In this document: piece by piece, positions 1 to 5,716 of the stretch
How the letters are laid out: every line of letters begins with the position of its first letter
Position numbering within the stretch: the first letter of the stretch is position 1
NCBI RefSeq assembly: GCF_013315695.1
Contig: NZ_CP054357.1
DNA length: 5,716 nt
Source of the DNA: Escherichia coli
GTDB taxonomy: Bacteria > Pseudomonadota > Gammaproteobacteria > Enterobacterales > Enterobacteriaceae
Strand: one strand, 5' to 3'
Made by a program: the position numbers and the translations under genes
The notes under the pieces: generated by a model
Told to the model about the DNA's origin: nothing
The model's database searches: none
Seen by the model: the letters and a program-made list of their open reading frames with translations, nothing else

Positions 1-423
1 ACTATCGTCATGGCAATATCTCTTTTCGCGTTATCCTCAACATCCAGCACAGAACAACATTTTCACATTATAAAAATATTCGGTGGAGGCTATTTAATAT
101 ACATAGGATTAATGGGTTTAATTAATAAAAAAAACAAACAAAGAAAAGAGCAAAAACCTTTTTTGATACCATTATTAAACCCCAAGGCGTATCTTTTCTT
201 TGCTGCGTTAATACCAACCTTTATAGATAATAATACAAATATCACATTAAACTTTTTTATATTGGGTGTTTTATTTATATTTATATCATTCCTAACAGAT
301 CTTATTTACATAGCTATTAGCTTAACGATAAGGGATAAATTGACGCCATCATTCTCAAGATACATAAGCATATGTAGTTCCATTTTTATATTAGGTACAG
401 GTATTTATTTTATTTTTACGTGA
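1..423 (+). CDS. LysE/RhtB-family exporter, C-terminal ~140 codons; the frame is open from base 1, so the 5' end lies outside the linear window (it continues from 5567..5716 if the molecule is circular)
   Basis: The frame is open from position 1 (ACT ATC GTC ATG..), so the ATG at 10 is internal. The translation is highly hydrophobic with several predicted TM segments and the motif NPKAYLFFAALIPTFI, matching the conserved NPK..FL.ALFPQF region of RhtB/LysE-type translocators as I recall it. Stop TGA at 421-423. AT-rich codon usage. Confidence 0.75.
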   Translation, partial: TIVMAISLFALSSTSSTEQHFHIIKIFGGGYLIYIGLMGLINKKNKQRKEQKPFLIPLLNPKAYLFFAALIPTFIDNNTNITLNFFILGVLFIFISFLTDLIYIAISLTIRDKLTPSFSRYISICSSIFILGTGIYFIFT

Positions 424-437
424 AACGCCGTTTTTAT

Positions 438-471
438 ACTCATGCAGCCTTAGTCATAAGACGGCATGAGT
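438..471. terminator. Intergenic hairpin between convergent genes (possible weak bidirectional terminator)
   Basis: 8-bp inverted repeat ACTCATGC (438-445) / GCATGAGT (464-471) with an 18-nt loop, in the 57-bp gap between the exporter stop (423) and the stop of the minus-strand 238-aa ORF (481). A short T-run (431-435) lies upstream but there is no strong U-tract after the stem on either strand. Confidence 0.3.
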
Positions 472-480
472 TACTTAACA

Positions 481-1197
481 CTATTTCAGTATGGCATATT
501 TTTTATTTGGTGATTGTTCATTAAAATAATATCCGCTTTCGTCATCAACTAACACGCATGCTTTACGATAATCTCCACACTTCGAGAACTCGGCCAATGG
601 AGCTTTTTCTTTCCATTCTTTTAACATGGATTCATGTTTTTTCTGTTCTTCCATTAGCGAACTAATATTCATTTTGAGATATTCAGCATAGAAAACAGGA
701 GCGATCATTAGCAATAAAAATAATACAATCAACACAATTACCTTTTCGACAATCCTTGTTACTGTATACTTCTCCATTGTTTTTCTAATTATACCTGTCG
801 CAACTTCGGCCTCTCTGGTCGTCTGCTTTAATGATTCCTTTATCTCTTTACTTGTTTGCTCCTCGAAATCAACCCACTCTTTCTTTACATCATTGAGAGT
901 GAAAGATAATTTTTCGCGGAGTAATGACGTTAGTGTATCTGAGACTGATTTCTGTAATTTACAAGATGCCTCATCCATTCCTTTATTAATATAAAATTTA
1001 ACATTAGACACACTATCCCTAAAGGAATAAGAAATTCCAGAAACAACTTTACCTTCACGTTCAAGAGTACTTGTAAAGGTATTTAAGTCATTCACTCTTT
1101 CATTAAGCAGAGTAATTAGCCTGTTCATTTCTTTTATTTGTTTATCATTATACGCAACAAGAGCAGCAATTTTTCTTGAATGTTCATCCAATTGCAT
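481..1197 (-). CDS. Hypothetical membrane protein, 238 aa: N-terminal coiled-coil-like region, one TM helix, small Cys-containing C-terminal domain
   Basis: ORF with a GGAGG Shine-Dalgarno 9 nt upstream of the ATG at 1197, only 20 nt after the mobA stop. The N-terminal ~150 aa are rich in K/E/L/I with heptad-like spacing; one strongly hydrophobic segment (VIVLIVLFLLLMIAPVFYAEYL); the C-terminal ~60 aa contain CGDYRKAC. Clearly more AT-rich than adjacent mobA. I recognise no family. Confidence 0.7.
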   Translation of the reverse strand: MQLDEHSRKIAALVAYNDKQIKEMNRLITLLNERVNDLNTFTSTLEREGKVVSGISYSFRDSVSNVKFYINKGMDEASCKLQKSVSDTLTSLLREKLSFTLNDVKKEWVDFEEQTSKEIKESLKQTTREAEVATGIIRKTMEKYTVTRIVEKVIVLIVLFLLLMIAPVFYAEYLKMNISSLMEEQKKHESMLKEWKEKAPLAEFSKCGDYRKACVLVDDESGYYFNEQSPNKKYAILK

Positions 1198-1217
1198 AAA
1201 ATAAAAACCTCCAGTGC

Positions 1218-2303
1218 TTAACGGCTCATACCATAATCACGTGAACGTGATGGTGCTGGTGAGGAATACGCACGCTGGCGCACTCTTTCTCTTTCCCTCT
1301 CCAGGTCTCTTTGCTTTTCGGCTTCAATTAGTCGTTCCTGTTGCAACTTCCGCTCCTCTTCCACCTGGAATTGCTTCATCATTGAGTCCAGCGCACCGTT
1401 AATCAATGAATTAAGCTGCATTACCTCATTGAGTTCATCAAACGAGCTTTCAACAAACGCCTTCAATTCTGCCCCAAGCTCATCCAGGCTTGGTGGTATG
1501 TTATCCCGTTCAGCTAACGCTTCCTTCAAGGTCGTTTTAAGGTCAATGATGCTGTCCCGTTCCTGCTCTGCTTCTAGCTTCTCCCGTTCCGCGTTTCTCC
1601 GTGCCAGAATTGCACAAACCTGATCAGCATTCATAACAGCAACACGAACGGGACCAAGATGAACTTCCGGTGTGCGCTTGATACCCTGTTCTTTCAGTGA
1701 ACGATGATCAACGCGCGACTGATGGCCGTGCCGCGCAAGGTGTTCATTCTGCACATCAGCCCAGTGAGAACGTAGCGCAACCAAGGCTGATTTTCGCTCT
1801 TGTGGTGTCTCACCAAAGCGTGCCTTTTTTGCACCTCCCCGCTCCGGTGATTTGCTGTTGGCACGTTTAAAAAACTGCTGCGGATCGCGTTCAATACCAT
1901 CATTAATCCGCTCGCAAAACATGATATGTGCGTGTGGTTGTTCCTTTCCGTCGATTGCACCTGGCGGATTGTGGATCGCGTACTGATAGGCATGGCGATC
2001 ACCAAGCTCCTTTTGCACGAAATCTTCAACAAGTTCTATCCGTTGTTCGCGTGTCAGTTCTCGCGGTAATGCGATCTCAATTTCACGGTATGCCGTCCCG
2101 TTTTTTCGTTCAAATTCATCTGCTGCTTTCCATAGCTCTGCGGGATTTTTCTTCGCCCATGATGGCATGTTACCGGATGACGAAAATTCCAGATCCTCCC
2201 GCGATTTGTAGTTCTTATATTCGCCGGATCTAGAAATATAATCAGCATGTTTTAAGGCTACGCCTTTTGCTCCAGTTTTAACTGTACAATGGTAGCTTGC
2301 CAT
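1218..2303 (-). CDS. mobA: MobA relaxase, MOBQ family (RSF1010 MobA-like relaxase domain only, 361 aa)
   Basis: The N-terminus MASYHCTVKTGAKG...HADYISRSGEY parallels RSF1010 MobA (MAIYHLTAKTG...KADYIQREGKY, catalytic Tyr in the ADYI motif). It also carries EIEIALPREL and the histidine motif HAHIMFCERINDGIERDPQQFFKR (RSF1010: HCHLMISERINDGIERPAAQWFKR), then VDHRSLKEQGIKRTPEVHLGP. The C-terminus is ER-rich low complexity. Comparison is from memory of the RSF1010 sequence. Confidence 0.9.
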   Translation of the reverse strand: MASYHCTVKTGAKGVALKHADYISRSGEYKNYKSREDLEFSSSGNMPSWAKKNPAELWKAADEFERKNGTAYREIEIALPRELTREQRIELVEDFVQKELGDRHAYQYAIHNPPGAIDGKEQPHAHIMFCERINDGIERDPQQFFKRANSKSPERGGAKKARFGETPQERKSALVALRSHWADVQNEHLARHGHQSRVDHRSLKEQGIKRTPEVHLGPVRVAVMNADQVCAILARRNAEREKLEAEQERDSIIDLKTTLKEALAERDNIPPSLDELGAELKAFVESSFDELNEVMQLNSLINGALDSMMKQFQVEEERKLQQERLIEAEKQRDLERERERVRQRAYSSPAPSRSRDYGMSR

Positions 2304-2333
2304 CTGCCGTTAAGCCCTCCGCAGGAGCGCACT

Positions 2334-2387
2334 GTTTCTCGACGAAGGAGAGAAACGTCTAAGTGCGCATCCCTGAATTAATCAGGG
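2334..2387 (+). other. oriT: oriT (origin of transfer) with RSF1010-type nic region; predicted nick between 2367 and 2368 on the + strand
   Basis: Inverted repeat GTTTCTC (2334-2340) / GAGAAAC (2350-2356) followed by TAAGTGCGC (2361-2369). RSF1010 oriT, as I recall it, has GTTTCTCGAAGAGAAAC then GGTAAGTGCG^CCCT. A second small palindrome CCCTGA-ATTAA-TCAGGG follows at 2371-2387. It lies between divergent mobA and mobC, as in RSF1010. Confidence 0.7.
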
Positions 2388-2421
2388 ATGATTTTAAGGT
2401 CTCACACGCAGGCAGACAAGG

Positions 2422-2430
2422 TGATATTAT
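2422..2430 (+). promoter_or_regulatory. Putative extended -10 element (TGaTATTAT) for the mobC transcript
   Basis: TG at 2422-2423 followed by TATTAT at 2425-2430, about 45 nt upstream of the mobC start; no good -35 hexamer is seen. Sequence-pattern inference only. Confidence 0.3.
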
Positions 2431-2474
2431 GCACAATAACAACTCACATTAACGGCAAAAGTGCAGAGGTAAGA

Positions 2475-2921
2475 ATGACAAATCGTGAAGAGTGGTTAAG
2501 TGCAAAAATTGCCTATATCAACGGACTGAAATCACCGTCAGAGCAGCAAAGATTACTTGTGTTACTGGCAGAGAAAAAAAACCGAACAACGACGGATGAA
2601 AAAACGTTGTCCGCACTGATACGGGCAGAAAAAACCGCAGAGAAAGCAGCCGCAGCAAAAGCCAGGGTAACGGCAATAATAGCGGCAGAACGGAAGGCAG
2701 CCGCAAGGGCGGAACGAAAGGCGCGGGATCATGAACTCTACAAGGCCGCAGGCCTCATGATTGTGGCAGGACTGGTGGACAGCAAAACCGGAAAACCAAA
2801 GTTTAGTGCTGCCGAACTGGTAGGCGCACTCGCAGGAATCGCAGAGCTACCGCGCAACCATCCAAAATGGCAGGAATGGGAAAAACGCGGGAAAGAGCTA
2901 CTCACCAAAGACAGTGCGTAA
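2475..2921 (+). CDS. mobC: MobC / TraD-like relaxosome accessory protein (148 aa from the ATG at 2475)
   Basis: Divergent from mobA across oriT. SD GAGGT sits 4 nt upstream of the ATG at 2475. An Ala/Lys/Arg/Glu-rich helical region (AEKAAAAKARVTAIIAAERKAAARAERKARDHE) is followed by a hydrophobic stretch (LYKAAGLMIVAGLVD), which resembles the RSF1010 MobC pattern (..ERKNETRRKVLVGAMILAKV..) from memory. The upstream in-frame ATG at 2388 lies inside the oriT palindrome and lacks a convincing SD. Confidence 0.7.
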   Translation: MTNREEWLSAKIAYINGLKSPSEQQRLLVLLAEKKNRTTTDEKTLSALIRAEKTAEKAAAAKARVTAIIAAERKAAARAERKARDHELYKAAGLMIVAGLVDSKTGKPKFSAAELVGALAGIAELPRNHPKWQEWEKRGKELLTKDSA

Positions 2922-2949
2922 GAGCCTCCGTTCACGTTCCGGTTCCCTG

Positions 2950-3003
2950 GTGCTTCCTCGCTCATTCGCTCGCTACGCTCGGTCATTGAGACTGCGGCGA
3001 GCA
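2950..3003. other. ssi / primosome-assembly-site-like element (ColE1 PAS-like)
   Basis: TGCTTCCTCGCTCATTCGCTCGCTACGCTCGGTCATTGAGACTGCGGCGAGC closely resembles the ColE1/pBR322 segment GCTTCCTCGCTCACTGACTCGCTGCGCTCGGTCGTTCGGCTGCGGCGAGC (from memory), which lies in the ColE1 primosome assembly region. Its function here is inferred. Confidence 0.45.
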
Positions 3004-3078
3004 CAACCACCACTCACACACAGACGCTAAAACCATTGCCAAACGAAACACGGGAAATCACCCCAAACCTACCCGCTC

Positions 3079-3097
3079 AAAAAAACGCCTACAGGCG
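3079..3097 (-). terminator. Short hairpin plus T7 run just beyond the ori (possible rep transcript terminator)
   Basis: The minus strand reads CGCCTGTAGGCG followed by TTTTTTT (plus-strand A-run 3079-3085). The stem is only 4 bp, so this is weak. Confidence 0.3.
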
Positions 3098-3130
3098 CTG
3101 TTATCTGATAAGGCTTGTTATCTGGTCTCA
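3090..3130 (-). other. ori: ColE2-type replication origin (Rep binding and priming site) immediately 3' of rep
   Basis: The minus strand reads AAAATGAGACCAGATAACAAGCCTTATCAGATAACAGCGCCTGT, with CAGATAACA repeated. This matches my recollection of the ColE2-P9 minimal origin (TGAGACCAGATAAGCCTTATCAGATAACAGCGCC). The rep stop codon TGA (3128-3130) is the first triplet of this element. Confidence 0.7.
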
Positions 3131-4057
3131 TTTTGCGAGATCTGGATCACATTTTAGTTTTCGATAGTATGTGGCACGACTGATCCCTAACGTCACCCAC
3201 GGCTTCAGAGTTCGTGCCGATGTGGCAACGGCTACACGCTTTGATTTCTGACCTTTAATAGCCTGATTTTCTGATGAATTTGCATTACCGCCCTTACGAC
3301 CTCGAGCAGCCTGTACCGCGGAAAAGCCTTCAGGAGAGAATTTGCGGTAGGTGTATTTCGCAATACTCTTGCCAATAGCCCGACATTCAGCCGGAGAAAG
3401 CGGAACGGGAAGCGATGCGTTGTACATTTCGACACGCTGAATCACTGCATCAAGCCACGGTGAGAATGCTGGCCAGCCCTGACGAATCGCCCTGTAAGAC
3501 CATTTACGGCCCTTTTCGAACAGATACCAGTTTCGCCCCATCCCGTAATCTTTATCGACGCGACGGCGCGCTGAGGCGCTCAAATCAAGATAATCCGCCA
3601 GTTCGTCGAGGGTATAGAGTTCCCAACGCCATTCCACCACCTGCCATTCCTGGTGGAACGGATTTTTGCAGATCAGGCCGCTGTAGTTCACATCCGCGCC
3701 CAGTTTTTCACACAGCGCACGCTCAATCACGGCAGCGTATTTGAGCGCCGAAGCCGATGCATCCGGCGCGGTTCTCACCGGAAGAGTGAGCGCGTAGAGC
3801 AGATGCGCGTGCCCGTTACGTGGATTTTTTACGGTGATGTTCGGGGCCGGACAGTTCCGGTCGCTCCAGTCGATCGCTGCCCCCGTCCGGTCAACGTCAA
3901 AGGCCAGCCAGTGCTGCGCATGTGGCTGGTTCTGCTGGATGAAACGGGCAAGGATGGCGATATCTTTCGGTAGAATGCGAACGCCGTACGTGAAATCGTT
4001 CGTACAGTACGGTTTGTGCGGTAATTTTTCCCTGAAGAGTTGAAGTACGGCGCTCAT
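3128..4057 (-). CDS. rep: ColE2/ColE3-family replication initiator Rep (plasmid-specific primase), 309 aa
   Basis: Translation MSAVLQLFREKLPHKPYCTNDFTYGVRILPKDIAILARFIQQNQPHAQHWLAFDVDRTGAAIDWSDRNCPAPNITVKNPRNGHAHLLYAL... is near-identical over long stretches to ColE2-P9 Rep as I remember it. GGAGG sits 12 nt upstream of the ATG, and the cognate ori-like sequence lies directly downstream. Confidence 0.9.
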   Translation of the reverse strand: MSAVLQLFREKLPHKPYCTNDFTYGVRILPKDIAILARFIQQNQPHAQHWLAFDVDRTGAAIDWSDRNCPAPNITVKNPRNGHAHLLYALTLPVRTAPDASASALKYAAVIERALCEKLGADVNYSGLICKNPFHQEWQVVEWRWELYTLDELADYLDLSASARRRVDKDYGMGRNWYLFEKGRKWSYRAIRQGWPAFSPWLDAVIQRVEMYNASLPVPLSPAECRAIGKSIAKYTYRKFSPEGFSAVQAARGRKGGNANSSENQAIKGQKSKRVAVATSARTLKPWVTLGISRATYYRKLKCDPDLAK

Positions 4058-4155
4058 GTGTTAGGATTTCCTCCGTGTGTTACGACCCACACGCCCCTTG
4101 AATTTTCGTGACAGTCTTGGCGGATCGGCACGAATTTCAGGGGCGTTTGTTTTTC
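4040..4155 (+). ncRNA. Candidate antisense RNA I (copy-number control RNA complementary to the rep mRNA leader); boundaries approximate
   Basis: Plus-strand promoter-like elements TTGAAG (4040-4045), 16-nt spacer, TAGGAT (4062-4067), overlapping the rep start codon. A long imperfect hairpin plus T-run ends at about 4155. ColE2 replicons are known to use an antisense RNA of about 115 nt against the rep leader. With this promoter the transcript would be about 80 nt, so the true 5' end is uncertain. Confidence 0.45.
4094..4155 (+). terminator. Rho-independent terminator-like hairpin plus T-run (3' end of candidate RNA I; same structure in complement forms the rep leader stem-loop)
   Basis: Left arm CCCCTTGAATTTTCGTG (4094-4110), right arm CACGAATTTCAGGGG (4129-4143), imperfect with one or two bulges and an 18-nt loop, followed by CGTTTGTTTTTC (4144-4155). 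Confidence 0.5.
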
Positions 4156-4163
4156 AGTTGGTT

Positions 4164-4192
4164 ACACTACACCCAACGGCAAATCCTGTCGA
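4164..4192 (-). promoter_or_regulatory. Putative rep promoter (minus strand: -35 TCGACA, 17-nt spacer, -10 TAGTGT)
   Basis: Reverse complement of 4187-4192 is TCGACA and of 4164-4169 is TAGTGT, separated by 17 nt. The predicted start near 4157 would give a ~100-nt rep leader fully covered by the candidate RNA I. Pattern-based only. Confidence 0.3.
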
Positions 4193-4213
4193 TCCTTCCC
4201 GAAAACCAGACCC

Positions 4214-4241
4214 ATTTACCATAACTCCTCTTGTACGTACC
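4214..4241 (-). other. XerC/XerD core recombination site (cer/psi-like multimer resolution site)
   Basis: The minus strand reads GGTACGTACAA-GAGGAG-TTATGGTAAAT. The XerD arm is identical to ColE1 cer (TTATGGTAAAT) and the XerC arm differs from cer (GGTGCGTACAA) at one position; the central region is 6 bp, as in dif and psi rather than cer's 8 bp. Accessory sequences would extend to about 4430 on the XerC side. Confidence 0.65.
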
Positions 4242-4342
4242 CTCTAAAACGCTCTCAATCGCTTTCTGACGCAAAAAACTCAAAAAGACAAGATAAACCT
4301 AGGGAAAACACAAAAAACGCGTCAGAATCGTTTTTAGGGGTC

Positions 4343-4356
4343 TGCATAACTATGCA
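4343..4356. promoter_or_regulatory. Perfect palindrome TGCATA-AC-TATGCA: candidate ARG box (ArgR accessory site) for the cer-like site
   Basis: 14-bp perfect palindrome about 120 bp from the XerCD core on the XerC side. It resembles the ARG-box half-sites (TGAAT....ATTCA) with an A-to-C substitution; cer-type sites require ArgR and PepA binding about 100 bp from the core. Confidence 0.35.
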
Positions 4357-4481
4357 CAAAAGCGATTAATGATCGGTTTCACCCCTTCAGAAGCGCGAAC
4401 TGGTCAAAACAGCAAACTTTCTCATCCAGAAAGCCAGCTGAACTAACCCGCATGAAAACAAATTTCCAAACATATCCAGTC

Positions 4482-4508
4482 TGGACAACGAAATATCGAC
4501 AATATAAA
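4482..4508 (+). promoter_or_regulatory. Putative sigma70 promoter for the cargo operon (-35 TGGACA, 15-nt spacer, -10 TATAAA)
   Basis: TGGACA at 4482-4487 and TATAAA at 4503-4508, about 100 nt upstream of the ATG at 4610. The spacer is short; pattern-based only. Confidence 0.3.
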
Positions 4509-4609
4509 ACATCATAATCGTGTTTATGGCGTGTAAAAAAGCTTACAAGAGAATTAGCATTGAAGAGTCATAACAACAAATTCCAAAAATCAAACCAGAG
4601 GATAGGAAA

Positions 4610-5560
4610 ATGAATAATTTTATAAATGAATGTATTTCCGCTCCGAGAATAAACGGCATGGCAGAATTTTTCTCATCAACTGCATCAGGGGAAAAACACA
4701 AACCTTTTAGACTAGTAGAAATAGATGATCGGCTTTTTCATTCTTATGATTACATTAAGTTTGCCAAACACCTCACAAAAAACAGCGGCCCTTTCGTTAA
4801 TCATTATTTTTGCAGTATACCATACAGCAAGGAAGAAGAGTGCAGATTAGGAACAACAGTAATAAAATACGCAATCACGCTAAACAAAAAATTAAACACA
4901 TGGTGTCTTGGTATGGCTGAGGGCGCAATGGCAAGAACCATTTCAGAATTATCAAAAGGAAACATACAAACATTAACAACCAGTCCAACAAAAGAAAATG
5001 AACATGCATTTTTTAAGTATAGCTCAAGTGAAAACGCTTATTTTATTTGCACTCCATTTTTCCTGTTAGAGGAAAGACTAAAAAATTCAAATCTTAAACA
5101 ATTTAATCAAGGATTCGATATTATAATAGAAGACACCACATTTCAAATGTACTCACCTAACAGATCTGGGCAAATAAACCACGTAAAAAGGCTATTAAAT
5201 AATGATGGTATTTTCATATTTACAGAAAAACATAGTTCAGAACATGATGAATATCAAAAAAGAGAAATCCAAAAAGATTATTCATTCAAACAAAGGTATT
5301 TCTCGAAAGATGAGATTAACACCAAAAAGGAAATCGTACTAAACACAATGAATTTGAATGAAGTTAGTGTTGACGATATGCTTTCCGCAATTAAACAACA
5401 TTTTAAATACGCATCAATATATTGGAATAGCGGAAATTTTTACTCAATCGCCGCCAGCAATTCACTAAAACACATATCAACATTTATAAATTTATTACCG
5501 AAAGCTGCAATTCCTATGGAATATGTATATGAAAAGCTCCCACGAAATATATCATGGTAA
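4610..5560 (+). CDS. Hypothetical protein, 316 aa; possible class I SAM-dependent methyltransferase-like Rossmann core (tentative)
   Basis: SD AGAGGA 7 nt upstream of the ATG; AT-rich. The central region has MTase-like motif spacing: LGMAEGAMARTI (glycine-rich, motif I-like), then about 65 aa later FDIIIEDTTF (motif II-like), then VKRLLNNDGIFIFTE (motif III-like). No canonical GxGxG and no (D/N/S)PP(Y/F) DNA-MTase motif. Stop TAA at 5558-5560. Confidence 0.75.
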   Translation: MNNFINECISAPRINGMAEFFSSTASGEKHKPFRLVEIDDRLFHSYDYIKFAKHLTKNSGPFVNHYFCSIPYSKEEECRLGTTVIKYAITLNKKLNTWCLGMAEGAMARTISELSKGNIQTLTTSPTKENEHAFFKYSSSENAYFICTPFFLLEERLKNSNLKQFNQGFDIIIEDTTFQMYSPNRSGQINHVKRLLNNDGIFIFTEKHSSEHDEYQKREIQKDYSFKQRYFSKDEINTKKEIVLNTMNLNEVSVDDMLSAIKQHFKYASIYWNSGNFYSIAASNSLKHISTFINLLPKAAIPMEYVYEKLPRNISW

Positions 5561-5566
5561 GTAAAC

Positions 5567-5716
5567 ATGGAATATTCAACATTATTATCATTTGCTATCG
5601 TAACCTTATCGCAAACTATATCAATAGGGCCTGGCGTTGCATTGGTTATAAACAATGCCTTTTCACATGGATTAAAGTCATCAATAAAAACAAGTATATA
5701 CATAAGAATTGGCGAG
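5567..5716 (+). CDS. LysE/RhtB-family exporter, N-terminal 50 codons; 3' end runs off the window (continues at 1..423 if circular)
   Basis: ATG at 5567, 6 nt after the stop of the 316-aa gene. MEYSTLLSFAIVTLSQTISIGPGVALVINNAFSHGLKSSIKTSIYIRIGE has the hydrophobic N-terminus and S-x-GPG motif typical of LysE/RhtB translocators (RhtB: ..[20 protein letters not shown]..). There is no stop before the window end, and the window ends exactly on a codon boundary. Confidence 0.75.
   Translation, partial: MEYSTLLSFAIVTLSQTISIGPGVALVINNAFSHGLKSSIKTSIYIRIGE

What the first reader, a model, noticed from the sequence alone, without database searches (positions are those of the whole stretch)
424..4609. 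ColE2-type replicon lacking any colicin, immunity or lysis genes
Classical ColE2/ColE3-group plasmids carry a colicin, immunity and lysis operon. This backbone span holds only replication, mobilization and resolution functions, and the cargo outside it has no nuclease-colicin or immunity-like ORF. The usual cargo position is occupied by the three novel AT-rich genes.
Basis: partly seen in the sequence, partly recalled or inferred. Interest (0 to 1): 0.45.

Follow-up and report, generated by a model that had tools for sequence, protein, structure and literature searches.

The report
Colicin-free ColE2-type mobilizable plasmid
The window is a complete, already-sequenced 5.7-kb E. coli/Salmonella plasmid that replicates like the colicin plasmid ColE2 but carries no colicin genes, which is common for this replicon type; its only unexplained part is a small enzyme-plus-exporter gene pair.

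Summary
The window is a complete circular 5,716-bp plasmid, 100% identical to several E. coli and Salmonella records. Its replicon is ColE2-type:
- Rep is 86% identical to ColE2-P9 Rep.
- The ori lies directly after the rep stop codon.
- The antisense-RNA hairpin and the cer-like Xer site are conserved.

No colicin, immunity or lysis gene, SOS box or degenerate remnant was found by tblastn, DNA comparison or HMM scans of every reading-frame segment of at least 30 aa.

The implied oddity does not hold. Colicin-free ColE2-like plasmids are published (pUB6060, pHW66, pMUT2, pChi7122-4). Five of six sampled ColE2-type plasmids also lack colicin genes.

This plasmid is a mosaic. Only the replicon resembles ColE2-P9; the relaxase is 31% identical.

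The "three novel AT-rich genes" resolve differently:
- A 238-aa membrane protein appears linked to MobA.
- A two-gene cargo consists of a CmoA-like SAM-dependent methyltransferase-fold enzyme and a LysE-family exporter that wraps the window ends.

The same enzyme–exporter pair recurs in Pectobacterium, Citrobacter and Klebsiella. Its function is unknown; the most likely role is modification and export of a small metabolite.

As stated, the finding is ordinary and already known.

The parts
3128..4057 (-). rep: ColE2-type replication initiator (primase), 309 aa
   Evidence: Pfam Replicase PF03090 at E 6e-42, plus a weak PriCT_1 hit. It is 86% identical to ColE2-P9 Rep over the full length. It carries a 12-aa insertion in the C-terminal linker relative to ColE2-P9.
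3094..3129 (-). ori: ColE2-type origin, overlapping and following the rep stop codon
   Evidence: The sequence GAGACCAGATAACAAGCCTTATCAGATAACAGCGCC occurs once. It aligns with the ColE2-P9 sequence in the same position and carries a 3-bp insertion. The location of the 32-bp ori downstream of rep is taken from PMC6856555.
4091..4157 (+). Candidate antisense RNAI hairpin and terminator, complementary to the rep mRNA leader
   Evidence: A long hairpin with a CUUGGCG loop is followed by a U-run. It aligns with the ColE2-P9 leader region, with changes on both arms and a conserved loop. There is a weak Rfam PK-repBA-like hit at 4095-4143, E 0.95, which is not significant on its own.
4214..4241 (-). 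cer-like XerC/XerD core site (multimer resolution)
   Evidence: The sequence GGTACGTACAAGAGGAGTTATGGTAAAT occurs once. It is conserved with ColE2-P9, which reads GGGGCGTACAACGGGAGTTATGGTAAAT. PMC6856555 and PMC2831885 report cer-like or XerCD sites in ColE2-like plasmids. The match to the cer/dif arms themselves is from my own knowledge.
4242..4432 (-). Conserved region upstream of the cer-like core, possibly the accessory sequences; the edge of the backbone
   Evidence: Homology with ColE2-P9 ends at window 4423. Homology with the cargo-less plasmid L016 ends at 4432.
2475..2921 (+). TraD-like relaxase accessory protein, 148 aa as annotated in RefSeq
   Evidence: Pfam TraD PF06412 at E 2e-8. 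RefSeq annotates it as WP_000184722.1. It is transcribed divergently from mobA and is 100% identical to the L016 protein.
2327..2376 (+). oriT candidate: the inverted repeat GTTTCTC-N9-GAGAAAC followed by GTCTAAGTGCGCATCCCT
   Evidence: About 60 bp here is 92-95% identical in hundreds of small enterobacterial plasmids, including colicin plasmids. The resemblance to the RSF1010 oriT/nic layout is from memory.
1218..2303 (-). mobA: MOBQ relaxase, 361 aa
   Evidence: Pfam MobA_MobL at E 9e-38 and NCBIfam MobQ at E 8e-29. Identity is 31% to ColE2-P9 MobA, 51% to Col156-type MobA and 82% to L016 MobA.
481..1197 (-). 238-aa coiled-coil protein with one transmembrane helix, AT-rich, 20 bp downstream of mobA; probably a mobilization-module partner
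   Evidence: It matches no family. A single TM segment is predicted at residues 144-177. Its few relatives also lie directly downstream of MobA genes on other small plasmids: P0137 at 47% identity and P0142 at 34% identity over the aligned part.
4610..5560 (+). Cargo gene 1: CmoA-like class I SAM-dependent methyltransferase-fold enzyme, 316 aa
   Evidence: NCBIfam CmoA TIGR00740 at E 6e-6 and phrog_4752 at E 7e-11. The AlphaFold model has pLDDT 93.2. Foldseek's best hits are CmoA 4gek/4iwn/1im8 at E about 2e-9. The family is conserved at 43-56% identity in Rhizobiaceae and enterobacteria.
5567..5716 (+). Cargo gene 2, N-terminal part: LysE/RhtB-family exporter (190 aa in all, continues at position 1)
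   Evidence: RefSeq annotates a 573-bp LysE CDS that crosses the window ends. The full protein scores Pfam LysE at E 5e-20. About five hydrophobic segments are predicted.
1..423 (+). Cargo gene 2, C-terminal part: LysE/RhtB-family exporter
   Evidence: Pfam LysE at E 1.3e-13 for the fragment. NCBIfam homoserine/threonine efflux TIGR00949 at E 1.4e-17.

Best explanation
The window is a small mosaic plasmid that is mobilizable and replicates in the theta mode. It is built from three modules.

(1) A ColE2-type replicon. Rep, a plasmid-specific primase, acts at the ori directly after its own stop codon. Copy number is set by an antisense RNA against the rep leader. Host XerCD resolves multimers at a cer-like site. 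This mechanism is inferred from homology to ColE2-P9; none of it was tested here.

(2) A MOBQ mobilization module. It comprises the mobA relaxase, a divergently transcribed TraD-like accessory gene, an RSF1010-like oriT between the two, and a 238-aa membrane protein that travels with mobA.

(3) A variable cargo slot between the end of the mob module and the cer region. ColE2-P9 and pGZM7g carry the colicin-immunity-lysis operon in the equivalent position. A cargo-less relative (L016) carries no called gene there. This plasmid carries a 1.76-kb AT-rich cassette with two genes, a CmoA-like SAM-dependent methyltransferase-fold enzyme and a LysE-family exporter.

The absence of colicin genes is therefore an ordinary consequence of module shuffling among ColE2-type plasmids. 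It is not a decayed colicin plasmid.

The most likely role of the cassette, which is inference only, is that the enzyme modifies a small amino-acid-like metabolite using SAM and the LysE protein exports it. Whether that means producing a secreted compound or detoxifying one is unresolved.
For: Complete circular plasmid: many records are identical.

Replicon:
- Homology to ColE2-P9 is confined to positions 2674-4139, corresponding to window 4423-2952.
- Rep is 86% identical to ColE2-P9 Rep.
- The ori, the cer-like site and the antisense hairpin are all conserved.

No colicin, immunity or lysis genes were found, with a working positive control.

Mosaicism:
- MobA is 31% identical to the ColE2-P9 MobA and 82% identical to the L016 MobA.
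- L016 is a circular plasmid of about 4.55 kb with the same Rep-TraD-MobA-240aa backbone and no cassette. Its homology to the window stops at 4432 and at about 1124.
- The AT-rich block occurs only in about 31-33 PLSDB records of this plasmid family. It is found in 19 of 5,426 complete E. coli genomes, always on plasmids.

Colicin-free ColE2-type plasmids are common (PMC2831885, PMC11056357, PMC3251573).

Cassette:
- The enzyme-LysE pair is adjacent or overlapping in Pectobacterium, Citrobacter and Klebsiella.
- The structure model is confident and the fold is a class I methyltransferase nearest to CmoA.
- The exporter is most similar to homoserine/threonine-type efflux proteins.
Against: - Nothing about replication, mobilization or cassette function was tested experimentally.
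- The enzyme's substrate is unknown. At the sequence level the family profile finds no solved structure.
- The usual acidic residue at the end of strand 2 of SAM-dependent methyltransferases appears to be replaced by Ser-Pro (by eye), so SAM use itself is not certain.
- In Rhizobiales the enzyme is paired with a soluble protein of about 465 aa with unknown function and an AraC regulator, not with LysE. The exporter link is therefore specific to the enterobacterial lineage.
- The role of the 238-aa protein in mobilization rests only on gene adjacency in three contexts.
Confidence: 0.85

Rival explanations
1. The plasmid is a degenerate descendant of a ColE2/E3-group colicin plasmid in which the colicin operon decayed in place, leaving remnants.
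For: The replicon is closely related to ColE2-P9. The cargo lies on the same side of rep as the colicin operon does in ColE2-P9.
Against: No protein, DNA or HMM similarity to colicin, immunity or lysis genes was found. There is no SOS box and no lipoprotein-like ORF. Homology to ColE2-P9 stops about 130 bp past the lysis gene. The mob module is only distantly related, with MobA at 31% identity. The cargo operon is transcribed away from rep, opposite to the colicin operon.
Confidence: 0.03
2. The enzyme-plus-LysE cassette is a functional substitute for a colicin. It synthesises and secretes a small SAM-derived or methylated antimetabolite or signal that gives the host a competitive or communication advantage, with the exporter doubling as self-protection.
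For: The pair occupies the colicin slot. The two genes are tightly linked or overlapping in four enterobacterial genera and usually lie on or next to mobile elements. LysE/RhtB exporters move amino acids and homoserine-lactone-like compounds (NCBIfam hits). The closest structural relatives include small-molecule and natural-product methyltransferases such as CysG/BelI and the plantazolicin MTase. The S. meliloti homologue sits in what looks like a biosynthetic cluster with an ATP-grasp enzyme, an oxidoreductase and a PPDK-like enzyme.
Against: No product, phenotype or regulator is known. A single enzyme is a thin biosynthetic pathway. Natural variants of the plasmid have lost the enzyme gene but kept LysE, which would be odd if the exporter existed only for self-protection. 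No conserved precursor ORF lies upstream.
Confidence: 0.15
3. The cassette is a detoxification or resistance module. The enzyme methylates a toxic amino-acid analogue or other small toxicant from plant or gut sources, and LysE expels it.
For: The family is found in plant-associated bacteria (Rhizobium, Agrobacterium, Mesorhizobium, Pectobacterium) and in gut enterobacteria. Pairing a methyltransferase with an efflux protein is a common detoxification logic (my inference). AraC or LysR regulators flank the enzyme gene in Rhizobiales.
Against: No substrate is known. There is no similarity to characterised detoxifying methyltransferases above the level of general fold.
Confidence: 0.25
4. The 316-aa enzyme acts on nucleic acid, through tRNA modification in the manner of the CmoA pathway or through DNA/RNA methylation for anti-restriction, and its adjacency to LysE is incidental.
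For: The best sequence and structure matches are to CmoA, which belongs to the tRNA cmo5U pathway. phrog_4752, annotated 'tRNA methyltransferase', matches at E 7e-11.
Against: CmoA itself makes a small molecule (carboxy-SAM) and does not act on tRNA directly; this is from established knowledge (Kim et al. 2013, recalled). The LysE pairing is conserved across four genera, with overlapping stop and start codons in two of them. The CmoA Arg that aligns with residue 240 here is not conserved in the family. That mapping uses an assumed 14-residue tag offset, so it is tentative.
Confidence: 0.08

Closest known systems
pColE2-P9 (NZ_KY348421.1) and the ColE2/ColE3 group of nuclease-colicin plasmids (MOBQ42 lineage)
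   Same: Rep is 86% identical. The ori sits directly after the rep stop codon. The antisense-RNA leader hairpin and the cer-like site are conserved. A convergent mob accessory gene follows the ori, and mobA and the accessory gene are divergently transcribed around oriT.
   Different: There is no colicin-immunity-lysis operon and no SOS box. The relaxase is only 31% identical, and the accessory protein is unrelated at the sequence level. Rep carries a 12-aa insertion and the ori a 3-bp insertion. PLSDB assigns a different rep cluster, 2141 against 2150.
Colicin-free ColE2-like / Col156-type small plasmids (pEc631_4, the 5.16-kb Col156 plasmids, pMUT2, pUB6060, pHW66, pChi7122-4)
   Same: They combine a ColE2-type Rep and ori with a mobilization module and miscellaneous or cryptic cargo, and carry no colicin (PMC2831885, PMC11056357, PMC3251573).
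   Different: The mob modules differ: MobA is 51% identical in Col156-type plasmids, and pMUT2, pHW66 and pUB6060 have ColE1-type mob. The cargo also differs. None of the sampled plasmids carries the CmoA-like/LysE cassette.
Cargo-less 4.55-kb plasmid (L016/L017, metagenome assemblies) and pS143-5
   Same: L016/L017 share the Rep-TraD-MobA-240aa backbone. TraD is 100% identical, MobA 82%, and the 240-aa partner 46-47%. pS143-5 shares the mob module: its MobA is 90% identical over the N-terminal 241 residues and its TraD 99%.
   Different: Neither carries the enzyme/LysE cassette. Rep is about 76% identical in both.
p838C-R1 (NC_019062.1)
   Same: It has the same backbone and cargo at 96.8% identity.
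   Different: A Tn21-like resistance transposon of about 24 kb is inserted in the cargo region. The Rep linker is +4 aa and the ori spacer +1 nt relative to ColE2-P9.
CmoA (carboxy-SAM synthase; PDB 4gek, 4iwn, 1im8)
   Same: It has the class I SAM-dependent fold with the C-terminal helical region. It is the best structural match and a weak sequence match.
   Different: Identity is only 12-15%. The window protein has an extra helical N-terminal region of about 90 aa. The family profile finds no PDB sequence at E <= 0.001. Its partner is a LysE exporter rather than CmoB.

Membership tests
ColE2-type (ColE2-P9-related) replicon | Rep initiator of the PF03090 Replicase family with a PriCT region, closely related to ColE2-P9 Rep | tested here: met
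   PF03090 at E 6e-42, with a weak PriCT_1 hit at E 0.009. Rep is 86% identical to ColE2-P9 Rep over the full length.
ColE2-type (ColE2-P9-related) replicon | Short origin (about 32 bp) located immediately downstream of rep and matching the ColE2 ori sequence | tested here: met
   Window 3094-3129 aligns with the ColE2-P9 sequence in the same position. It is identical apart from a 3-bp insertion. The ori position is taken from PMC6856555.
ColE2-type (ColE2-P9-related) replicon | Antisense RNAI complementary to the 5' untranslated region of rep mRNA | tested here: inconclusive
   A hairpin with a conserved CUUGGCG loop, changes on both stem arms and a U-tail lies at 4091-4157 (+), in the position homologous to the ColE2-P9 leader. 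The folding z-score is only -1.5. Transcription was not tested, and no Rfam family exists for this RNA.
ColE2-type (ColE2-P9-related) replicon | cer-like XerCD multimer resolution site | tested here: met
   The 28-bp core at 4214-4241 is conserved with ColE2-P9. Function was not tested.
ColE2-type (ColE2-P9-related) replicon | Rep-synthesised primer and DNA polymerase I-dependent initiation | not testable with these tools
   This is a biochemical property.
Group A nuclease-colicin plasmid (col-imm-lys operon) | Colicin structural gene | tested here: not met
   tblastn gives a best E of 0.45. No colicin or cloacin family appears among the listed Pfam or NCBIfam matches for the 91 segments.
Group A nuclease-colicin plasmid (col-imm-lys operon) | Immunity gene | tested here: not met
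   tblastn with Im2 gives a best E of 0.30. No immunity family was found. The positive control detects Im9 at 60% identity.
Group A nuclease-colicin plasmid (col-imm-lys operon) | Lysis lipoprotein gene and SOS (LexA) boxes | tested here: not met
   The lysis protein gives a best E of 1.2 and no hit at E <= 10 with default settings. No lipobox-bearing small ORF was found. The single LexA-box-like match has one mismatch, lies inside rep, and is within chance expectation.
MOBQ42 plasmids (ColE2 replicon plus ColE9-J-type relaxase; PMC6856555) | Relaxase belonging to the ColE9-J/ColE2 MobA clade | tested here: not met
   MobA is only 31% identical to ColE2-P9 and pGZM7g MobA over the relaxase domain. 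No phylogeny was built.
MOBQ42 plasmids (ColE2 replicon plus ColE9-J-type relaxase; PMC6856555) | Divergent mobA and accessory gene with oriT between them | tested here: met
   mobA is at 1218-2303 (-) and traD at 2475-2921 (+). The inverted repeat and nic-like motif lie at 2327-2376.
CmoA (carboxy-SAM synthase) family | Sequence match at the family's curated level | tested here: not met
   TIGR00740 scores only E 6e-6 and PRK15451 only E 0.0017. PDB CmoA scores E 0.024. The family profile finds no PDB sequence.
CmoA (carboxy-SAM synthase) family | Class I SAM-dependent fold with the CmoA-like C-terminal region | tested here: met
   The model has pLDDT 93.2. The top Foldseek hits are CmoA structures at E about 2e-9, with TM 0.66 relative to the target.
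CmoA (carboxy-SAM synthase) family | Conserved Arg that binds the carboxylate of carboxy-SAM | tested here: inconclusive
   In the pairwise alignment the CmoA Arg (chain residue 213) aligns with K240, and this column varies across the family. The residue identity depends on a recalled numbering offset.
LysE/RhtB exporter family | Pfam LysE domain above the gathering score, and a multi-pass membrane protein of about 200 aa | tested here: met
   PF01810 scores E 5e-20 for the full 190-aa protein. The fragment scores 51.4 bits against a cut-off of 25.6. About five hydrophobic segments are predicted.

The most novel reading that the evidence does not exclude
The colicin slot of this ColE2-type plasmid is occupied by a mobile two-gene cassette, a CmoA-like SAM-dependent enzyme plus a LysE exporter, that makes and secretes a previously unknown small molecule. 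That molecule could be an antimetabolite or a signal derived from SAM or from a methylated amino acid. If so, it would be a small-molecule counterpart of a bacteriocin module, and the same enzyme family would do related chemistry on mobile elements in Rhizobiaceae and Pectobacterium.
Probability: 0.15. Interest if true: 0.55.

Novelty: already known. Interest (0 to 1): 0.15.

Why it matters
As stated, the finding matters little. It confirms that ColE2-type replicons are modular and often carry no colicin, which is documented, and this exact plasmid has been deposited many times.

Three by-products have modest value:
- The map of the variable cargo slot is clear: window 4433 through the origin to about 480.
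- Rep-linker length and ori-spacer length co-vary, which may mark a new Rep-ori specificity type.
- A conserved, uncharacterised enzyme-exporter cassette sits on mobile elements in gut and plant-associated bacteria. It is a tractable target for function discovery.

Tried and rejected
- Rfam, evalue mode: the only hit was a non-significant PK-repBA-like match at the antisense hairpin.
- PADLOC: weak hits were AbiZ at E 6.5e-4 and a type I S subunit for the 238-aa protein, and mad2 for the enzyme. I dismissed them as coiled-coil or generic methyltransferase similarity with partial coverage.
- Promoter and terminator scan: counts were at the shuffle expectation. The only meaningful site is the hairpin right after the ori.
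- LexA-box search: consistent with chance.
- Lipobox scan for lysis-like ORFs: none found.
- Word-indexed homologue search for the 238-aa protein: only near-identical copies. The exhaustive search was needed to find the three useful remote relatives.
- Pfam scan of the Rhizobial partner proteins of about 465 aa: nothing. Hydropathy shows they are soluble, so the idea of 'always an exporter partner' was rejected.
- Search for a conserved small precursor ORF upstream of the enzyme gene: no conservation, so a RiPP-like reading is not supported.
- Family profile against PDB sequences: no hits.
- Literature on p838C-R1: only passing mentions, with no description of the backbone.

Full report
**What the window is.** The 5,716-base window is a complete circular plasmid. 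It matches, end to end and at 100% identity, records of exactly 5,716 bp from Salmonella London (NZ_CP082933.1) and E. coli (CP056318.1, NZ_CP124378.1, CP077345.1). It also matches about a dozen more at 99.4% identity or better, and variants at 92-97%. PLSDB types it as mobilizable, MOBQ, rep_cluster_2141. Because the molecule is circular, one gene crosses the window ends: RefSeq annotates a 573-bp LysE-family CDS that corresponds to window 5567-5716 plus 1-423. All later scans therefore used the circularised sequence.

**Checking the replicon.**
- I fetched pColE2-P9 itself (NZ_KY348421.1, L002), using an immunity-protein sequence as bait.
- DNA homology between the two plasmids is confined to one block. 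ColE2-P9 positions 2674-4139 correspond to window 4423-2952, at 82.5% identity over 1,507 columns.
- Rep (window 3128-4057, minus strand) is 86% identical to ColE2-P9 Rep over its whole length (E 3e-180). It scores Pfam PF03090 at E 6e-42.
- The alignment shows the ori directly after the rep stop codon. The window sequence TGAGACCAGATAACAAGCCTTATCAGATAACAGCGCC (ori mapped at 3094-3129) is identical to ColE2-P9 apart from a 3-bp insertion.
- A cer-like XerC/D core, GGTACGTACAAGAGGAGTTATGGTAAAT (4214-4241), is conserved with ColE2-P9.
- A long hairpin in the rep leader, on the strand opposite rep (4091-4146, followed by a U-run), has a conserved CUUGGCG loop and differences on both arms relative to ColE2-P9. 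This is what the antisense RNAI described for ColE2 plasmids would look like (PMC6856555).
- The replicon call is therefore confirmed. The RNAI element rests on homology only.

**Checking the absence of colicin genes.**
- tblastn with colicin E2, Im2 and the lysis protein against the circular window gave best E-values of 0.45, 0.30 and 1.2.
- The same queries detect the colicin E9 operon in pGZM7g at 93% (colicin), 60% (immunity) and 98% (lysis) identity. This is the positive control.
- I extracted all stop-to-stop reading-frame segments of at least 30 aa from the circular molecule, 94 in all. I scanned 91 of them, leaving out three that are fragments fully contained in wrapped segments.
- Both Pfam and NCBIfam were searched at E <= 1. 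The listed matches were Replicase, MobA_MobL/Relaxase, TraD, LysE, weak methyltransferase hits and noise. No colicin, cloacin, immunity or lysis family appeared. The 9 Pfam and 2 NCBIfam families the tool did not list all have E > 0.16.
- There is no LexA box beyond chance and no small ORF with a lipoprotein signal.
- Homology to ColE2-P9 ends about 130 bp beyond its lysis gene, so no 3' remnant is present.

**Is that unusual? No.**
- Published ColE2-like plasmids without colicins include pHW66 and pUB6060 (PMC2831885), pMUT2 of E. coli Nissle (PMC11056357) and pChi7122-4 (PMC3251573).
- In PLSDB, 3,072 records encode a relative of this Rep and about 1,160 reach at least 60% identity. Many of these plasmids are only 4-5 kb.
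- I sampled six complete small plasmids whose Rep is 75-90% identical to ColE2-P9 Rep. Only pGZM7g (colicin E9) has the operon.
- The other five have none, by annotation and by tblastn. They are pEc631_4 (Rep 90% identical to ColE2-P9 and in the same rep cluster), two Col156-type plasmids of 5.2-5.5 kb, a 4.0-kb plasmid and pS143-5.
MOBQ42 means the ColE2 replicon combined with the ColE9-J-type relaxase.
- This plasmid is not of that lineage. Its MobA is only 31% identical to the ColE2-P9 and pGZM7g relaxases. It is 51% identical to the Col156-type MobA, 82% to that of a cargo-less relative, and 90% over the N-terminal 241 residues to pS143-5.
- It is a mosaic that shares only the replicon with ColE2-P9.

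**The mobilization module.**
- mobA (1218-2303, minus strand; MobA_MobL E 9e-38, MobQ E 8e-29) and a TraD-like accessory gene (2475-2921, plus strand; PF06412) are transcribed divergently.
- Between them lies an inverted repeat, GTTTCTC-N9-GAGAAAC, followed by GTCTAAGTGCGCATCCCT. From memory this matches the RSF1010-type MOBQ oriT/nic arrangement.
- About 60 bp here is 92-95% identical in hundreds of small enterobacterial plasmids, including colicin plasmids.
- The AT-rich 238-aa ORF (481-1197) starts 20 bp after the mobA stop codon. It is predicted to have an N-terminal coiled coil (judged by eye), one transmembrane helix (residues 144-177) and a short C-terminal domain.
- It matches no family and has almost no relatives. 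The few it has also lie directly downstream of MobA genes. P0137 (47% identity) is on a circular plasmid of about 4.55 kb with a Rep-TraD-MobA-240aa layout (L016/L017). P0142 (34% identity over the aligned part) follows a different MobA.
- I therefore assign the 238-aa gene provisionally to the mob module.

**The cargo slot.**
- Comparison with the cargo-less plasmid L016 puts the backbone edges at window 4432 on one side and within the 238-aa gene region on the other.
- The cargo is therefore window 4433 through the origin to about 480. This is roughly 1.76 kb at about 30% GC.
- It carries two co-oriented genes transcribed away from rep: a 316-aa protein (4610-5560) and the LysE exporter, which starts 7 bp later.
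- This block occurs only in about 31-33 PLSDB records, all of this plasmid family. It is found in 19 of 5,426 complete E. coli genomes, never on a chromosome.
- Natural variants of 4.96-5.24 kb have lost most of the enzyme gene but keep LysE.
- p838C-R1 has a Tn21-like resistance transposon of about 24 kb inserted in the cargo.

**What the cargo is.**
- The 316-aa protein has weak sequence matches to CmoA (TIGR00740 E 6e-6; PDB 4gek E 0.024) and to a phage 'tRNA methyltransferase' family (E 7e-11).
- It belongs to a well-conserved, uncharacterised family. Members are 43-56% identical in Rhizobium, Agrobacterium, Mesorhizobium, Sinorhizobium, Pectobacterium, Citrobacter and Klebsiella. Strongly conserved motifs include SIPYxxEE, AEGxMAR, EDTTFQMYS and WNSGNF.
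- An AlphaFold model built on that alignment is confident (pLDDT 93.2, pTM 0.92). The fold is a class I SAM-dependent methyltransferase with an extra helical N-terminal region.
- The nearest solved structures are CmoA (4gek, 4iwn, 1im8; E about 2e-9). Next come small-molecule methyltransferases such as CysG/BelI and the plantazolicin N-methyltransferase.
- It is not a CmoA orthologue. Identity is 12-15%, the family profile finds no PDB sequence, and the residue aligned to the carboxy-SAM-binding arginine of CmoA is not conserved. That mapping is tentative.
- In Pectobacterium brasiliense, Citrobacter werkmanii and Klebsiella michiganensis the enzyme gene is immediately followed, or overlapped, by a LysE gene. 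The pair often sits next to conjugation or mobilization genes.
- In Rhizobiales the partner is different. There the enzyme lies with a soluble protein of about 465 aa with unknown function and an AraC regulator, again near T4SS genes in Mesorhizobium and R. rhizogenes.
- No conserved small ORF lies upstream in the enterobacterial loci.
- My best inference is that the enterobacterial cassette modifies a small amino-acid-like compound using SAM and exports it. I cannot tell whether that serves production or detoxification.

**Verdict.** However, a colicin-free ColE2-type replicon is a documented and common arrangement, and this exact plasmid is already in the databases many times. The finding as written is ordinary. 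The only open biology is the function of the enzyme-LysE cassette and of the MobA-linked 238-aa protein, plus a possible new Rep-ori specificity type.

Noticed in passing
window 3094-3129 (ori) and 3128-3330 (Rep C-terminus); L023 and L002 for comparison: The Rep C-terminal linker length and the ori spacer length co-vary. ColE2-P9 has GRKGG-TKSKR with CAGAT-AAGCC. p838C-R1 has +4 aa with +1 nt. The window has +12 aa (NANSSENQAIKGQ) with +3 nt (CAGATAACAAGCC). From memory, this resembles the ColE2/ColE3 specificity determinants, an indel in Rep region A paired with a 1-nt indel in the ori. It may define a separate Rep-ori specificity or incompatibility type.
   Followed up: partly
window 4610-5560 and 5567-423; L003 6001-7588, L007 6001-7565, L022 6001-7568: A conserved two-gene cassette, a CmoA-like SAM-fold enzyme plus a LysE exporter, recurs in Pectobacterium, Citrobacter, Klebsiella and this plasmid. 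It usually lies on or beside mobile elements, and its function is unknown.
   Followed up: partly
L019 15-8730 (Sinorhizobium meliloti contig): The Rhizobial homologue of the enzyme sits downstream of ATP-grasp, FAD-oxidoreductase and PPDK-like genes and a 48-aa ORF. It is followed by a 98-aa membrane protein and a 463-aa protein with no Pfam match. This looks like an uncharacterised biosynthetic cluster.
   Followed up: partly
window 481-1197 (-); L016 880-1602; L018 1077-1661: A near-orphan family of coiled-coil, single-TM proteins is always encoded directly downstream of MobA/MobL relaxase genes on small plasmids. It may be an unrecognised mobilization accessory protein.
   Followed up: partly
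L023 (NC_019062.1, p838C-R1) 5724-30016: The same backbone carries a Tn21-like transposon of about 24 kb inserted into the cargo region. The transposon includes TnAs1, intI1-aadA1-qacEdelta1-sul1, a mer operon and TEM-1. This small plasmid family can therefore act as a vehicle for multiresistance.
   Followed up: no
NZ_CP053240.1 (5689 bp) and NZ_CP053241.1 (5237 bp), both from E. coli SCU-106: One strain carries two related plasmids of this family. One has the full cassette (96.7% identical to the window). The other has most of the enzyme gene deleted (91.4% identical). This suggests the two variants are compatible.
   Followed up: no
window 2310-2372: A stretch of about 60 bp at the candidate oriT is 92-95% identical in several hundred small enterobacterial plasmids whose relaxases are only 31-51% identical. 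These include colicin plasmids of 6.08 and 6.23 kb. This recalls the oriT cross-recognition reported for MOBQ4 plasmids (PMC6856555).
   Followed up: no
window 2388-2474: The longest ORF for the TraD-like gene starts at 2388 (177 aa), but RefSeq annotates the start at 2475 (148 aa). The extra 29 codons would overlap the oriT-proximal region, and I did not resolve the true start.
   Followed up: no
L022 287-4469 (Klebsiella michiganensis): Near the enzyme-LysE pair, on the opposite strand and separated from it by one 306-aa gene, lies an AfsA-like, acyl-carrier-protein, ketoacyl-synthase and aldo-keto-reductase cluster. This is gamma-butyrolactone-type signalling chemistry, inside what looks like an integrative conjugative element.
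   Followed up: no

What the first reader, a model, noticed from the sequence alone, without database searches (positions are those of the whole stretch)
481..1197. Compositionally foreign coiled-coil membrane protein translationally coupled to mobA
The 238-aa ORF starts 20 nt after the mobA stop with a strong SD, implying co-transcription with the relaxase, yet it is visibly much more AT-rich than mobA. Its architecture (long coiled-coil-like N-terminus, one TM helix, short C-terminal domain with a CxxxxxC pair) matches no family I recognise. Candidate roles are entry exclusion, a membrane-anchored phage-defence or toxin effector, or a MobB-like membrane accessory factor; none is supported beyond position and architecture.
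Basis: partly seen in the sequence, partly recalled or inferred. Interest (0 to 1): 0.75.

Follow-up and report, generated by a model that had tools for sequence, protein, structure and literature searches.

The report
Divergent MobX plasmid-mobilization membrane protein
The "orphan" membrane protein after the relaxase gene is a diverged copy of MobX, the little-studied second mobilization protein of the classic plasmid pSC101, so it belongs to the plasmid's transfer machinery and is not a foreign toxin or defence gene.

Summary
The window is a complete 5716-bp ColE2-type mobilizable plasmid of E. coli/Salmonella. The 238-codon ORF (481..1197, minus strand) is real. It starts 20 nt after the mobA stop behind a GGAGG, is 33% GC against 48% for mobA, and is under purifying selection (dN/dS 0.23).

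It is not an orphan. Profile-profile comparison matches it over its full length to pSC101-type MobX (probability 99.9%, E 4e-35). The whole module (TraD-like MobC, R1162/pSC101-like oriT, 361-aa MobA, MobX) has pSC101's organization. Every relative found, from 47% identity down to weak profile-level matches, lies directly after a MOBQ relaxase gene, including in Acinetobacter and Acidiphilium.

The family has a cytoplasmic coiled coil, one TM helix (N-in) and a small periplasmic domain with two invariant cysteines. The only fold matches are MobB/MbeB mobilization proteins, and they are weak.

Best reading: a relaxase accessory protein that ties the MobA relaxosome to the inner membrane and the helper's transfer apparatus. 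This mechanism is inferred, not shown.

The low GC is specific to this sub-clade and fits a mosaic mobA-mobX operon rather than inserted cargo.

Verdict: new, unannotated member of a known but poorly understood family; modest interest.

The parts
481..1197 (-). mobX-like gene (238 aa), a divergent member of the pSC101 MobX family. RefSeq annotates it as 'hypothetical protein' (WP_001175444.1).
   Evidence: ORF. Annotation. Homology to pSC101 MobX. dN/dS 0.23.
745..1197 (-). Codons 1-151: predicted cytoplasmic helical/coiled-coil region. It holds the conserved N-terminal K-I-A-A-L motif (aa 9-13) and the juxtamembrane I-R-K-x-M motif (aa 137-141).
   Evidence: AF2 helices 5-87 and 91-198. Invariant I10, L13, A130, M141. 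In 71 of 72 family members there are more K+R residues before the TM than after it.
937..1026 (-). Codons 58-87: a roughly 30-aa insertion in the coiled coil. It is present only in the ORF238/P0012/P0017 clade and absent from pSC101-type MobX.
   Evidence: Alignments. Gap analysis. AF2 confidence is low here.
682..744 (-). Codons 152-172: single transmembrane helix (KVIVLIVLFLLLMIAPVFYAE).
   Evidence: Hydropathy 3.0 over 19 aa. AF2 pLDDT about 91 in this stretch.
484..681 (-). Codons 173-238: predicted periplasmic part, made of a helix followed by a small beta domain. It carries the family signature W195-x2-K198-A-P200-x-A202 ... C207-x6-C214-V. Codon C207 is at 577..579 and codon C214 at 556..558.
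   Evidence: Invariant columns in 72 sequences. Two Cys after the TM in 71 of 72 members. AF2 strands at 204-235, pLDDT 71-82.
1208..1212 (-). Shine-Dalgarno GGAGG, 10 nt upstream of the mobX-like ATG, inside the 20-nt gap after mobA.
   Evidence: Sequence. The equivalent short gap with AGGA occurs in pSC101-type plasmids.
1218..2303 (-). mobA, a MOBQ relaxase of 361 aa. Relaxase domain: codons 1-241 (1581..2303). pSC101-like C-terminal domain: codons 242-361 (1221..1580).
   Evidence: NCBIfam MobQ/TraA_Ti hits. 51% identity to pSC101 MobA over the full length. The N-domain is 90% identical to pBS512_5 MobA but the C-domain is unrelated to it.
2334..2387 (+). oriT-like region. Inverted repeat GTTTCTC (2334..2340) / GAGAAAC (2350..2356), then TAAGTGCGC (2360..2368), then a second inverted repeat (2371..2387).
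   Evidence: Sequence. The same layout is seen in pSC101. This stretch is 93-95% conserved in hundreds of plasmids. The resemblance to the R1162 oriT nick region is from background knowledge.
2475..2921 (+). TraD-like small protein (148 aa), transcribed divergently from mobA. It corresponds to MobC of MOBQ4 plasmids.
   Evidence: RefSeq annotation. PF06412 TraD in the homologous loci. The MobC role in MOBQ4 plasmids is described in PMC6856555.

Best explanation
The ORF encodes a divergent MobX, the second mobilization protein of pSC101-type MOBQ modules.

Shown here:
- It is a full-length homologue of pSC101 MobX.
- It follows a pSC101-like mobA with a short gap that contains a Shine-Dalgarno sequence.
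- It is under purifying selection.
- The family has one TM helix, an N-terminal coiled coil on the side rich in K+R, and two invariant cysteines on the other side.

Inferred mechanism:
- MobX is made from the mobA transcript and inserts in the inner membrane N-in/C-out.
- Its cytoplasmic coiled coil binds the short helical C-terminal domain of MobA, with which it is co-inherited.
- This holds the relaxase-oriT complex at the membrane, next to the coupling protein and type IV secretion system of a helper conjugative plasmid, and so raises mobilization frequency.
- The small periplasmic domain, probably disulfide-bonded, may anchor or orient the protein relative to the helper's envelope complex.

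Functionally this is the role proposed for R1162 MobB, and by architecture probably for ColE1 MbeB. The low GC of the gene reflects a mosaic operon: a relaxase domain shared with enterobacterial MOBQ4 plasmids, joined to a mobX from a lower-GC lineage. It does not reflect an unrelated cargo insertion.
For: Homology:
- hhalign of the ORF238 clade against pSC101-type MobX gives probability 99.9%, E 4.1e-35, over 187 columns.
- BLASTP against pSC101 MobX gives 29% identity over 140 aa, E 6e-13.
- The intermediate P0022 matches pSC101 MobX at 34% identity, E 9e-33.

Module:
- pSC101 has traD / mobA / 12-nt gap / mobX.
- The window's MobA is 51% identical to pSC101 MobA over its full length.
- The oriT layout is the same.

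Synteny. Every homologue lies directly after a MOBQ relaxase gene, with a gap of -13 to +29 nt:
- P0017, P0022, P0023, P0026 and P0027.
- Yersinia, Morganella and E. coli pSC101-like plasmids.
- Acinetobacter lwoffii after mobQ, and Acidiphilium after a Ti-type traA. hhalign for these two gives 95% and 97.8%.
- A 4.55-kb plasmid type carries only rep, mobC, mobA and this gene.

Selection: dN/dS is 0.23.

Topology: 71 of 72 members have more K+R before the TM than after it, and two Cys after the TM.

Fold: the only AFDB50 Foldseek hits are 'mobilization protein mobB' (E 0.07, probability 1.0) and 'MbeB family mobilization protein' (E 0.19). hhalign of MobX against ColE1-type MbeB gives 86%, E 4.7e-6.

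Link to the MobA C-domain:
- Relaxases with a 90%-identical catalytic domain but a long, unrelated C-terminus (pBS512_5) lack mobX.
- Behind such a long mobA, RCS90_pII keeps only a truncated mobX with an in-frame stop.
Against: - No functional data could be examined. Meyer 2000 (J Bacteriol 182:4875), which named mobX, is not in the held library. Its findings and those on R1162 MobB are used here only from background knowledge.
- The molecular mechanism of MobX has not, to my knowledge, been established.
- This clade is only 21-26% identical to pSC101-type MobX in the full-length alignment (29% over the best 140 aa). It carries a 30-aa insertion and C-x6-C instead of C-x4-C.
- Between the two alleles it accumulates non-synonymous changes about five times faster than mobA.
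- MOBQ4 plasmids with nearly the same relaxase domain are mobilized with only MobA and MobC (PMC6856555). MobX is therefore not needed for nicking chemistry as such.
- The links to MbeB/MobB are weak (Foldseek E 0.07-0.19; hhalign 86% across a helix-plus-TM stretch).
- The AF2 model is of moderate confidence (pLDDT 66.7, pTM 0.26).
- MobX-MobA binding is inferred from linkage only, and gene adjacency alone could explain that linkage.
Confidence: 0.72

Rival explanations
1. Entry or surface exclusion protein. It would sit in the recipient's inner membrane, and its periplasmic domain would block incoming DNA transfer of related plasmids, as proposed for ColE1 MbeD/Exc proteins.
For: It is a bitopic membrane protein with a conserved periplasmic Cys domain. 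ColE1-type mob regions do carry exclusion genes (MbeD, Exc1, Exc2 annotations). It evolves faster than mobA, as specificity determinants often do.
Against: There is no signal peptide or lipobox; the N-terminus is a hydrophilic helix. There is no similarity to MbeD (hhalign 2.8%). The family member in pSC101 is named and annotated as a mobilization gene. A long conserved cytoplasmic coiled coil and strict linkage to the relaxase C-domain are not expected of an exclusion factor. A mobilizable plasmid has no transfer apparatus of its own to exclude.
Confidence: 0.08
2. Membrane-acting toxin, abortive-infection protein or phage-defence effector carried as cargo next to mobA.
For: It has low GC relative to mobA. 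It is a single-pass membrane protein. There is a weak PADLOC AbiZ match (E 6.5e-4, 17 bits).
Against: The PADLOC match covers only the coiled coil (aa 21-130) and lies in the same range as hits to SMC-like and specificity-subunit models. No partner antitoxin or sensor gene is present. The gene occurs in minimal plasmids that have only rep and mob genes. Synteny with relaxases spans three orders of Proteobacteria. Full-length homology is to MobX.
Confidence: 0.04
3. It substitutes for the missing long C-terminal domain of MOBQ4 relaxases in a DNA-processing role in the cytoplasm, such as relaxosome stabilisation at oriT or priming. Membrane anchoring would be incidental.
For: Short MobA plus MobX, and long MobA without MobX, are alternative arrangements on 90%-identical relaxase domains. 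The long C-terminus is reported to have low homology to SogL primases (PMC6856555). UniRef calls family members '22 kDa relaxation protein'.
Against: There is no detectable similarity between the ORF and the long MobA C-terminus. No DNA-binding or primase motif was found. The most conserved parts of the family are the TM-proximal and periplasmic motifs, which argues that membrane placement is central.
Confidence: 0.12

Closest known systems
MobX of plasmid pSC101 (WP_010891053.1; UniRef name '22 kDa relaxation protein'; gene named by Meyer 2000, J Bacteriol 182:4875)
   Same: Full-length homology (hhalign 99.9%, E 4e-35). Same position directly after a pSC101-type mobA with a short gap containing a Shine-Dalgarno sequence. 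Same architecture and signature motifs: KIAAL......REM..., W-x2-KAP-x-A...C...C-V. Same companion genes: TraD-like MobC and an R1162-like oriT.
   Different: Only 21-26% identity in the full-length alignment, and 29% over the best 140 aa. 238 aa rather than 194 aa, because of a 30-aa insertion in the coiled coil. C-x6-C rather than C-x4-C. Much lower GC than its mobA, whereas pSC101-type mobX matches its mobA in GC3. ColE2-type replicon instead of Rep_3. Not recognised by RefSeq naming ('hypothetical protein').
MbeB of ColE1 (MbeB family mobilization protein, WP_000067500.1)
   Same: Same overall build: helical N-terminal region of about 85-150 aa, one TM helix, a periplasmic helix, then a small beta-rich C-terminal domain. 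Encoded in the mob operon of a small mobilizable plasmid. The only AFDB50 fold hits of the model are MobB/MbeB-annotated proteins. hhalign gives 86%, E 4.7e-6 over 86 columns.
   Different: It accompanies a MOBP/HEN relaxase (MbeA), not a MOBQ relaxase. It is encoded inside the mbeA region rather than after it. It has no cysteine pair and a different periplasmic motif (KTWGV...FLVLP). Homology is not established. No member of the 72-sequence MobX alignment matched an MbeB Pfam model.
MobB of R1162/RSF1010
   Same: A small accessory protein of a MOBQ mobilization system that acts with MobA. Parker & Meyer 2007 report that the MobA transport signals require MobB (title seen). From background knowledge it is membrane-associated. 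This is the role proposed here for MobX.
   Different: mobB is encoded within mobA in another reading frame, not downstream of it. It is a smaller protein with no known periplasmic Cys domain. Sequence similarity could not be tested because the record is not in the collections.

Membership tests
MobX (pSC101-type mobilization protein) | Detectable full-length sequence homology to pSC101 MobX | tested here: met
   hhalign 99.9%, E 4.1e-35, 187 columns. BLASTP E 6e-13. Transitive link through P0022, E 9e-33.
MobX (pSC101-type mobilization protein) | Gene lies immediately downstream of, and co-oriented with, a MOBQ mobA | tested here: met
   20-nt gap in the window. 12-nt gap in pSC101 and relatives. 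Gaps of -13 to +21 nt in the other clade members.
MobX (pSC101-type mobilization protein) | Architecture: N-terminal coiled coil, one TM helix, C-terminal domain with W-x2-KAP-x-A and two invariant Cys | tested here: met
   Invariant columns W195, K198, A199, P200, A202, C207, C214 in 72 sequences. TM and charge bias. AF2 model.
MobX (pSC101-type mobilization protein) | Accompanied by a pSC101-like MobA (short C-terminal domain), a divergent TraD-like gene and an R1162/pSC101-like oriT | tested here: met
   MobA is 51% identical to pSC101 MobA over its full length. TraD-like gene. oriT inverted repeat plus TAAGTGCGC.
MobX (pSC101-type mobilization protein) | Needed in the donor for efficient conjugal mobilization | not testable with these tools
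   This is a genetic property. The original paper (PMC111367) is not held.
MbeB family (ColE1) | Sequence homology to MbeB / Pfam MbeB model | tested here: inconclusive
   hhalign of the MobX alignment against a 6-sequence MbeB alignment gives 86%, E 4.7e-6, limited to the pre-TM helix and TM. Against a single ColE1 MbeB it gives 15%. No Pfam MbeB hit. Foldseek hits to MobB/MbeB have E 0.07-0.19.
MbeB family (ColE1) | Part of a MOBP/HEN (MbeA) mobilization operon | tested here: not met
   The relaxase here is MOBQ.
R1162/RSF1010 MobB | Encoded inside mobA in an overlapping reading frame | tested here: not met
   The ORF lies wholly downstream of the mobA stop. The mobB overlap with mobA in RSF1010 is stated in PMC5572225.
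R1162/RSF1010 MobB | Sequence similarity to MobB | not tested
   The RSF1010 record is not in the collections.
Entry-exclusion proteins of small plasmids (MbeD, Exc1/Exc2, TrbK-like lipoproteins) | Signal peptide or lipobox, or similarity to MbeD | tested here: not met
   The N-terminus is a hydrophilic helix and the only hydrophobic segment is aa 152-172. hhalign against ColE1 MbeD gives 2.8%.
Known anti-phage defence proteins (PADLOC models) | Significant match to a defence-system model | tested here: not met
   The best hit is AbiZ, E 6.5e-4, 17 bits, over the coiled coil only.

The most novel reading that the evidence does not exclude
MobX (MOBQ plasmids) and MbeB/MobB-like proteins (ColE1-type and Vibrio/Aeromonas plasmids) would form one ancient, unrecognised superfamily of bitopic 'relaxosome-to-envelope' adaptors. 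Their fast-evolving periplasmic domain would contact the helper plasmid's type IV secretion complex and so set which helpers can mobilize a given small plasmid. In this view the short-MobA + MobX and long-MobA arrangements on near-identical relaxase domains are two interchangeable solutions for helper recruitment. They might also relate to the reported cis- versus trans-acting behaviour of these relaxases.
Probability: 0.2. Interest if true: 0.55.

Novelty: new member of a known kind. Interest (0 to 1): 0.27.

Why it matters
It turns a recurrent 'hypothetical protein' on small E. coli, Salmonella and Shigella plasmids into a mobilization gene. This matters when predicting which small plasmids can move and with which helpers.

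It also exposes gaps in annotation. The MobX family (444 clusters at 90% identity) has no Pfam or NCBIfam model, and many members carry the wrong name 'tRNA modification GTPase'.

The natural contrast between short MobA + MobX and long MobA without MobX, on 90%-identical relaxase domains, gives a ready-made genetic system for asking what MobX does. That question has, to my knowledge, been open since the gene was named in 2000.

The possible kinship with ColE1 MbeB hints at a general class of membrane adaptors in mobilizable plasmids.

Tried and rejected
Searches with no significant result:
- Pfam, NCBIfam, PHROGs and PADLOC scans of the single protein gave only coiled-coil noise. Pfam on the 6- and 72-sequence alignments did the same.
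- The PDB sequence-profile search returned only keratin, haemagglutinin and vinculin helices. Foldseek against PDB found nothing.
- Single-sequence AlphaFold2 was uninformative (pLDDT 49).
- The word-indexed protein search with the single sequence found only near-identical proteins.

The route that worked: the exhaustive representative search gave the first distant relatives. pSC101 MobX itself was not among them at E <= 0.001. It was reached through tblastn with the MobA C-terminal domain.

Ideas tested and dropped:
- The ORF as a split-off piece of the long MOBQ4 MobA C-terminus: no similarity.
- The ORF as part of the AT-rich cargo (methyltransferase-like ORF316 + LysE exporter): homologues occur without that cargo.

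Not obtainable:
- Meyer 2000 and Meyer 2009.
- Searches for the RefSeq accession and for 'kDa relaxation protein' found nothing.
- The RSF1010 record for a MobB comparison.

Full report
**What the window is.** The 5716 bases are a complete circular plasmid. It is 100% identical over its full length to NZ_CP082933.1 (Salmonella London), CP056318.1 and other 5716-bp E. coli plasmids, typed as mobilizable, MOBQ. Its genes in window coordinates are:
- a ColE2-type rep (3128..4057, minus strand);
- a TraD-like small gene (2475..2921, plus strand);
- mobA (1218..2303, minus strand);
- the ORF in question (481..1197, minus strand);
- an AT-rich pair on the plus strand: a 316-aa methyltransferase-like ORF (4610..5560) followed by a LysE-family exporter that runs across the origin (5567..423).

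- The ORF is 238 codons and starts with ATG 20 nt after the mobA stop. GGAGG lies 10 nt upstream of the start. No promoter-like or terminator-like site falls in the gap.
- It is 33.3% GC (GC3 29%) against 48.4% (GC3 43%) for mobA.
- There is one strongly hydrophobic segment at aa 152-172.
- With a 72-sequence alignment, AlphaFold2 gives two long helices (5-87 and 91-198, the second running through the membrane segment) and a small four-strand domain at 204-235. Mean pLDDT is 66.7, rising to 71-91 from residue 150 onward.
- The gene is not a chance ORF. Two alleles (100% and about 90% amino-acid identity) occur in 29-32 PLSDB plasmids and in 24 of 5426 complete E. coli genomes, always on plasmids. 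dN/dS between the alleles is 0.23, against 0.05 for mobA.

**It looked like an orphan at first.** Pfam, NCBIfam, PHROGs, PADLOC and PDB profile searches gave only coiled-coil noise. The exhaustive search of 1.84 billion representatives found a handful of relatives at 25-47% identity. Looking up where they are encoded was the turning point. Each one sits directly after a 327-364-aa MobA_MobL gene, with a gap of -13 to +21 nt. The 47% relative lives on a 4.55-kb plasmid that has nothing but rep, the TraD-like gene, mobA and this gene. The ORF therefore travels with the relaxase, not with the AT-rich cargo.

**Identification as MobX.**
- The window's MobA is 90% identical to the 516-aa MobA of pBS512_5 over residues 1-241, but its last 120 residues are unrelated to that protein.
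- A tblastn search with those 120 residues found 35-40% matches in pSC101-like plasmids of Yersinia, Morganella, Proteus, Klebsiella and E. coli.
- In these plasmids the gene 12 nt after mobA (194-196 aa) is annotated 'mobilization protein MobX' or, oddly, 'tRNA modification GTPase'. pSC101 itself has traD / mobA / mobX in this arrangement.
- The ORF matches pSC101 MobX by BLASTP (29% over 140 aa, E 6e-13).
- The intermediate P0022 matches pSC101 MobX at 34% over its full length (E 9e-33).
- Profile against profile gives 99.9% probability, E 4.1e-35, over 187 columns.
- The window's MobA is 51% identical to pSC101 MobA end to end.
- The intergenic region has the same inverted repeat followed by TAAGTGCGC as pSC101. 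From background knowledge this resembles the R1162 oriT.
- The whole mobilization module is therefore pSC101-like, and the ORF is its mobX.

**The family.** A search with the combined alignment found 444 clusters. Source names include 'mobilization protein MobX', '22 kDa relaxation protein', 'tRNA modification GTPase' and 'ElaB/YqjD/DUF883 family'. No Pfam or NCBIfam model covers the family.

Invariant positions in 72 sequences are I10, L13, A130, M141, W195, K198, A199, P200, A202, C207 and C214. These fall in three places:
- an N-terminal K-I-A-A-L motif;
- a juxtamembrane R-E-M motif;
- a post-membrane W-x2-K-A-P-x-A...C...C-V motif.

In 71 of 72 members the 15 residues before the membrane helix hold more K+R than the 15 after it (3.9 against 1.5 on average), and 71 of 72 have exactly two cysteines after the helix. 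This supports a cytoplasmic N-terminus and a periplasmic, probably disulfide-bonded, C-terminal domain.

Within this family the ORF238 clade differs by a 30-aa insertion (aa 58-87) and by C-x6-C in place of C-x4-C.

Weaker but consistent relatives follow a MobQ relaxase in Acinetobacter lwoffii and a Ti-type TraA in Acidiphilium multivorum. hhalign for these gives 95% and 97.8%. The linkage to MOBQ relaxases therefore spans Enterobacterales, Moraxellales and an alphaproteobacterium.

**The composition question.**
- In pSC101-type plasmids mobX has the same GC3 as mobA (0.51-0.61 against 0.50-0.60). Low GC is therefore not a family trait.
- In the ORF238 clade the gene is always AT-richer than its mobA.
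- In two metagenomic relatives the whole module is AT-rich, with mobA at 38-40% GC.
- Between the window and the 4.55-kb plasmid, identity falls along the operon: relaxase domain 92%, MobA C-domain 72%, MobX 47%. Synonymous divergence is saturated in mobX but not in mobA.
- The simplest reading is a mosaic operon. A relaxase domain is shared by recombination with enterobacterial MOBQ4 plasmids, and it is joined to a C-domain and mobX from a lower-GC lineage.
- 'Compositionally distinct' is therefore right. 'Foreign cargo' is not.

**How it probably works.** MOBQ4 plasmids such as ColE9-J and pIGWZ12 are described as having only mobA and mobC. Their MobA has a long C-terminus with low homology to SogL primases, and their relaxases act preferentially in cis, whereas pSC101 MobA works in trans (PMC6856555).

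In the data here, 90%-identical relaxase domains come in two forms:
- with a long C-terminus and no mobX (pBS512_5);
- with a short pSC101-like C-terminus plus mobX (the window).

One plasmid with the long form (RCS90_pII) retains only a 5'-truncated mobX with an in-frame stop. This complementarity suggests that the short C-domain and MobX act together. The gene's conserved cytoplasmic coiled coil, membrane helix and periplasmic domain suggest that it places the relaxase-DNA complex at the inner membrane, next to the helper plasmid's coupling protein and secretion channel.

Two further results point the same way:
- The only AFDB50 Foldseek matches of the model are a 'mobilization protein mobB' from Vibrio harveyi (E 0.07, probability 1.0) and an 'MbeB family mobilization protein' from Aeromonas (E 0.19).
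- ColE1 MbeB has the same helix / TM / periplasmic-helix / small-beta-domain layout and aligns with the MobX profile at 86% probability (E 4.7e-6) over the pre-membrane helix and TM.

For R1162, the MobA transport signals are reported to need the small protein MobB (title of Parker & Meyer 2007, seen). Its membrane association is from my background knowledge. All steps beyond homology, synteny, selection and predicted topology are inference.

**Rivals.**
- Entry exclusion is unlikely. There is no signal peptide or lipobox and no similarity to MbeD. There is a long conserved cytoplasmic domain and strict relaxase linkage.
- A toxin or defence effector is unlikely. The only PADLOC match is weak and confined to the coiled coil, there is no partner gene, and the gene is present in minimal plasmids.
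- A purely cytoplasmic relaxosome role is possible. It fits poorly with the fact that the membrane-proximal and periplasmic motifs are the most conserved parts.

**Verdict.** The feature is real. The gene is a divergent, unannotated member of the known MobX family rather than something new in kind. The remaining interest lies in the unknown mechanism of MobX, the possible MobX-MbeB relationship, the natural short-MobA+MobX versus long-MobA contrast, and the annotation gaps.

Noticed in passing
L015 3382..3972; L016 3391..3975; proteins P0041, P0053, P0059, P0076, P0079 and others: Many MobX homologues in RefSeq/UniRef are named 'tRNA modification GTPase'. They consist only of a coiled coil, one TM helix and a small Cys domain, and no NCBIfam family reaches its cut-off. 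This looks like a propagated misannotation. JGI calls one 'ElaB/YqjD/DUF883 family'.
   Followed up: partly
window 4610..5560 (+) and 5567..5716 + 1..423 (+): The rest of the AT-rich block (about 28-33% GC) is a two-gene unit. It has a 316-aa ORF with weak SAM-methyltransferase similarity (CmoA-like NCBIfam E 6e-6; PHROG 'tRNA methyltransferase' 7e-11; Pfam Methyltransf_31 E 0.0016). Six nt later comes a 190-aa LysE-family exporter that crosses the plasmid origin. Its function as plasmid cargo is unknown.
   Followed up: partly
window 1218..2303 (-): mobA is a mosaic. Codons 1-241 are 90% identical to the long (516-aa) MobA of pBS512_5. The last 120 codons are unrelated to that protein and resemble pSC101 MobA (about 40%). 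The junction lies near window 1580.
   Followed up: yes
L002 (NZ_LT985301.1, RCS90_pII) 6013..6297: A 5'-truncated mobX remnant (TM helix plus C-terminal domain, 53% identical to P0017) with an in-frame stop between the two conserved cysteines. It lies just downstream of a long MOBQ4-type mobA 3' end. This looks like a decaying gene left after a swap of the C-terminus.
   Followed up: partly
NZ_CP053240.1 (5689 bp) and NZ_CP053241.1 (5237 bp), E. coli SCU-106: One strain carries both alleles of the gene (100% and about 90%) on two different small plasmids with different rep genes. Two related mobA-mobX modules therefore coexist in one cell.
   Followed up: no
window 437..472: A strong hairpin (ACTCATGC...GCATGAGT, -16 to -19 kcal/mol) lies between the convergent stops of the LysE gene (423) and the mobX-like gene (481). 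It has no U-run on either strand. It could be a bidirectional terminator or an RNA-stabilising stem.
   Followed up: partly
window 1221..1240 (-) and the MobA C-termini in L004, L008, L012-L018: The MobA proteins linked to a MobX gene in 10 of the 11 loci compared end in a similar tail (YGMSR, HGWSR, RGWSL, KGWSFSR); L011 (YGPERG) does not. The long MobA of pBS512_5 has SWSRG about 20 residues from its end. This could be a recognition or transport signal.
   Followed up: no
L025 2363..2842 (Acinetobacter lwoffii); L026 2914..3486 (Acidiphilium multivorum): 'Hypothetical proteins' with the MobX C-terminal signature follow a MobQ relaxase (4-nt overlap) and a 928-aa Ti-type TraA relaxase (29-nt gap). 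This extends the relaxase-MobX linkage well beyond Enterobacterales.
   Followed up: partly

Follow-up and report, generated by a model that had tools for sequence, protein, structure and literature searches.

Organization of the plasmid

The window (the whole stretch of 5,716 nt analysed here) represents a complete 5.7-kb mobilizable plasmid and is 100% identical to circular 5716-bp records from E. coli and Salmonella. The identical records are typed as mobilizable and MOBQ, and the lineage of the window is rep_cluster_2141; the plasmid is already present in the databases and belongs to an ordinary small mobilizable type of E. coli and Salmonella. A relaxase gene (mobA), a gene for a 238-aa membrane protein directly 3′ of it, an origin of transfer, a divergent traD-like gene and a rep gene with its probable origin are arranged as listed in Table 1. 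The cargo genes encode a LysE-family transporter and a methyltransferase-like protein, and a colicin operon is absent. An Rfam scan of the entire window matched nothing, and the cer pattern of ColE1 was likewise not found when an 8-nt spacer was set, the spacer of the site being 6 nt. The GC content differs among the genes, with 0.48 for mobA, 0.33 for the 238-aa ORF, 0.32 for the methyltransferase-like gene and 0.29 for the LysE gene. The 238-aa gene therefore matches the cargo block and not mobA in composition, and it may have come with the cargo.

Table 1. Features of the plasmid, with positions in the window and the evidence for each
Feature	Position	Strand	Evidence
mobA, MOBQ-class relaxase, 361 aa, full CDS	1218..2303	-	ORF, ATG start, PF03389
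Relaxase (HUH-type trans-esterase) domain of MobA, aa 1 to about 222	1638..2303	-	alignment, AlphaFold model
C-terminal all-helical region of MobA, aa 223-346	1266..1637	-	model, family alignment, no Pfam domain
Disordered basic tail of MobA, aa 347-361	1221..1265	-	pLDDT <50
mbeB/mobB-like gene, 238 aa, bitopic membrane protein	481..1197	-	homology, synteny, model
Alternate-frame ORF, 112 aa, inside relaxase domain, not a gene	1694..2032	-	+1 sense frame
Alternate-frame ORF, 64 aa, not a gene	2054..2248	-	+1 sense frame
oriT, IncQ type	2327..2390	+	inverted repeat and nick core
traD-like relaxosome accessory gene, 148 aa, divergent from mobA	2475..2921	+	PF06412
rep, ColE2-type replication initiator	3128..4057	-	PF03090, PDB 3VW4
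Probable ColE2-type ori, overlapping the rep end	3093..3135	-	sequence AAAATGAGACCAGATAACAAGCCTTATCAGATAACAGCGCC

A short MOBQ relaxase

The mobA gene is preceded by a GGAGG sequence 12 nt 5′ of its start, and the product is annotated in the identical record NZ_CP082933.1 as a “MobA/MobL family protein” (WP_001530418.1). The Pfam model MobA_MobL (PF03389) matches aa 25-221 with 130.8 bits (cut-off 26.7) and is the only domain found by a Pfam scan of the protein; the NCBIfam equivalog NF041496 (“MobQ”) scores 100.8 bits, which is under its cut-off of 200 bits. Residues 2-194 match the sequence of the minimal MobA of R1162 (PDB 2NS6; E 3.5e-37), and in a fold search the AlphaFold model of MobA, a predicted structure, matched the same entry with a target-normalised TM of 0.84 (E about 3e-16). 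The candidate catalytic residues, namely Y22, E74/E76 and the histidines H111, H124 and H126, are invariant or nearly so in an alignment of 29 homologues, and they align with Y25, E74/E76 and the His triad of R1162. The 361-aa protein is therefore a MOBQ relaxase as judged from its profile match, its catalytic motifs and its predicted fold, all of which fit. Alignment to MOBQ relaxase profiles, which the initial annotation had proposed for defining the domain boundaries, places PF03389 at aa 25-221 and the relaxase at aa 1 to about 220. Comparison with a 92%-identical relative revealed 42 synonymous and nine non-synonymous codon differences in mobA, and the gene is thus under purifying selection.

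The model predicts helices at aa 226-252, 259-267 and 273-346 and no strands beyond aa 133, the long helix at aa 273-346 having a pLDDT of about 75-87. According to the alignment and the model, aa 223-346 contain an E/R-rich coiled coil together with two blocks of conserved sequence, and the last 50 residues are rich in E, R and Q. The C-terminal tail had been described as ER-rich and of low complexity; the first part of this description holds, but the second does not, since the region is conserved and helical and ends in a conserved motif (YGMSR or GWS(FS)R at the extreme C-terminus, kept across the family). The final 30 residues contain nine K or R and five D or E. Basic C-terminal signals for type IV secretion have been described (PMC3297438), and by analogy the basic tail of MobA may be such a recognition signal.

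No primase was found in this tail: Pfam and NCBIfam scans gave zero matches, and a PDB fold search returned relaxases alone. The RepB primase domains (PF16793 and PF22448) were absent from MobA and were found in the IncQ1 control, plasmid L007, which served as a proxy for RSF1010 in our comparisons. The primase domain was also absent from sister relaxases of 516 and 619 aa. The possibility that the tail is a primase is rejected on the basis of the domain scans, the all-helical model and the fold matches restricted to relaxases, and MobA consists of a relaxase domain and a helical tail without a primase. The initial claim that MobA lacks a primase domain is accordingly confirmed by the Pfam scan, the model and the fold search. 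What does not survive is the oddity implied by measuring MobA against RSF1010. Among the 120 database clusters nearest to MobA, most have lengths of 355-375 aa and contain PF03389 only, and this short form is common to more than 100 clusters across Enterobacterales; related relaxases in this size range number in the hundreds. From the distribution of these sequences, the primase-less short MOBQ relaxase is the norm, and the relaxase-primase fusion of IncQ plasmids is the exception; the present plasmid is hence no anomaly.

The 361-aa MobA could alternatively be a decayed remnant of a longer relaxase, either of 514-619 aa or fused to a primase, on a plasmid that is no longer mobilizable. Some relaxases share about 90% identity over aa 1-240 yet have far longer C-termini, which fits this idea. 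Nevertheless, we regard it as very improbable, because the 355-375-aa form recurs in more than 100 clusters with its C-terminal blocks and end motif conserved, the 42 synonymous and nine non-synonymous differences indicate purifying selection, and oriT is intact, as are the catalytic residues.

No gene nested in mobA

The initial annotation judged the two alternate-frame ORFs inside mobA not to look protein-like and concluded that a nested mobB of the RSF1010 kind is absent. A nested mobB-like gene at either position would gain some credit from the observation that the Providencia and Acinetobacter homologues retain a +1-frame open stretch that is similar in position and in length. However, open stretches of at least 113 codons arose in 17% of synonymous-codon shuffles of mobA, so the length of the 112-aa ORF is no more than expected by chance from the protein sequence and the codon usage, and the open stretch is interrupted in the Col156 homologue. 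Moreover, the substitutions that separate the 112-aa ORF from the 92%-identical relative are almost entirely silent for MobA (16 synonymous and one non-synonymous) but amount to 17 changes per 114 aa in the alternate frame, and those in the 64-aa ORF comprise nine synonymous and no non-synonymous changes in the MobA frame. Neither ORF has a TM segment or a family match; Pfam and NCBIfam scans of both were unmatched, and a six-frame scan of the window with the MobB and 238-aa-family HMMs matched only the downstream 238-aa gene. The position also differs, in that the ORF overlaps the relaxase core whereas mobB of IncQ sits in the post-relaxase region; beyond aa 222 of MobA, the longest alternate-frame open stretch is only 33 codons. 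A nested gene was rejected on the homologue frame survey, the shuffles, the substitution pattern and the six-frame HMM scans together, and we assign it next to no probability. Both initial statements are borne out: the alternate ORFs have chance length, no sign of selection and no family match, and the profile check in the alternate frames found no mobB.

The gene downstream of mobA

The 238-aa gene has its own GGAGG and starts 20 nt past the mobA stop. The protein contains a single strongly hydrophobic segment (aa 153-171), and we took the TM as aa about 151-172. In the predicted layout, the TM is preceded by an N-terminal helical region and followed by a helical stalk, with C207 and C214 lying in a small beta domain at the C-terminus. 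A word-indexed homologue search retrieved near-identical proteins only, and an exhaustive profile search was needed to uncover the family, which comprises 269 clusters and has no database model. In pairwise comparisons the protein is homologous to those encoded downstream on plasmids of Providencia and Acinetobacter and on Col156 plasmids, and in nine of ten independent contexts the family gene lies directly 3′ of a MobA_MobL gene encoding 309-408 aa, usually with the same GC content as its own mobA. Searches of the 238-aa protein and its family against Pfam, NCBIfam and PDB folds yielded coiled-coil noise and no similar solved structure. A search of the literature found no experiments on the plasmid or on the 238-aa family.

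The family is connected most strongly to MbeB of ColE1-type plasmids. Profile comparison by hhalign gave a Prob of 98.6% (E 1.2e-15) over 86 columns, BLASTP of the 238-aa protein against MbeB gave E 6e-9, and among the matches listed in a tblastn search with a family member (40 of 486 records), 31 were genes labelled “MbeB family mobilization protein” on ColE1-type plasmids. These alignments indicate that the TM and the C-terminal half of the 238-aa protein are homologous to ColE1 MbeB. The MbeB_N domain (PF04837) was not detected in the 238-aa protein, and a ColE1-type control scored 80 bits. In addition, the family matched MobB of IncQ plasmids over 56 columns (hhalign Prob 95.2%, E 2.7e-8), with reversed controls below 2%. 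The Prob to MobB was 61% when the TM segment was left out and 9% when the juxtamembrane motif was left out as well. The 238-aa-family HMM scored 33-35 bits on IncQ MobB, and in the reciprocal search with the MobB HMM the top non-self matches were members of the 238-aa family. The Mobilization_B model (PF17511) matched neither the 238-aa protein nor any of 57 family members at E thresholds from 0.01 to 10, and the IncQ control scored 228.6 bits. On the profile evidence, the pre-membrane region of the 238-aa protein probably matches IncQ MobB.

These observations identify the 238-aa ORF as a putative MbeB/MobB-like mobilization accessory gene, supported by homology and synteny. The suggestion that the downstream membrane protein might stand in for MobB, offered at first as speculation, has become plausible through the homology to MbeB, the probable homology to MobB and the synteny. 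Another reading is that the protein is cargo from the AT-rich LysE/methyltransferase block and takes no part in transfer, for which MobA and the TraD-like protein would be sufficient. Its GC content of 0.33 is near that of the two cargo genes (0.29 for LysE and 0.32 for the methyltransferase-like gene) and not that of mobA (0.48), sister plasmids whose relaxase domains are about 90% identical have no such gene, and MOBQ4 plasmids mobilize with mobA and mobC alone (PMC6856555). A cargo origin without function is nonetheless improbable in view of the placement of the family directly 3′ of mobA in nine of ten unrelated contexts, usually at the GC of mobA, the homology to the mobilization protein MbeB, and the 20-nt gap to mobA with a separate RBS. 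The sisters, in which relaxases about 90% identical in aa 1-240 are encoded on 4-kb plasmids without any gene of the 238-aa family, imply that the gene is not universally required. These gene-less plasmids carry a long MobA tail and thereby offer a natural comparison.

Being a bitopic protein of the envelope whose disulfide-bearing domain is probably periplasmic, the 238-aa product might also be an entry- or surface-exclusion factor that blocks related plasmids in recipients rather than an adaptor, all the more as the ColE1 mob regions encode the exclusion protein MbeD beside MbeB. The family HMM, however, gives 76.6 bits on MbeB and only 8 bits on the adjoining MbeD ORF, and the long conserved cytoplasmic helical region fits an intracellular partner; an exclusion function is unlikely.

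It is conceivable, although we would sooner doubt than assert it, that the 238-aa family links IncQ MobB and ColE1 MbeB in one superfamily of bitopic relaxosome-docking proteins. Direct profile comparison of MobB with MbeB detected no similarity. If the superfamily is real, the ancestral arrangement would be a free-standing gene 3′ of a short relaxase gene, and the nested mobB and mbeB would have arisen by extension of the relaxase frame through an older helper gene and not by de novo overprinting; in IncQ, this extension would have led to the RepB primase fusion. In the mobA/mobB overlap of two IncQ plasmids the identity is 85% in the MobB frame and 79% in the MobA frame, a difference that leaves the relative age of the frames undecided.

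Members of the family are found on small plasmids in Enterobacterales, in Acinetobacter and in other Gammaproteobacteria, and a widespread gene 3′ of short mobA genes can now be recognised as an MbeB/MobB-like mobilization accessory. The genes of the family are at present annotated as “hypothetical protein” or, mistakenly, as “tRNA modification GTPase.” The 238-aa protein is a testable candidate for the docking of abundant cryptic plasmids onto helper conjugation systems.

Origin of transfer and proposed mobilization mechanism

The oriT contains the inverted repeat GTTTCTC (2334-2340) and GAGAAAC (2350-2356), followed by GTC and the core TAAGTGCG|C, where the bar marks the nick; cleavage is predicted between 2367 and 2368, which we take from R1162/RSF1010. 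A second hairpin is formed by 2368-2376 and 2382-2390. The IncQ-type repeat and a TAAG(T/C)GCG|C core are shared by the IncQ1 plasmid L007 and every relative examined (8 loci). The product of the divergent gene across oriT matches TraD (PF06412) with 34.8 bits (cut-off 22.3); the gene occupies the position of mobC in IncQ, and a divergent counterpart was found in relatives.

We propose the following working model. The TraD-like protein and MobA would assemble at the oriT hairpin, and Y22 of MobA would cut the + strand at TAAGTGCG|C and remain covalently attached to the 5′ end. The MbeB/MobB-like protein, whose predicted topology places the N-terminal helices in the cytoplasm and the disulfide-bearing C-terminal domain in the periplasm, would anchor the relaxosome at the membrane and offer MobA to the coupling protein and the type IV secretion system provided by a conjugative plasmid in the same cell. 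In the recipient, MobA would rejoin the transferred strand, the complementary strand would be made by host enzymes, and Rep-primed replication would then resume. The putative counterpart of the helper gene that overlaps the relaxase gene in IncQ and ColE1 (mobB and mbeB) is free-standing here and lies immediately 3′ of mobA in the same operon.

Probable primase and replication origin of the plasmid

The rep product matches Replicase (PF03090) with about 143 bits (143.2; cut-off 26), and its DNA-binding domain (aa 174-306) matches PDB 3VW4 (“Rep”) with E 2.5e-63; PriCT_1 scores 16 bits, below its cut-off of 21.1. The sequence AAAATGAGACCAGATAACAAGCCTTATCAGATAACAGCGCC at the end of rep presumably resembles the ori of ColE2-P9. 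An origin at the rep end agrees with a previous report (PMC6856555). The Rep protein of ColE2 is a primase specific to its plasmid and a member of the archaeo-eukaryotic primase (AEP) superfamily (PMC4538821). The domain match, read together with the primase activity described for ColE2 (PMC4538821; PMC6856555), suggests that the Rep encoded here is the plasmid's own AEP-family primase. A primase domain elsewhere on the plasmid had been named in advance as a result that would tell against the initial reading, and the ColE2-type Rep is just such a protein; its presence explains, and does not contradict, the lack of a primase fusion in MobA, since a separate Rep would do the priming. Priming, which in IncQ comes from the MobA-RepB fusion, would here be provided by Rep at its own origin. 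Thus, the plasmid is likely to combine a ColE2-type replicon with an IncQ-related three-gene mobilization module (the traD-like gene, oriT, mobA and the mbeB/mobB-like gene), with separate priming by Rep; this is the best explanation of the locus.

Comparison with known systems

The relaxase of IncQ1 plasmids (RSF1010/R1162) is 45% identical to MobA but aligns over aa 1-218 only, with the same catalytic residues and fold. MobA of the IncQ1 plasmid L007 has 702 aa and carries both RepB_primase domains, the N-terminal and the C-terminal one, at aa 397-673, whereas the present MobA has neither these domains nor the linker. The arms of the oriT repeat and the TAAGTGCG|C core are identical, and the accessory gene is likewise divergent across oriT. 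By contrast, IncQ1 has an annotated mobC and a RepA/B/C replicon in place of the TraD-like (PF06412) gene and the ColE2-type replicon. The small bitopic helper MobB resembles the 238-aa protein in architecture, and remote homology is probable; however, MobB has no C-terminal Cys-containing domain, and mobB is nested in the +1 frame of mobA whereas the present gene is free-standing and downstream.

In ColE1, the TM, the post-TM coil and the C-terminal domain of MbeB with its CG..R.CV.V motif are homologous to the 238-aa protein, and in both cases the gene is associated with the 3′ portion of the relaxase gene. On the other hand, mbeB is nested in the +1 frame of mbeA whereas the present gene is separate, MbeB has the MbeB_N domain (PF04837), and its relaxase partner belongs to another MOB class (MOBP5/HEN). 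For MbeB itself, whose mechanism is poorly known, the published description goes no further than “part of the relaxosome” (PMC5935869).

Small cryptic plasmids of the MOBQ12 type (reference pCE10B, about 5.2 kb), which are common in E. coli, likewise pair a short MOBQ relaxase with a ColE2-like Rep (PMC4270462). In the Col156 plasmids (L003 and L004) the cassette is made up as here, with a small gene in divergent orientation, a mobA for 308 aa and a 238-aa-family gene. MobA of these MOBQ12-type and Col156 plasmids is only about 48% identical to the present one. The ColE2-P9 replicon shares PF03090, a 3VW4-type DNA-binding domain and an ori-like sequence at the rep end with the window, which differs in having the LysE-family transporter and the methyltransferase-like gene as cargo and no colicin operon. 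Finally, the MOBQ4 plasmids (pIGWZ12 and ColE9-J; Garcillan-Barcia 2019) are small plasmids of enterobacteria in which oriT is flanked by a divergent mobA/mobC-like pair, and one subgroup has a ColE2-like Rep as found here (PMC6856555). Their catalytic residues are Y25, E87/E89 and H125/H133/H135, compared with Y22, E74/E76 and H111/H124/H126 in the present MobA; the C-terminal part of their relaxases is weakly similar to the SogL primase, and no MbeB-like gene has been described for them (PMC6856555).

Gene content and composition of the plasmid

The window is a whole circular plasmid of 5716 bases carrying six genes; the LysE-family gene, listed among the ORFs only as a 137-aa fragment, runs across the window ends and thereby confirms that a circular molecule was cut arbitrarily. 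NZ_CP082933.1 (Salmonella London) and several E. coli plasmids are 100% identical to the window over its full length, at least 80% of it is covered by about 27 further records, and PLSDB types the plasmid as mobilizable, MOBQ and rep_cluster_2141. GC content is sharply split between window 1..1200 with 4300..5716 and window 1200..4300, being 0.29–0.33 in the LysE, methyltransferase-like and MbeB-like genes and 0.48–0.54 in mobA, the traD-like gene and rep.

Features of the plasmid (window coordinates)
Feature	Position	Strand	Remarks
LysE-family transporter/translocator, 190 aa	5567..5716 + 1..423		spans the window ends
Downstream (MbeB-like) gene, 238 aa	481..1197	-	
mobA, 361 aa	1218..2303	-	
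TraD-like gene	2475..2921	+	
Terminator-like hairpin	3084..3099		after the origin-like sequence
ColE2-type origin-like sequence	3093..3135	-	AAAATGAGACCAGATAACAAGCCTTATCAGATAACAGCGCC; overlaps the rep stop codon
rep	3128..4057	-	
XerC/XerD (cer/dif-like) multimer-resolution site	4214..4241	-	GGTACGTACAA-GAGGAG-TTATGGTAAAT; 6-nt spacer
Methyltransferase-like gene, 316 aa	4610..5560	+	annotated as hypothetical

The 316-aa protein has weak, sub-threshold similarity only, to SAM-dependent methyltransferases (CmoA, Methyltransf_31, spermine synthase). The pattern of the XerC/XerD-like site gave 0 matches in 200 shuffles, and cer-like sites have been reported on ColE2-like plasmids.

The oriT sequence between mobA and the divergent TraD-like gene reads GAGCGCAC-TGTTTCTC-(9 nt)-GAGAAAC-GTC-TAAGTGCG/CATCCCTG (slash, predicted nick). 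Its inverted-repeat arms and TAAGTGCG/C core are identical to those of IncQ1 oriT and occur in all seven relatives examined; as in R1162/RSF1010, the nick presumably lies on the + strand between 2367 and 2368.

MobA is a relaxase without a primase domain

The initial annotation described MobA as a relaxase lacking a primase domain, which is correct. The profile search delimits MobA_MobL at aa 25–221 as the sole domain match, and the sequence of 2NS6, the crystallised minimal relaxase of R1162, matches aa 2–194 (E 3.5e-37), with conserved catalytic residues at Y22, E74/E76 and H111/H124/H126. An AlphaFold model built from 29 homologues (mean pLDDT 78) comprises an alpha/beta relaxase core followed by helices only (226–252, 259–267 and 273–346) and a disordered 15-residue tail. 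In a PDB fold search, this model strongly matched relaxases only, namely 2NS6 (E 3.3e-16, target-normalised TM 0.84) and NES (E 2.7e-8), with TrwC and TraI weaker (E about 0.007–0.1) and no primase among the matches. By contrast, the IncQ1 MobA used as a proxy for RSF1010 has 702 aa with RepB primase domains at aa 397–673, and is alignable with the 361-aa protein over aa 1–218 only (45% identity).

A primase domain elsewhere in the plasmid, which the initial annotation had set against its own reading, was looked for and is present. Rep belongs to the ColE2-type initiators, with PF03090 scoring 143 bits and PDB 3VW4 matching at E 2.5e-63, and ColE2 Rep is a plasmid-specific primase of the AEP family, in the superfamily shared with RepB′ (PMC4538821; PMC6856555). 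The primase “missing” from MobA is supplied by Rep, and fusing relaxase to primase is peculiar to IncQ replication. As for the sequence at 3093..3135, its position and its resemblance to the ColE2-P9 ori make it a probable ColE2-like origin.

The initial reading was largely right, except that the feature is ordinary rather than unusual: the best 120 database clusters for MobA, from Escherichia, Salmonella, Providencia, Proteus, Morganella, Yersinia, Xenorhabdus and others, are mostly 355–375 aa with PF03389 alone. MOBQ relaxases ordinarily have this short, primase-less form, and the plasmid itself is already known. Comparable small, cryptic MOBQ plasmids have been described in E. coli as abundant yet neglected (PMC4270462).

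The C-terminal tail, held to be ER-rich and of low complexity, is indeed rich in E, R and Q throughout the C-terminal third, but it is not featureless. An alignment of MobA homologues (A4) contains three conserved features, namely a helix at aa 225–267, a second block at about aa 275–315, and the extreme C-terminus, YGMSR or GWS(FS)R, which is common to sequences from E. coli through Acinetobacter and Methylospira. In distant members of the short-MobA family, YGMSR (window 1221..1235, - strand) appears as GWS(FS)R, GMSR or GWSR. The final 30 residues include 9 basic and 5 acidic ones. Basic signals at the C-terminus are reported for MobA and other substrates of type IV systems (PMC3297438), and by analogy the tail may help the helper's secretion system to recognise MobA.

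mobA contains no nested mobB

The two alternate-frame ORFs were judged not to be protein-like, and several lines of evidence bear this out. Both are in the +1 frame within the relaxase core (MobA aa 19–83 and 91–203), whereas IncQ mobB overlaps the linker past the relaxase domain (MobA aa 250–387); past aa 222, the longest alternate-frame open stretch is 33 codons. When synonymous codons were shuffled with protein sequence and codon usage both preserved, a +1 open stretch of at least 113 codons arose in 17% of trials (mean 91). Comparing the stretch of the larger ORF with a relative of 92% identity gives 16 synonymous changes and a single non-synonymous one for the MobA frame, with no depression of the synonymous rate, and 17 amino-acid changes over 114 positions for the alternate frame. 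Six-frame HMM scans with profiles of MobB and of the downstream-gene family found zero matches within mobA. ORF position, shuffles, substitution pattern and scans together rule out a nested mobB in mobA.

The downstream gene belongs to a large family

The 238-aa ORF starts 20 nt past the mobA stop codon with its own GGAGG ahead. The first relatives examined (MobA identity 45–56%), from Providencia, two Col156 plasmids (E. coli and Klebsiella) and Acinetobacter, all have a gene at the same position, encoding 166–193 aa with a helical N-terminus, one TM segment and a short C-terminal part. These products are homologous in pairwise comparisons (window and Providencia, E 7e-11; Providencia and Acinetobacter, E 8e-9; Providencia and Col156, E 3e-5), and an exhaustive profile search (E ≤ 0.001) extended the family to 269 clusters. 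An alignment of 57 full-length members contains, from N to C, a conserved helix (KLxxLMAxAEEQQ), a WKW-type juxtamembrane motif, the TM segment, a post-TM coil and a C-terminal motif, CG..RLCVRVD...G.YG...DY.VLKGY, whose two nearly invariant cysteines correspond to C207 and C214 of the 238-aa protein. Its AlphaFold model (pLDDT 80) shows two long helices plus a beta domain (aa 204–235) that is small and confidently predicted, and a PDB fold search found no solved structure resembling it.

In 9 of 10 independent genomic contexts, the family gene lies directly 3′ of a MobA_MobL gene of 309–408 aa; in the tenth, the upstream protein has 439 aa and no family match. This protein (1876..3195 of record L021), which has no Pfam match, is possibly a relaxase of divergent or novel type. 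None of the Pfam and NCBIfam models recognises the downstream-gene family, whose members are named “hypothetical protein” or, spuriously, “tRNA modification GTPase”; the latter RefSeq mis-annotation affects 4222..4803 of record L002 and the cluster of P0085, the GTPase domain being absent from both.

GC content of the gene is 0.33 against 0.48 for mobA in the window lineage, whereas in most relatives it equals that of the accompanying mobA. This difference suggests exchange by recombination, here apparently of the gene along with the cargo block. The ECOR 24 plasmid (L006, NZ_LT985301.1) retains, at about 5441..6297 beside strA/strB and Tn3/IS elements, pieces both of a long-form MobA C-terminus and of an MbeB-like gene, which suggests decay of the mob module following resistance-gene insertion.

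Sister plasmids with long MobA tails

Relaxases about 90% identical to MobA over aa 1–240 have different, longer coiled-coil C-termini (514–540 and 619 aa), lack a primase domain, and are encoded on approximately 4-kb plasmids with only a TraD-like gene, mobA and rep, one such cluster comprising 1234 member sequences. These 4-kb plasmids, which are very abundant in E. coli, contain zero downstream-family members in any frame. Thus, either some backgrounds can do without the downstream gene or the long tail takes its place, and the gene's absence lowers confidence in an essential role. Comparison of records L014–L017 with window 1218..1637 shows relaxase domains of about 90% identity followed by C-terminal regions of three unrelated kinds (about 360, 514–540 and 619 aa); relaxase tails are subject to modular shuffling.

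Relation to MbeB and MobB

A tblastn search with one family member matched 486 plasmid records, and 31 of the 40 listed rows are genes annotated as “MbeB family mobilization protein” on ColE1-type plasmids. The family profile aligns with ColE1-type MbeB across the TM segment and the entire C-terminal half (Prob 98.6%, E 1.2e-15); the plain family HMM scores 76.6 bits on MbeB, and BLASTP of the 238-aa protein gives E 6e-9. For IncQ MobB, the profile alignment comprises the helix ahead of the membrane, the WxWK motif and the TM segment (Prob 95.2%, E 2.7e-8; reversed-sequence controls <2%), the family HMM scores 33–35 bits, and a reciprocal MobB-HMM search returns downstream-family members as its top non-self matches. 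However, the MobB signal leans heavily on the membrane-proximal part, falling to 61% without the TM segment and to 9% without segment and motif, and MobB and MbeB gave no match when compared directly. From these alignments, HMM results and controls, homology of the C-terminal half to MbeB is taken as established, and homology to MobB as probable.

The proposal that the membrane protein might serve as a functional substitute is made plausible by these homologies and the synteny. From homology, synteny and architecture, the 238-aa protein would dock the relaxosome at the membrane to the helper's coupling protein. The value of the analysis lies in recognising a helper-type gene within a large, hitherto unannotated family. 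Judged by sequence, the downstream gene is recognised as an MbeB/MobB-like mobilization accessory gene that is free-standing, whereas in the ColE1-type plasmid the 516-aa mbeA ORF contains mbeB in its +1 frame.

Follow-up and report, generated by a model that had tools for sequence, protein, structure and literature searches.

The intergenic region between a relaxase gene and a divergently oriented accessory gene raises two questions on the plasmid studied here, namely whether it holds the origin of conjugative transfer (oriT), and what role is played by a palindrome that lies at the predicted nick. The stretch of DNA analyzed, hereafter the window, is a complete ColE2-type plasmid of 5716 bp, which is typed in PLSDB as MOBQ and mobilizable. 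The initial annotation had described an RSF1010-like oriT with a second palindrome directly 3′ of nic. MOBQ plasmids of small size with a ColE2-type replicon abound in Escherichia coli, Salmonella and Shigella, and an origin whose likely nick is fixed to the base aids in predicting which plasmids are mobilizable.

Table 1. Predicted and aligned features of the transfer region, with positions in the window.
Feature	Position	Strand	Basis or remark
MobX-like ORF, 238 aa, downstream of mobA	481-1197	-	homology; one predicted membrane helix
mobA, MobA/MobL (MOBQ) relaxase, 361 aa, no primase domain	1218-2303	-	Pfam PF03389, E = 9e-38
Outer left arm (GGA)GCGCACT	2324-2333	+	perfect 7-nt inverted repeat with nic; present in the minimum-energy fold
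Inner repeat, left (distal) arm GTTTCTC	2334-2340	+	motif search; RSF1010 alignment (identical arm)
Loop GACGAAGGA, 9 nt	2341-2349	+	holds C-GAA-G flanked by GA/GA
Inner repeat, right (nic-proximal) arm GAGAAAC	2350-2356	+	identical in RSF1010; expected relaxase-binding arm
Spacer GTC and nic core TAAGTGCGC	2357-2368	+	core 2360-2368; predicted nick G2367/C2368
Second palindrome CATCCCTGA-ATTAA-TCAGGGATG	2368-2390	.	perfect 9-nt arms (2368-2376, 2382-2390); begins at first base 3′ of predicted nick
Predicted sigma-70 mobA promoter	2391-2419	-	consensus scan; -35 TTGTCT (2419-2414), 17-nt spacer, -10 TAAAAT (2396-2391)
Predicted sigma-70 traD/mobC-like promoter	2401-2430	+	consensus scan; -35 CTCACA, 18-nt spacer, TG-extended -10 TATTAT
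Relaxase accessory gene, TraD/MobC family, 148 aa	2475-2921	+	Pfam PF06412 (TraD), E = 1.5e-8

The origin and its mobilization proteins

Every motif of the described element, GTTTCTC-N9-GAGAAAC followed by TAAGTGCGC, was confirmed where the initial annotation had placed it, and alignment to the RSF1010-type IncQ1 plasmid NC_016859.1 showed no difference in the arms, the spacer length or the nic core. In the window the composite pattern is found a single time, and none of 200 dinucleotide-preserving shuffles contained it even with two mismatches tolerated; TAAGTGCGC by itself is not significant, being matched within one mismatch in 139 of 200 shuffles. All nine positions of the nic core agree with the core of the MOBQ oriT consensus NWACCNNTAAGTGCGCCCTYNN quoted in PMC3832669, and the bases 3′ of the predicted nick, CATCCCT, deviate from the consensus CCCTY and match it only approximately. 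The distance from the proximal arm to the nick is that of RSF1010: after GAGAAAC this plasmid reads GTCTAAGTGCG|C and RSF1010 reads CGGTAAGTGCG|C. Within the loop, C-GAA-G reproduces the closing pair and triloop of the RSF1010 loop, and such a C-GAA-G mini-hairpin would be expected to be stable. The RSF1010 hairpin is reported to touch MobA through its base only (PMC4814116). By homology, we predict that the plus strand is nicked at G2367|C2368 and that C2368 becomes the 5′ end joined to Tyr22 of MobA; at the homologous site of pIP501, cleavage at GpC has been reported (PMC4981023).

The genes on both sides agree with this assignment. The oriT sits between mobA and the divergent TraD/MobC-family gene, a layout that matches RSF1010. 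The best solved relative of MobA is R1162 minMobA (2NS6; E = 3.5e-37), and its residues Tyr22, Glu74/Glu76 and His111/His124/His126 align with Tyr25, Glu74/Glu76 and His112/His120/His122 of R1162, while the identity to RSF1010 MobA is 45.5% over 218 aa. The accessory protein scores 34.8 bits against PF06412 (cut-off 22.3) and could be aligned to its counterparts in ten related modules including RSF1010 MobC; NCBIfam returned no match for it, nor for RSF1010 MobC. Its AlphaFold model (pLDDT 83), which is locally confident, consists nearly throughout of helix, with five helices of which the longest covers residues 39-97; it was built on a shallow alignment of 10 sequences and is thus weak evidence on the fold. 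A Foldseek search of this model against the PDB gave no match with E < 3.8 and no ribbon-helix-helix or helix-turn-helix relative, and therefore no functional lead. The 238-aa ORF downstream of mobA had no Pfam or NCBIfam match, and shows 30% identity (E = 2e-12) to the product of a gene named 'mobilization protein MobX' that follows mobA on an Enterobacter kobei plasmid; a literature search on 'MobX' found nothing. The replicon carries a ColE2-type Rep protein (PF03090), and MOB-suite assigned it to rep_cluster_2141 and the relaxase to type MOBQ.

The core from 2327 to 2372 (46 nt) was matched at 74-93% in seven lineages (six of them distinct), in which the 5′ coding DNA of mobA was matched at 29-43% and the DNA just 3′ of the core at 9-31%. 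In about 580 plasmids the homology ends some 4 nt past nic, so that a recombination breakpoint at the nick was suspected at first; this idea was dropped because the mobA side has likewise diverged (48-58% protein identity). The oriT core is thus best read as a conserved island and not as a module boundary. It is present in 680 PLSDB plasmids, and none of 60 sampled match records carries an oriT annotation at the core. In the literature searched, no paper was found to print this oriT sequence, and no nicking or mobilization report was found for this plasmid or its close relatives. A scan of genome contigs with AGAAAC-N2-4-TAAGTGCG proved too unspecific, as only two of 120 loci were real oriTs, one on a Xanthomonas arboricola contig and one on an RSF1010-like plasmid. 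Separately, a 16-nt repeat (2202-2217 and 2470-2485) was seen in this lineage only and was absent from five others.

That the site is a decayed relic no longer supporting transfer is very improbable. MobA is indeed short, at 361 aa, and scores under the curated cut-off of the NCBIfam MobQ model (E = 8e-29), yet mobA and the accessory gene are intact with all catalytic residues in place, the core is conserved far above its flanks, and near-identical plasmids occur across E. coli, Salmonella and Shigella in many countries. The exact match to RSF1010 in each element of known importance, the MobA/MobL neighbor, the divergent accessory gene and the conservation of the core back the description as RSF1010-like, and these sequence comparisons support the assignment of positions 2324-2390 as the core of the plasmid's conjugative-transfer oriT, of the RSF1010/R1162 type (MOBQ) and ordinary in kind.

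Dyad symmetry on both sides of the predicted nick

An outer repeat that had escaped the initial annotation surrounds the inner one. The heptamer GCGCACT (2327-2333) is complementary to AGTGCGC (2362-2368), that is, to nic itself, so the inner repeat forms the center of an interrupted repeat of 14+14 nt enclosing the nic site; the preceding GGA could pair in addition with TCC (2370-2372) across a 1-nt bulge. On the other side of the nick, the palindrome previously given as CCCTGA-ATTAA-TCAGGG is present at 2371-2387 and proved to be longer, with arms of 9+9 nt (Table 1). When 2320-2395 was folded as a single strand, the minimum-energy structure consisted of two abutting hairpins (−19.9 kcal/mol, z = −6.3; equaled by none of 200 shuffles), which adjoin without an intervening unpaired base and meet at the nick. 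The palindrome hairpin alone gave −9.4 kcal/mol (z = −5.3). Dyad symmetry around the nick is more extensive than work on RSF1010 stresses, consisting of a hairpin extended over the nick and a 9+9-nt palindrome.

That the palindrome distinguishes this origin from RSF1010, as had been implied, does not hold, since RSF1010 carries CCCTAC-AAA-GTAGGG at the equivalent place. There, the arms are 6 nt long and start at the sixth base after nic, whereas here they are 9 nt long and start at the first. Among about 47 related lineages, we counted palindromes whose arms measure 6 nt or more and which lie no further than 8 nt from nic. The results showed lineage-specific palindromes in 18 of 47 oriTs (about 40%) versus 8.8% of random windows (p = 4e-8), and 13 of the 18 begin exactly at the first base after nic. 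Their loops measure 3, 4, 5, 8, 9, 10 or 11 nt. The arms have changed in a compensatory manner, for example with CCCTGATAA/TTATCAGGG in E. kobei versus CACTGATAA/TTATCAGTG in Moellerella, and with CCCTAC/GTAGGG in RSF1010 versus CTCATG/CATGAG in an IncQ1-like plasmid of Aeromonas, the flanks of the latter pair being conserved. Moreover, in two lineages whose accessory proteins have nearly identical N-termini, the palindromes differ by a compensatory base pair and in loop length, a pattern that agrees no less well with selected pairing within the strand than with a site for a protein.

That the palindrome arose by chance or is neutral, with only the repeat and nic mattering, is improbable. Arms of 9 nt were reached by none of 500 shuffles of the 45 nt after nic, the enrichment over background is about fourfold with a strong preference for the first base after nic, and the arms are kept while loop and flanks diverge completely. 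In favor of a chance or neutral feature are the absence of a perfect palindrome from about 60% of the related oriTs and single uncompensated mismatches in natural variants of this lineage, namely TCATGGATG in Shigella sonnei p75-02_5 and CATCCTTGA in one metagenome variant. The 38-bp minimal oriT of R1162, which is functional, leaves out the RSF1010 palindrome, and to that extent the palindrome would be dispensable for basal transfer.

The element upstream of the inner repeat covaries with nic: CG|C is accompanied by GCGCAC, GG|C by GCCCAC (three lineages), GC|G by GCGCCAC and CA|C by TGCAC. In six of the 13 lineages with a non-consensus nic, the element matched its own nic better than the consensus, a count reached in none of 5000 null replicates. 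Covarying repeats that flank the nick offer a testable hypothesis on how MOBQ relaxases find and reseal their site. The covariation, together with the position of the palindromes exactly at the nick, the compensatory substitutions in their arms, the two-hairpin fold and a loop length that varies freely even where the accessory proteins are nearly identical, would be accounted for if the palindrome and the outer complement of nic were selected as DNA secondary structure and not as a protein operator. On supercoiled donor DNA, the repeats might extrude or breathe as cruciforms, leaving a short, easily melted nic segment between them; on the transferred strand, the abutting hairpins might hold the 3′-OH of G2367 beside the relaxase-linked C2368 as an intramolecular splint.

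We regard this DNA-structure explanation as an appreciable possibility, though one below an even chance. HUH relaxases are described as keeping nic single-stranded, and the accepted model does without cruciform nicking (PMC4814116); pairing of nic would also compete with the enzyme. The feature is missing in roughly half of the lineages, and in RSF1010 the complement of nic is shifted 25 nt upstream. Half-sites arranged symmetrically for a protein dimer would likewise show changes that look compensatory, and the same helices are contained in the mobA mRNA leader, so that covariation does not indicate which molecule is selected. More tentatively still, many RSF1010-type origins might place the nick at the junction of two helices and not just 8 nt beside a hairpin, the first helix being the long interrupted repeat whose outer right arm is nic itself, and the second a lineage-specific hairpin starting with the first transferred base. 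If so, the stacked hairpins on the transferred strand would serve as a splint that aligns the 3′-OH with the relaxase-bound 5′ end for recircularization, a double cruciform in supercoiled DNA would expose the nick, and MOBQ systems would present nic in a manner more like rolling-circle Rep origins than is currently assumed. No description of such an arrangement was found in the literature searched, the scope of which lay outside the older R1162/RSF1010 papers.

Predicted divergent promoters and a putative operator

The consensus scan predicted two divergent promoters that overlap back to back (Table 1); both are consensus matches only, the mobA-directed one at 9 of 12 positions. The palindrome directly adjoins the −10 box of the predicted mobA promoter, and the predicted mobA start (about 2384) falls inside its right arm. 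The proposal that the palindrome overlaps the divergent promoters thus finds partial support: on the mobA side it abuts the −10 box and would cover the predicted start, but neither hexamer of the predicted traD promoter is overlapped. An overlapping divergent pair was also predicted in the E. kobei lineage (71% identity), where the mobA −10 box TACAAT abuts that lineage's own palindrome and the traD-directed promoter, TTGACC-18-CATAAT, lies at the equivalent place. The same scan found nothing at threshold in the Col156 5167-bp lineage, and promoter conservation was therefore checkable in the E. kobei lineage only.

This position beside the predicted mobA −10 box makes it plausible that the palindrome serves as an operator. 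The initial annotation had named MobC or a repressor as a plausible occupant; the placement at the predicted mobA promoter agrees with this suggestion, but evidence of binding by the accessory protein was not found. The accessory model lacks the N-terminal β-strand of ribbon-helix-helix operator readers of the RA3 MobC, TraY and MbeC type. A role of the palindrome as a hairpin or cruciform would agree just as well with the compensatory changes. In RSF1010, the mobA promoters p1 and p3 and the mobC promoter p2 are located at oriT and MobC co-represses (PMC6817606, PMC4176158), and on the Ti plasmid TraA, TraC and TraD form a relaxosome at oriT by which both divergent operons are repressed (PMC3907764).

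The position of the predicted mobA start also bears on the proposal that the selected structure is RNA, an extended hairpin in the mobA 5′ leader that would stabilize the mRNA or limit translation of the relaxase. With a 5′ end at about 2384 the entire 2327-2368 helix would be transcribed, its complement forming a hairpin about 10 nt ahead of the ribosome-binding sequence GGAGGG. Folding of the minus strand is just as favorable (−19.1 kcal/mol, z = −6.5, with DNA energy parameters), the covariation in the outer stem is as expected of an RNA helix, and the RSF1010 mobA promoters likewise transcribe through oriT (PMC6817606). We nevertheless consider an RNA element rather unlikely. From the predicted start only half of the second palindrome would be transcribed, so that a leader hairpin cannot account for the palindrome; Rfam gave no match anywhere in the window, and relaxase recognition already explains the inner repeat and the nic core.

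The explanation that best covers these observations, and one we consider very probable, is a MOBQ oriT served by MobA and the accessory protein, with extra dyads at the nick and a palindrome poised over the predicted mobA start. By homology, in a donor that also harbors a conjugative helper plasmid, MobA would recognize GAGAAAC and the next 11 nt, cut the plus strand at G2367/C2368 and stay attached to C2368 through Tyr22. Transfer of the plus strand into the recipient would then proceed 5′ to 3′, led by the traD/rep side, and the repeat and nic, coming in last, would refold as a hairpin and guide rejoining. Whatever occupies the palindrome, be it the relaxosome, the accessory protein or a cruciform, would be in a position to restrain transcription of mobA and to assist in opening the nick region, for which the relaxosome autoregulation of RSF1010 (PMC6817606, PMC4176158) and of the Ti plasmid (PMC3907764) offers a parallel.

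Comparison with known transfer origins

Among the closest known systems is the oriT of RSF1010/R1162, the IncQ1 prototype of MOBQ1. In addition to identical arms, nic core and 3-nt spacer length and the shared C-GAA-G loop tip, in both systems the relaxase gene is read outward on the repeat side and the accessory gene outward on the nic side, a palindrome lies 3′ of nic, promoters (predicted here) lie in the oriT region, and the relaxase domains, 45.5% identical, have their catalytic residues in common. On the other hand, the loop measures 9 nt here and 3 nt in RSF1010. The RSF1010 arms reach 10 bp (CCAG/CCGG), whereas here the complement of nic, GCGCACT, extends the repeat across a 5-nt bulge; its RSF1010 equivalent, GGAGAGCGCAC, is displaced 25 nt further upstream. 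MobA has no primase fusion, mobB is absent, and the 148-aa accessory protein is only about 12-23% identical to RSF1010 MobC. The plasmid does not belong to IncQ1, as a MobA-primase fusion is lacking and its Rep is of the ColE2 type instead of RepA/RepB/RepC.

The MOBQ4 plasmids pIGWZ12, ColE9-J and pO26-S4 share enterobacterial hosts, a ColE2-type replicon (in the Q42 subgroup) and the TAAGTGCGC core, and experiments have located their oriT in the DNA between mobA and mobC (Garcillan-Barcia et al. 2019, PMC6856555). Membership in this family, suggested by the ColE2 replicon and the nic core, was ruled out by the identity and length of the relaxase and by a different repeat. The MOBQ4 relaxase is about 739 aa long and carries a primase-like C-terminus; over roughly its first 309 aa (pO26-S4) the identity to MobA here is only 32%, against about 84% over the N-terminal 300 aa within the family (PMC6856555). 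Its inverted repeat reads CAATC...GATTG, and a nick-abutting palindrome is absent.

Other systems resemble this one in regulation or layout. pIP501 (MOBQ3) combines an RSF1010-type nic with a perfect IR1, an imperfect IR2 and a relaxase-repressed promoter over the repeats (PMC4981023); that promoter lies 5′ of nic over the left half of each repeat, whereas the mobA promoter predicted here abuts the palindrome. In RA3, the accessory protein MobC binds a palindrome at its own promoter beside oriT and autoregulates (PMC4175270), but RA3 MobC is a ribbon-helix-helix protein partnered with a MOBP relaxase, and the accessory model here shows no such fold. The Ti-plasmid oriT with TraA, TraC and TraD (MOBQ2) shares an accessory protein of Pfam family TraD and a position between divergent operons, a likeness drawn at the level of proteins and layout and not of DNA; the Ti plasmid is large, conjugative and controlled by quorum sensing, and encodes a relaxase-helicase of about 1100 aa.

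Also closely related are small MOBQ plasmids of the 'Col156' kind from E. coli, Shigella and Salmonella, such as the 5167-bp pMB9698_4 and the 3.1-kb Salmonella plasmids, in which the core 2327-2372, including the loop and the outer arm, is 93% identical and the gene layout is the same. Their accessory protein belongs to the same family with 32% identity, and their relaxase shares only 58% identity over the catalytic domain and 48% over the full length. Beyond the fourth nucleotide 3′ of nic, the DNA shows no relationship to that of our plasmid, and the palindrome that starts at the nick differs in sequence, reading CTTCC-TT-CTAATT-TTACG-AATTAG-CAC-GGAAG. A 93%-identical core common to lineages whose relaxases are just 58% identical points to possible cross-talk between them, and cross-recognition in a comparable situation has been shown for MOBQ4 plasmids (PMC6856555).

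The plasmid and its origin of transfer

The window (5716 bp) corresponds to an entire circular plasmid. Unnamed plasmids from Salmonella London and E. coli match it at 100% identity, and at least 80% of its length is covered by 27 PLSDB records. PLSDB/MOB-suite typing classified it as mobilizable, with a MOBQ relaxase and the replicon rep_cluster_2141. Its low-GC cargo segment contains a LysE-family translocator gene, split by the window ends, and a 316-aa ORF whose matches to methyltransferases or CmoA-like proteins are weak; the MobX-like ORF also lies in this segment. The latter showed 30% identity (E = 2e-12) to an E. kobei plasmid gene annotated 'mobilization protein MobX' at the same position, while no family was found for it in Pfam or NCBIfam and a literature search for MobX gave no result.

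Features of the plasmid and of its oriT region (window positions)
Feature	Position	Strand	Remarks
MobX-like membrane-protein ORF	481-1197	-	238 aa; one hydrophobic helix; downstream of mobA
mobA (MobA/MobL relaxase)	1218-2303	-	Pfam E = 9e-38
16-nt inverted repeat	2202-2217, 2470-2485		14/16 complementary
Small palindrome	2317-2327		CTCC-GCA-GGAG
Outer repeat	2327-2333, 2362-2368		GCGCACT, AGTGCGC
Inner repeat	2334-2340, 2350-2356		GTTTCTC, GAGAAAC
Predicted nick	2367/2368	+	G/C
Second palindrome	2368-2376, 2382-2390		CATCCCTGA, TCAGGGATG
Predicted mobA promoter	2419-2414, 2396-2391	-	-35 TTGTCT, 17-nt spacer, -10 TAAAAT
Predicted traD promoter	2401-2406, 2425-2430	+	-35 CTCACA, 18-nt spacer, TG-extended -10 TATTAT
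TraD-family accessory gene	2475-2921	+	PF06412, E = 1.5e-8
ColE2-type Rep gene	3128-4057	-	
Low-GC cargo segment	4250-5716 + 1-1200		29-34% GC; ~50% in mob/rep backbone
LysE-family translocator gene	about 5568-5716 plus 1-423		

The initial annotation had proposed an RSF1010-like oriT here, and each of its motifs was found where it had been placed. The composite GTTTCTC-N9-GAGAAAC-N3-TAAGTGCGC occurs once in the window and in none of 200 shuffles with two mismatches allowed, whereas the 9-mer TAAGTGCGC by itself was not significant against shuffles. A 38-bp query, which we take to be the oriT of R1162/RSF1010, matched 121 IncQ1-type plasmids at no less than 99% identity, and one of these, NC_016859.1, was used as the RSF1010-type reference. 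Alignment with it confirmed the identification: inner arms, spacer length and nic core are identical, and the gene order is the same, in that mobA lies beside the repeat and the accessory gene beside nic. The loop is 9 nt in the window but 3 nt in RSF1010, with a C-GAA-G tip common to both. The closest solved structure to the relaxase domain was R1162 minMobA (2NS6, E = 3.5e-37), and Tyr22, Glu74/76 and His111/124/126 of the window's MobA align with Tyr25, Glu74/76 and His112/120/122 of R1162. Since the nic core is identical to that of the MOBQ consensus in the literature (PMC3832669) and cleavage at a GpC step is documented at the homologous site of pIP501 (PMC4981023), the nick is predicted by homology between G2367 and C2368. 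On sequence grounds, the site is a real RSF1010-type oriT, of known kind.

Two smaller repeats were observed nearby. The small palindrome overlaps the stretch complementary to the likely ribosome-binding sequence of mobA (GGAGGG, 11-12 nt ahead of ATG). The 16-nt inverted repeat has one arm within mobA codons and the other around the start codon of traD (chance probability about 0.01, hand estimate); it is kept in the lineage with 94% relaxase identity and absent from five other lineages.

Family placement and conservation of the core

Assignment to the IncQ plasmids was rejected, given the ColE2-type Rep and the lack of a primase fusion and of mobB. MOBQ4 sensu Garcillan-Barcia et al. (PMC6856555) was rejected on relaxase length, identity and the different oriT repeat: MOBQ4 relaxases have about 739 aa, the window's MobA is 32% identical to the first ~309 aa of the pO26-S4 relaxase, and the MOBQ4 oriT has only the TAAGTGCGC core in common with the window. 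The plasmid falls within a broad group of MOBQ modules with short relaxases.

Relaxase-domain identity to the window and palindromes at the nick in related plasmids
Lineage	Identity	Nick palindrome
S. sonnei and E. coli Col156 plasmids	94%	
E. kobei	71%	CCCTGATAA-N9-TTATCAGGG
Moellerella	69%	CACTGATAA-N8-TTATCAGTG
Salmonella 3.1-kb plasmids	64%	
Col156 5167-bp plasmids	58%	CTTCC..CTAATT-N5-AATTAG..GGAAG
K. variicola and C. freundii	57%	CTTTACTCTAATT-N5-AATTAtGAGTAAAG
K. pneumoniae	55%	CCTTCCGAAAATC-GAA-GATTTCCGaGAAGG
B. multivorans	52%	
RSF1010	45.5% (218 residues)	CCCTAC-AAA-GTAGGG, six bases after nic
N. gonorrhoeae pJD4	41%	CATTACGTTA-TTT-TAACGTAATG
Aeromonas IncQ1-like		CTCATG-TTC-CATGAG; flanks RSF1010-like

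The intergenic region matched 680 PLSDB plasmids, about 580 of which align over window 2310-2372 only. The 46-nt oriT core was matched at 74-93%, the mobA 5' codons at 29-43% and the next 100 nt at 9-31%, which makes the core an island of conservation. A recombination edge at nic was rejected, since divergence extends to the mobA side too. In the Col156 5167-bp plasmids the core is 93% identical to the window with relaxase domains of only 58%; across the Col156 5167-bp and 3.1-kb plasmids together (loci L003, L004, L005 and L006), core identity over 2310-2372 is 87-93% and relaxase-domain identity 58-64%. E. kobei has a closer relaxase (71%) yet a less similar core (83%). This mismatch hints at cross-recognition of origins, or at core exchange between co-resident plasmids.

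The palindrome at the nick and the predicted divergent promoters

The second palindrome is larger than initially noted, with perfect 9-nt arms (reached in 0 of 500 shuffles), and its left arm starts at 2368, so that it begins directly 3' of the predicted nick. The implied departure from RSF1010 does not hold, as RSF1010 has its own palindrome 3' of nic. The mobA-upstream regions of twelve further lineages were extracted; with the earlier ones, this made 18 oriT sequences, some lineages contributing more than one, and most of the 18 show a particular palindrome of their own at the nick. In a metagenome scan, perfect arms 6 nt or longer that begin at most 8 nt from nic were found in 18 of about 47 lineages, compared with 8.8% of random same-contig windows (p = 4e-8), and in 13 of these 18 the palindrome starts exactly at the first base after nic. 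MOBQ4 and the Xanthomonas oriT lacked it; of two Acinetobacter lineages, one lacked it and the other (L138) had a weak form. The palindrome is thus a recurrent element, common and precisely placed, yet dispensable in many lineages.

Natural variants include single uncompensated mismatches, in the right arm of S. sonnei p75-02_5 (TCATGGATG; L128) and in the left arm of a metagenome variant of the window's lineage (CATCCTTGA); therefore, perfect symmetry is not strictly required. One RSF1010 variant has the palindrome lengthened to 11-nt arms from the first base after nic (CCCTCCCCTAC-AAA-GTAGGGGAGGG). Many metagenome lineages have ATA after the right arm of a nick-abutting palindrome (e.g., GAAGGATAC and GGAAGGATAG), so that the mobA-sense strand carries TATCCT or TATCTT, which resembles a -10 hexamer and overlaps the arm.

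Consensus scans predicted a divergent, overlapping promoter pair in the oriT region. The predicted mobA -10 box adjoins the palindrome, and thus the transcription start would fall inside the right arm; this arrangement recurs, with other sequences, in the E. kobei lineage. In RSF1010, p1 and p3 drive mobA, p2 drives mobC, and MobC co-represses (PMC6817606, PMC4176158), and the TraA/TraC/TraD relaxosome of the Ti plasmid represses both divergent operons (PMC3907764); by analogy, the layout fits the regulation reported there. The position is reasonable for the MobC or repressor site that had been suggested, but that specific protein is unsupported: the TraD-like protein was modelled as almost all helix, with a 59-residue central helix (pLDDT 83, pTM 0.47), and had no relative in the PDB. 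The accessory proteins of E. kobei and Moellerella are near-identical over the first 66 residues (86% overall), yet a compensatory pair and one loop nucleotide distinguish their palindromes. Between Col156 and K. variicola, whose accessory proteins share 73% identity, the inner CTAATT/AATTAG is kept and the outer arms are swapped for other complementary sequences. Selection for intrastrand pairing would fit these patterns no less well than a dimer-binding site would. Both an operator or relaxosome site and a hairpin or cruciform are live roles, and they are not mutually exclusive.

Pairing of the outer repeat across the nick

GCGCACT, flush with the left inner arm and missed by the initial annotation, is the exact complement of AGTGCGC in the nic region, and the resulting pairing spans the predicted nick. 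Folded as single-stranded DNA, 2320-2395 forms an extended bulged hairpin followed at once by a second hairpin (-19.9 kcal/mol, z = -6.3). A nic-region complement of at least 6 nt, at most 12 nt 5' of the inner repeat, was found in 26 of 50 lineages, a count reached by none of 2000 shuffle sets. In the window (2324-2333 with 2362-2372) this complement is flush with the inverted repeat; the comparison covered loci L128-L139 and L141 onward. The upstream element tracks nic variants (slash, nick): GCGCAC(T) accompanies CG/C in the majority of lineages (GCGCAC with GTGCGC), GCCCAC accompanies GG/C in three, pJD4 among them (with GTGGGC), GCGCCAC accompanies GC/G in one (with GTGGCGC), and TGCAC accompanies CA/C in two (with GTGCA). 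In 6 of 13 non-consensus lineages the element matches its own nic better than the consensus (null 0/5000). Selection may act on the DNA strand that is transferred, on a cruciform, or on the leader of the mobA mRNA, which has the same helix; the outer repeat may also be a mirror copy, on the opposite strand, of a relaxase-recognition element.

The most interesting outcome is comparative, namely that the nick of many MOBQ origins is flanked on either side by apparently covarying dyad symmetry. Related ideas are already in the literature, since pIP501 has been described with a perfect IR1 and an imperfect IR2 (PMC4981023). In RSF1010 the complement GGAGAGCGCAC matches GTGCG/CCCTCC at 10 of 11 positions and is displaced 25 nt further upstream.

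Follow-up and report, generated by a model that had tools for sequence, protein, structure and literature searches.

A probable ColE1-ssiA-type primosome assembly site as a regular part of the ColE2-type replicon in a small Escherichia coli plasmid

The window, that is, the whole stretch of 5716 bases analysed here, is a complete small circular plasmid, and several 5716-bp plasmid records from E. coli and Salmonella match it with 100% identity over the full length. An ORF on the minus strand (mobA, 1218–2303) encodes a MOBQ4 relaxase (Pfam MobA_MobL, E 9e-38). The next gene is a mobC/TraD-like relaxosome accessory gene (2475–2921, plus strand; Pfam TraD, E 1.5e-8), whose start was placed at an internal ATG at 2475 of the ORF and which is labelled "conjugal transfer protein TraD" in the identical records. 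It is divergent from mobA and convergent with rep (3128–4057, minus strand), an ORF for a ColE2-type initiator-primase of 309 aa (Pfam PF03090, Replicase, E 6e-42; weak match to PriCT_1, PF08708). The cargo genes are AT-rich (GC 0.32 vs 0.48–0.54 in the backbone).

A core of oriT was found at 2334–2374 on the plus strand. It comprises the inverted repeat GTTTCTC/GAGAAAC (2334–2340 and 2350–2356) and then ACGTCTAAGTGCGCATCCCT, in agreement with the MOBQ oriT consensus, NWACCNNTAAGTGCGCCCTYNN (PMC3832669). In MOBQ4 plasmids, oriT is located between divergent mobA and mobC (PMC6856555). The MOBQ nick consensus occupies 2353–2374 of the plus strand, and the nick is predicted near 2369/2370 of the same strand.

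The stop codons of mobC (2921) and rep (3128) are separated by a gap of 206 bp, which holds the element described below, adjoining a ColE2-like ori. The ori, TGAGACCAGATAACAAGCCTTATCAGATAACAGCGCC, runs from the rep stop codon (3094–3130, minus strand) and was delimited by its direct repeats and by alignment to ColE3, ColE9 and ColE2-type origins. A repeat search gave two direct repeats TGTTATCTG on the plus strand (3099–3107 and 3116–3124); two such repeats are characteristic of this group of origins (PMC6856555). Since its Rep has a Replicase and a weakly matched PriCT domain, and since a short ori with two repeats directly follows rep, the replicon belongs to the ColE2 type (class C theta). 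Directly after ori, between it and the element, the terminator scan called a terminator-like hairpin, AGCGCC-TGTA-GGCGTT, with a T run (3077–3099, minus strand). Its GCGCC..GGCG..TTTTTGAGC is kept in all the ColE2-type relatives aligned, and it is the probable terminator of rep. A 15-nt inverted repeat of 73% between the element and ori (2978–2992 with 3125–3139) was also noticed and judged to be due to chance.

The original prediction had pointed to a segment of about 50 bp at 2950–3003, between mobC and ori, as closely resembling ColE1/pBR322. This is borne out, with the limits now set at 2950–3004 for a hairpin and 2942–3007 for the conserved flanks, and with a weaker likeness reaching 3033; counted from the mobC stop codon, it is 21 bp to the conserved flank (2942) and 29 bp to the hairpin (2950). 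When 2880–3140 of the window was compared with ColE1 (NC_001371.1) by BLASTN, a single significant match was obtained, of 2952–3033 (plus) to ColE1 1360–1282 (minus), with 65 identities over 82 positions (79%), 3 gap positions and E 2e-14. All remaining matches in this comparison had E values of at least 0.7.

The conserved core of the element, GCTCGCCGCAGTCTCAATGACCGAGCGTAGCGAGCGAATGAGCGAGGAAGC (2952–3002, minus strand), is homologous to ColE1 1311–1360. It has 51 nt vs 50 nt in ColE1 and differs by six substitutions and one extra base, an identity of approximately 44/51 or 86% as counted from the alignments. The core is bounded by two boxes, GCTCGCCGCAG and GAGCGAGGAAGC, common to the 22 plasmid loci compared. 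The corresponding pattern, GCTCGCCGCAG-N24-32-GAGCGAGGAAGC, has a single, exact occurrence in the window (2952–3002, minus strand), while 200 shuffles that preserved dinucleotides gave none. The similarity is therefore more than the low complexity of CGCT-type repeats, the outcome that would have undone the prediction. A larger block, 2942–3007 (minus strand), which includes the 3′ flank ACCAGGGAAC, is common to F-type and IncF/RepB-type plasmids (BLAST, query 43–108 on large conjugative plasmids). The 5′ flank, TTTTAGCGTCTGTGTGTGAGTGGTGG (3008–3033, minus strand), is covered by the ColE1 alignment up to its end at 3033. This flank is closer to that of ColE1 than to other ColE2-type flanks and differs from all other ColE2-type sequences aligned, which makes it a probable recombination patch.

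In the ColE1 record, the origin motif GGAAAAACGCC is at 1191 and rop is at 1612–1803 on the minus strand, so that the match lies between ori and rop, about 115–170 nt downstream of the ori motif. Published accounts put ssiA (n′-pas), at which the primosome for the lagging strand assembles in plasmids of the ColE1 type, in this same interval (PMC3167613, PMC2831885, PMC5935869). A second site on the opposite strand, like ssiB of ColE1, was not found in the window either by BLASTN against ColE1 or by family comparison.

Within the ColE2-type plasmids, the core is near-identical in ColE3-CA38, ColE9-J and a dozen more plasmids examined. The cores of ColE3-CA38, ColE9-J and ColE2-P9-type plasmids differ from that of the window by one missing A only and have the same orientation, whereas the outer-stem bases (GTGC/GCAC in the window, GCGC/GCGC in ColE3 and ColE9) and both the 5′ and 3′ flanks differ too. 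In the ColE2-type plasmids examined, the element always separates ori from the accessory gene for mobilisation and keeps the same orientation, and the ColE3 version of the region is present in 606 plasmid records. The element has the highest mean pairwise identity of the ColE2-type intergenic region (0.98, vs 0.81 for ori and 0.71 for the spacer). The distance from the primer motif CAGATAAC to the start of the core is 104–105 nt in 10 of 11 plasmids (105 nt in ColE3-CA38 and the ColE2-P9 type) and 93 nt in ColE9-J, while the sequence of the spacer has diverged.

In many other ColE2-type plasmids the homology to ColE3 sets in at query position 62, where the element has its outer edge, and in a subset of them it is confined to the element and ori (query 62 to about 231). 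These edges suggest that the element and ori act as one conserved cis unit around which genes are swapped. By these comparisons, the element is not a ColE1 intruder; it is a regular part of ColE2-type replicons. The original description, a ColE1 site inside a ColE2-type plasmid, was thus misleading insofar as it implied a foreign piece. The element is ordinary, being a standard and highly conserved part of ColE2-type plasmids.

The mosaic edges also raise the question of whether the element is a functionless relic or a recombination scar, i.e., ColE1-like DNA left at the junction of the mobilisation and replication modules. It does lie exactly at a mosaic boundary, and the ColE1-like 5′ flank at 3008–3033, unlike that of other ColE2-type plasmids, suggests recombination within or beside the element. 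A relic, however, would be expected to decay, and the element instead exceeds the essential origin in conservation; its changes are compensatory, and its distance to the primer site is constant despite the diverged spacers. We therefore give a relic only a very small chance.

As a regular component, the element is not limited to this group. The 161-nt query matched at least 5000 plasmid records, and the core is near-invariant beside the replication genes of ColE1-like, ColE2/E3/E9, Col156 and Rep_3 plasmids, in the F repE region of pO157 and in IncFIB(K)/RepB plasmids. ColE1-like plasmids have the element between ori and rop. A 3.3-kb plasmid of Shigella has it upstream of a rep gene, and it is also carried by a 2-kb MOBV plasmid. 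In IncF-type plasmids of Klebsiella and E. coli, it adjoins a RepB-type initiator. The F-type region of pO157 has two copies, one on either side of repE and on opposite strands, which share their outer boxes and the 3′ flank ACCAGGGAAC with the element of the window. Since the element is associated with replication genes and not with transfer genes, a role in replication is suggested.

For the study of a possible fold, the family set was enlarged by a pattern scan of one genome per species, which also gave many chance matches in GC-rich genomes and apparent cloning-vector contamination. After the removal of 16 sequences that were plainly unrelated, and the restoration by eye of three borderline ones, 50 distinct homologues were aligned. 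The coordinates of the hairpin were mapped by hand from this alignment and the window sequence. The predicted single-strand hairpin occupies 2950–3004 of the minus strand, and its parts were recognised by inspection of the alignment. The outer stem pairs 3004–3001 with 2953–2950 and is followed by TCG/CGA (3000–2998 with 2960–2958). The middle helix, CTCA(A)T/ATGAG, pairs 2990–2985 with 2965–2961, with A2987 or A2986 bulged. The apical helix, C-GA-GC/GC-GA-G (2981–2977 with 2973–2969), contains a tandem G.A and is closed by a GTA triloop (2976–2974). CCGCAGT (2997–2991) and GGAA (2957–2954) are unpaired.

In the 50 homologues, from the inspection of which the fold itself had been derived and part of which had been gathered with a pattern fixing both outer boxes, standard pairs amounted to 82.9% vs 74.1% in shuffles, and cells changed on both sides numbered 84 vs 28.5. 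The number of pairs changed on both sides was 8 vs 6.8, a value reached by 74 of 500 shuffles. The covariation score was 0.272, as compared with at most 0.065 when the 3′ partners were slid, and none of 500 shuffles reached it. About 90% of the non-standard cells are tandem 5′-GA-3′/3′-AG-5′ mismatches, and the tandem G.A alternates between subfamilies with Watson–Crick pairs (GA/AG vs GC/GC, TA/CG or CG/CG). A G-N-A loop, as a C-GNA-G triloop, is present in 42 of the 50 homologues. Between the window and ColE1, four of the six substitutions in the core fall in the middle helix, and pairing is kept or improved by them (from a G.A tandem to T-A/C-G, or from C-G to T-A). In DNA, sheared G.A pairs in tandem and triloops of the C-GNA-G kind are motifs of unusual stability. 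On the complementary plus strand they turn into C.T/T.C mismatches and a TNC loop (TAC in the window). Because these motifs are strand-specific, the minus strand appears to be the structured one, and covariation supports an irregular hairpin on it at 2950–3004.

The folding energy is no better than that of shuffles on either strand (z from +0.3 to +0.4 for the window, +0.7 for the ColE1 site and near zero for ColE3). As the validated ColE1 site also scores like shuffles, this value speaks neither for nor against a site, and the stability of G.A tandems and GNA triloops is probably underestimated by the nearest-neighbour parameters for DNA. The pairing of minimum free energy, GCTCGC/GCGAGC, formed by the CGCT repeats, was tried and rejected: it is 89% paired family-wide and has no covariation beyond shuffles (0.086 vs 0.084). 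It may be an alternative conformer.

Covariation alone cannot separate DNA from RNA folding, and the structured strand has the same sense as the rep mRNA in this plasmid and as RNA II in ColE1. The element could act as RNA, folded within RNA II or within rep transcripts that read through, or it could terminate transcription of mobC and rep, which converge on it. Against this, the terminator-like hairpin with its T run (3099–3077) intervenes between ori and the element, so that rep transcripts should mostly end before the element, which is therefore probably outside them. In addition, no T/U run follows the element on either strand, and the terminator scan calls no terminator there. Rfam gave nothing at the element, its only match being a chance-level one to PK-repBA upstream of rep (E 0.95). 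Finally, the homologous ColE1 site is described as a DNA signal (PMC3167613, PMC5935869). We regard a role as RNA or as a terminator as highly improbable, and the hairpin is considered below as a DNA structure.

The strand on which the hairpin would form can be compared with the direction of replication. The primer of ColE2 is ppApGpA (PMC9743546), and the AGA primer sequence has been located in the ColE2 origin (PMC5304414). In the ori of the window, AGA occurs three times on the minus strand (3128, 3123 and 3106) and not at all on the plus strand. Because AGA is confined to the minus strand of ori, the leading strand would be minus-sense, growing to lower coordinates away from rep, and the parental strand that it displaces, the template for lagging-strand synthesis, would therefore be the minus strand. 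Judging from the primer sequence, ColE2 replication would run from ori towards mobC. The element lies on this displaced minus strand, as a lagging-strand-template signal should, and starts 104 nt downstream of the primer site. The core is reached after 104–155 nt of synthesis here vs roughly 115–165 nt in ColE1. The displaced minus strand is also the one that carries the strand-specific motifs and is homologous to the RNA II-sense strand of ColE1, which is displaced there.

The original prediction had offered two uses for a single-strand initiation site, lagging-strand initiation and conjugative complementary-strand synthesis. The former fits, with the minus strand as the strand displaced from ori. 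In the latter, the element would serve in the recipient after mobilisation, where it would prime a complement to the transferred strand. The predicted nick is about 580 nt upstream of the element, which thus lies in the early-entering part of the plasmid, and ssi signals have been proposed for conjugative strand conversion in other plasmids (PMC7690428). The strand, however, does not fit. As a general rule, the inverted repeat of oriT sits 5′ of the nick on the transferred strand. Here the repeat is 5′ of the nick consensus on the plus strand, so the plus strand should be transferred, while the strand that is structured and homologous to ColE1 is the minus one. The signal is thus not on the transferred strand, as it would be in an ssi of a conjugative leading region, and the structured minus strand would be absent from the recipient before complementary-strand synthesis, which disfavours a conjugative role. 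Moreover, the element keeps a constant distance from ori and not from oriT, and it accompanies replication origins in non-mobilizable plasmids as well, which account for 1014 of the best 5000 matches to the element query. The conjugative use is thus very unlikely.

For the sequence-level features of the ColE1-ssiA-type family, the element has all three, namely homology, the two boxes and the single-strand hairpin. Because of the homology to ColE1, the conservation of the core throughout the family, the covariation of the hairpin and the ColE1-like position and strand, we identify it as a ColE1/pBR322-type ssi. It is likely, on this sequence evidence, to be a ColE1-ssiA-type primosome assembly site (n′-pas, phiX174-type ssi) that belongs to the ColE2-type replicon and loads a PriA-type primosome for the start of the lagging strand.

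Several classes of ssi exist on plasmids, and sequence cannot prove the class, so a DnaA-box hairpin (ABC primosome), a G4-type primase-only signal or an RNA-polymerase-dependent signal of Frpo type could also be considered. No DnaA box, TTATNCACA, was found in 2922–3130 even with one mismatch allowed, which does not agree with an ABC primosome, and no promoter-like hexamers were found in 2800–3250. The sole significant homology is to the ColE1 site, which is assigned to PriA-dependent assembly (PMC3167613). We see scarcely any probability in these other classes.

Based on the identification as a PriA-type assembly site, the following mechanism can be suggested, in which the protein steps follow the ColE1/pBR322 homologue and the published need of ColE2 for Rep and Pol I. 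In vitro, initiation of ColE2 requires Rep, DNA polymerase I and SSB and does not require DnaG (PMC4980987), so that a separate downstream site for helicase and primase loading is to be expected. Rep would bind ori (3094–3130) and make the ppApGpA primer on the plus-strand template. Pol I would extend the primer to lower coordinates and displace the parental minus strand, which would form a D-loop. Once about 105–155 nt had been synthesised, 3004–2950 of the minus strand would become single-stranded and fold into the irregular three-helix hairpin. PriA would recognise this hairpin and, together with PriB, DnaT and DnaC, load DnaB on the displaced lagging-strand template. DnaG could then prime the first lagging-strand fragment, which would run back to ori, while DnaB would drive the fork on and Pol III would take over. 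According to Takechi and Itoh in 1995, lagging-strand synthesis reportedly halts at the Rep-bound origin, resulting in unidirectional replication. At one IncFIB(K)-type locus, the orientation of the element relative to the nearby rep gene could be reconciled with this model only through the position of the origin of that plasmid.

The closest known counterpart is ssiA of ColE1/pBR322 (n′-pas, the factor Y effector site on the lagging-strand template), which has the same two invariant boxes and the same predicted helices as the window. In both plasmids the site is on the displaced strand, roughly 105–160 nt downstream of a Pol I-dependent origin, although priming is by the Rep primase in the window plasmid and by RNA II/RNase H in ColE1. 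In the middle helix, the element of the window exceeds that of ColE1 by one A, and ColE1 has a tandem G.A where the window has T-A/C-G. Between its ori and the site, ColE1 also contains a perfect DnaA box, TGTGGATAA, whereas the window plasmid has none there. In such a plasmid, the element, or direct binding of PriA to the D-loop, may be the only route to helicase loading.

For ColE2 itself, ssi signals were reported by Nomura et al. in 1991 (Gene 108:15; cited in PMC6856555, PMC6854812 and PMC7690428), and the ColE2 signal of that work is likely to be the element described here. Nomura reportedly also described ssi signals in F in 1991, and in 1983 Imber, Low and Ray are said to have described assembly sites for the primosome in the replication region of F. 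Unlike that of the window plasmid, replication of F is dependent on Rep/iterons and DnaA and is not Pol I-primed. One of the pO157 copies has a fully Watson–Crick apical helix (GGGC-GAA-GCCC), whereas that of the window contains G.A. The n′ site of phiX174, which we take to be the prototype PriA-dependent PAS, is presumably in the F–G intergenic region. This region carries GCGAAGC, a motif that is also found in F-type members and is analogous to GCGTAGC of the window; it has no extended homology to the element and folds far more stably (z −3.7), with a long A/T-rich stem. By analogy, the n′ site and the element may work alike, as a hairpin of single-stranded DNA.

As to the consequences of a loss of the element, PAS sites are dispensable in pBR322, and so the phenotype of a deletion is possibly mild. 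In pHW126-like plasmids (pIGRK, pIGMS31), loss of an ssi-like palindrome is tolerated, with increased copy number, multimers and instability (PMC6854812; bioRxiv 10.1101/2022.12.05.519187). These palindromes are a non-essential accessory of the replication module, in a replicon type unlike that of the window plasmid. By this analogy, a mild effect of deletion on copy number and multimerisation is plausible, and the predicted effect would be relevant to the building of ColE2-based vectors.

Taken across replicon types, the predicted hairpins could represent one fold of single-stranded DNA common to the ColE1, ColE2, F, Rep_3 and IncFIB(K)-type sites. Such a fold would have an outer stem and two inner helices, where Watson–Crick pairs alternate with tandem sheared G.A, together with a triloop of the C-GNA-G kind and the unpaired, invariant segments CCGCAG and GGAA. 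In that case the sites would amount to one portable cassette for the loading of PriA, passed from origin to origin and marking the boundaries of recombination; we consider this possible and, on the whole, rather doubtful. To our knowledge, the textbook view is that primosome assembly sites have no shared consensus, and a cassette of this kind, if true, would contrast with it. If absent from the older literature, the covariation-defined fold across replicon types would be the one mildly new product of this analysis, and, if undescribed before, it would offer a defined DNA ligand for structural work on the recognition by PriA. The structural model is otherwise a modest by-product and a possible guide to work on PriA–DNA binding.

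The main value of the identification is in annotation. With it, the map of the replicon is completed as rep, ori, terminator, spacer and assembly site, and an assembly site at this position would explain why no other cis segment of ColE2-type plasmids is as conserved as the PAS–ori block.

It should be added that the identical database plasmids carry no feature at the element, and that in some of the relatives spurious "hypothetical proteins" are annotated across it.

On the side of the origin facing the element, a terminator-like hairpin with a T run was found on the minus strand at window positions 3077-3099, and the alignment of ColE2-type plasmids showed that it is kept in all ColE2-type relatives. 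The hairpin starts within the final bases of the ColE2-type origin, and therefore the probable rep terminator and the origin overlap. The immediate origin-side neighbour of the element (3008-3033) is ColE1-like (TGTGTGAGT...), unlike every other ColE2-type plasmid examined, in which a small GCGG-CTTT-CCGC hairpin is located at this place. The segment 3008-3033 looks like a recombination patch.

Copies of the element and its apical motif were also present in other replicons. In the F-type replication region of pO157 (L003, NC_013010.1), repE is flanked by two copies located on opposite strands, at 1240-1289 (plus) and 4011-4060 (minus), of which the latter is devoid of outer-stem complementarity. 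The F-G intergenic region of phiX174 (L144, 2285-2394) contains GCGAAGC and CCGAAGCGG, both of them instances of the GC-GNA-GC mini-hairpin motif that also caps the plasmid elements.

Based on the pattern scan, short contigs of Streptomyces, Cutibacterium, Mycolicibacter and Microbacterium assemblies (loci L024, L031, L032, L054, L055, L041, L091 and others) were found to carry the element in a form exactly matching its enterobacterial ColE1-type or F-type variants. The presence of the element in these assemblies is most simply explained by cloning-vector or plasmid contamination. In some database records of related plasmids (H2-H5, from the BLAST search), a 'hypothetical protein' is annotated over the homologous element, an annotation that is probably spurious. 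In the window, mechanically called ORFs of 91 and 40 aa overlap with the element (2738-3013, minus strand, and 2867-2989, plus strand).

Elsewhere in the plasmid, a perfect DnaA-box consensus, TTATGCACA, lies on the plus strand at 2427-2435 between oriT and the start of mobC, and it is the sole perfect match in the plasmid. In the rep leader, a weak Rfam match to PK-repBA (4095-4143, plus strand) scored 19 bits, where the gathering score is 45, with an E-value of 0.95, and is probably due to chance. It should be noted that the match falls in the place occupied by the antisense copy-control RNA gene in the rep leader of ColE2-type plasmids.

The cargo (1-1200 and 4610-5716) is AT-rich, with a GC content of 0.32 versus about 0.5 for the backbone. 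It is made up of a LysE-family exporter gene spanning the window ends, a 238-aa ORF for which a Pfam search gave no match, and a 316-aa ORF whose methyltransferase/spermidine-synthase-like matches were all sub-threshold.

A cer-like XerC/XerD site, GGTACGTACAA-GAGGAG-TTATGGTAAAT, was located on the minus strand at 4214-4241. Its XerD half is identical to that of cer in ColE1 (L001, 3909-3938), whereas its centre comprises 6 nt compared with 8 nt in ColE1 cer. A cer-like site has been reported for MOBQ42 plasmids (PMC6856555), and the presence of the site at 4214-4241 agrees with that observation.

Follow-up and report, generated by a model that had tools for sequence, protein, structure and literature searches.

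Positions 4040-4192 of the window, which is the whole stretch of 5716 nt that was analysed, very probably hold an incA-type copy-number control region of the ColE2 family, in which an antisense RNA (RNA I) represses translation of the replication gene rep. From the layout of the region, an antisense RNA I of approximately 81 nt is most likely transcribed from a plus-strand promoter. A ColE2-type RNA I is the best explanation for this stretch because of its homology to known control regions, the invariance of its promoters and terminator, the covariation within its long hairpin, and the retention of the same layout in Xenorhabdus. Control by ColE2 RNA I has been textbook plasmid biology since 1993-94, and the predicted RNA I is a close allele of this long-known regulator; the finding is correct, but an ordinary one given a mechanism already familiar in the 1990s.

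With its 5716 bp, the window represents an entire circular plasmid of E. coli, with a ColE2-type replicon. Its rep gene (3128-4057, minus strand) encodes a ColE2-type initiator of 309 aa, recognized by the Pfam Replicase domain PF03090 (E = 6e-42) and by 73% identity to the Rep proteins of both ColE9-J (NC_011977) and pColE8 (NC_012882), two classical ColE2-related colicin plasmids. Directly past the rep stop codon lies a ColE2-type origin (3095-3131, minus strand), in which two CAGATAA direct repeats occupy 3101-3124; a search for the repeat pattern returned 1 match against 0 expected, and the origin aligns with the sequence that follows rep in ColE9-J and pColE8. Such CAGATAA direct repeats are typical of ColE2-type origins (PMC3632715), and ColE9-J has been used as a prototype in an earlier study of these plasmids (PMC6856555). 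The preliminary description of this DNA had appealed to the ColE2 paradigm, and homology supports that view, through the PF03090 Rep, the CAGATAA origin, and a match of 77/81 to ColE9-J.

The rest of the backbone consists of a MOBQ relaxase and a TraD-like accessory gene, and a MOBQ42/ColE2 plasmid group has been described before (PMC6856555). Typing with MOB-suite assigned the close relatives to Col156, with MOBQ relaxases, while the window plasmid itself was assigned to rep_cluster_2141 and not to Col156. The plasmid has no colicin operon, and low-GC cargo is found in its place. Plasmid NZ_CP075707.1, likewise of 5716 bp, is identical to the window over 4060-4200, and CP077345.1 (strain FDAARGOS 1389, plasmid unnamed3) matches it at 99.9% over 3000-4400. 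Strain FDAARGOS 1389 carries this window-type plasmid together with a second ColE2-type (Col156) plasmid, CP077350.

We then focused our attention on the control element, which corresponds to positions 4058-4157, directly upstream of the rep AUG and within the 5' leader of the ColE2-type rep gene; it sits between the replication module and a cer-like core (4214-4241). Three features had been reported there previously: promoter-like hexamers on the plus strand overlapping the rep start, a long imperfect hairpin with a T-run ending near 4155, and a minus-strand promoter (TCGACA, 17 nt, TAGTGT) that would start the rep mRNA close to the RNA I terminator. All of them are present, the hexamers around the rep ATG, the hairpin followed by its T-run, and the minus-strand promoter with a predicted start at approximately 4157. 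At the level of sequence, the element thus holds an antisense-strand promoter and an intrinsic terminator that faces the rep promoter.

On the minus strand, the predicted rep promoter (4164-4192) is composed of TCGACA (4192-4187), a spacer of 17 nt and TAGTGT (4169-4164). The rep mRNA leader, the target of the predicted RNA I, extends over approximately 100 nt (4058-4157, minus strand), folds into the complementary long hairpin, and contains a GGAGG (4074-4070) placed 12 nt ahead of the rep start codon (4057-4055). Coupling of rep to a leader peptide was considered as well, and rejected: the 25-codon GUG ORF (4130-4053, minus strand), whose UGA overlaps the rep AUG in the window and in ColE9 types, is not conserved in other RNA I types, where its frame and end point differ or the ORF is absent. 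The region does not belong with leader-peptide-coupled rep control of the IncI-alpha/IncB repY or R1 tap type.

On the plus strand, the predicted RNA I promoter combines a -35-like hexamer, TTGAAG (4040-4045), located within rep codons 5-6 of the opposite strand, with an extended -10 element, TGtTAGGAT (4059-4067), located in non-coding 5' UTR sequence immediately ahead of the rep AUG. The TG lies at 4059-4060, the TAGGAT hexamer at 4062-4067, and the spacer from TTGAAG measures 16 nt, with the two hexamers flanking the rep ATG (complement of 4055-4057). A relaxed promoter scan of 3960-4120 returned TTGAAG/TAGGAT as the sole plus-strand candidate. Both the RNA I promoter and the rep promoter match the consensus at 8/12 positions, and neither was reported by a stricter consensus scan, which also missed the RNA I terminator because the hairpin has internal loops. 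By themselves, the promoter hexamers are not above chance. TTGAAG is unchanged in 15 relatives derived from BLAST and in 88 unique regions, although its conservation is confounded by its location within the rep coding sequence. The -10 region is near-invariant among the relatives even though it lies outside the rep codons, with a G/C alternative at 4064. It sits in the rep translation-initiation region, and conservation of the -35 or of the -10 could have other causes.

The RNA predicted from this promoter would span 4074-4154 on the plus strand, with a 5' end placed to within 2 nt and a 3' end to within 3 nt, both of them predicted. It would begin with a small hairpin (4075-4092; GUGUG/CACAC with an 8-nt loop), the complement of which is the second stem-loop of the rep leader, and continue with a long imperfect hairpin (4093-4144) bearing the loop CUUGGCGGA, in whose apical region (4111-4128) a UUGGCG is found at 4117-4122. 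The long hairpin is the putative terminator stem of RNA I, completed by the U-run TTTGTTTTT (4146-4154) into an intrinsic terminator, and its opposite strand forms the target stem-loop of the rep mRNA. Folding gave a divided answer with respect to the preliminary description: over the broad spans considered there, z-scores were weak (-1.8 and -1.3), whereas the exact predicted RNA (4074-4154) folds at -29.7 kcal/mol with z = -3.07, and only 1/200 shuffles was as stable. Moreover, all of the distinct RNA I variants (27/27) fold alike, with a small hairpin on the 5' side, a long one on the 3' side, and a U-run. The small hairpin has 4-5 bp in every RNA I type, with sequences and registers that differ and cannot be aligned. 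Overall, a conserved stem-loop structure was found for both the RNA and its target. A plus-strand ORF of 56 aa (4077-4247) was treated as spurious.

The region was matched in 1115 PLSDB plasmids, and the element is present in 905/5426 complete E. coli genomes. Among the small-plasmid matches listed for the E. coli genomes that carry it, no RefSeq feature is annotated over the element. A scan of viral contigs for the terminator 19-mer returned no match. In an alignment of 15 plasmids chosen from BLAST hits, three blocks show little or no change, namely the RNA I promoter, the U-run with the adjoining 3' half of the long hairpin, and the rep promoter, and the interior (approximately 4068-4133) is variable. 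The same pattern of invariant flanks and variable interior was obtained with 88 unique regions from a metagenome scan, in which 4140-4158 is invariant by construction, as this stretch, which includes the U-run, was the search pattern. In addition, both rep promoter hexamers are unchanged in the E. coli-type relatives of the two sets. The observation as a whole stands above chance because neither the promoters nor the terminator half change among the relatives, whereas the inside of the hairpin diverges through compensatory changes, a conservation pattern that fits a putative antisense control region.

To evaluate these compensatory changes, RNAalifold was applied to a MAFFT alignment, which recovered only 4 pairs because indels shift the register of the stem, and it was replaced by a covariance-model alignment. 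The model was built from four window-type sequences and aligned 98 hits, 22 of them distinct; these homologues of 4074-4154 are all located at the same position upstream of rep. Within the long hairpin, 92.1% of the cells were paired and both-sided changes occurred in 8/15 pairs, in an alignment that was fitted to the model and with both-sided changes that come from only three or four lineages. The observed values were reached by 0/500 shuffles, and slid controls, in which the partner was moved by 1-3 columns, gave 28-56% pairing as compared with 92.1%. The corresponding figures for the small 5' hairpin were rejected as unreliable, because L005-type sequences were placed wrongly by the model, on the -10 region, which is similar to the hairpin arm of the window. 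In the long hairpin, the RNA I strand has 10 G-U cells and the mRNA strand has 6; covariation does not tell apart the strand under selection, and both RNAs are expected to fold.

The same layout is kept in three Xenorhabdus contigs, in which Rep is 60% identical. There, the columns of the rep promoter read TAGACA-17-TAATTT or TAGTTT, and the antisense strand carries a long hairpin with different stem letters, followed by a GUAUGUGUUU run. With filters off, the best hit of the covariance model in each Xenorhabdus locus was found at the homologous place and antisense to rep, with an E-value of approximately 1e-3. The UUGGCG motif belongs to RNA I in the E. coli types, and in Xenorhabdus it is found on the mRNA strand.

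As the covariation is equally good evidence for a hairpin in the mRNA, and the leader itself folds with z = -2.0, the hairpins might instead act only in cis, as a leader structure of rep that enhances translation or confers stability, with no functional antisense RNA and with plus-strand hexamers that are incidental. The location of the -35 in rep codons and of the -10 in the rep translation-initiation region makes their conservation otherwise explicable, and the structure of the ColE2 leader is itself said, from work of the Itoh laboratory, to be needed for Rep translation. Nevertheless, only on the plus strand is the hairpin followed by a U-run, and the invariant A-run that precedes the hairpin on the mRNA strand would have no obvious role. 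Moreover, variable interiors between invariant flanks are what would be expected from selection for distinct antisense/target incompatibility specificities, and close homologues of the element belong to a plasmid group with an experimentally shown RNAI (PMC6856555). An action in cis alone is in our judgment improbable.

Even less probable is that hairpin and T-run constitute a general terminator or insulator, stopping plus-strand read-through across rep before it reaches the cer-like site and the cargo. The element does have the form of an intrinsic terminator and the appropriate location, between the replication module and the cer-like core, but there is no plus-strand gene upstream for it to terminate (the closest ORF on that strand stops at 2921, with rep and the origin in between), a conserved promoter-like element lies approximately 30 nt upstream of the hairpin, and the hairpin interior diversifies with compensatory changes that a simple terminator does not need.

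A ColE2-type antisense control of rep is consistent with what has been described for ColE2-like plasmids, in which RNAI binds the 5' UTR of the rep mRNA and prevents its translation, a post-transcriptional mode of rep control (PMC6856555, PMC5304414). For the window plasmid, we infer the production of RNA I, its exact ends, a kissing-loop start and the way in which translation is blocked. A constitutive plus-strand promoter straddling the rep start would drive the RNA I of approximately 81 nt, and the U-run past the long hairpin would make its intrinsic terminator. From the facing promoter, TCGACA-17-TAGTGT, the rep mRNA would start near 4157, and its first 84 nt or so would therefore be a perfect complement of RNA I. 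The two RNAs probably make first contact through their loops, at the apical UUGGCG/CGCCAA, and pairing then spreads; the duplex would stop at the 5' border of GGAGG, 12 nt before the AUG, and rep translation would be reduced. The whole leader had earlier been supposed to be covered, which overstates the extent of pairing: RNA I would span approximately 81 of the approximately 100 leader nt, up to the GGAGG edge, and, as the predicted duplex ends there, the last 16 nt or so and the AUG would remain free.

Translation could be lowered because the duplex intrudes on the region where ribosomes bind, or because a leader structure required for translation is lost. In ColE2, where the leader structure itself is reportedly required for Rep translation, the Itoh laboratory is said to have proposed its loss as the route of repression. 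Least probable among the alternatives is that RNA I acts chiefly via cleavage or decay of the rep mRNA (by RNase III or RNase E on the duplex) or via early termination of rep transcription: the predicted duplex stops short of GGAGG and AUG, so that direct occlusion is not guaranteed, and titles cited in PMC10939160 link RNase E to the turnover of ColE2 RNAI, but the published description for ColE2-like plasmids is that translation is prevented (PMC6856555), and transcription attenuation is unlikely because the mRNA strand has no U-run past the hairpin. With translational repression by RNA I, whose dosage follows copy number, Rep synthesis and initiation at the origin would be held down as copy number rises. 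By analogy with the ColE2 family, the RNA is also predicted to repress Rep synthesis in trans and to confer incompatibility (IncA).

The value of these results lies mainly in annotation, as the element is very common and yet bears no annotation in the small-plasmid RefSeq matches listed and meets no Rfam family at threshold. A covariance model of the element could be used to annotate it, and to type incompatibility-relevant variants of common small mobilizable plasmids. It is also possible, though doubtful, that this plasmid has an incompatibility specificity of its own, set by the four substitutions that flank the invariant UCUUGGCGGA loop and by its distinct 5' hairpin. If so, such a specificity would let the window plasmid coexist with a Col156 plasmid in one cell, and specificity within the family would be set outside the shared kissing-loop hexamer, which can sit on either partner.

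Among known antisense systems, the RNA I of ColE1 is likewise a short antisense RNA encoded on the plasmid, and it determines copy number and incompatibility. However, it acts on the primer precursor RNA II instead of a messenger, and ColE1 lacks a Rep protein; an Rfam search of the window region returned no RNAI hit. The name is shared and the system is different.

Closer in their mode of action are the Inc RNA or RNAI of IncI-alpha, IncB and IncK plasmids and the CopA of R1, which are also short antisense RNAs directed against a stem-loop of a rep leader, and which have the apical-loop UUGGCG in common with the window. In the target RNA of the Inc RNA of ColIb-P9, 5'-rUUGGCG-3' is located in the loop, according to Asano et al. 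1998 as cited in PMC10724649. On the other hand, their Rep family is a different one, the window lacks a conserved leader peptide and is not known to form a pseudoknot, and the E. coli types of the element carry UUGGCG on the antisense RNA and not on the mRNA. At permissive thresholds, the only Rfam match was to PK-repBA, below threshold, and no family was matched at threshold. This match covers stem-loop I (4095-4143; model positions 4-52 of 124) with 19.1 bits against a gathering value of 45 and E = 0.95, and it arises because the apical UUGGCG is present. Assignment to PK-repBA, the regulatory pseudoknot of IncB repBA, was rejected, the match being a resemblance of loop motif and not membership. 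The relation of the window to the IncI-alpha, IncB, IncK and R1 systems is at most a homology of mechanism, and not of sequence.

The small mobilizable Col156/MOBQ42 plasmids of Enterobacteriaceae (PMC6856555), in turn, belong to the same replicon family as the window. They have a MOBQ relaxase and a TraD-like accessory gene, as in the window, the same cer-like site, and the same invariant promoters and terminator. They depart from the window in the sequence of the 5' hairpin and inside the long hairpin, and identity across the region is 80-90%.

Lastly, the element has sequence homology to the control regions of the ColE2-related set, represented here by ColE9-J and pColE8. The pColE8 region aligns with the window element apart from an insertion of 34 nt in pColE8, so that the RNA I of the pColE8 type has a 5' hairpin larger by 34 nt, and the window RNA is shorter. 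For pColE8 and for p802A1-7K, another colicin plasmid, an RNA of approximately 114 nt is predicted from the same promoter to the same terminator. The RNA I of ColE2 is reportedly approximately 115 nt long, a size attributed to the 1994 work of Takechi and colleagues, and the prediction for the long pColE8 type agrees with it. As to ColE9-J, the 81-nt element of the window differs at four positions (window 4104, 4114, 4125 and 4126), all of them within or close beside the apical part of the long hairpin, and is identical at the other 77. The window plasmid differs from this colicin plasmid in having no colicin operon. Its predicted RNA I has the same arrangement as that of ColE2-P9 and ColE9-J: it is antisense to the untranslated leader of a ColE2-type rep, its promoter spans the start of that gene, its terminator is directed towards the rep promoter, and it has the same two hairpins. 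The function stated for the ColE2-related RNA I, post-transcriptional repression of rep, is also the same (PMC6856555, PMC5304414). Nevertheless, Rep of the window is only 73% identical to that of ColE9-J and the origin differs, and the control module and the Rep/origin module are therefore mosaic.

Strain FDAARGOS 1389 harbours a pair of ColE2-type plasmids, namely the window itself (CP077345.1) and CP077350.1. The apical loops of their predicted antisense RNA I have UCUUGGCGGA in common, while the flanks of the loop and the 5' hairpin are different. In E. coli types, the RNA I strand bears the loop hexamer UUGGCG (window positions 4117-4122), which in the Xenorhabdus relatives (loci L019-L021, at about 1060-1140) is found on the strand of the rep mRNA instead; in some of the E. 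coli types, UUGCCG or UGGCCG takes its place. In the small hairpin, the 5' arm (4075-4086, GTGTGTTACGAC) is similar to the adjoining upstream -10 region (4057-4068, TGTGTTAGGATT), and this likeness caused the covariance model built on the RNA I span to misalign. It may represent an old local duplication; the counterpart of TGTGTTAGGATT in the -10 region of other types is TGTGTTACGATT.

In nine metagenome loci (L030, L059, L060, L065, L069, L078, L085, L089 and L097), a single contig holds RNA I of two or three distinct types; such contigs may be cointegrates, or chimeric assemblies generated via shared mob or cer segments; contigs with a single RNA I type in duplicate look like dimer assemblies. 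In addition, the region was matched by 396 conjugative plasmids. Many of the large ones among these (e.g., matches H15-H30 and H75-H99), as well as metagenome loci L031, L056, L076 and L080, retain only a remnant. Its junction lies inside the loop of the RNA I hairpin, with an internal rep fragment on one side and, on the other, the hairpin's 3' half together with the U-run and the rep promoter. Such remnants are either not annotated or annotated as 'replication initiation protein'.

A cer-like core for Xer recombination, GGTACGTACAA-GAGGAG-TTATGGTAAAT, is found on the minus strand at 4214-4241, approximately 20 nt upstream of the -35 element of the rep promoter, and it is kept in relatives. 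This core resembles the cer site of ColE1. Sites of this kind have been noted in this plasmid group (PMC6856555).

Regarding the cargo region, comprising window positions 4400-5716 and 1-1200, its GC content is low, at 29-35% compared to 46-58% for the backbone. It contains a LysE-family translocator gene that spans the window ends, and a 316-aa open reading frame with methyltransferase and spermine-synthase matches, all of them sub-threshold. Moreover, a 238-aa open reading frame on the minus strand (481-1197), absent from the five annotated features, had no match in a Pfam search.

The ColE2-type origin is located on the minus strand at 3095-3131, directly past the rep stop codon, and includes two CAGATAA direct repeats at 3101-3124. 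It can be aligned with both ColE9-J and pColE8, two classical ColE2-related colicin plasmids, but the sequence around the first repeat is unlike either of them. When the window is compared to ColE9-J, 77 of the 81 positions in the RNA I region (4074-4154) match, whereas the Rep proteins (encoded at 3128-4057 in the window) are only 73% identical and the origin is also different. The replicon is a mosaic, and this discrepancy suggests that the control module has been exchanged between replicons.

Follow-up and report, generated by a model that had tools for sequence, protein, structure and literature searches.

A probable cer-type XerCD multimer-resolution site with a 6-bp central region upstream of rep in a ColE2-type plasmid of Escherichia coli

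The window analyzed here is the whole of a circular 5,716-bp plasmid from Escherichia coli, and the DNA from about 4214 to 4400 on its minus strand is very probably a multimer-resolution site of the ColE2/ColE3 plasmid type, that is, a cer-type site at which XerCD would act in dependence on ArgR and PepA. The cer-type reading is preferred because the core, the gapless homology of the accessory sequence, the fixed spacing and the conserved synteny agree. The dependence on XerC, XerD, ArgR and PepA is predicted entirely by homology. A first-pass annotation had proposed a multimer-resolution site with an ARG box in this region, and homology, invariant spacing and synteny all point in the same direction. 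The site is an ordinary, unannotated member of the ColE2/ColE3 branch of cer-type sites.

Results

Over its full length the window was 100% identical to 5,716-bp plasmids from E. coli and Salmonella (including CP056318.1, NZ_CP082933.1 and NZ_CP124378.1), and the plasmid is a mobilizable plasmid of the ColE2 type from E. coli and Salmonella. Its features are listed in Table 1. The replicon module is that of a ColE2-type plasmid, with a PF03090 Rep and with the Xer site located upstream of the rep promoter and leader, and the other open reading frames encode a MobA/MobL relaxase, a TraD-like protein, a LysE-family translocator and two products without a firm assignment. No recombinase domain was detected among the ORFs of the plasmid by Pfam and ORF analysis of the whole window, and at 5,716 bp this is a small plasmid without a resolvase of its own. 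The Xer site carries no annotation in any of the matching GenBank/RefSeq records examined; with the site named, a common family of small enterobacterial plasmids would be better annotated.

Two further observations concern the remainder of the plasmid. The cargo pair, which consists of the 316-aa ORF and the LysE-family translocator, is low in G+C and is also present in a 185-kb plasmid (L093) that is described below. Directly after the rep stop codon, the minus strand carries AAAATGAGACCAGATAACAAGCCTTATCAGATAACAGCGCC (window 3090-3127), which we take to resemble the minimal ColE2 origin.

Table 1. Positions of the features discussed in the text within the 5,716-bp window.
Feature	Position	Strand	Basis or remark
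rep, ColE2-type replication initiator	3128..4057	minus	Pfam PF03090 Replicase family, E = 6e-42; directly downstream of the Xer site
Stem-loop followed by a T run	4095..4155	plus	Antisense to the rep leader; weak sub-threshold Rfam PK-repBA match; kept in relatives
Candidate rep promoter, TCGACA-N17-TAGTGT	4164..4192	minus	Inferred; both hexamers invariant in 14/14 aligned ColE2-type sequences
XerD-binding arm, TTATGGTAAAT	4224..4214	minus	Read directly
Central (crossover) region, GAGGAG, 6 bp	4230..4225	minus	Read directly
XerC-binding arm, GGTACGTACAA	4241..4231	minus	Read directly
Accessory sequence, putative ArgR/PepA wrapping region	4242..4400	minus	Inferred; XerC side; gapless alignments
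Inverted repeat, downstream arm, GCGTCAGAA, 9 bp	4264..4272	minus	Read directly
Inverted repeat, upstream arm, TTCTGACGC, 9 bp	4319..4327	minus	Read directly
Hexamer TAAAAA	4331..4336	minus	Alignment A1 columns 21-26, aligned with TAAAAT of ColE1-type sites
ARG box, single, 18 bp	4341..4358	minus	Type and position as ArgR sites in PMC11724359 Suppl. 1
Cargo ORF, 316 aa	4610-5560	plus	Methyltransferase/spermine-synthase-like matches, all sub-threshold
LysE-family translocator	5577..423, across the window ends	plus	Second gene of the cargo pair

The cer-like core with a GAGGAG center was found exactly where it had first been placed, on the minus strand at 4241..4214. It has the composition of a cer-type core, in which an 11-bp XerC arm and an 11-bp XerD arm flank a central region of 6-8 bp. 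The 28-bp sequence differs at one position from GGTGCGYAYAA-N6-TTATGKTAAAT, no other match to this consensus occurs in the window when up to three mismatches are allowed, and no match was obtained in any of 200 shuffles. The XerD arm is the same as that of ColE1 cer, ColE3, ColA, CloDF13, NTP16 and mwr (PMC11724359 Suppl. 1), and the XerC arm is the cer arm GGTGCGTACAA with a G4>A change. An identical XerC arm occurs in the published list of xrs, for example in GGTACGTACAACGGGAGTTATGGTAAAT, and both arms are found among the 185 unique enterobacterial xrs published by Fournes et al. (PMC11724359). A comparison with other plasmid Xer sites had been suggested as a check on the core; the arms match published xrs, and the consensus mismatch is a single one. 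The exact core is missing from the published list, whose nearest entries are distinguished from it by 1-2 bases, all within the central region; an identical core was found in one sequence (L051) of the one-genome-per-species scan described below.

The second element of the site is a single putative ARG box on the XerC side of the core. Its 14-bp core at 4343-4356, TGCATAACTATGCA, reads TGCATAGTTATGCA on the minus strand and is separated from the XerC arm, at its outer edge, by 101 bp. The center-to-center distance to the core is 122 bp, in agreement with the earlier estimate of about 120 bp. The description of this element as a perfect 14-bp palindrome has to be corrected: TGCATA-AC-TATGCA is an imperfect 6-2-6 inverted repeat in which positions 7 and 8 (A and C) are not self-complementary, and no perfect 14-bp palindrome is present anywhere in the window. 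As a statistical signal the palindrome was rejected. Bare 6-2-6 repeats occur at the chance rate (2 in the window versus 1.5 ± 1.2 in shuffles), and in this AT-rich plasmid matches to the generic ARG consensus are common, the ARG box being one of seven window matches with three mismatches to the generic 18-bp consensus (2.5 expected). The significance of the putative ARG box would come solely from its type, TGCAT-N4-ATGCA as in the ARG boxes of the cer family, and from its exact position relative to the core. The distance from the start of the ARG box to the start of the XerD arm is 132 bp, which is equal to the distance in ColE1, ColA, CloDF13 and NTP16, so that TGCATAGTTATGCA occupies the accessory position defined for the ArgR site of cer-type sites.

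Either ArgR or ArcA had been suggested as the accessory protein. ArgR is in keeping with the ARG box at the expected position, whereas the proposal of ArcA did not hold, as no match to the ArcA box GTTAATTAAATGTTA was found in the whole window at up to three mismatches. Since there is no ArcA box, and since the position at which psi has its ArcA box is occupied by an ARG box, the site is assigned to the ArgR type.

The accessory sequence between and beyond these elements is related to those of known sites. The minus strand from 4366 to 4214 was aligned gaplessly to the accessory sequences of ColE3-CA38, NTP16, ColE1, ColA, CloDF13 and mwr (PMC11724359), with the best alignments being those to ColE3-CA38 and NTP16, and the ARG boxes, the T-rich middle, the GCGTTTTA block and the core were all in register. 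It was also aligned to 61 further sites (alignment A1). In the ColE2-type relatives the conservation reaches 44 bp past the ARG box, to about 4400, and the predicted functional site is therefore larger than 4214-4356 and includes the conserved accessory sequence up to that point. Cer-type sites have an accessory sequence of about 180 bp at the XerC arm, and a related sequence is found at this position here; PepA would be expected to bind to it. Helical phasing of AA/TT in this region had its peak at 9.5-10 bp against mononucleotide shuffles, which are a weak control, and no weight is placed on it.

The accessory region also contains a perfect 9-bp inverted repeat (4327..4319 and 4272..4264). 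As a helix common to the whole family this repeat was rejected, with 44% of cells paired, no more than in slid controls. Family-wide covariation was seen for a shifted long-range helix (A1 columns 34-46 with 87-99), with 70.6% of cells paired versus 39-49% in slid controls and a covariation score of 0.40 versus at most 0.19 in controls. The window retains 8 of the 13 pairs of this family helix and has the shifted, lineage-specific 9-bp repeat instead.

Homologues of the site were found by BLAST in 1,291 plasmid records, mainly those of small mobilizable plasmids, and in complete E. coli genomes all 52 of the 52 places were on plasmids, with none chromosomal. Fifteen homologues were fetched, and 12 of these have both the core and an ARG box, which starts 132 bp from the start of the XerD arm in 11 of the 12 and 131 bp from it in one. 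The central region was 6 bp in all of the fetched ColE2-type homologues and read CGGGAG, CAGGAG or GAGGAG. A colicin E2 plasmid (L005) is among them, as is pKPHS4 (NC_016840), which is 82% identical and whose site Fournes et al. (PMC11724359) had already included as an ArgR-type xrs. XerCD-type resolution sites have been described as frequent among ColE2-like plasmids (PMC2831885, citing Hiraga et al. 1994).

The order of site, promoter, leader and rep is conserved, and the site is located just upstream of rep in every ColE2-type relative. The candidate rep promoter lies 22 bp beyond the XerD arm and scored under the threshold in the promoter scan. The hairpin antisense to the rep leader gave the only Rfam match in the whole window, the sub-threshold match to PK-repBA. 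We take this hairpin (4095..4155) to be, probably, the 3′ (terminator) end of the ColE2-type copy-control RNA I.

Parts of the site were also seen in other plasmids. Two conjugative IncF plasmids, pPA45B (L008) and pUTI89 (L009), and about 400 others share the ColE2-type site together with the rep promoter and the beginning of the leader; the homology breaks inside the leader hairpin, and no rep is annotated downstream. These IncF-borne sites adjoin colicin/microcin immunity and ChaN/TonB genes, and they are the fossil of an integrated small plasmid. Two 3.1-kb MOBQ plasmids of Citrobacter and Shigella (L013 and L014) have the ARG box and the initial stretch, of about 45 bp, of the accessory sequence, with no recognizable core downstream.

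A scan of one genome per species (100,044 species) was performed with the pattern TGCAT-N4-ATGCA, followed by 105-135 bp and then TTATGGTAAAT. It returned 77 matches, 73 of them with a good XerC arm; these matches are not independent, many are on small contigs of non-enteric assemblies and are probably contaminants, and the pattern leaves out ARG boxes such as that of ColE1 itself (..ATTCA). Among these non-independent sites the central region was 6 bp in 52 of 73, 7 bp in 12 and 8 bp in 9. The site had been considered to belong to a slightly unusual class, and this was not borne out, as 6 bp is both the majority length in the scan and the rule in the ColE2/ColE3 lineage. For comparison, the Fournes list of 185 unique xrs contains 13 sites of 30 bp and 27 of 29 bp, the rest, with dif-like sites included, being 28 bp (PMC11724359).

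In the same scan, the ARG box and the XerD arm kept a constant distance from each other. The gap was 118 bp in 47 of the 52 sites with a 6-bp central region and in 12/12 of those with 7 bp, and it was 119 bp in 9/9 of those with 8 bp; overall, 118 bp was the mode (59/77 matches). Over the same interval of about 100 bp between the ARG box and the core, the mean column identity was just 70% (A1). The distance is held at 118-119 bp irrespective of the length of the spacer, while the intervening sequence is not. Sites with 7- or 8-bp spacers have a compensating 1-nucleotide deletion just upstream of the XerC arm (A1 columns 113 and 127-128), and therefore the ARG-to-XerD distance stays at 118-119 bp and it is the ARG-to-XerC distance that shifts. 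With its fixed ARG-to-XerD distance and with 6 bp as the usual spacer, the scan is a useful reference for cer-type sites.

The closest known counterpart is the cer-like site of ColE3-CA38 and of ColE2-related plasmids, for which the status of a characterized site rests on the supplement of Fournes et al. (PMC11724359). It belongs to the same lineage, its accessory sequence aligns base for base, and its ARG box is in the same place (TGAATAGTTATGCA versus TGCATAGTTATGCA). It also shares the 6-bp central region, the XerD arm and the position upstream of a ColE2-type rep. The differences are that the XerC arm of the window has A and not G at position 4, as in many relatives including L005, and that the central region is GAGGAG in the window and CGGGAG in ColE3. 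Identity to colicinogenic and Col156-type relatives is about 82-87%, and the present plasmid carries a LysE-family gene and an ORF of unknown function as cargo where the ColE2-related colicinogenic plasmids carry a colicin operon.

Other members of the ArgR/PepA type were also compared. ColE1 cer differs from the window by one base in the XerC arm and is identical in the XerD arm, and like the window it has one ARG box, at a distance of 132 bp from the XerD arm, and is flanked on the XerC side by an accessory sequence of about 180 bp. Unlike the window, it has an 8-bp central region (TTAAGGGA), a TAAAAT hexamer and the 70-nt Rcd RNA, and it is found in an RNA II replicon, whereas the window site is beside a rep gene. 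The sites of pJHCMW1 (mwr), CloDF13 (parB) and ColA are of the ArgR/PepA type and share with the window a central region of 6 bp and the TTATGGTAAAT arm, and the XerC arm of CloDF13 also has A at position 4; their accessory sequences, however, form a ColE1-like subgroup unlike that of the window. In addition, mwr has a weakened ARG box (CGCATACTATGCA), owing to which its resolution depends on osmolarity and supercoiling, whereas the ARG box of the window is of the common type.

Given the 6-bp central region, the site could be viewed as a dif-like site activated by FtsK, or as a psi-like site dependent on ArcA and PepA. FtsK-dependent recombination has been shown just for 28-bp xrs (PMC11724359). 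The psi site of pSC101 likewise combines a central region of 6 bp with accessory sequences that lie on the XerC side and depend on PepA, but it uses ArcA instead of ArgR. We consider either assignment extremely unlikely. The spacer had been described as one of dif/psi length; however, 6 bp is also the length in the characterized sites of ColA, ColE3, CloDF13 and pJHCMW1 (mwr), as well as in psi (PMC11724359 supplement), and it is found in the majority of ARG-box-linked sites. The XerD arm is the cer-type TTATGGTAAAT and not one of the dif and psi arms, TTATGTTAAAT and TTATGTTAAAC, the latter being that of psi. Moreover, accessory-dependent recombination is known at 28-, 29- and 30-bp xrs, and 28-bp xrs that lack an accessory sequence are nearly confined to large replicons (PMC11724359); the present 28-bp site has a full ArgR-type accessory sequence and resides on a 5.7-kb plasmid, a size at which the KOPS polarity expected of a replicon with a dif-type site has no meaning.

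In ColE1-type sites, alignment columns 21-26 contain the hexamer TAAAAT, which we take to be the -10 element of Pcer. This hexamer is present in just 12 of the 62 sites of A1. Together with the family-wide covariation of the long-range accessory helix and the fact that the site always adjoins an invariant candidate rep promoter, the example of ColE1 cer, which encodes the 70-nt Rcd RNA from Pcer (spacer 15 bp; PMC5935869), would favor a region that is mainly regulatory, either as a gene for an Rcd-like checkpoint RNA or in control of the rep promoter, with resolution as a secondary function. Such a role is highly improbable on the present data. The hexamer is TAAAAA in the window and TGAAAA in ColE3 and NTP16, as opposed to TAAAAT in ColE1, and no promoter-like site was found on either strand in a scan of 4000-4650. 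Neither of the terminator-like matches in the same interval falls within the Xer site. The RNA fold of 4326..4242 was no better than that of shuffles (z = -1.1), RNAalifold of the 62 sites gave no consensus structure except the ARG-box palindrome, which is forced by the search pattern, and a search of the whole window against Rfam at a permissive threshold returned nothing in the Xer site. With just 8 of the 13 family pairs kept, the window is also a poor example of the covarying helix. An internal Pcer driving Rcd, as in ColE1 cer in the strict sense, was not found in the window, and a Pcer- or Rcd-like promoter or stable RNA is not supported here. A regulatory function would in any case leave the intact Xer core unexplained.

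Two plasmids were found to carry hybrid Xer sites. The first, plasmid p2 of E. coli EC20 (L093; NZ_JBXRYH010000003.1, 185 kb), has a hybrid site at 6200-6227 and includes a 3,008-bp block with 99.7-100% identity to window positions 4214..5716 plus 1..1505. This block ends in GGTACGTACAA-AAGGGA-TTATGGTAAAT and is followed by the right flank and exc2 of ColE1-type plasmids, in which the intact site is GGTGCGTACAA-TTAAGGGA-TTATGGTAAAT with an 8-bp spacer. The junction is confined to a 7-bp interval, bounded by position 4 of the XerC arm on one side and by the central region on the other, in which XerC cuts. The same hybrid is present in NZ_CP146684.1. Its spacer, AAGGGA, equals the TTAAGGGA of cer minus TT, which is not produced by a simple cut-and-join at the XerC cleavage point; such an exchange would account for the L093 site only in part.

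The second is an IncF plasmid of Escherichia marmotae (L010; NZ_CP099346.1), which has two half-foreign cores at 1640-1668 and 2989-3022. In the first core, a ColE2-type accessory sequence and XerC arm are followed by a foreign spacer and XerD arm (ACAGATG-TTATGTTTAAT). In the second, the inner XerC arm, the spacer CGGGAG, the XerD arm and the rep leader are all of the ColE2 type. The 1.34-kb segment between the cores contains a hypothetical gene and a Phd/YefM-YoeB toxin-antitoxin pair. This arrangement is, circumstantially, what one would expect if a segment had integrated through an exchange where the XerC arm meets the spacer, and it looks like a small circular module integrated by Xer recombination, recalling the pdif modules of Acinetobacter.

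These hybrids bear on whether the site could be a decayed relic that is carried along with the rep module and is recombinationally inactive. Precedents for decay exist: L013 and L014 retain an ARG box without a core, about 400 IncF plasmids have the site beside a destroyed rep, and ArgR-type accessory sequences adjoin apparently inactive xrs in the Yersinia pPCP plasmids (PMC11724359). For the present site we find this very doubtful, as both arms are intact and identical to those of published xrs, the spacing is exactly modal, and the ARG box and core are invariant in the alignments while the DNA between them diverges. The hybrid junctions fall in the core, in DNA that is 99.7% identical to the present plasmid. 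On this circumstantial evidence, L093 and L010 are easier to reconcile with an active Xer substrate than with a relic.

Discussion

By analogy with characterized sites of the cer type, a mechanism for the present site can be proposed. In a plasmid dimer, PepA, together with ArgR at the ARG box, would wrap the two directly repeated accessory sequences around one another and trap three negative supercoil crossings. This synapse would form in cis only, and it would align the cores and license XerC to perform the first strand exchange where its arm meets the central region. Completion of the Holliday junction formed in this way may depend on XerD, as is the case at psi, or on processing independent of Xer, as is the case at cer and mwr, where the action of Xer stops at the Holliday junction (PMC2699498, PMC5357621, bioRxiv 10.64898/2026.02.23.706985, PMC11724359). 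The length of the spacer is no guide to the route of completion, because mwr also has 6 bp and yet is Xer-independent at this step. The products would be monomers, and the copy number and inheritance of this partition-less plasmid would be protected.

Because the L093 junction (formed with a cer that has an 8-bp spacer) and the L010 junctions fall inside the cores, it is possible, although we regard it as rather doubtful, that the 6-bp-spacer site is also a hot spot for Xer recombination between plasmids, by which small plasmids are fused to large ones and modules are captured. The pair of hybrids is the sole lead of wider interest in this analysis, as it hints at Xer fusion between plasmids whose spacers differ in length. 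More speculatively, occupancy of the core, 22 bp from the invariant rep promoter, could couple the dimer state of the plasmid to the synthesis of Rep.

Two longer records, which could be real multimers or artifacts of long-read assembly, look like trimers of the present or a related small plasmid: NZ_CP133872.1 (17,158 bp) contains three copies of the site, and AP027451.1 (15,396 bp) has it in three places.

Follow-up and report, generated by a model that had tools for sequence, protein, structure and literature searches.

What is the function of a short inverted repeat that brackets an A-rich stretch of DNA upstream of the replication gene of a small plasmid? The sequence analysed here in its entirety (5,716 nucleotides, the window) is a complete plasmid of Escherichia coli of 5.7 kb that encodes a Rep of the ColE2 type and a MOBQ relaxase. 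The initial annotation, made from the letters of the sequence, had pointed to two 9-nucleotide arms separated by 46 bp within what was presumed to be the accessory region of a cer site, and had offered two readings: intrinsically bent DNA that forms part of an accessory-protein architecture, or a remnant left where cargo genes had been inserted. We conclude that this 64-bp feature is probably the middle portion of the accessory arm in an XerCD multimer-resolution site of the ArgR/PepA-dependent cer type. The nature of its spacer and that of its arms can be considered separately.

The plasmid and its cer-type Xer site

Besides rep, the plasmid carries genes for a MobA/MobL relaxase and a TraD-like protein, and AT-rich cargo with a LysE-family translocator. 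A plasmid of equal length (CP077345.1, E. coli FDAARGOS 1389, 5,716 bp, MOBQ) is 99.8% identical in the region of the cer site.

The pattern of an Xer core occurs once in the window, with 0 mismatches, where 0 matches are expected from 200 shuffles, and both half-sites are also found in ColE1 cer. Read along the minus strand, an ArgR box (4356..4343) is followed by the segment that contains the inverted repeat, and then by the XerC/XerD core (4241..4214). The repeat spans positions -86 to -23 relative to the XerC site, lying between the ArgR box and the core, and its placement by the initial annotation inside a cer-like Xer accessory region is thus upheld. The equivalent of the ArgR box in ColE1 is TGCATAGGTATTCA at -113 to -100, and of 111 unique cer-like sites 103 have the motif where it is expected. 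The half-sites, the spacing of the ARG box, the phased tracts and the homology of the accessory region are all those of a cer-type Xer multimer-resolution site, and on these features of its sequence we assign the window's site to that type. A working site of this kind would resolve dimers in a reaction that requires XerC, XerD, ArgR and PepA and is confined to a single molecule. The core has a 6-bp central region, so that a 28-bp psi- or dif-like site is joined to an accessory region of the cer type. The coordinates of all these elements are collected in Table 1.

Table 1. Elements of the cer-type site and its neighbourhood, in window positions. Positions relative to the XerC site are given within the description.
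Element	Position	Strand	Basis
ColE2-type Rep	4057..3128	-	Pfam Replicase PF03090, E 6e-42
Xer core, 28 bp: XerC half-site GGTACGTACAA (4241..4231), GAGGAG (4230..4225), XerD half-site TTATGGTAAAT (4224..4214)	4214..4241	-	
Accessory sequences, XerC side of core; outer limit approximate, 4409-4432	4242..4432	-	Homology
Outer segment CGTTTTAG; pairs with CTAAAAACG and encloses the inverted repeat	4244..4251	-	
Core-proximal arm, minus-strand GCGTCAGAA, -31..-23	4264..4272	-	Sequence; clade-A conservation; aligns with the family 3' arm
Spacer with phased A/T tracts, predicted to be curved	4273..4318	.	A-rich on plus strand, T-rich on minus strand
Core-distal arm, minus-strand TTCTGACGC, -86..-78	4319..4327	-	Sequence
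Outer segment CTAAAAACG; partner of 4244-4251, overlaps the -10-like TAAAAA	4329..4337	-	
Equivalent of the candidate Pcer of ColE1: GTGCAT (4357..4352), 15 bp, TAAAAA (4336..4331)	4331..4357	-	Sequence and alignment; assignment as Pcer putative
ArgR-box-like palindrome TGCATAGTTATGCA, -115..-102	4343..4356	-	Sequence; position in the family

On the other side of the core there is a promoter-like pair TCGACA-17-TAGTGT (4164-4192, minus strand) that reads into rep and is kept in relatives. It lies 20-75 bp past the XerD side, so that the probable promoter of rep would directly follow the Xer site and share its orientation. The rep leader carries, on the strand opposite rep (4088-4154, plus strand), a 17-bp imperfect hairpin CACACGCCCCTTGAATT / AATTTCAGGGGCGTTTG followed by TTTGTTTTT. 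It has the appearance of a terminator stem such as that of the antisense RNA I of ColE2-type plasmids, and in Rfam it matches PK-repBA weakly, below threshold (19 bits). Just downstream of rep, at window ~3095-3135, the minus strand reads GAGACCAGATAACAAGCCTTATCAGATAACAGCGCC, which we take to resemble a ColE2-type origin; the covariance model of cer gives a weak match of chance level close to it (3026-3109, E 0.11).

Elsewhere in the plasmid, the interval between mobA and the gene of the TraD-like protein (~2325-2395) contains GTTTCTCGACGAAGGAGAGAAAC and then TAAGTGCGC, with a 9-bp hairpin CATCCCTGA/TCAGGGATG at 2368-2390. Presumably this is a likeness to an oriT of the RSF1010/MOBQ type with its nick region. 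Within the AT-rich cargo, an ORF of 316 amino acids (4610-5560, plus strand) has methyltransferase-like Pfam matches that are all sub-threshold, one of 238 amino acids (481-1197, minus strand) has no Pfam match, and the ORF of the LysE-family translocator spans the ends of the window (5577-5716 with 1-423, plus strand).

The inverted repeat and its spacer

The inverted repeat is exactly as it had been described, with TTCTGACGC (4264-4272) and GCGTCAGAA (4319-4327) being 100% complementary, and the spacer is indeed A-rich; its 46 bp comprise 30 A, 8 C, 5 G and 3 T (65% A). The arms have no Watson-Crick extension. A tenth pair, between 4273 and 4318, would be G.U and would exist in the minus strand alone. 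There is also a direct repeat, AAAACTCAAAAA / AAAACACAAAAA, with its copies 30 bp apart.

Repeats of this length are readily found. Perfect inverted repeats of at least 9 bp with a spacer of at most 60 number 7 in the real window against a mean of 2.0 in dinucleotide shuffles of it; when the 552-bp intergenic region is shuffled, at least one such perfect 9-bp repeat appears in 11% of cases. A 9-bp repeat is thus not rare by chance, and its significance must rest on context and conservation rather than on the repeat alone. The arms are enclosed by a further pair of complementary segments, and this outer helix (4244-4251/4329-4337) forms in the predicted folds of 4242-4340. Around the first repeat and the ArgR box there is nested a second perfect 9-bp inverted repeat, AATCGCTTT / AAAGCGATT, at 4257-4265 and 4359-4367, with the two halves 93 bp apart and an overlap of 2 bp with the first arm.

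Searches against Rfam find no family over the region of the feature, with three sub-threshold matches elsewhere in the window. Standard promoter and terminator scans, in which spacers of 15 bp are disallowed, report nothing at the feature either in the window or in ColE1 cer, and a literature search with the feature's sequence strings found nothing relevant.

Curvature of the spacer

In cer-like sites the DNA that separates the ArgR site from XerC/D is curved by A/T tracts, which are phased and conserved (PMC2831885). DNA rich in A/T tracts is wrapped by PepA, the phasing of the tracts being thought to ease the wrapping (PMC2655662), and PepA has no recognisable DNA-binding motif (bioRxiv 10.1101/2024.04.05.588136).

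The window conforms well to this description. A dinucleotide wedge model with approximate angles of the Bolshoy/Trifonov type places the predicted curvature maximum of the whole plasmid at 4286, with about 80 degrees over 42 bp and a plateau at 4280-4300, inside the spacer. For 4242-4342 the predicted ratio of end-to-end distance to contour length is 0.80, compared with 0.96 in shuffles, 0 of 1000 of which are as low. The Fourier power of AA/TT, which requires no model, peaks at 9.5-10 bp at a level reached by 0 of 500 shuffles, and thus the A-runs are phased. All four clades of cer are predicted to be curved (z between -3 and -7 relative to shuffles), that of the window most strongly.

The reading of the spacer as bent accessory DNA has therefore gained from the curvature prediction, in that the predicted maximum of the plasmid coincides with the spacer and agrees with the published phased tracts of cer. 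Prediction and the precedent of cer together give good support to the view that the spacer is bent DNA within an ArgR/PepA/XerCD synapse. In such a synapse the phased A/T tracts would generate a strong intrinsic bend in the ~100 bp that lead from the ArgR box to the core. This bend would lower the cost of wrapping the DNA around PepA and ArgR in the interwrapped structure, and the interwrapped synapse would allow XerCD to resolve plasmid dimers and not to make them.

Conservation of the repeat in the cer-like family

How widespread is this arrangement? The region 4060-4610 is matched by 1,294 plasmid records, the majority of which are 80-90% identical to it. Small plasmids of the ColE2/Col156 type for the most part match from 4060 to ~4423-4432, while many large IncF plasmids carry a 276-bp copy equivalent to window 4134-4409 that adjoins colicin-type genes. 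The shared block ends roughly 80-105 bp beyond the repeat, at ~4409-4432. One of the 276-bp copies, in NZ_CP024856.1 (4001-4276), is 85% identical and has a colicin E1-family immunity gene nearby. The cer copies embedded in IncF plasmids suggest the remnant of an integrated small Col plasmid.

A wider set was assembled by scanning metagenomes with a degenerate core pattern and adding the plasmid loci, to give 111 unique core-plus-upstream sequences; a scan of viral contigs gave 3 loci only. The accessory region of the window aligns almost without gaps with those of ColE1 and 101 other cer-like sites from the ArgR box to XerC, and thus the geometry is constant. In the comparison with accessory regions of other plasmid Xer sites that the initial annotation proposed, the region is homologous and conserved, with an inverted repeat at the same place in nearly every clade. 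The sequences of the arms are different from clade to clade. In the ColE1 type they are GGCGCGATCGCGGCAG / CTGCCGTGATCGCGCTG, with a variant GGTGCG...CGCACC, in a second large clade GCGTTTCTGGCGG / CCGTCAGAAACGC, and in further clades GCAATT/AATTGC, GCGCGATTT/AAATCGCGC and others; the clade of the window, clade A, has TTCTGACGC / GCGTCAGAA.

Among 103 unique sites the longest repeat at the position of the feature averages 7.6 bp, against 4.7 bp in shuffles, and repeats of at least 9 bp are present in 38% of sites compared with 0.3% of shuffles. The pairing was examined as a 16-bp helix in a MAFFT alignment of the 49 sequences that lie outside the window's clade. Here 85% of cells are paired, against 72% on shuffling (reached in 0 of 500), and sliding the partner columns lowers the value to 29-49%. 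For covariation the helix scores 0.406 compared with 0.202 for shuffled alignments (again 0 of 500), with changes on both sides in 10 of the 16 pairs. These sequences are related and the statistics therefore overstate their independence, but the compensatory differences from one clade to another are still plain. Wobble pairs in this set comprise 85 G.U and 27 A.C, where permutation leads us to expect 102 and 55, and this favours the accessory-to-core strand only modestly. As judged from these alignments, the inverted repeat at a fixed position is a co-varying feature of the whole cer-like family.

The ColE1 hairpin and Rcd

A precedent for a structured RNA from this region is provided by Rcd, a 70-nt RNA encoded in cer and predicted to form a single stem-loop (PMC5935869; PMC2831885; PMC4393325), with a conserved 15-nt sequence (Sharpe 1999, as cited in PMC5935869). 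It is made from Pcer, the hexamers of which are only 15 bp apart, in a direction such that ArgR is met first and XerCD second (PMC5935869; PMC2831885; PMC4393325). RNAs of the Rcd type are characterised by their expression in dimers and by binding to tryptophanase, with a rise in indole. The reviews and secondary papers give size, direction and spacer length for Rcd and Pcer, but not coordinates.

In ColE1 the 70-nt segment bounded by the inverted repeat (3829-3898) is predicted to fold into a single long stem-loop at -35.5 kcal/mol (z -5.5). It lies on the strand that would be transcribed from the accessory sequences toward the core. The complementary strand folds much more weakly, and a 70-nt stretch downstream of the core has a z of -1.2. 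A scan of the sequence of ColE1 cer reveals two promoter-like pairs with a 15-bp spacer. Transcription from TTGCAT-15-TAAAAT, which overlaps the ArgR box, would begin at the base of the stem; the other pair, TGAACG-15-TACAAT, overlaps the XerC site. We favour the former as Pcer, because Pcer is described as central in cer, because its reported mutations spare recombination, and because the size of the RNA fits and the hairpin is exceptional. The repeat-bounded hairpin of ColE1 is, we infer, probably Rcd itself.

The reference sequence of ColE1 (NC_001371.1) reads GCGCGATCGCGCAG at 3831-3843, while nearly all copies of the ColE1 type in metagenomes and plasmids have GCGCGATCGCGGCAG, with one more G and, as a result, an uninterrupted hairpin stem. 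The reading in NC_001371.1 may be a 1-nt error in an old reference or a real variant.

The repeat in the clade of the window

A covariance model constructed from the other clades (R1) matches the window at 4243-4342 on the minus strand with 28 bits (E 4.5e-6). In the resulting alignment the pairing register of the family is not kept. The arm at 4264-4272 aligns with the right (3') arm of the family, and its partner lies about 11 model positions upstream of the family left arm, a shift of the stem by roughly one helical turn; the loop has 46 nt, compared with ~36 nt in the family. On this alignment the arms of the window correspond, in a weakened form and a shifted register, to the repeat found on either side of this T-rich stretch in other clades. 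The feature is likewise homologous to the rcd segment of ColE1 cer, taking the ColE1 hairpin to be the putative Rcd.

Could the repeat nevertheless serve this plasmid as the stem of an Rcd-like checkpoint RNA that still functions? We regard this as possible, though tentative. A putative weak, Pcer-like promoter, GTGCAT-15-TAAAAA, would fire in plasmid dimers to give a minus-strand RNA of ~65-75 nt, running from roughly 4330 to 4262, and the arms would pair its ends around a U-rich loop. The position and spacing are homologous to those of the ColE1 hairpin and candidate promoter, few columns of the clade are as well conserved as those of the arms, and the stem seems not to have been lost but to have formed anew in another register. 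Moreover the only variation at pairs 25/70 and 8/97 is among A-U, G.U and G-C, as minus-strand RNA pairing predicts. Pair 8/97 is G.U in 19 sequences, A-U in 14 and G-C in 6 but never A.C, and in clade A 90% of the cells of the outer helix are paired.

Against such an RNA, the minus-strand fold is no more stable than that of shuffled sequences (-13 kcal/mol, z -0.44); the plus strand folds at -12.1 kcal/mol with z -2.0. For the accessory-to-core strand the mean z is -0.6 over the window's clade; the corresponding means are -6.4 in the ColE1 clade and -3.25 in the second large one. Folding thus predicts no stable single stem-loop of ~70 nt of the Rcd type in the window, the stem of 9-10 bp being thermodynamically unremarkable. 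Nor is there covariation of the inner helix within the clade beyond that of shuffles (39 distinct sequences), and taking the inner and outer helices together the covariation within the clade is not significant. A.C mismatches are frequent, and no strand signal for a minus-strand RNA is seen in clade A (22 G.U against 29-42 A.C). The one variable pair of the stem is A-U in 16 sequences, G-C in 3 and G.U in 1, with 19 unpaired. The promoter raises difficulties of its own. The -10-like hexamer TAAAAA is without the conserved final T, a start 7 nt past it would fall inside the left arm, and in a sub-clade with TCCTG the complementarity runs over the presumed -10. Finally the conserved motif of the loop has diverged, in that GGGTGGTTTGTTGCC, kept in other clades, is replaced by CCCTAGGTTTATCTTG in the window. 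The motif GGGTGGTTTGTTGCC is the best candidate for the conserved 15-nt loop sequence of Rcd, an identity that is putative.

The same data bear on the reading that the complementarity has no function now, and is a decaying or accidental remnant of an ancestral Rcd stem, with the arms kept because the accessory region is young or constrained as DNA. This too is possible, though slightly less likely. Chance would supply about two 9-bp repeats in each window, the hairpin is unremarkable and there is no covariation in the clade. Among the 27 closest relatives the repeat has a mismatch in 10, is perfect in 14 and has only wobbles in 3. Yet simple decay does not sit easily with the pattern of conservation. 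Most columns of the arm at 4264-4272 are invariant or nearly so across the 39 clade-A sequences, and arm columns generally are mostly invariant while neighbouring columns of the loop vary, in a clade with a mean column identity of 82%. The repeat is at the same position in nearly every cer clade, and where the register of the family has been lost a new complementary left arm is present.

We consider it unlikely that the arms act as double-stranded DNA, providing two symmetric contacts for proteins of the synapse (the paths of PepA, FIS or ArgR) joined by the bent spacer. Such contacts would agree with arms that are invariant in sequence and not co-varying in the clade of the window. The centre of the repeat (4295.5) is moreover placed symmetrically around the predicted plateau of the bend (4280-4300), and FIS and PepA are reported to bind within cer. 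However, clades that have the same host proteins have wholly different arms, GCGCGATC, GCGTTTCTG and TTCTGACGC, and such differences fit base pairing and not a shared protein motif. In addition PepA is reported to have no recognisable DNA motif, and by reading we find no FIS-like or ArgR-box-like consensus in the arms. Split half-sites of an ARG box (ATTCT...AGAAT) were considered within the arms and rejected, being absent from arms of the ColE1 type.

A bolder proposal, which we rate as very unlikely, is that in the large ColE2/Col156-type clade the cer hairpin has re-formed at a distance of one helical turn upstream. Its product would be an Rcd-like RNA, diverged and with a long loop rich in U, transcribed toward the adjacent rep promoter and the control region of the antisense RNA. 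The sensing of dimers would then be coupled to the expression of Rep, either instead of or besides the indole checkpoint.

It is highly improbable that cargo insertion left the feature behind as a scar, or that a terminator is formed on the plus strand by the stem and then TCGTTTTT: cargo genes do start about 280 bp away, and TTTTT follows 2 nt after a plus-strand stem whose fold has z -2.0, but the repeat is in the middle of a block conserved in ~1,300 plasmids with differing cargo, with homology ending only at ~4409-4432, which contradicts the insertion remnant suggested initially, and the terminator is rejected on its atypical 46-nt loop, a T-run that is not conserved (it is absent in the TCCTG sub-clade) and a terminator scan that reports nothing at the feature.

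Relation to known sites

The assignment of the segment to the accessory arm of a cer-type site can be set beside systems already described. ColE1 cer is the closest. It has the same or nearly the same half-sites, an ArgR box ~100 bp from the core with phased T-tracts between, an inverted repeat that flanks a T-rich stretch, and the same order of accessory sequences, core and replication gene. The two differ in the central region (6 bp in the window, 8 bp in ColE1 cer) and in the host replicon, which is of the ColE2 type in the window and not of the ColE1 type. The stem is 9-10 bp with a 46-nt loop in the window, compared with ~16 bp and a structured loop of 36 nt in ColE1, and the left arm is shifted by ~11 nt. 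The z of the fold is -0.4 against -5.5, the -10 hexamer is TAAAAA against TAAAAT, and GGGTGGTTTGTTGCC is not kept in the window.

The site mwr of pJHCMW1 and other ArgR/PepA-dependent cer-like sites share with the window a core of two 11-bp half-sites around a central region of 6-8 bp, as well as accessory sequences of ~180 bp that include an ARG box (PMC2699498). The likeness to mwr is drawn from its description; its dependence on osmolarity and supercoiling is tied to a poor ARG box, whereas the box of the window is a good palindrome. The psi site of pSC101 resembles the window in that its core is 28 bp long, the central region taking up 6 bp, and in that its accessory sequences depend on PepA (PMC9113270), but it uses ArcA and not ArgR, whereas the window has a box of the ArgR type and an accessory region homologous to that of cer, not psi. 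The PepA-wrapped operator of carAB P1 is rich in A/T tracts, the phasing of which is thought to ease wrapping (PMC2655662), but this is a transcriptional operator and not a recombination site, and it has no sequence homology to the window.

The feature is thus explained as part of a known plasmid-stability element, in which the curvature of phased tracts in the accessory DNA of cer has already been described. Neither the co-varying repeat of the family nor the shifted, weak stem of the window alters current understanding. The shifted and weak stem belongs to an abundant clade found on small plasmids of the ColE2 type and also embedded in IncF plasmids, and from this it follows that the Rcd checkpoint may be altered or lost there.

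One metagenome contig has two cer-like cores on the same strand (1289-1316 and 1718-1745), 429 bp apart, of which one is without a recognisable ArgR box.

What the first reader, a model, noticed from the sequence alone, without database searches (positions are those of the whole stretch)
4480..5716. About 2.4 kb AT-rich cargo island in a balanced-GC ColE2/MOBQ backbone
Base composition shifts sharply from about half G+C in the backbone (rep, mobA, mobC) to roughly one-third G+C (by eye, not computed) across about 4480..5716 and 1..1200. That interval holds exactly the three uncharacterised genes, indicating recent acquisition from a low-GC donor. The boundaries fall next to the cer-like site on one side and directly at the mobA stop on the other.
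Basis: seen in the sequence. Interest (0 to 1): 0.65.

Follow-up and report, generated by a model that had tools for sequence, protein, structure and literature searches.

The report
AT-rich block: cargo operon plus mob gene
The low-GC third of this small E. coli/Salmonella plasmid is real, but it is two long-resident units sitting side by side rather than one recently acquired island: a two-gene enzyme-plus-exporter cargo operon of unknown product, and a membrane protein gene that belongs to the plasmid's own mobilisation operon.

Summary
The window is a complete 5716-bp circular ColE2-Rep/MOBQ plasmid. The composition shift is real: 4451..5716+1..1210 has 31.9% G+C against 50.2% for the rest (LLR 97.9; GC3 0.27-0.29 against 0.43-0.56).

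The reading "one recently acquired three-gene island from a low-GC donor" holds only in part.

- **orf238 (481..1197, -) is backbone.** It is the last gene of the mobA operon. All four distant relatives found lie 2-21 nt after, or overlap, a short MobA. Two of those plasmids were checked and lack the other two genes.
- **orf316 plus lysE (4610..423, +) is the true cargo.** It is a two-gene cassette also found in an E. coli ICE, a K. oxytoca plasmid, Citrobacter and the Pectobacterium chromosome. It has 32-42% G+C in every copy.
- **The block is old.** Synonymous divergence of its genes between two plasmid lineages (0.19-0.32) matches mobA (0.20), with dN/dS 0.09-0.23.
- **No low-GC donor was found.**

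orf316 is a CmoA-like class I methyltransferase-fold enzyme but not CmoA. Across taxa its family sits next to, or is fused with, LysE, MFS or EamA transporters. It probably makes or modifies an exported small metabolite. The phenomenon is ordinary; the two gene families are uncharacterised.

The parts
4451..5716 (.). AT-rich block, first part (continues at 1..1210 across the origin of the circular plasmid)
   Evidence: Best circular two-segment partition gives 31.9% against 50.2% G+C, LLR 97.9. Sliding-window profile.
1..1210 (.). AT-rich block, second part
4214..4241 (-). cer-like XerC/XerD core site: GGTACGTACAA-GAGGAG-TTATGGTAAAT
   Evidence: One mismatch to the ColE1 cer arms with a 6-nt spacer (the cer sequence is from my own knowledge). 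None of 200 shuffles gave a match. It is the exact left junction of the copy integrated in the 102-kb IncF plasmid NZ_CP146684.
4242..4432 (-). Presumed cer accessory region of about 190 bp, with an ARG-box-like palindrome TGCATAACTATGCA at about 4343-4356. This is where backbone homology ends.
   Evidence: Homology with the Col156 3.9-kb plasmid and with the 4585-bp relative both stop at 4432. The function is inferred from the known layout of cer and was not tested.
4433..4609 (+). Upstream region of the cargo operon, where a promoter is presumed
   Evidence: Not shared with plasmids that lack the cargo. The consensus scan found no sigma-70 match on the + strand here.
4610..5560 (+). orf316: CmoA-like class I methyltransferase-fold enzyme of an uncharacterised family
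5567..5716 (+). lysE, 5' part: LysE/RhtB-family exporter of 190 aa, starting 6 nt after the orf316 stop
   Evidence: TIGR00949 E = 1.3e-17. RefSeq name. The pairing with orf316 homologues is conserved.
1..423 (+). lysE, 3' part
438..471 (.). 15-nt-arm hairpin between the convergent lysE and orf238 genes, a likely two-way terminator
   Evidence: Inverted repeat I16. Homology with the LysE-only plasmid NZ_CP100506 ends in its loop.
481..1197 (-). orf238: single-pass membrane protein and last gene of the mobA operon. It has an N-terminal helical region, a transmembrane segment at aa 153-171, and a conserved C-terminal W..KAPxA....CG.....C motif.
   Evidence: Relatives always follow a short MobA. 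Alignment A4. Hydropathy. dN/dS 0.23. No Pfam, NCBIfam, PADLOC or PHROG family.
1218..2303 (-). Short MobA (361 aa, MOBQ relaxase). Codons 242-361 (1218..1580) are the C-terminal variant that always comes with orf238.
   Evidence: NCBIfam MobQ E = 8e-29. 90% identity to the Col156 long MobA over aa 1-241 only. The variant co-occurs with orf238 in 31 of 31 records.
2334..2368 (+). oriT core: inverted repeat GTTTCTC-N9-GAGAAAC followed by TAAGTGCGC, of the R1162/RSF1010 type
   Evidence: Unique match; none in shuffles. The resemblance to R1162 oriT is from my own knowledge. The first difference from the 5682-bp sister plasmid is at 2377.

Best explanation
The 2.4-kb AT-rich block is a real compositional feature, but it is made of two adjacent units with separate histories. 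Both were already present in the common ancestor of the known plasmid lineages.

**Unit 1, cargo.** This covers about 4433..5716+1..480. It is a two-gene operon, orf316 then lysE, sitting in the variable slot between the end of cer and the end of the mob operon. The same cassette travels on other Enterobacterales mobile elements and is AT-rich wherever it is found. orf316 is an enzyme with a CmoA-like class I methyltransferase fold. LysE is a small amino-acid-type efflux protein. I infer that the enzyme makes or modifies a small, probably amino-acid-like metabolite, likely using S-adenosylmethionine, and that LysE exports it. My preferred but unproven reading is a secreted metabolite that benefits the plasmid host, for example an antimetabolite, with export doubling as self-protection.

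**Unit 2, backbone.** orf238 (481..1197) is the distal gene of the mobA operon. It is a single-pass inner-membrane protein that always accompanies short (327-364 aa) MobA relaxases. I infer that it acts as a mobilisation accessory protein, analogous to MobB, or as an exclusion protein. Its low G+C is a trait of the gene family.

The whole stretch from cer through cargo, orf238 and mobA to oriT is exchanged as a block between different rep/traD modules. The junctions lie at cer and just past the oriT nick region.
For: **Shown: composition.**

**Shown: orf238 belongs to the mob operon.**
- Every relative found in 1.84 billion representative proteins lies 2-21 nt after, or overlaps, a MobA_MobL gene in small Replicase/TraD plasmids: P0137 (47%), P0142 (34%), P0143 (28%) and P0146 (34%).
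- The 4585-bp plasmid L022 has mobA364 and orf240 but no trace of orf316 or lysE by tblastn.
- L106 carries a ParE toxin gene at that position.
- orf238-like genes have lower G+C than their mobA partner in 5 of 5 plasmids.
- The mobA C-terminal variant is never found without orf238 in PLSDB.

**Shown: the cassette is a unit.**
- The enzyme+LysE pair is found in a K. oxytoca plasmid (55% and 34% aa identity), the Pectobacterium chromosome, Citrobacter, a metagenomic plasmid-like contig, an E. coli chromosomal ICE (about 70% nt identity over the two coding regions only) and Streptococcus equinus.
- Cassette G+C is 32-42% against flanks of 50-55% in four of these contexts. In Citrobacter the flanks are 36% as well.

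**Shown: the block is old.** dS is 0.19, 0.32 and 0.24 for orf316, lysE and orf238, against 0.20 for mobA. dN/dS is 0.09-0.23.

**Shown: module exchange.** The 5682-bp plasmid differs at 3 positions over 4342 through the origin to 2376, but at 214 alignment columns over 2377..4341. The IncF cointegrate junction lies in the cer core.

**Shown: link to exporters.** Of 80 species-representative loci, 54 have both a divergent AraC regulator and an MFS transporter, 2 have an MFS transporter downstream and 6 have LysE downstream. In Chromera velia an EamA transporter domain is fused to the enzyme domain.

**Inferred:** the chemistry, the exported product, the role of orf238, and the recombination mechanisms at cer and oriT.
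Against: - No product, substrate or phenotype is known for any member of the orf316 family. No paper was found.
- The acidic ribose-binding residue of class I methyltransferases (CmoA Asp89) is Thr/Ser in this family, so even SAM binding is unproven.
- The cassette could detoxify an incoming compound rather than synthesise one.
- orf238 has no detectable similarity to any known Mob or exclusion protein, and its structure model is poor (pLDDT 57).
- The NJ tree has no bootstrap support.
- Only two diverged lineages were available for the dS comparison. Recombination is frequent in this family, so equal dS does not strictly prove co-inheritance.
- A low-GC donor that is not in the databases cannot be excluded.
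Confidence: 0.7

Rival explanations
1. One reading: all three genes arrived together, recently, as one island from a low-GC donor. It inserted between cer and the mobA stop of an otherwise balanced ColE2/MOBQ backbone.
For: There is one contiguous AT-rich block with sharp edges. Codon usage of orf238 and of the cassette is fairly similar (r = 0.64). The Col156 3.9-kb plasmids lack all three genes.
Against: - orf238 homologues follow short MobA genes in plasmids without the cassette.
- The cassette occurs without orf238 on another replicon, in an ICE and in other genera.
- dS of the block equals that of mobA between lineages.
- No flanking repeats, integrase or IS element were found.
- The Col156 plasmids differ by a replacement that starts inside mobA at 1581, not at the G+C edge.
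- The closest orf316 relatives are in Enterobacterales, while the low-GC taxa are the most distant.
Confidence: 0.07
2. The low G+C says nothing about origin. It reflects a bias proper to these genes, from the mutational or selective AT-richness of mobile accessory genes and from membrane or coiled-coil amino-acid composition. On this view the block is simply native plasmid DNA.
For: The cassette keeps about 32% G+C in three lineages that are only 55-70% identical in protein. orf238-like genes are more AT-rich than mobA in 5 of 5 plasmids. The block's proteins are rich in F/L/I/M/N/K/Y (48% against 32% in the backbone).
Against: GC3 is as low as overall G+C, so amino-acid composition alone does not explain it. 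Rhizobial homologues have 51% G+C, so the family is not intrinsically AT-rich. The cassette clearly moves between replicons. This rival overlaps with the best explanation regarding persistence, but not regarding the cargo status of the cassette.
Confidence: 0.15
3. The cassette is a resistance or detoxification module rather than a biosynthetic one. orf316 methylates an incoming toxic compound, or a toxic endogenous metabolite, and LysE pumps out the product.
Against: No known resistance family matches. In S. equinus the pair sits next to a DltA-like adenylating enzyme and a GNAT acetyltransferase, which looks more like a small biosynthetic locus. Neither reading has been tested.
Confidence: 0.25
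4. orf238 is an entry-exclusion or other surface function carried at the end of the mob operon, as exc/mbeD is in ColE1. On this view it is not a relaxosome or coupling accessory protein.
For: The best-conserved part is the roughly 65-aa tail after the transmembrane segment, with two invariant cysteines. The tail is probably periplasmic, judged by eye from the positive charges before the transmembrane segment. The gene is last in the operon.
Against: There is no similarity to known exclusion proteins. Strict coupling to the short form of MobA (327-364 aa, against 516 aa in plasmids without it) suggests that it compensates for the missing MobA C-terminal domain.
Confidence: 0.3

Closest known systems
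Col156/ColE2-type small mobilisable plasmids (ColE2-family Rep, MOBQ relaxase, TraD-like protein, cer)
   Same: Rep matches PF03090 Replicase with E = 8.6e-42. MobA aa 1-241 are 90% identical to the Col156 plasmid p931-3904 MobA. The traD-like gene, the rep-proximal region and cer are shared at 82-93%. MOB-suite typing is MOBQ.
   Different: Col156 3.9-kb plasmids have a 516-aa MobA whose stop lies about 80 bp from cer, and no cargo. Here the last 275 codons are replaced by a different 120-codon C-terminus plus orf238 plus the orf316-lysE operon. The replaced segment is 4433..1581, 2865 bp against 911 bp.
CmoA (carboxy-S-adenosylmethionine synthase; PDB 4GEK, 4IWN, 1IM8)
   Different: Arg199, which binds the carboxymethyl group and defines the CmoA family (PMC3663124), aligns with a non-conserved position (Lys240 here). 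Asp89 becomes Thr/Ser. The TIGR00740 score is 26 bits against a cut-off of 193. The protein has an extra N-terminal helical region of about 94 residues and is linked to exporters, not to cmoB or tRNA genes.
Amino-acid antimetabolite clusters with a LysE-family exporter, such as 3-methylarginine mrsABC of Pseudomonas syringae and the gvg cluster for 4-formylaminooxyvinylglycine
   Same: [quoted passage not shown] 2010. The gene content of mrsABC is from my own knowledge, because that paper could not be opened.
RSF1010/R1162 mobilisation system (MobA, MobB, MobC, oriT)
   Same: The oriT has the inverted repeat plus TAAGTGCGC core (comparison from my own knowledge). The relaxase is MOBQ. A small accessory gene is tied to mobA. 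Site-specific recombination at oriT is known for R1162 (own knowledge) and would fit the junction at 2377.
   Different: orf238 lies downstream of mobA, not nested within it. It has a transmembrane segment and a Cys-containing C-terminal tail. It has no detectable similarity to MobB or to any family.
ColE1 cer / XerCD multimer-resolution site
   Same: Both 11-nt arms match with one mismatch. About 190 bp of conserved sequence lies on the XerC side. A cointegrate junction falls exactly in the core.
   Different: The spacer is 6 nt, as in dif and psi, rather than the 8 nt of ColE1 cer (own knowledge). ArgR and PepA binding were not tested.

Membership tests
Recently acquired genomic island (horizontal transfer from a compositionally different donor) | Composition and codon usage deviate from the rest of the replicon | tested here: met
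   31.9% against 50.2% G+C, LLR 97.9. GC3 is 0.27-0.29 against 0.43-0.56. RSCU correlation with the backbone is r = -0.2 to 0.25.
Recently acquired genomic island (horizontal transfer from a compositionally different donor) | Absent from close relatives that keep both flanks (an empty site) | tested here: inconclusive
   Met for orf316-lysE: the 4585-bp plasmid L022 keeps mobA, an orf238 homologue and cer but lacks the cassette. Not met for orf238, which is present in every relative that has the short mobA.
Recently acquired genomic island (horizontal transfer from a compositionally different donor) | Recency: less diverged between lineages than the backbone, or near-identical to a donor | tested here: not met
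   dS is 0.19-0.32 for the block against 0.20 for mobA between the 5716-bp and 5728-bp lineages. The best non-plasmid relative is 70% identical in protein (E. coli ICE).
Recently acquired genomic island (horizontal transfer from a compositionally different donor) | Mobility signatures at the edges (direct repeats, integrase, IS element, tRNA) | tested here: not met
   Only chance-level short repeats were found. There is no integrase or transposase ORF. The edges are cer and the mob operon.
CmoA (carboxy-SAM synthase) | Arg199 salt bridge to the carboxymethyl group, conserved across the CmoA family (PMC3663124) | tested here: not met
   hhalign places Arg199 opposite position 240, which is Lys in this protein and variable in the 42-sequence family alignment.
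CmoA (carboxy-SAM synthase) | Score above the curated family threshold | tested here: not met
   TIGR00740 scores 26.1 bits against a cut-off of 193.3. NF011995 scores 18 against 285.
Class I SAM-dependent methyltransferase fold | Rossmann-like seven-strand fold with a glycine-rich loop after strand 1 | tested here: met
Class I SAM-dependent methyltransferase fold | Acidic residue at the end of strand 2 that binds the ribose hydroxyls (CmoA Asp89) | tested here: not met
   It aligns with Thr123 here and Ser in the family consensus. SAM binding is therefore unproven.
LysE/RhtB exporter superfamily | Significant match to LysE-family profiles over the full length of about 200 aa | tested here: met
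   TIGR00949 E = 1.3e-17 over residues 21-185, and LeuE E = 5e-14, both below the equivalog cut-offs. Homologous partners carry PF01810.
Mobilisation-operon accessory protein (MobB-like role) | Conserved position directly downstream of, and co-oriented with, the relaxase gene | tested here: met
   True in 5 of 5 independent plasmid contexts, with gaps of -13 to +21 nt.
Mobilisation-operon accessory protein (MobB-like role) | Sequence or fold similarity to a known Mob accessory protein, or a demonstrated effect on transfer | tested here: not met
   No family match was found, and the model is poor. An effect on transfer cannot be tested with these tools.
cer-type XerCD site | XerC and XerD 11-nt arms separated by 6-8 nt | tested here: met
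   4214..4241 (-) has one mismatch, with 0 matches in 200 shuffles.
ColE2-type replicon | Rep protein of the PF03090 Replicase family | tested here: met
   E = 8.6e-42 over residues 31-156.

The most novel reading that the evidence does not exclude
The orf316-lysE cassette is a minimal, self-contained "make and export" system for an unknown small metabolite derived from SAM or from an amino acid. Small Col-type plasmids, ICEs and large plasmids carry it as a small-molecule counterpart of a colicin (an allelopathic antimetabolite) or as a signal. orf316 would then found a new enzyme family, spread across Enterobacterales, Rhizobiales, streptococci, cyanobacteria and some eukaryotes, whose members are almost always encoded beside, or fused to, an efflux transporter.
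Probability: 0.2. Interest if true: 0.7.

Novelty: new member of a known kind. Interest (0 to 1): 0.35.

Why it matters
For the finding as written, the result is mostly a correction. A sharp G+C step in a small plasmid is not enough to call one recent island. Here it spans a backbone mob gene plus a long-resident cargo operon, and the real module borders (cer, oriT, a point inside mobA) do not coincide with the compositional ones.

Two side products may be worth following up.
- An uncharacterised enzyme family with a CmoA-like fold is tied to three unrelated exporter families across distant taxa, and it rides on mobile elements in enteric bacteria. It occurs in 36 of 5426 complete E. coli genomes.
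- An uncharacterised membrane protein family accompanies short MOBQ relaxases in every context found. It could explain how these truncated relaxases are mobilised.

Tried and rejected
- **Rfam scan of the whole plasmid.** Nothing above chance; one hit with E = 0.95.
- **PADLOC and PHROGs scans of the three proteins.** Nothing useful for orf238. PHROGs gave only a "tRNA methyltransferase" family for orf316 (E = 7e-11) and a family of unknown function for LysE. PADLOC gave only marginal hits.
- **Pfam on orf238.** Only noise.
- **Is orf238 the detached C-terminal domain of the long Col156 MobA?** No similarity.
- **Is the 238-aa HNH gene next to the K. oxytoca cassette, or the 240-aa gene in L017, an orf238 homologue?** No. 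The equal length is a coincidence.
- **Structure prediction of orf238.** pLDDT was 57, so no fold search was run on it.
- **Flanking direct or inverted repeats around the cassette.** Only short, chance-level matches.
- **Promoter scan upstream of orf316.** No consensus match.
- **Literature.** Nothing was found on these proteins, on a Col156 plus LysE cargo, or on CmoA-like exporter-linked enzymes. The 3-methylarginine paper could not be opened, and one search was wasted on "mrsA" matching MRSA.
- **Tetranucleotide comparison with donor taxa.** Not attempted. The units are 0.7-1.5 kb, too short for stable signatures, and no candidate donor emerged. Codon usage was compared instead.
- **Is the 179-aa gene after the rhizobial homologue a divergent LysE?** No.
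Full report
**What the window is.** The 5716 bases are a complete circular plasmid. They are 100% identical over their full length to NZ_CP082933.1 (Salmonella London), CP056318.1 and NZ_CP124378.1 (E. coli), among others. The plasmid carries six genes:

| Gene | Coordinates | Strand | Notes |
|---|---|---|---|
| orf316 | 4610..5560 | + | |
| lysE | 5567..5716 + 1..423 | + | LysE-family gene; wraps the origin, so the window shows only part of it |
| orf238 | 481..1197 | - | |
| mobA | 1218..2303 | - | 361 aa |
| traD-like | 2475..2921 | + | |
| rep | 3128..4057 | - | |

Rep matches PF03090 Replicase with E = 8.6e-42. MobA matches the MobQ relaxase model with E = 8e-29. "ColE2-type Rep / MOBQ backbone" is therefore correct.

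**Checking the observation.** The stated interval has 32.0% G+C and the rest has 50.0%. A circular two-segment likelihood scan places the edges at 4451 and 1210, giving 31.9% against 50.2%. The log-likelihood gain is 97.9, which corresponds to p of about 3e-42. Third codon positions show the same step. GC3 is 0.27, 0.27 and 0.29 for the three genes in the block. It is 0.43, 0.46 and 0.56 for mobA, traD-like and rep. A Fisher test gives p = 2e-17. Codon usage of the block genes does not correlate with that of the backbone genes (r = -0.20 to 0.25).

**The edges.** A cer-like XerC/XerD core lies at 4214..4241 on the minus strand. It has one mismatch to the ColE1 arms and a 6-nt spacer, and no match appeared in 200 shuffles. 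Homology with plasmids that lack the cargo runs on for about 190 bp on the XerC side and stops at 4432. That is the expected size of the cer accessory region (own knowledge), and the G+C step follows about 20 bp later. At the other edge the step falls in the 20 nt between the mobA stop (1218) and the orf238 start (1197). That spacer contains GGAGG 9 nt before the ATG (sequence shown). "Directly at the mobA stop" is therefore true, but it is an intra-operon junction and not an insertion scar.

**orf238 is backbone, not cargo.**
- A word-indexed search of 5.8 billion proteins found only copies at least 88% identical, from the same enterobacterial plasmids.
- A full HMMER scan of 1.84 billion representatives found four real relatives: P0137 (47%), P0142 (34%), P0143 (28%) and P0146 (34%).
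- All four lie immediately after, or overlap, a short MobA_MobL gene of 327-364 aa. Where the contig is long enough, the plasmid also has a PF03090 Rep and a TraD-like gene.
- One of these plasmids (4585 bp, L021/L022) shares mobA at the DNA level with the window. Its orf240 is followed by 595 bp of unrelated sequence and then cer, with no trace of orf316 or lysE by tblastn.
- Another (5167 bp, L106) carries a ParE toxin gene at that position.
- In PLSDB the mobA C-terminal variant (1218..1580) occurs in 31 records, all belonging to this plasmid family and none lacking orf238.
- The orf238-like gene has lower G+C than its mobA partner in all five plasmids, so low G+C is a trait of this gene family.
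- The proteins share one transmembrane segment (aa 153-171 here). They also share a conserved tail carrying W195, K198-A199-P200, A202, C207-G208 and C214.
- No known family matches, and the structure model is too poor to use.

I infer a mobilisation accessory role, or alternatively exclusion. Neither has been tested.

**orf316-lysE is the real cargo, and it is a travelling two-gene cassette.** The lysE start lies 6 nt after the orf316 stop. The same pair, in the same order, occurs in the following places:

| Context | Evidence |
|---|---|
| 78-kb K. oxytoca plasmid (55% and 34% aa identity) | |
| Pectobacterium chromosome, between an ABC transporter operon and gcvTHP | |
| Citrobacter werkmanii | |
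| Plasmid-like metagenome contig | |
| E. coli chromosomal integrative conjugative element; about 70% nt identity, limited to the two coding regions | |
| Streptococcus equinus (42% and 24% aa identity) | |

In total, 36 of 5426 complete E. coli genomes carry the cassette, eight of them on the chromosome. The cassette is AT-rich wherever it sits in Enterobacterales. It has 32-33% G+C in 55% flanks in Pectobacterium, 31-32% in 50% flanks in the E. coli ICE, and 39-42% in 50-52% flanks in K. oxytoca and the metagenome contig. In Citrobacter the flanks are AT-rich too. Deletion derivatives exist. A 4959-bp plasmid lacks 4507..5414. A plasmid with a different replicon keeps only 4382..4656 plus 5516..457, that is lysE without orf238.

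**Age.** Between the 5716-bp lineage and the 5728-bp lineage (NZ_AP027798), dS is 0.19 for orf316, 0.32 for lysE and 0.24 for orf238. It is 0.20 for mobA. dN/dS is 0.09-0.23 and G+C is unchanged. The block was therefore already there when these lineages split, and all three genes are under purifying selection. "Recent" is not supported.

**Donor.** The family has 184 hits in the word-indexed search. It has 133 confirmed loci among GTDB species representatives, mostly Rhizobiales. There are also two Pectobacterium species, a Burkholderia, a Chlorobium MAG, an alphaproteobacterial MAG and S. equinus. In a neighbour-joining tree without bootstrap, the plasmid copy groups first with the E. coli ICE copy (70%). 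It then groups with the other Enterobacterales copies (54-55%). That clade is sister to the Rhizobiales and Burkholderia. The three low-GC organisms are the most distant, at 40-41% in the trimmed alignment. No low-GC donor can be named from available data.

**Mosaic structure.** Compared with Col156 3.9-kb plasmids, homology breaks at 4432 and at 1581, inside mobA. The relaxase domain (aa 1-241) is 90% identical, while the C-terminus is unrelated. Compared with a 5682-bp sister plasmid, there are only 3 differences across 4342 through the origin to 2376. This stretch covers part of cer, the cargo, orf238 and mobA. Across 2377..4341, covering traD-like, rep, the origin region and the cer core, there are 214 differing alignment columns. 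The junction at 2377 lies just past an R1162-type oriT core at 2334..2368 (the comparison is from my own knowledge). The other junction lies in the cer accessory region. A 102-kb IncF plasmid holds 4214..5716+1..1505 at 99.9% identity, with its left junction inside the cer core. Modules are therefore exchanged at cer and near oriT, and the compositional edges are not the recombination edges.

**What the cassette may do.**
- The orf316 model is confident (pLDDT 93.7).
- A profile-profile comparison aligns residues 95-284 with CmoA residues 58-242 (probability 89.6%).
It was validated at 12 of 12 numbered residues against PMC3663124.
- The family-defining Arg199 and the ribose-binding Asp89 of CmoA are not conserved, and the curated CmoA models score far below threshold. 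orf316 is therefore CmoA-like in fold but is not CmoA.
- Among the 80 species-representative loci, 54 have both a divergent AraC regulator and an MFS transporter, 2 have an MFS transporter downstream and 6 have LysE downstream.
- In Chromera velia the enzyme domain is fused to an EamA transporter domain.
- An enzyme tied to three unrelated efflux families points to a small product that leaves the cell. LysE-family exporters are a recurring part of amino-acid antimetabolite clusters (bioRxiv 10.1101/080572).
- A GNAT acetyltransferase lies close to the pair in S. equinus and Citrobacter, and close to the enzyme gene (which has no LysE partner there) in one metagenome plasmid. A DltA-like adenylating enzyme also lies nearby in S. 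equinus.

I therefore favour "make or modify, then export". The chemistry is unknown, and detoxification is a live rival.

**Verdict.** The composition step is real and highly significant. The block is a cargo operon plus a backbone mob gene, both old in this plasmid family, with no identifiable low-GC donor. The phenomenon, a mosaic small plasmid with AT-rich accessory DNA, is ordinary. The two gene families are uncharacterised and moderately interesting.

Noticed in passing
window 2334..2368 and 2377; 4341: An R1162/RSF1010-type oriT core (inverted repeat plus TAAGTGCGC) sits at 2334..2368. The sister 5682-bp plasmid is almost identical on the mobA side and starts to differ at 2377, just past the expected nick. 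The other junction, at about 4341, lies beside an ARG-box-like palindrome in the cer accessory region. This suggests that whole mob-plus-cargo modules are swapped between rep modules at oriT and cer.
   Followed up: partly
window 3001..3284: Differences from the 5682-bp sister plasmid pile up here, with 119 differing alignment columns in 400 bp and an indel of about 30 bp. The stretch covers the Rep C-terminus and the region just downstream of rep, where a ColE2-type origin is expected. It looks like a co-varying Rep/origin specificity module.
   Followed up: no
window 438..471: A hairpin with 15-nt arms lies between the convergent lysE and orf238 genes. Homology with the LysE-only plasmid NZ_CP100506 (a different replicon) ends in its loop.
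   Followed up: partly
L002 (NZ_CP146684, 102-kb IncF plasmid) 8001..11008: A 3.0-kb piece of this plasmid (window 4214..1505) is integrated next to a ColE1-like colicin/immunity/lysis/Exc2 block. The left junction is in the cer core, which has a hybrid spacer (TCCCTT against CTCCTC). The right junction is inside mobA, leaving an 82-aa remnant ORF.
   Followed up: partly
AFDB A0A0G4HCU9 (Chromera velia): An 863-aa eukaryotic protein annotated as EamA domain-containing holds a full orf316-like domain (TM-score 0.97). This looks like a fusion of the enzyme with a drug/metabolite exporter. Fungal (Penicillium) homologues also exist at 40-41% identity.
   Followed up: no
L098 (Streptococcus equinus Sb05) 1369..5191: The orf316-like gene and a LysE gene lie beside a DltA-like amino-acid adenylating enzyme and a RimL-like GNAT acetyltransferase, all in 25-33% G+C DNA. 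This may be a small biosynthetic locus. A GNAT gene also sits directly upstream of the pair in Citrobacter (L012 5260..5796).
   Followed up: partly
L009, L105 (Rhizobium/Agrobacterium, including Ti plasmid pTiL51_94) and 54 of 80 species-representative loci: In Rhizobiales the enzyme gene is preceded by a divergent AraC-family regulator and an MFS transporter in a strongly conserved three-gene arrangement, often on plasmids. No function has been reported.
   Followed up: partly
L104 (E. coli STEC2018-553 chromosome) 8994..10530: A second E. coli version of the cassette (70% aa identity, 32% G+C) is cargo of an integrative conjugative element with TIGR03756/03757-type genes, ArdC and an integrase. 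Eight complete E. coli genomes carry it.
   Followed up: partly
window 4465..4485 (-): A terminator-like hairpin followed by a T-run sits on the minus strand at the start of the AT-rich block, pointing towards cer. Its role is unknown.
   Followed up: no

Follow-up and report, generated by a model that had tools for sequence, protein, structure and literature searches.

A candidate make-and-export cassette, made up of a CmoA-related enzyme and a LysE-family exporter, in the colicin slot of a small Escherichia coli plasmid

The plasmid and its AT-rich cargo

The stretch of Escherichia coli DNA analysed here (the window, 5716 bp) matches, over 100% of its length and with 100% identity, several complete circular plasmids of 5716 bp, among others NZ_CP082933.1 from Salmonella London and CP056318.1 and NZ_CP124378.1 from E. 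coli. Genes can therefore legitimately be read across the circular junction. The plasmid is of the ColE2/Col156 type and was typed MOBQ, in agreement with the initial annotation, which regarded it as a small mobilizable plasmid. Its features are given in Table 1.

Table 1. Genes and other features of the plasmid, in window coordinates
Feature	Position	Strand	Remarks
Enzyme gene, 316 aa	4610..5560	+	ORF; ends TGG TAA
LysE/RhtB-type exporter gene, first 50 codons	5567..5716	+	Runs on across the circular junction
LysE gene, other 140 codons and stop	1..423	+	190 aa in total; about 5-6 hydrophobic segments
Untranslated region upstream of the operon	4400..4609	+	GAGGATAGG ribosome-binding stretch just 5' of the ATG
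CAATATA microhomology	4500..4506 (left copy); 5416-5422 (right copy)		Flanks a 920-bp deletion
Orphan 238-aa membrane protein gene	481..1197	-	Convergent on the operon; 33% GC, like the cargo
MobA/MobL (MOBQ) relaxase gene, 361 aa	1218..2303	-	Backbone; cargo block starts just past its 3' end
ColE2-type replication initiator (rep) gene, 309 aa	3128..4057	-	Backbone; cargo block stops upstream of its 5' end

The block that separates the relaxase gene from the rep gene has a GC content of 32.3%, against 50.2% for the backbone, and is best explained as a horizontally acquired cargo. The spacer between the stop codon of the enzyme gene and the ATG of the LysE gene is 6 nt long (GTAAAC). As anticipated in the initial annotation, the two parts of the LysE gene form one unbroken frame, and this 573-nt gene is annotated in NZ_CP082933.1 as an intact "LysE family translocator"; the enzyme is annotated as "hypothetical" in the identical 5716-bp plasmids. 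The same annotation had described an AT-rich two-gene operon. Its base composition and the tight pairing of the two genes stand, but the AT-rich cargo comprises three genes, not two.

The third one encodes a 238-aa protein whose N-terminal part is helical and which has a single hydrophobic segment (residues ~144-176); it belongs to no Pfam, PHROG or NCBIfam family. A search of 5.8 billion proteins recovers as relatives only copies sharing at least 88% identity. The gene occurs in 32 plasmid records, all from this plasmid lineage and only on plasmids that carry the block. It is not a general accessory gene of MOBQ plasmids, being absent from about 1150 other plasmids with the shared backbone.

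Comparison with a plasmid lineage sharing 93% identity gives dN/dS values of 0.098 for the enzyme, 0.19 for LysE and 0.23 for the 238-aa protein, i.e., all three cargo genes are under strong purifying selection. Because of these low values, and of full-length homologues of the enzyme in other genera (E ~1e-100), the enzyme and LysE genes are not chance ORFs. Scanning the region upstream of the operon for promoter and terminator consensus sequences gave no more sites than in shuffled sequence, and no promoter was therefore assigned. Likewise, Rfam reveals no riboswitch or leader 5' of the operon, its sole match (PK-repBA, positions 4095-4143, E = 0.95) being insignificant.

Various derivatives of the plasmid have lost part of the cargo. 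Recombination between the two CAATATA copies leads to the 920-bp deletion, which removes codons 1-271 of the enzyme gene and leaves LysE intact; the resulting LysE-only derivatives retain the upstream stretch up to position 4506. A LysE-only plasmid occurring in nature measures 4959 bp. One deletion derivative is typed Col156. Derivatives that have lost the enzyme and kept LysE persist in several hosts, a suggestive pattern, as it is the one expected if the exporter alone protects. In other derivatives, the operon is disrupted by a transposon insertion. The intact operon was found in 19 of 5426 complete E. coli genomes. Given this rarity and these losses, any benefit that it provides must be conditional.

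The initial annotation knew of no described plasmid system with this architecture. This still holds, since the literature on LysE and small plasmids, on Col156/ColE2 with LysE and a methyltransferase, and on p838C-R1 yielded no paper describing the cargo. A different, 4.3-kb ColE2-like plasmid is mentioned, without this cargo (PMC3251573).

The exporter and the enzyme

The LysE protein matches Pfam PF01810 (E = 9e-20), its residues 17-188 covering positions 4-190 of the 193 of the model, and the LysE/RhtB assignment made from the sequence is thus sound. Kyte-Doolittle analysis places hydrophobic segments at residues 9-28, 43-62, 73-91, 128-161 (with room for two) and 171-190. In NCBIfam, it best matches efflux proteins for homoserine/threonine, leucine and homoserine lactone: TIGR00949 ("homoserine/threonine efflux transporter") comes first with 64.1 bits for a cut-off of 183.95, LeuE scores 52 for 165 and RhtB 45 for 209. 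As it remains below every curated cut-off, the plasmid LysE is not an orthologue of any characterised exporter. It is best explained as an amino-acid-type exporter, whose predicted substrates would be amino-acid-like.

The AlphaFold2 model of the enzyme (pLDDT 93.4, pTM 0.92) has a class I methyltransferase fold, Rossmann-like alpha/beta with the seven-stranded sheet. Foldseek and hhalign agree with it, which bears out the S-adenosylmethionine (SAM)-methyltransferase-like core that had been tentatively proposed for the 316-aa protein. Among solved structures, the best matches are YecO/CmoA (E ~2e-9); 438 structures match at E <= 1e-3, and the best 50 of these 438 are all methyltransferase-fold proteins. 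In the same way, the best AFDB matches outside its own family are CmoA proteins. Alignment by hhalign with CmoA of E. coli, over residues 95-284, gives a probability of 88% (E = 2.9e-6), and a sequence search of the PDB retrieves only CmoA/YecO (E = 1e-3 to 2e-2). Searches of Pfam, NCBIfam, PHROGs and PADLOC assign the enzyme to no named family above cut-off: Pfam gives a marginal match to Methyltransf_31 (E = 1.6e-3), PADLOC a weak one to mad2 (E = 3.2e-3), PHROGs a match to the CmoA-like PHROG 4752 (E = 7e-11), and the NCBIfam CmoA model (TIGR00740) scores 26.1 bits for a cut-off of 193.3, covering only residues 172-282. The enzyme has no hydrophobic segment, which indicates a cytoplasmic protein. 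It belongs to a distinct family, sister to CmoA, that has no entry in Pfam or NCBIfam.

The putative SAM site of this family departs from the canonical one. In the hhalign alignment, motif I after strand 1 is degenerate, LGMAEG facing LGCSLG of CmoA. Most members of the family keep the glycines G101 and G105, and the acid that should precede them is a Cys in the enzyme and an Asp in 39 of 39 giant phage-type proteins (see below). The ribose-binding acid at the end of strand 2, Asp89 in CmoA, faces Thr123 of the enzyme. In the family-wide alignment, column 125 holds an Asp in 35 of the 39 giant proteins and a Ser in 51 of 65 stand-alone proteins, i.e., the canonical acid is replaced by Thr/Ser in the branch of the enzyme. 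Because of this replacement and of the degenerate motif I, binding of SAM by the enzyme is not assured.

Arg199 of CmoA is the only residue that touches the carboxyl group of carboxy-SAM (PMC4482062). It aligns with position 240 of the enzyme, which is variable in the family (K, R, E, Q, A, S and others), an assignment that depends on the alignment. The invariant Lys239 is not its counterpart, since the alignments place it opposite Lys198 of CmoA. Other invariant residues are H65, E174, Q179, R185, K207, K222, K227 and N276. No CmoB, TglF or CmoX partner was found in the window or among the conserved neighbour clusters of 80 loci. As the nearest relatives, the carboxy-SAM synthases, consume SAM as a substrate and not as a methyl donor, "methyltransferase" should be taken as a fold label and not as a demonstrated activity. 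The "methyltransferase-like enzyme" of the initial annotation is right as a description of the fold.

Conserved neighbourhoods and candidate functions

The enzyme family, with 602 hits, includes 288 cluster representatives at E <= 1e-30; its members are spread over Proteobacteria, Firmicutes, cyanobacteria, fungi, an alveolate and giant phage proteins. They are carried by plasmids and ICEs, and in four unrelated hosts the cassette has a higher AT content than the DNA on either side of it. A LysE gene lies directly 3' of the enzyme gene in 6 of 80 genome loci, from Enterobacterales, Rhizobiales and Streptococcus. The gap between the two genes is 8-62 bp in Pectobacterium, Phyllobacterium, Ciceribacter, a Rhizobium MAG and Streptococcus equinus, and the pair is also found in further loci of Pectobacterium, Citrobacter and Klebsiella and in a metagenome contig (four contexts). 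The co-occurrence of the two genes, which the initial annotation had put forward as a check, is thus confirmed in all these genera. Other members are associated with other transporters: an MFS transporter gene lies near the enzyme gene in 54 of 80 loci, and in Chromera velia the top AFDB match is a protein of 863 aa that bears the title EamA-domain protein and aligns with the whole enzyme model. Coupling of the enzyme to transporters of three unrelated families (LysE, MFS and EamA) is therefore well supported.

It could be argued that the enzyme and LysE are neighbouring foreign remnants with no functional link, and that the cargo is neutral or decaying. The rarity of the operon in E. coli, its deletion and transposon-disrupted derivatives and its annotation as merely hypothetical would fit with this. 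However, dN/dS values of 0.1-0.2 across lineages, the recruitment of transporters of three families and the maintenance of the pairing across phyla with LysE partners that share 23-38% identity with that of the plasmid make it extremely improbable, and we strongly disfavour it.

Besides transporters, the family is recurrently tied to adenylate-forming ligases of three kinds. A 470-aa partner is encoded in 48-50 of 80 loci, and the proteins closest to its confident model are BshC and class I aminoacyl-tRNA synthetases. Furthermore, members of the family are fused to a complete lysyl-tRNA-synthetase-like module or to an ANL adenylation module, and an AMP-ligase-like gene, assigned from the reading of its sequence, lies near the cassette of S. 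equinus. In Burkholderia, the neighbours were read by eye as amino-acid metabolism genes. The recurrent tie to ligases would favour production of a compound over detoxification.

A detoxification module, in which the enzyme would methylate an incoming toxic compound (amino-acid analogue, plant or gut metabolite, metalloid) and the exporter would remove the product, nevertheless deserves consideration. Besides the methyltransferase fold and the carriage by plasmids and ICEs, it would account for the divergent AraC-family regulator found in 55 of 80 loci: such a gene beside an efflux-type MFS gene is a common layout for inducible resistance, and the rhizobial AraC protein could be the toxin sensor. 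However, the nearest relatives are SAM-converting synthases and not small-molecule methyltransferases, and Pfam reveals no likeness to TehB, TPMT or ArsM above background. In addition, such a role fits poorly with the recurrence of ATP-dependent ligases as partners and, in two cases, as fusions, and the LysE-only derivatives persist without the enzyme. Detoxification thus seems rather unlikely. The divergent AraC layout of rhizobia is typically seen in inducible operons for uptake or catabolism as well, and MFS transporters can import, an observation that does not fit easily with a make-and-export function.

The reading that we prefer, with a probability of about 0.45, is that of a make-and-export cassette whose product, secreted for competition or signalling, would derive from SAM and resemble an amino acid. 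What we infer as to SAM use, product, transport direction and ecological role is as follows. The two co-oriented and nearly abutting genes would constitute the cassette. The cytoplasmic enzyme would bind SAM and use it, with or without a common co-substrate, to make a small, polar metabolite resembling an amino acid. This product would then be pumped out by the LysE/RhtB-type protein, so that the compound is released and the producer is spared its accumulation. In relatives that possess an adenylate-forming ligase, the same product could be carried one step further to an amide-linked compound; since the E. coli plasmid has no ligase, the free compound would be released. The likely benefit for the plasmid would be a secreted competitive or signalling molecule, the small-molecule counterpart of the colicin that it replaced.

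The full enzyme domain is also found inside giant phage proteins; these have matches to large PHROG families and one marginal match to a polyvalent-protein ART. Both their sequences and these PHROG matches identify them as phage proteins, which rules out that they are PKS/NRPS megasynthases. Secretion of a product makes little sense in this context, which does not sit well with a make-and-export role of the domain.

The phage copies raise the alternative that the enzyme destroys or converts host SAM, as phage SAM lyases do, thereby blunting SAM-dependent restriction or BREX during the establishment of mobile elements, the exporter disposing of a toxic by-product such as homoserine lactone. SAM depletion has been raised as an open possibility for a phage CmoA (PMC12783734). 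The presence of the rhizobial enzyme gene among conjugation genes and the homoserine/homoserine-lactone exporter RhtB among the relatives of LysE would agree with this role. However, the fungal members and the EamA-titled protein of Chromera have no restriction to evade, the ligase partners are left unexplained and a constant loss of SAM due to a multicopy plasmid would be costly. Furthermore, the phage branch keeps the canonical SAM-binding acids and the plasmid branch does not, so that the two branches may differ in their chemistry. We therefore regard SAM depletion by the plasmid enzyme as very unlikely.

In rhizobia, the enzyme gene is usually found beside the divergent AraC regulator gene and often a short distance 5' of a gene for a conjugation activator. 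It precedes a co-oriented traR by 108-181 bp in four loci (L028, L029, L070 and L081); NCBIfam confirms TraR in L029 and L070 (407 and 257 bits), and the genes of L028 and L081 belong to the same BLAST cluster. In eight loci, it lies about 220 bp upstream of a gene encoding a conjugation regulator of the SMa0974 family (RctB-type) and, in four, about 200 bp 3' of a divergent gene of the LuxR type. The signal that activates the RctA/RctB circuit has yet to be identified (PMC13274422), and the product could be a diffusible signal that the transporter releases and that the adjacent AraC or LuxR-type regulator reads to control conjugation. However, no such regulator is found on the E. coli plasmid or beside the cassettes examined in Pectobacterium, Citrobacter, Klebsiella and Streptococcus, the window holds no receptor candidate, and the adjacency may reflect a common insertion region near transfer genes. 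A role as signal synthase thus appears quite improbable.

The location of the cargo on the plasmid provides a last clue. It sits between the 3' end of the relaxase gene and the 5' end of the rep gene, i.e., in the slot occupied in pO26-S4 by the colicin E2, immunity and lysis genes; the published description of MOBQ4 plasmids (PMC6856555) also served for this comparison. A more specific proposal, which we hold to be unlikely, is that the enzyme is no methyltransferase but a new SAM-converting synthase that would yield in one step a free non-proteinogenic amino acid or a homoserine-lactone-type product. This antimetabolite would be a small-molecule "colicin" replacing the colicin operon, with LysE ensuring immunity as well as export. 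Plasmids reduced by deletion to LysE would in that case confer immunity without production, and the ligase partners (tailoring), the rhizobial regulators and the phage copies (SAM consumption) could be explained as well. The "type A" microcins are low-molecular-weight compounds antagonised by methionine, which reports from the early 1980s described as encoded on small multicopy E. coli plasmids. To our knowledge, those such as microcin 15m have never been cloned, and a cassette of this kind would be a candidate for them; a literature search on microcin 15m/A15/93m found nothing.

Should the cassette indeed make a SAM-derived metabolite and export it, it would define a new enzyme family and would show that plasmids of the colicin type can exchange a protein toxin for a trait based on a small molecule. 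It would also give a handle on the compound, the enzyme gene of rhizobia lying beside conjugation activators with an unidentified inducing signal. The two-gene cassette would be simple to test and easy to clone, and clinical as well as environmental E. coli and Salmonella already carry it. If it is a resistance pair or a neutral passenger, its value would be modest and mainly at the level of annotation.

Comparison with known systems

The initial annotation compared the pair with TehA/TehB, in which the gene of a transporter-like membrane protein also lies beside the gene of a SAM-dependent methyltransferase-fold protein. The analogy is limited to this layout, as the enzyme has no TehB match in Pfam and the transporter is a LysE protein. 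TehA belongs to a different transporter family. Both the ligase associations and the kinship with CmoA point elsewhere.

As for the exporter, it shares with the members of the LysE/RhtB superfamily (LysE, RhtB, RhtC, LeuE and EamB) the PF01810 domain over its whole length, a size of ~190-210 aa and 5-6 hydrophobic segments.

The AZE synthases AzeJ/VioH and nicotianamine synthase, which represent SAM cyclases and ACP-transferases, are enzymes of class I methyltransferase fold that convert SAM into non-proteinogenic amino acids (PMC10491745). No sequence or fold match to them appears among the best 50 of the 438 solved-structure matches; as a functional speculation, and not as a homology, products of this class would suit LysE or EamA exporters and downstream adenylating enzymes.

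The enzyme shares with CmoA/YecO (PDB 4GEK, 4IWN, 1IM8) the class I methyltransferase fold, the strand-4 motif xxTxQ (EDTTFQM in the enzyme, LNFTLQF in CmoA) and the lid helix (D-F/S-K ... K). However, the two proteins have only 12-20% identity, and the enzyme possesses about 90 additional N-terminal residues that include invariant residues of their own. The CmoA homologues TglE and MccS act in small-molecule pathways, those of 3-thiaglutamate and of the Bacillus microcin C (PMC10491745). The partner of the enzyme is an exporter and not a carboxymethyl transferase of the CmoB/TglF type.

Lastly, the plasmid shares its type of backbone, with a ColE2-like Rep and a MOBQ relaxase accompanied by a divergent accessory gene, with the ColE2/Col156-type MOBQ4 plasmids ColE9-J and pO26-S4, although its relaxase is shorter (361 aa against 516 aa in a relative from Shigella sonnei). 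In place of the colicin, immunity and lysis genes of these plasmids, the slot holds here the genes of the enzyme, the exporter and the orphan membrane protein.

Plasmid backbone and cargo block

The window is a complete circular plasmid of 5716 bases; its PLSDB record gives the type as mobilizable and the relaxase as MOBQ. It is identical (100% identity over 100% of its length) to a 5716-bp plasmid of Salmonella enterica serovar London (NZ_CP082933.1) and to other 5716-bp plasmids from E. coli of human, river and freshwater origin. The GC content, about 50% in the backbone, falls to 32% from around position 4400 through the circular junction to around 1200. The initial annotation had described an AT-rich cargo of two genes; the AT richness and the gene pair were both found again, but the block comprises three genes, since it includes a 238-aa ORF. 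The predicted coordinates of the pair proved exact: the 316-aa ORF (the enzyme) ends with TGG TAA and is separated by the spacer GTAAAC (6 nt) from the ATG of the second ORF, whose frame crosses the junction without interruption and is annotated in NZ_CP082933.1 as an intact 573-nt LysE gene.

Gene content of the 5716-base plasmid
Feature	Position	Strand	Region
238-aa ORF	481-1197	-	cargo block
MobA/MobL relaxase gene	1218-2303	-	backbone
TraD-like accessory gene, divergent	2388-2921	+	backbone
ColE2-type rep gene	3128-4057	-	backbone
316-aa ORF (enzyme)	4610-5560	+	cargo block
190-aa ORF (LysE)	5567-5716 then 1-423	+	cargo block, across circular junction

The three cargo ORFs are real genes: compared with a 5728-bp sister lineage (~93% nucleotide identity), they show dN/dS values of 0.098 (enzyme), 0.19 (LysE) and 0.23 (238-aa gene). 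A colicin-immunity-lysis operon is the normal cargo of MOBQ4 plasmids that have ColE2-like initiators (PlasmidFinder type Col156; PMC6856555). pO26-S4 has this operon between its relaxase gene and rep, an interval occupied here by the AT-rich block. The relaxase has 361 aa, that of its closest relatives among Col156 plasmids 516 aa (S. sonnei NZ_CP110401.1, locus L098), and the DNA similarity to these relatives ends about 365 nt before the 3' end of its gene (1218-1582), so that its C-terminal ~120 aa, adjoining the cargo boundary, appear to be of a different sequence.

The 238-aa gene is confined to this plasmid lineage (32 PLSDB records versus ~1180 with shared backbone sequence), and a search of 5.8 billion proteins found no relatives of its product below 88% identity. 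This gene (33% GC, under purifying selection) has the orientation of mobA and rep, as expected of a colicin gene; its product has a helical N-terminal part, a single hydrophobic segment (~144-176) and a short Cys-containing tail.

The intact operon is carried by 25 PLSDB plasmids; of 5426 complete E. coli genomes, 19 have it, always plasmid-borne; some copies lie within cointegrates of 82-186 kb. Several other plasmids (4959-5237 bp, from pigs and humans in the UK and elsewhere) lack enzyme codons 1-271 and retain the 238-aa gene, the upstream region and an intact LysE, following a 920-bp deletion between CAATATA repeats at 4500-4506 and 5416-5422 (e.g., CP057837.1, locus L015). They could be "immune non-producers" or result from simple decay. 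In p838C-R1 (NC_019062.1, locus L097), a Tn21-like resistance transposon inserted in the cargo truncates LysE. This 30-kb multiresistance plasmid consists of the 5.7-kb plasmid and a transposon with mer, a class 1 integron (aadA1, sul1) and blaTEM-1 on Tn3; in it, a cryptic small plasmid has come to act as a platform for resistance genes.

The enzyme family and the exporter

The initial annotation had tentatively attributed a SAM-methyltransferase-like core to the enzyme. Matches in profile libraries are no more than marginal: Pfam Methyltransf_31 (1.6e-3), the NCBIfam model of the carboxy-SAM synthase CmoA (26 bits, cut-off 193) and a PHROG labelled phage "tRNA methyltransferase" (7e-11). Structure prediction bears out the attribution: an AlphaFold2 model derived from 56 homologues reaches high confidence (pLDDT 93.4, pTM 0.92), and Foldseek retrieves methyltransferase-fold proteins from the PDB, the first six being YecO/CmoA chains (E ~2e-9 to 1e-8, 12-15% identity); next come the C-methyltransferase/cyclopropanase pair CysG/BelI, then BpumL. 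The enzyme profile matches the E. coli CmoA sequence over residues 95-284 with 88% probability. Both families share a lid helix and a strand-4 motif (EDTTFQM in the enzyme, LNFTLQF in CmoA), and the degenerate motif I of the enzyme, LGMAEG, aligns at equal spacing with LGCSLG of CmoA. The ribose-binding Asp89 of CmoA is replaced by Thr. Arg199, the only CmoA residue that contacts the carboxyl of carboxy-SAM (PMC4482062), lies opposite a variable position of the enzyme family. The enzyme thus has a CmoA-like fold but does not qualify as a CmoA by score or by these residues.

With a word-indexed search, 184 relatives were retrieved. Identity is about 55% for those of Citrobacter, Pectobacterium and Klebsiella and 43-50% for those of Rhizobium, Agrobacterium, Mesorhizobium and Sinorhizobium; their labels read "hypothetical" or "class I SAM-dependent methyltransferase". 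A profile run exhaustively against 1.84 billion cluster representatives gave 602 matches at E <= 1e-3, including 288 at E <= 1e-30, and the family is absent from curated family libraries. Predicted structures (AFDB) with a TM-score >0.9 come from Streptococcus, cyanobacteria, Thiothrix, an actinomycete, Burkholderia, Penicillium and Chromera velia, while the match to a shorter protein from Aspergillus covers the fold in part; the nearest neighbours outside the family are carboxy-SAM synthases. Among 112 full-length domains, H65, P71, E75, D170, E174, F178, Q179, R185, E206, K207, E219, K222, K227, K239, W272, N276 and F277 are invariant or nearly so. Fungal members, from Penicillium canescens, P. 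arizonense and Aspergillus ruber (A0AAD6HYI9, A0A1F5LT47, A0A017S0C1; 41-44% identity), suggest transfer between bacteria and fungi, or contamination.

The assignment of the 190-aa protein to LysE/RhtB-type exporters holds: it matches nearly the whole Pfam LysE model (PF01810, E = 9e-20), and its five hydrophobic stretches include one that could span two helices. Its best NCBIfam matches (homoserine/threonine efflux subfamily, LeuE, homoserine/homoserine-lactone exporter RhtB) all score well under the curated cut-offs, so that it is a member of the superfamily but an orthologue of no characterised exporter.

Conserved partners and proposed function

Co-occurrence of the two genes, expected if they form a module, is found in several other genera. 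The enzyme gene adjoins a LysE gene on the Pectobacterium brasiliense chromosome (between an ABC transporter operon and gcvTHP), beside mobilisation genes in Citrobacter werkmanii, within an ICE in Klebsiella michiganensis and alongside an integrase on a metagenome contig. With one genome retained per species (80 loci), the enzyme gene is followed at a distance of 8-62 bp by LysE in six loci, from two Pectobacterium, Phyllobacterium, a Rhizobium MAG, Ciceribacter and Streptococcus equinus. These partner LysE proteins are merely 23-38% identical to that of the window, which indicates that the pairs are old. The cassette is also AT-richer than its flanks in Pectobacterium (32.5% vs 54% GC), Phyllobacterium, Ciceribacter and the window, which marks it as a horizontally moving unit. 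Functional coupling of enzyme and exporter is quite probable, and their adjacency without any coupling is very improbable.

Unbiased clustering of every neighbouring ORF in the 80 loci showed that the commonest neighbour is a divergent AraC-family regulator (55 loci), followed by an MFS transporter (54), a 470-aa protein of unrecognised family (48) and a LysR regulator (24). In rhizobial loci (L019-L096), the 470-aa BshC-like ligase, MFS and AraC genes share one strand, divergent from the enzyme gene. The Chromera velia AFDB match (A0A0G4HCU9, 863 aa, whole-model TM-score 0.97) is entitled EamA-domain protein; if this is correct, the protein joins the enzyme domain to a transporter of a third family, although the equal-length representative P0286 has no family in the NCBIfam scan.

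Neither Pfam nor NCBIfam has a family for the 470-aa partner of the rhizobia; its confident model (pLDDT 91) best matches the bacillithiol ligase BshC (E = 1.5e-5), then class I aminoacyl-tRNA synthetases. In two family representatives, the enzyme domain is fused to a complete lysyl-tRNA-synthetase-like module (P0260) or to an ANL-type adenylation module (P0303). Genes assigned by eye from their sequences follow the cassette in S. equinus (resembling an AMP-forming ligase) and in Burkholderia humptydooensis (ornithine-cyclodeaminase-like and threonine-aldolase-like). The recurrence of carboxylate-activating partners points to an amino-acid-type biosynthetic chemistry more than to detoxification, a reading that is rather unlikely. 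The best-supported reading, to which we give a probability of about 45%, is a make-and-export cassette: the enzyme would use SAM to make a small polar, amino-acid-like product, which the LysE protein would expel. That the enzyme instead depletes SAM, the exporter removing a by-product, seems improbable.

A signal linked to the control of conjugation would fit the position of the rhizobial enzyme gene just upstream of traR or of a regulator of the SMa0974 family, and is about as improbable as SAM depletion. The SMa0974-family (RctB-type) gene lies ~220 bp after the enzyme gene in eight rhizobial loci and traR follows it in four (L028, L029, L070, L081; NCBIfam confirms L029 and L070). Four others (L090, L093, L094, L096) have a divergent LuxR-type gene before it, whose product in L093 has, by eye, Trp57/Tyr61/Asp70/Pro71-type ligand residues. 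Directly upstream of the cassette in the K. michiganensis ICE (L102, 1-4600) lies a gene for AfsA (gamma-butyrolactone synthase-type), with genes for an acyl carrier protein, a ketosynthase and an aldo-keto reductase and an unassigned 306-aa gene co-oriented with the enzyme; this group may be a separate signalling-molecule cluster.

Phage copies and comparison with known systems

The full enzyme domain also occurs within proteins of 2000-5000 aa (P0331, P0336, P0339 and ~40 others). Their sequences rule out megasynthases. Their PHROG matches are very large families without assigned function; in one of the proteins, a "polyvalent protein" ADP-ribosyltransferase domain is matched marginally (E = 1.2e-3). 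They fit the multi-domain proteins that phages and conjugative elements inject (PMC5512222). This branch keeps the canonical SAM-binding acids, Asp before motif I (39/39) and Asp at the end of strand 2 (35/39), which the plasmid branch lacks; at the second position, most stand-alone members have Ser or Thr. By eye, P0336 contains a GGDEF-like stretch, RLGGEEFAII.

The plasmid was already in databases, with the enzyme unannotated, and the literature search found no publication on the cassette, in agreement with the initial annotation, which knew of no described plasmid system of this architecture. As a lead, the cassette is solid and testable; how important it is will depend on its chemistry. 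The methyltransferase fold, the LysE exporter and the ColE2-type plasmid are of known kinds, while three things appear to be undescribed: the family of the enzyme, the systematic way in which it is paired with exporters and ligases, and its occurrence in the colicin slot.

Follow-up and report, generated by a model that had tools for sequence, protein, structure and literature searches.

Replicons of the ColE2 class combine a Rep primase with a tiny origin of replication, which lies at the rep gene's 3' terminus or just past it (PMC5304414). The stretch of Escherichia coli DNA analyzed in the current work, 5,716 nucleotides in length and referred to below as the window, holds a replicon in which the location of the origin agrees with the ColE2-related replicons described there (PMC5304414). 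A literature search for a ColE2-like plasmid carrying a LysE gene found only one backbone relative, pChi7122-4, a cryptic ColE2-like plasmid (PMC3251573) that can be likened to the backbone of the window by its description. The window is almost certainly one full unit of a known circular 5,716-bp plasmid of Enterobacteriaceae, opened between codons 50 and 51 of a gene for a LysE-family exporter.

The rep gene (3128..4057, minus strand) encodes a 309-aa initiator (primase) of the ColE2 type. The protein matches the Pfam family Replicase (PF03090) at E 9e-42. For its C-terminal DNA-binding domain, the match is to PDB chain 3vw4_A (E 2.5e-63), an entry deposited as 'Rep'; 3VW4 is presumably the DNA-binding domain of the ColE2-P9 Rep. 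Identity to the Rep of the colicin-E2 plasmid pIGMS5 (NC_010883.1) reaches 86%. The ori (3094..3134, minus strand) overlaps the rep stop codon and was located by alignment to the same position in pIGMS5. Its core is identical to that of pIGMS5 except for a 3-bp insertion (GATAACAAGCC in the window versus GATAAGCC in pIGMS5), and 201 plasmid records have the conserved ori sequence downstream of rep. A terminator-like hairpin (3099-3084, minus strand) follows the ori. In the manner of ColE2, theta replication would be primed by the Rep primase, bound to the short ori at the rep 3' end.

Relative to pIGMS5, the Rep of the window also contains a 12-aa insertion, NANSSENQAIKG, at residues 258-269 in the C-terminal DNA-binding region. 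This insertion and the 3-bp insertion in the ori may represent a co-varying Rep-ori pair of a different specificity type.

The antisense copy-control RNA of ColE2 plasmids is encoded antisense to the rep leader. The window has, at 4085-4150 (plus strand) and antisense to the rep leader, a long hairpin, gccccttgaattttcgtg...cacgaatttcaggggc, with a T-rich run after it. When the whole window was searched against Rfam at a permissive threshold, only a chance-level match to PK-repBA was returned, at 4095-4143 (19 bits versus a gathering threshold of 45, E 0.95); thus, a known RNA family is absent from the window.

The mobA gene (1218..2303, minus strand) encodes a 361-aa relaxase, probably of the MOBQ type, as indicated by NCBIfam, by its annotation as MobA/MobL and by PLSDB typing. 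In NCBIfam, the protein matches the MobQ model at E 8e-29 with 100.8 bits, below the 200-bit cut-off, and the TraA_Ti model at E 6e-29, likewise below the curated cut-off; in PLSDB/MOB-suite, the identical plasmid is classed as MOBQ and as mobilizable. Divergent from mobA is the gene of a 148-aa mobilization accessory protein (2475..2921, plus strand), which is annotated as 'conjugal transfer protein TraD' and for which no NCBIfam match was found. Between the two genes, inverted repeats mark an oriT-like region (2327..2390, plus strand), in which GTTTCTC-N9-GAGAAAC is followed by TAAGTGCGC (repeat and TAAGTGCGC together at 2334-2368) and then by a second 9-nt inverted repeat. The region of the inverted repeat and TAAGTGCGC may resemble the nick region of the RSF1010 oriT. 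In the presence of a conjugative plasmid, the MOBQ relaxase would be expected to act on this adjoining region, leading to mobilization.

A cer-like XerC/XerD core site, GGTACGTACAA-GAGGAG-TTATGGTAAAT, is located at 4214..4241 (minus strand) and shows 0 mismatches to the degenerate consensus. It is the single match in the window, with a 6-bp spacer, and 0 matches were obtained in 200 shuffles; a search of the window for an XerCD site with an 8-bp central region gave no match. At this one site, the XerCD of the host would be predicted to resolve multimers. An earlier reading, made from the sequence only, had described the window as holding one full replicon, one mobilization module and one resolution site. 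The present inventory agrees with that description: Rep with its ori, the probable MOBQ relaxase with the TraD-like protein and the oriT-like repeat, and one XerCD core.

The same reading had proposed that the exporter gene wraps from the 3' end of the window to base 1. The 5' part of this LysE-family gene, codons 1-50, occupies 5567..5716 (plus strand) and translates to exactly the N-terminal residues of WP_000456846.1. The 3' part, codons 51-190 and the stop codon, occupies 1..423 (plus strand) and was recognized by its frame, by the profile match and by alignments. Translation reproduced the proposed geometry at both ends. From 5567 to 5716, the 150 nt consist of an ATG and 49 further codons without a stop, so that the open reading frame fills 50 codons exactly to the last base and ends on a codon boundary. 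At the start of the window, the matching frame 1 is open from base 1 to a TGA at 421-423; frames 2 and 3 in this region are rich in stops. Joined, 5567-5716 and 1-423 form a 573-nt open reading frame that encodes 190 aa plus a stop, which is the length of about 190 aa that had been claimed. From the base composition of the AT-rich block, the probability of 140 open codons from base 1 by chance is p ~2e-5, and that of 190 open codons is p ~5e-7.

Across the 5716|1 junction the letters read ...ATTGGCGAG|ACTATCGTC..., and the break between codons 50 and 51 falls within the second hydrophobic span of the exporter (residues 43-62). No direct overlap of 8 nt or more was found between the two ends of the window; thus, the window is a cleanly trimmed unit. 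Base composition is also continuous over the junction. A block of low GC content (28-34%, versus 45-59% in the backbone) reaches base 5716 and resumes at base 1, and it forms one island only when the ends of the window are joined.

Complete plasmid records place this junction in the interior of a circle. In PLSDB, at least nine records of exactly 5,716 bp match the window at 99.9% identity or more (megablast), and more are present among RefSeq complete E. coli genomes. The PLSDB records of this length derive from human and freshwater isolates of E. coli and Salmonella. Against the window, every one of them aligns in two segments, the pattern left by a circle that was opened at another point. 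One of these plasmids, NZ_CP082933.1, is the circular 5,716-bp plasmid unnamed3 of Salmonella enterica London N18-04674. The window is the reverse complement of this record rotated by 1,659 bases, with two substitutions (window positions 4341 and 5021). A 120-mer composed of the last 60 and the first 60 nt of the window occurs unbroken at position 1600 of the reverse-complemented NZ_CP082933.1, and the record annotates WP_000456846.1 without interruption at 3635-4207 (573 nt). The claim that the window is a complete circular replicon is borne out by this rotation and by the intact junction. The wrap of the exporter is a coordinate effect of opening a circle inside a gene; the gene is continuous in the cell, and thus nothing biological occurs at the ends of the window.

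A unit of this length might also be a piece taken out of something larger than a free 5.7-kb monomer, for example a head-to-tail multimer or a cointegrate. Molecules of this kind are present in the databases. These include a 17,158-bp head-to-tail trimer and records of 8.2-10.3 kb with more than one copy; the cargo block (~3 kb) is found at 99.8% identity within plasmids of 102 and 186 kb, and p838C-R1, a relative with 96.8% identity, is 30 kb in size and carries a Tn3-like insertion. The window, however, is exactly 5,716 bp in length, as are many independent circular monomer records, and it contains each backbone function once, without terminal redundancy and without foreign flanking DNA. An origin from a multimer or cointegrate thus appears very improbable, and in a multimer the gene would still run unbroken across the junction, leaving the conclusion of the earlier reading unchanged. 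The trimer record itself runs through the junction, with the start of one of its LysE genes at 8312, to which the addition of 150 gives 8462, the equivalent of window base 1. The slight doubt that remains is limited to the choice between a free monomer and a multimer or cointegrate as the origin of the window.

The joined protein is identical to WP_000456846.1, annotated as "LysE family translocator". Alignment of the joined protein to LysE-family profiles had been suggested as a check, and it was performed. Against the Pfam family LysE (PF01810, E 9e-20), residues 17-188 align as one stretch with positions 4-190 of the 193 in the model, nearly its full length and without a gap at the junction, and the match to NCBIfam TIGR00949 spans model positions 3-183 of 185. 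A Kyte-Doolittle scan detects 5 hydrophobic spans in the 190-aa protein, one of which is long (residues 128-161). The exporter is thus a small polytopic membrane protein with collinear conserved motifs, as are members of the LysE/RhtB group (~190-210 aa), and it belongs to the LysE/RhtB superfamily PF01810, from which a function in export can be predicted. At the level of individual NCBIfam models, the joined exporter scores 64.1 bits for TIGR00949 (cut-off 183.95), 52.3 for LeuE (cut-off 165) and 44.6 for RhtB (cut-off 209). None of the NCBIfam equivalog cut-offs (RhtB, RhtC, LeuE, EamB, LysE) was reached, and all scores are far below them; the exporter can therefore be placed only as a member of the superfamily, with no substrate assignable.

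The exporter was aligned with E. coli RhtB, with distant homologues and with three chromosomal LysE genes (38-41% identical); an exact-match look-up identified the RhtB query sequence as 'homoserine/homoserine lactone efflux protein'. The exporter, RhtB and the other homologues have invariant G, K..G..YL, NP and P.FI columns in common. The sequence-only reading had compared the spacing between the N-terminal GPG and the central FGGGYLIYIG segment with that of RhtB and had counted about 42 residues versus 45. These counts were not reproduced. The GPG of the exporter is at residues 21-23 and the FGGGYLIYIG at residues 77-86, with 53 residues between them. The argument from spacing nevertheless holds, because the distance from one motif to the other in RhtB exceeds that in the exporter by a single residue.

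These alignments also bear on whether the two end frames belong together at all. They could be unrelated, or be pieces of a truncated pseudogene, which stand in frame by chance, and the joined protein would then lack or double a segment. The sole point in favor of such a join is that the plasmid exporter is ~12-16 residues shorter than its homologues. The shortfall, however, is in the central loop, around residues 95-105, which lies deep within the window and away from the junction. Residues 50 and 51 (RIGE|TIVM) are ungapped in every aligned sequence, with the GE at 49-50 conserved, and the Pfam coverage is one stretch; no segment is missing or doubled at the junction in any of the alignments. 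Moreover, the identical gene is annotated without interruption in circular records, and open frames as long as this one are expected by chance at p ~5e-7. We consider a chance join to be hardly credible, and the two frames are treated below as one gene.

Directly upstream of the exporter gene, a 316-aa protein is encoded at 4610..5560 (plus strand). Profiles and a structural model assign it a class I SAM-dependent methyltransferase fold, with CmoA as the closest protein. The NCBIfam CmoA match (E 6e-6) is far below the cut-off and the Pfam Methyltransf_31 match is weak (E 0.0016), and only CmoA/YecO fell below E 0.1 in a PDB profile search. An AlphaFold (AF2) model built from 35 homologues had a pLDDT of 93 and a pTM of 0.92. 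A Foldseek search with this model returned CmoA/YecO as the best match, followed by other small-molecule class I methyltransferases.

A gap of 6 nt separates the end of the gene of the 316-aa protein from the LysE start downstream, and the two genes are probably co-transcribed. Homologues of the 316-aa protein, 43-56% identical, are widespread in Enterobacterales and Rhizobiales. In all 4 enterobacterial loci examined (Citrobacter werkmanii, Pectobacterium brasiliense, Klebsiella michiganensis and P. parmentieri), a LysE-family gene encoding 206-209 aa lies directly 3' of the homologue. The spacing of the paired genes ranges from a 4-nt overlap to a 13-nt gap, and their neighbourhoods are otherwise unrelated. 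The LysE proteins of these paired loci are the closest non-plasmid relatives found for the window exporter. Beside the rhizobial homologues, a LysE partner was absent in all 3 loci examined. The pairing thus recurs in enterobacterial loci, and the window exporter is the second gene of a conserved two-gene cassette.

To our knowledge, no member of this enzyme family has an assigned function or a known substrate. From the pairing of a CmoA-like enzyme with a LysE exporter, we infer that the enzyme may make or modify a small molecule that the exporter removes. It can be suggested, only tentatively and with the odds rather against it, that the two genes form a self-contained 'make and export' cassette, for example for a methylated or SAM-derived amino-acid-like compound, that has been spread on a high-copy mobilizable plasmid and is also present in the chromosomes of Citrobacter, Klebsiella and Pectobacterium.

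The limits of the cargo region can be seen from relatives that consist of the backbone only. These plasmids of 3.9-4.3 kb (e.g. pSF-088-3, NZ_CP012638.1) match only positions 1582-4432 of the window, at ~89% identity; thus, the cargo extends from 4433 through the junction to ~1581. This AT-rich region, which is continuous only when the ends are joined, contains the CmoA-like enzyme and LysE cassette and an orphan open reading frame of 238 aa. The latter (481..1197, minus strand, 33% GC) is annotated as the hypothetical protein WP_001175444.1; it lies 20 nt downstream of mobA, and a stretch around residues 150-175 is hydrophobic. Neither Pfam nor NCBIfam gave a match for it, and its homologues (at least 88% identity) are confined to the plasmid family of the window, with no relatives found outside. 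In position, the 238-aa frame replaces the C-terminal third of the longer, 516-aa MobA of the backbone-only relatives.

The cargo proteins were also compared with PADLOC defence models. Only weak and non-significant matches were obtained, such as one to AbiZ (E 6.5e-4) that covers a coiled-coil stretch, and these matches were set aside as compositional.

Two larger plasmids bear on the same region. In NZ_CP146684.1, a 102-kb colicin/microcin plasmid, the whole cargo block together with a 3' fragment of mobA is found at 6001-9008 with 99.8% identity, flanked by a pore-forming colicin operon and by microcin B17 immunity genes. This embedded copy suggests a relic of past small-plasmid cointegration. 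In p838C-R1 (NC_019062.1, 4940-7000), the Tn3-like element, of the TnAs1 family, lies beside or within the 5' end of the LysE gene, and this gene is annotated with a shortened product of 165 aa.

The way in which the window is read determines how its exporter is annotated. When the window is seen as a closed circle, a complete 190-aa gene is rescued; otherwise, the gene would be recorded as two fragments or as 'partial'. Such mis-annotation has occurred both in pSCU-106-7 and in protein entries that were taken from contig ends and are labelled partial. The plasmid pSCU-106-7 (NZ_CP053241.1, 1-391) is related to the window, was deposited as linear and is cut in the same LysE gene, and its LysE gene is annotated as partial because the linear record is cut inside the gene. 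Similarly, a cluster of 122-aa proteins named 'LysE family translocator, partial' comes from the ends of contigs of ~5.8 kb. The finding itself is already known: the plasmid and the intact exporter gene have been made public many times over, and for this reason their recognition here brings no new biology. One nearby item that might merit experiment is the cassette of the CmoA-like enzyme and the LysE exporter.

In comparison with known systems, the window is closest to a group of unnamed plasmids of 5,716 bp, including NZ_CP082933.1 and three from E. coli (CP056318.1, NZ_CP124378.1 and NZ_AP022820.1). All four share its length and 99.9-100% identity, and have the same gene set in the same order, with the LysE-family gene annotated as intact. 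They differ from the window only in start point and strand, together with the two substitutions in the case of NZ_CP082933.1. The backbone-only relatives, pSF-088-3 and similar plasmids, share with the window rep, the ori, the XerCD region, the traD-like gene and the 5' two-thirds of mobA. However, they lack the AT-rich cargo with the CmoA-like gene, LysE and the 238-aa open reading frame, and their MobA has 516 aa as against 361 aa in the window.

Among described replicons, pIGMS5 and the ColE2-type plasmids have in common with the window a PF03090 primase, a homologous DNA-binding domain and a short ori at the rep stop codon; unlike the colicin-E2 plasmid pIGMS5, the window plasmid carries no colicin, immunity or lysis genes. 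The exporter, in turn, shares with RhtB and the LysE superfamily the N-terminal PG-G, the central K..G..YLI..G and the NPK motifs, with a motif spacing that agrees within one residue, whereas it is only 21% identical to E. coli RhtB and has a shorter central loop.
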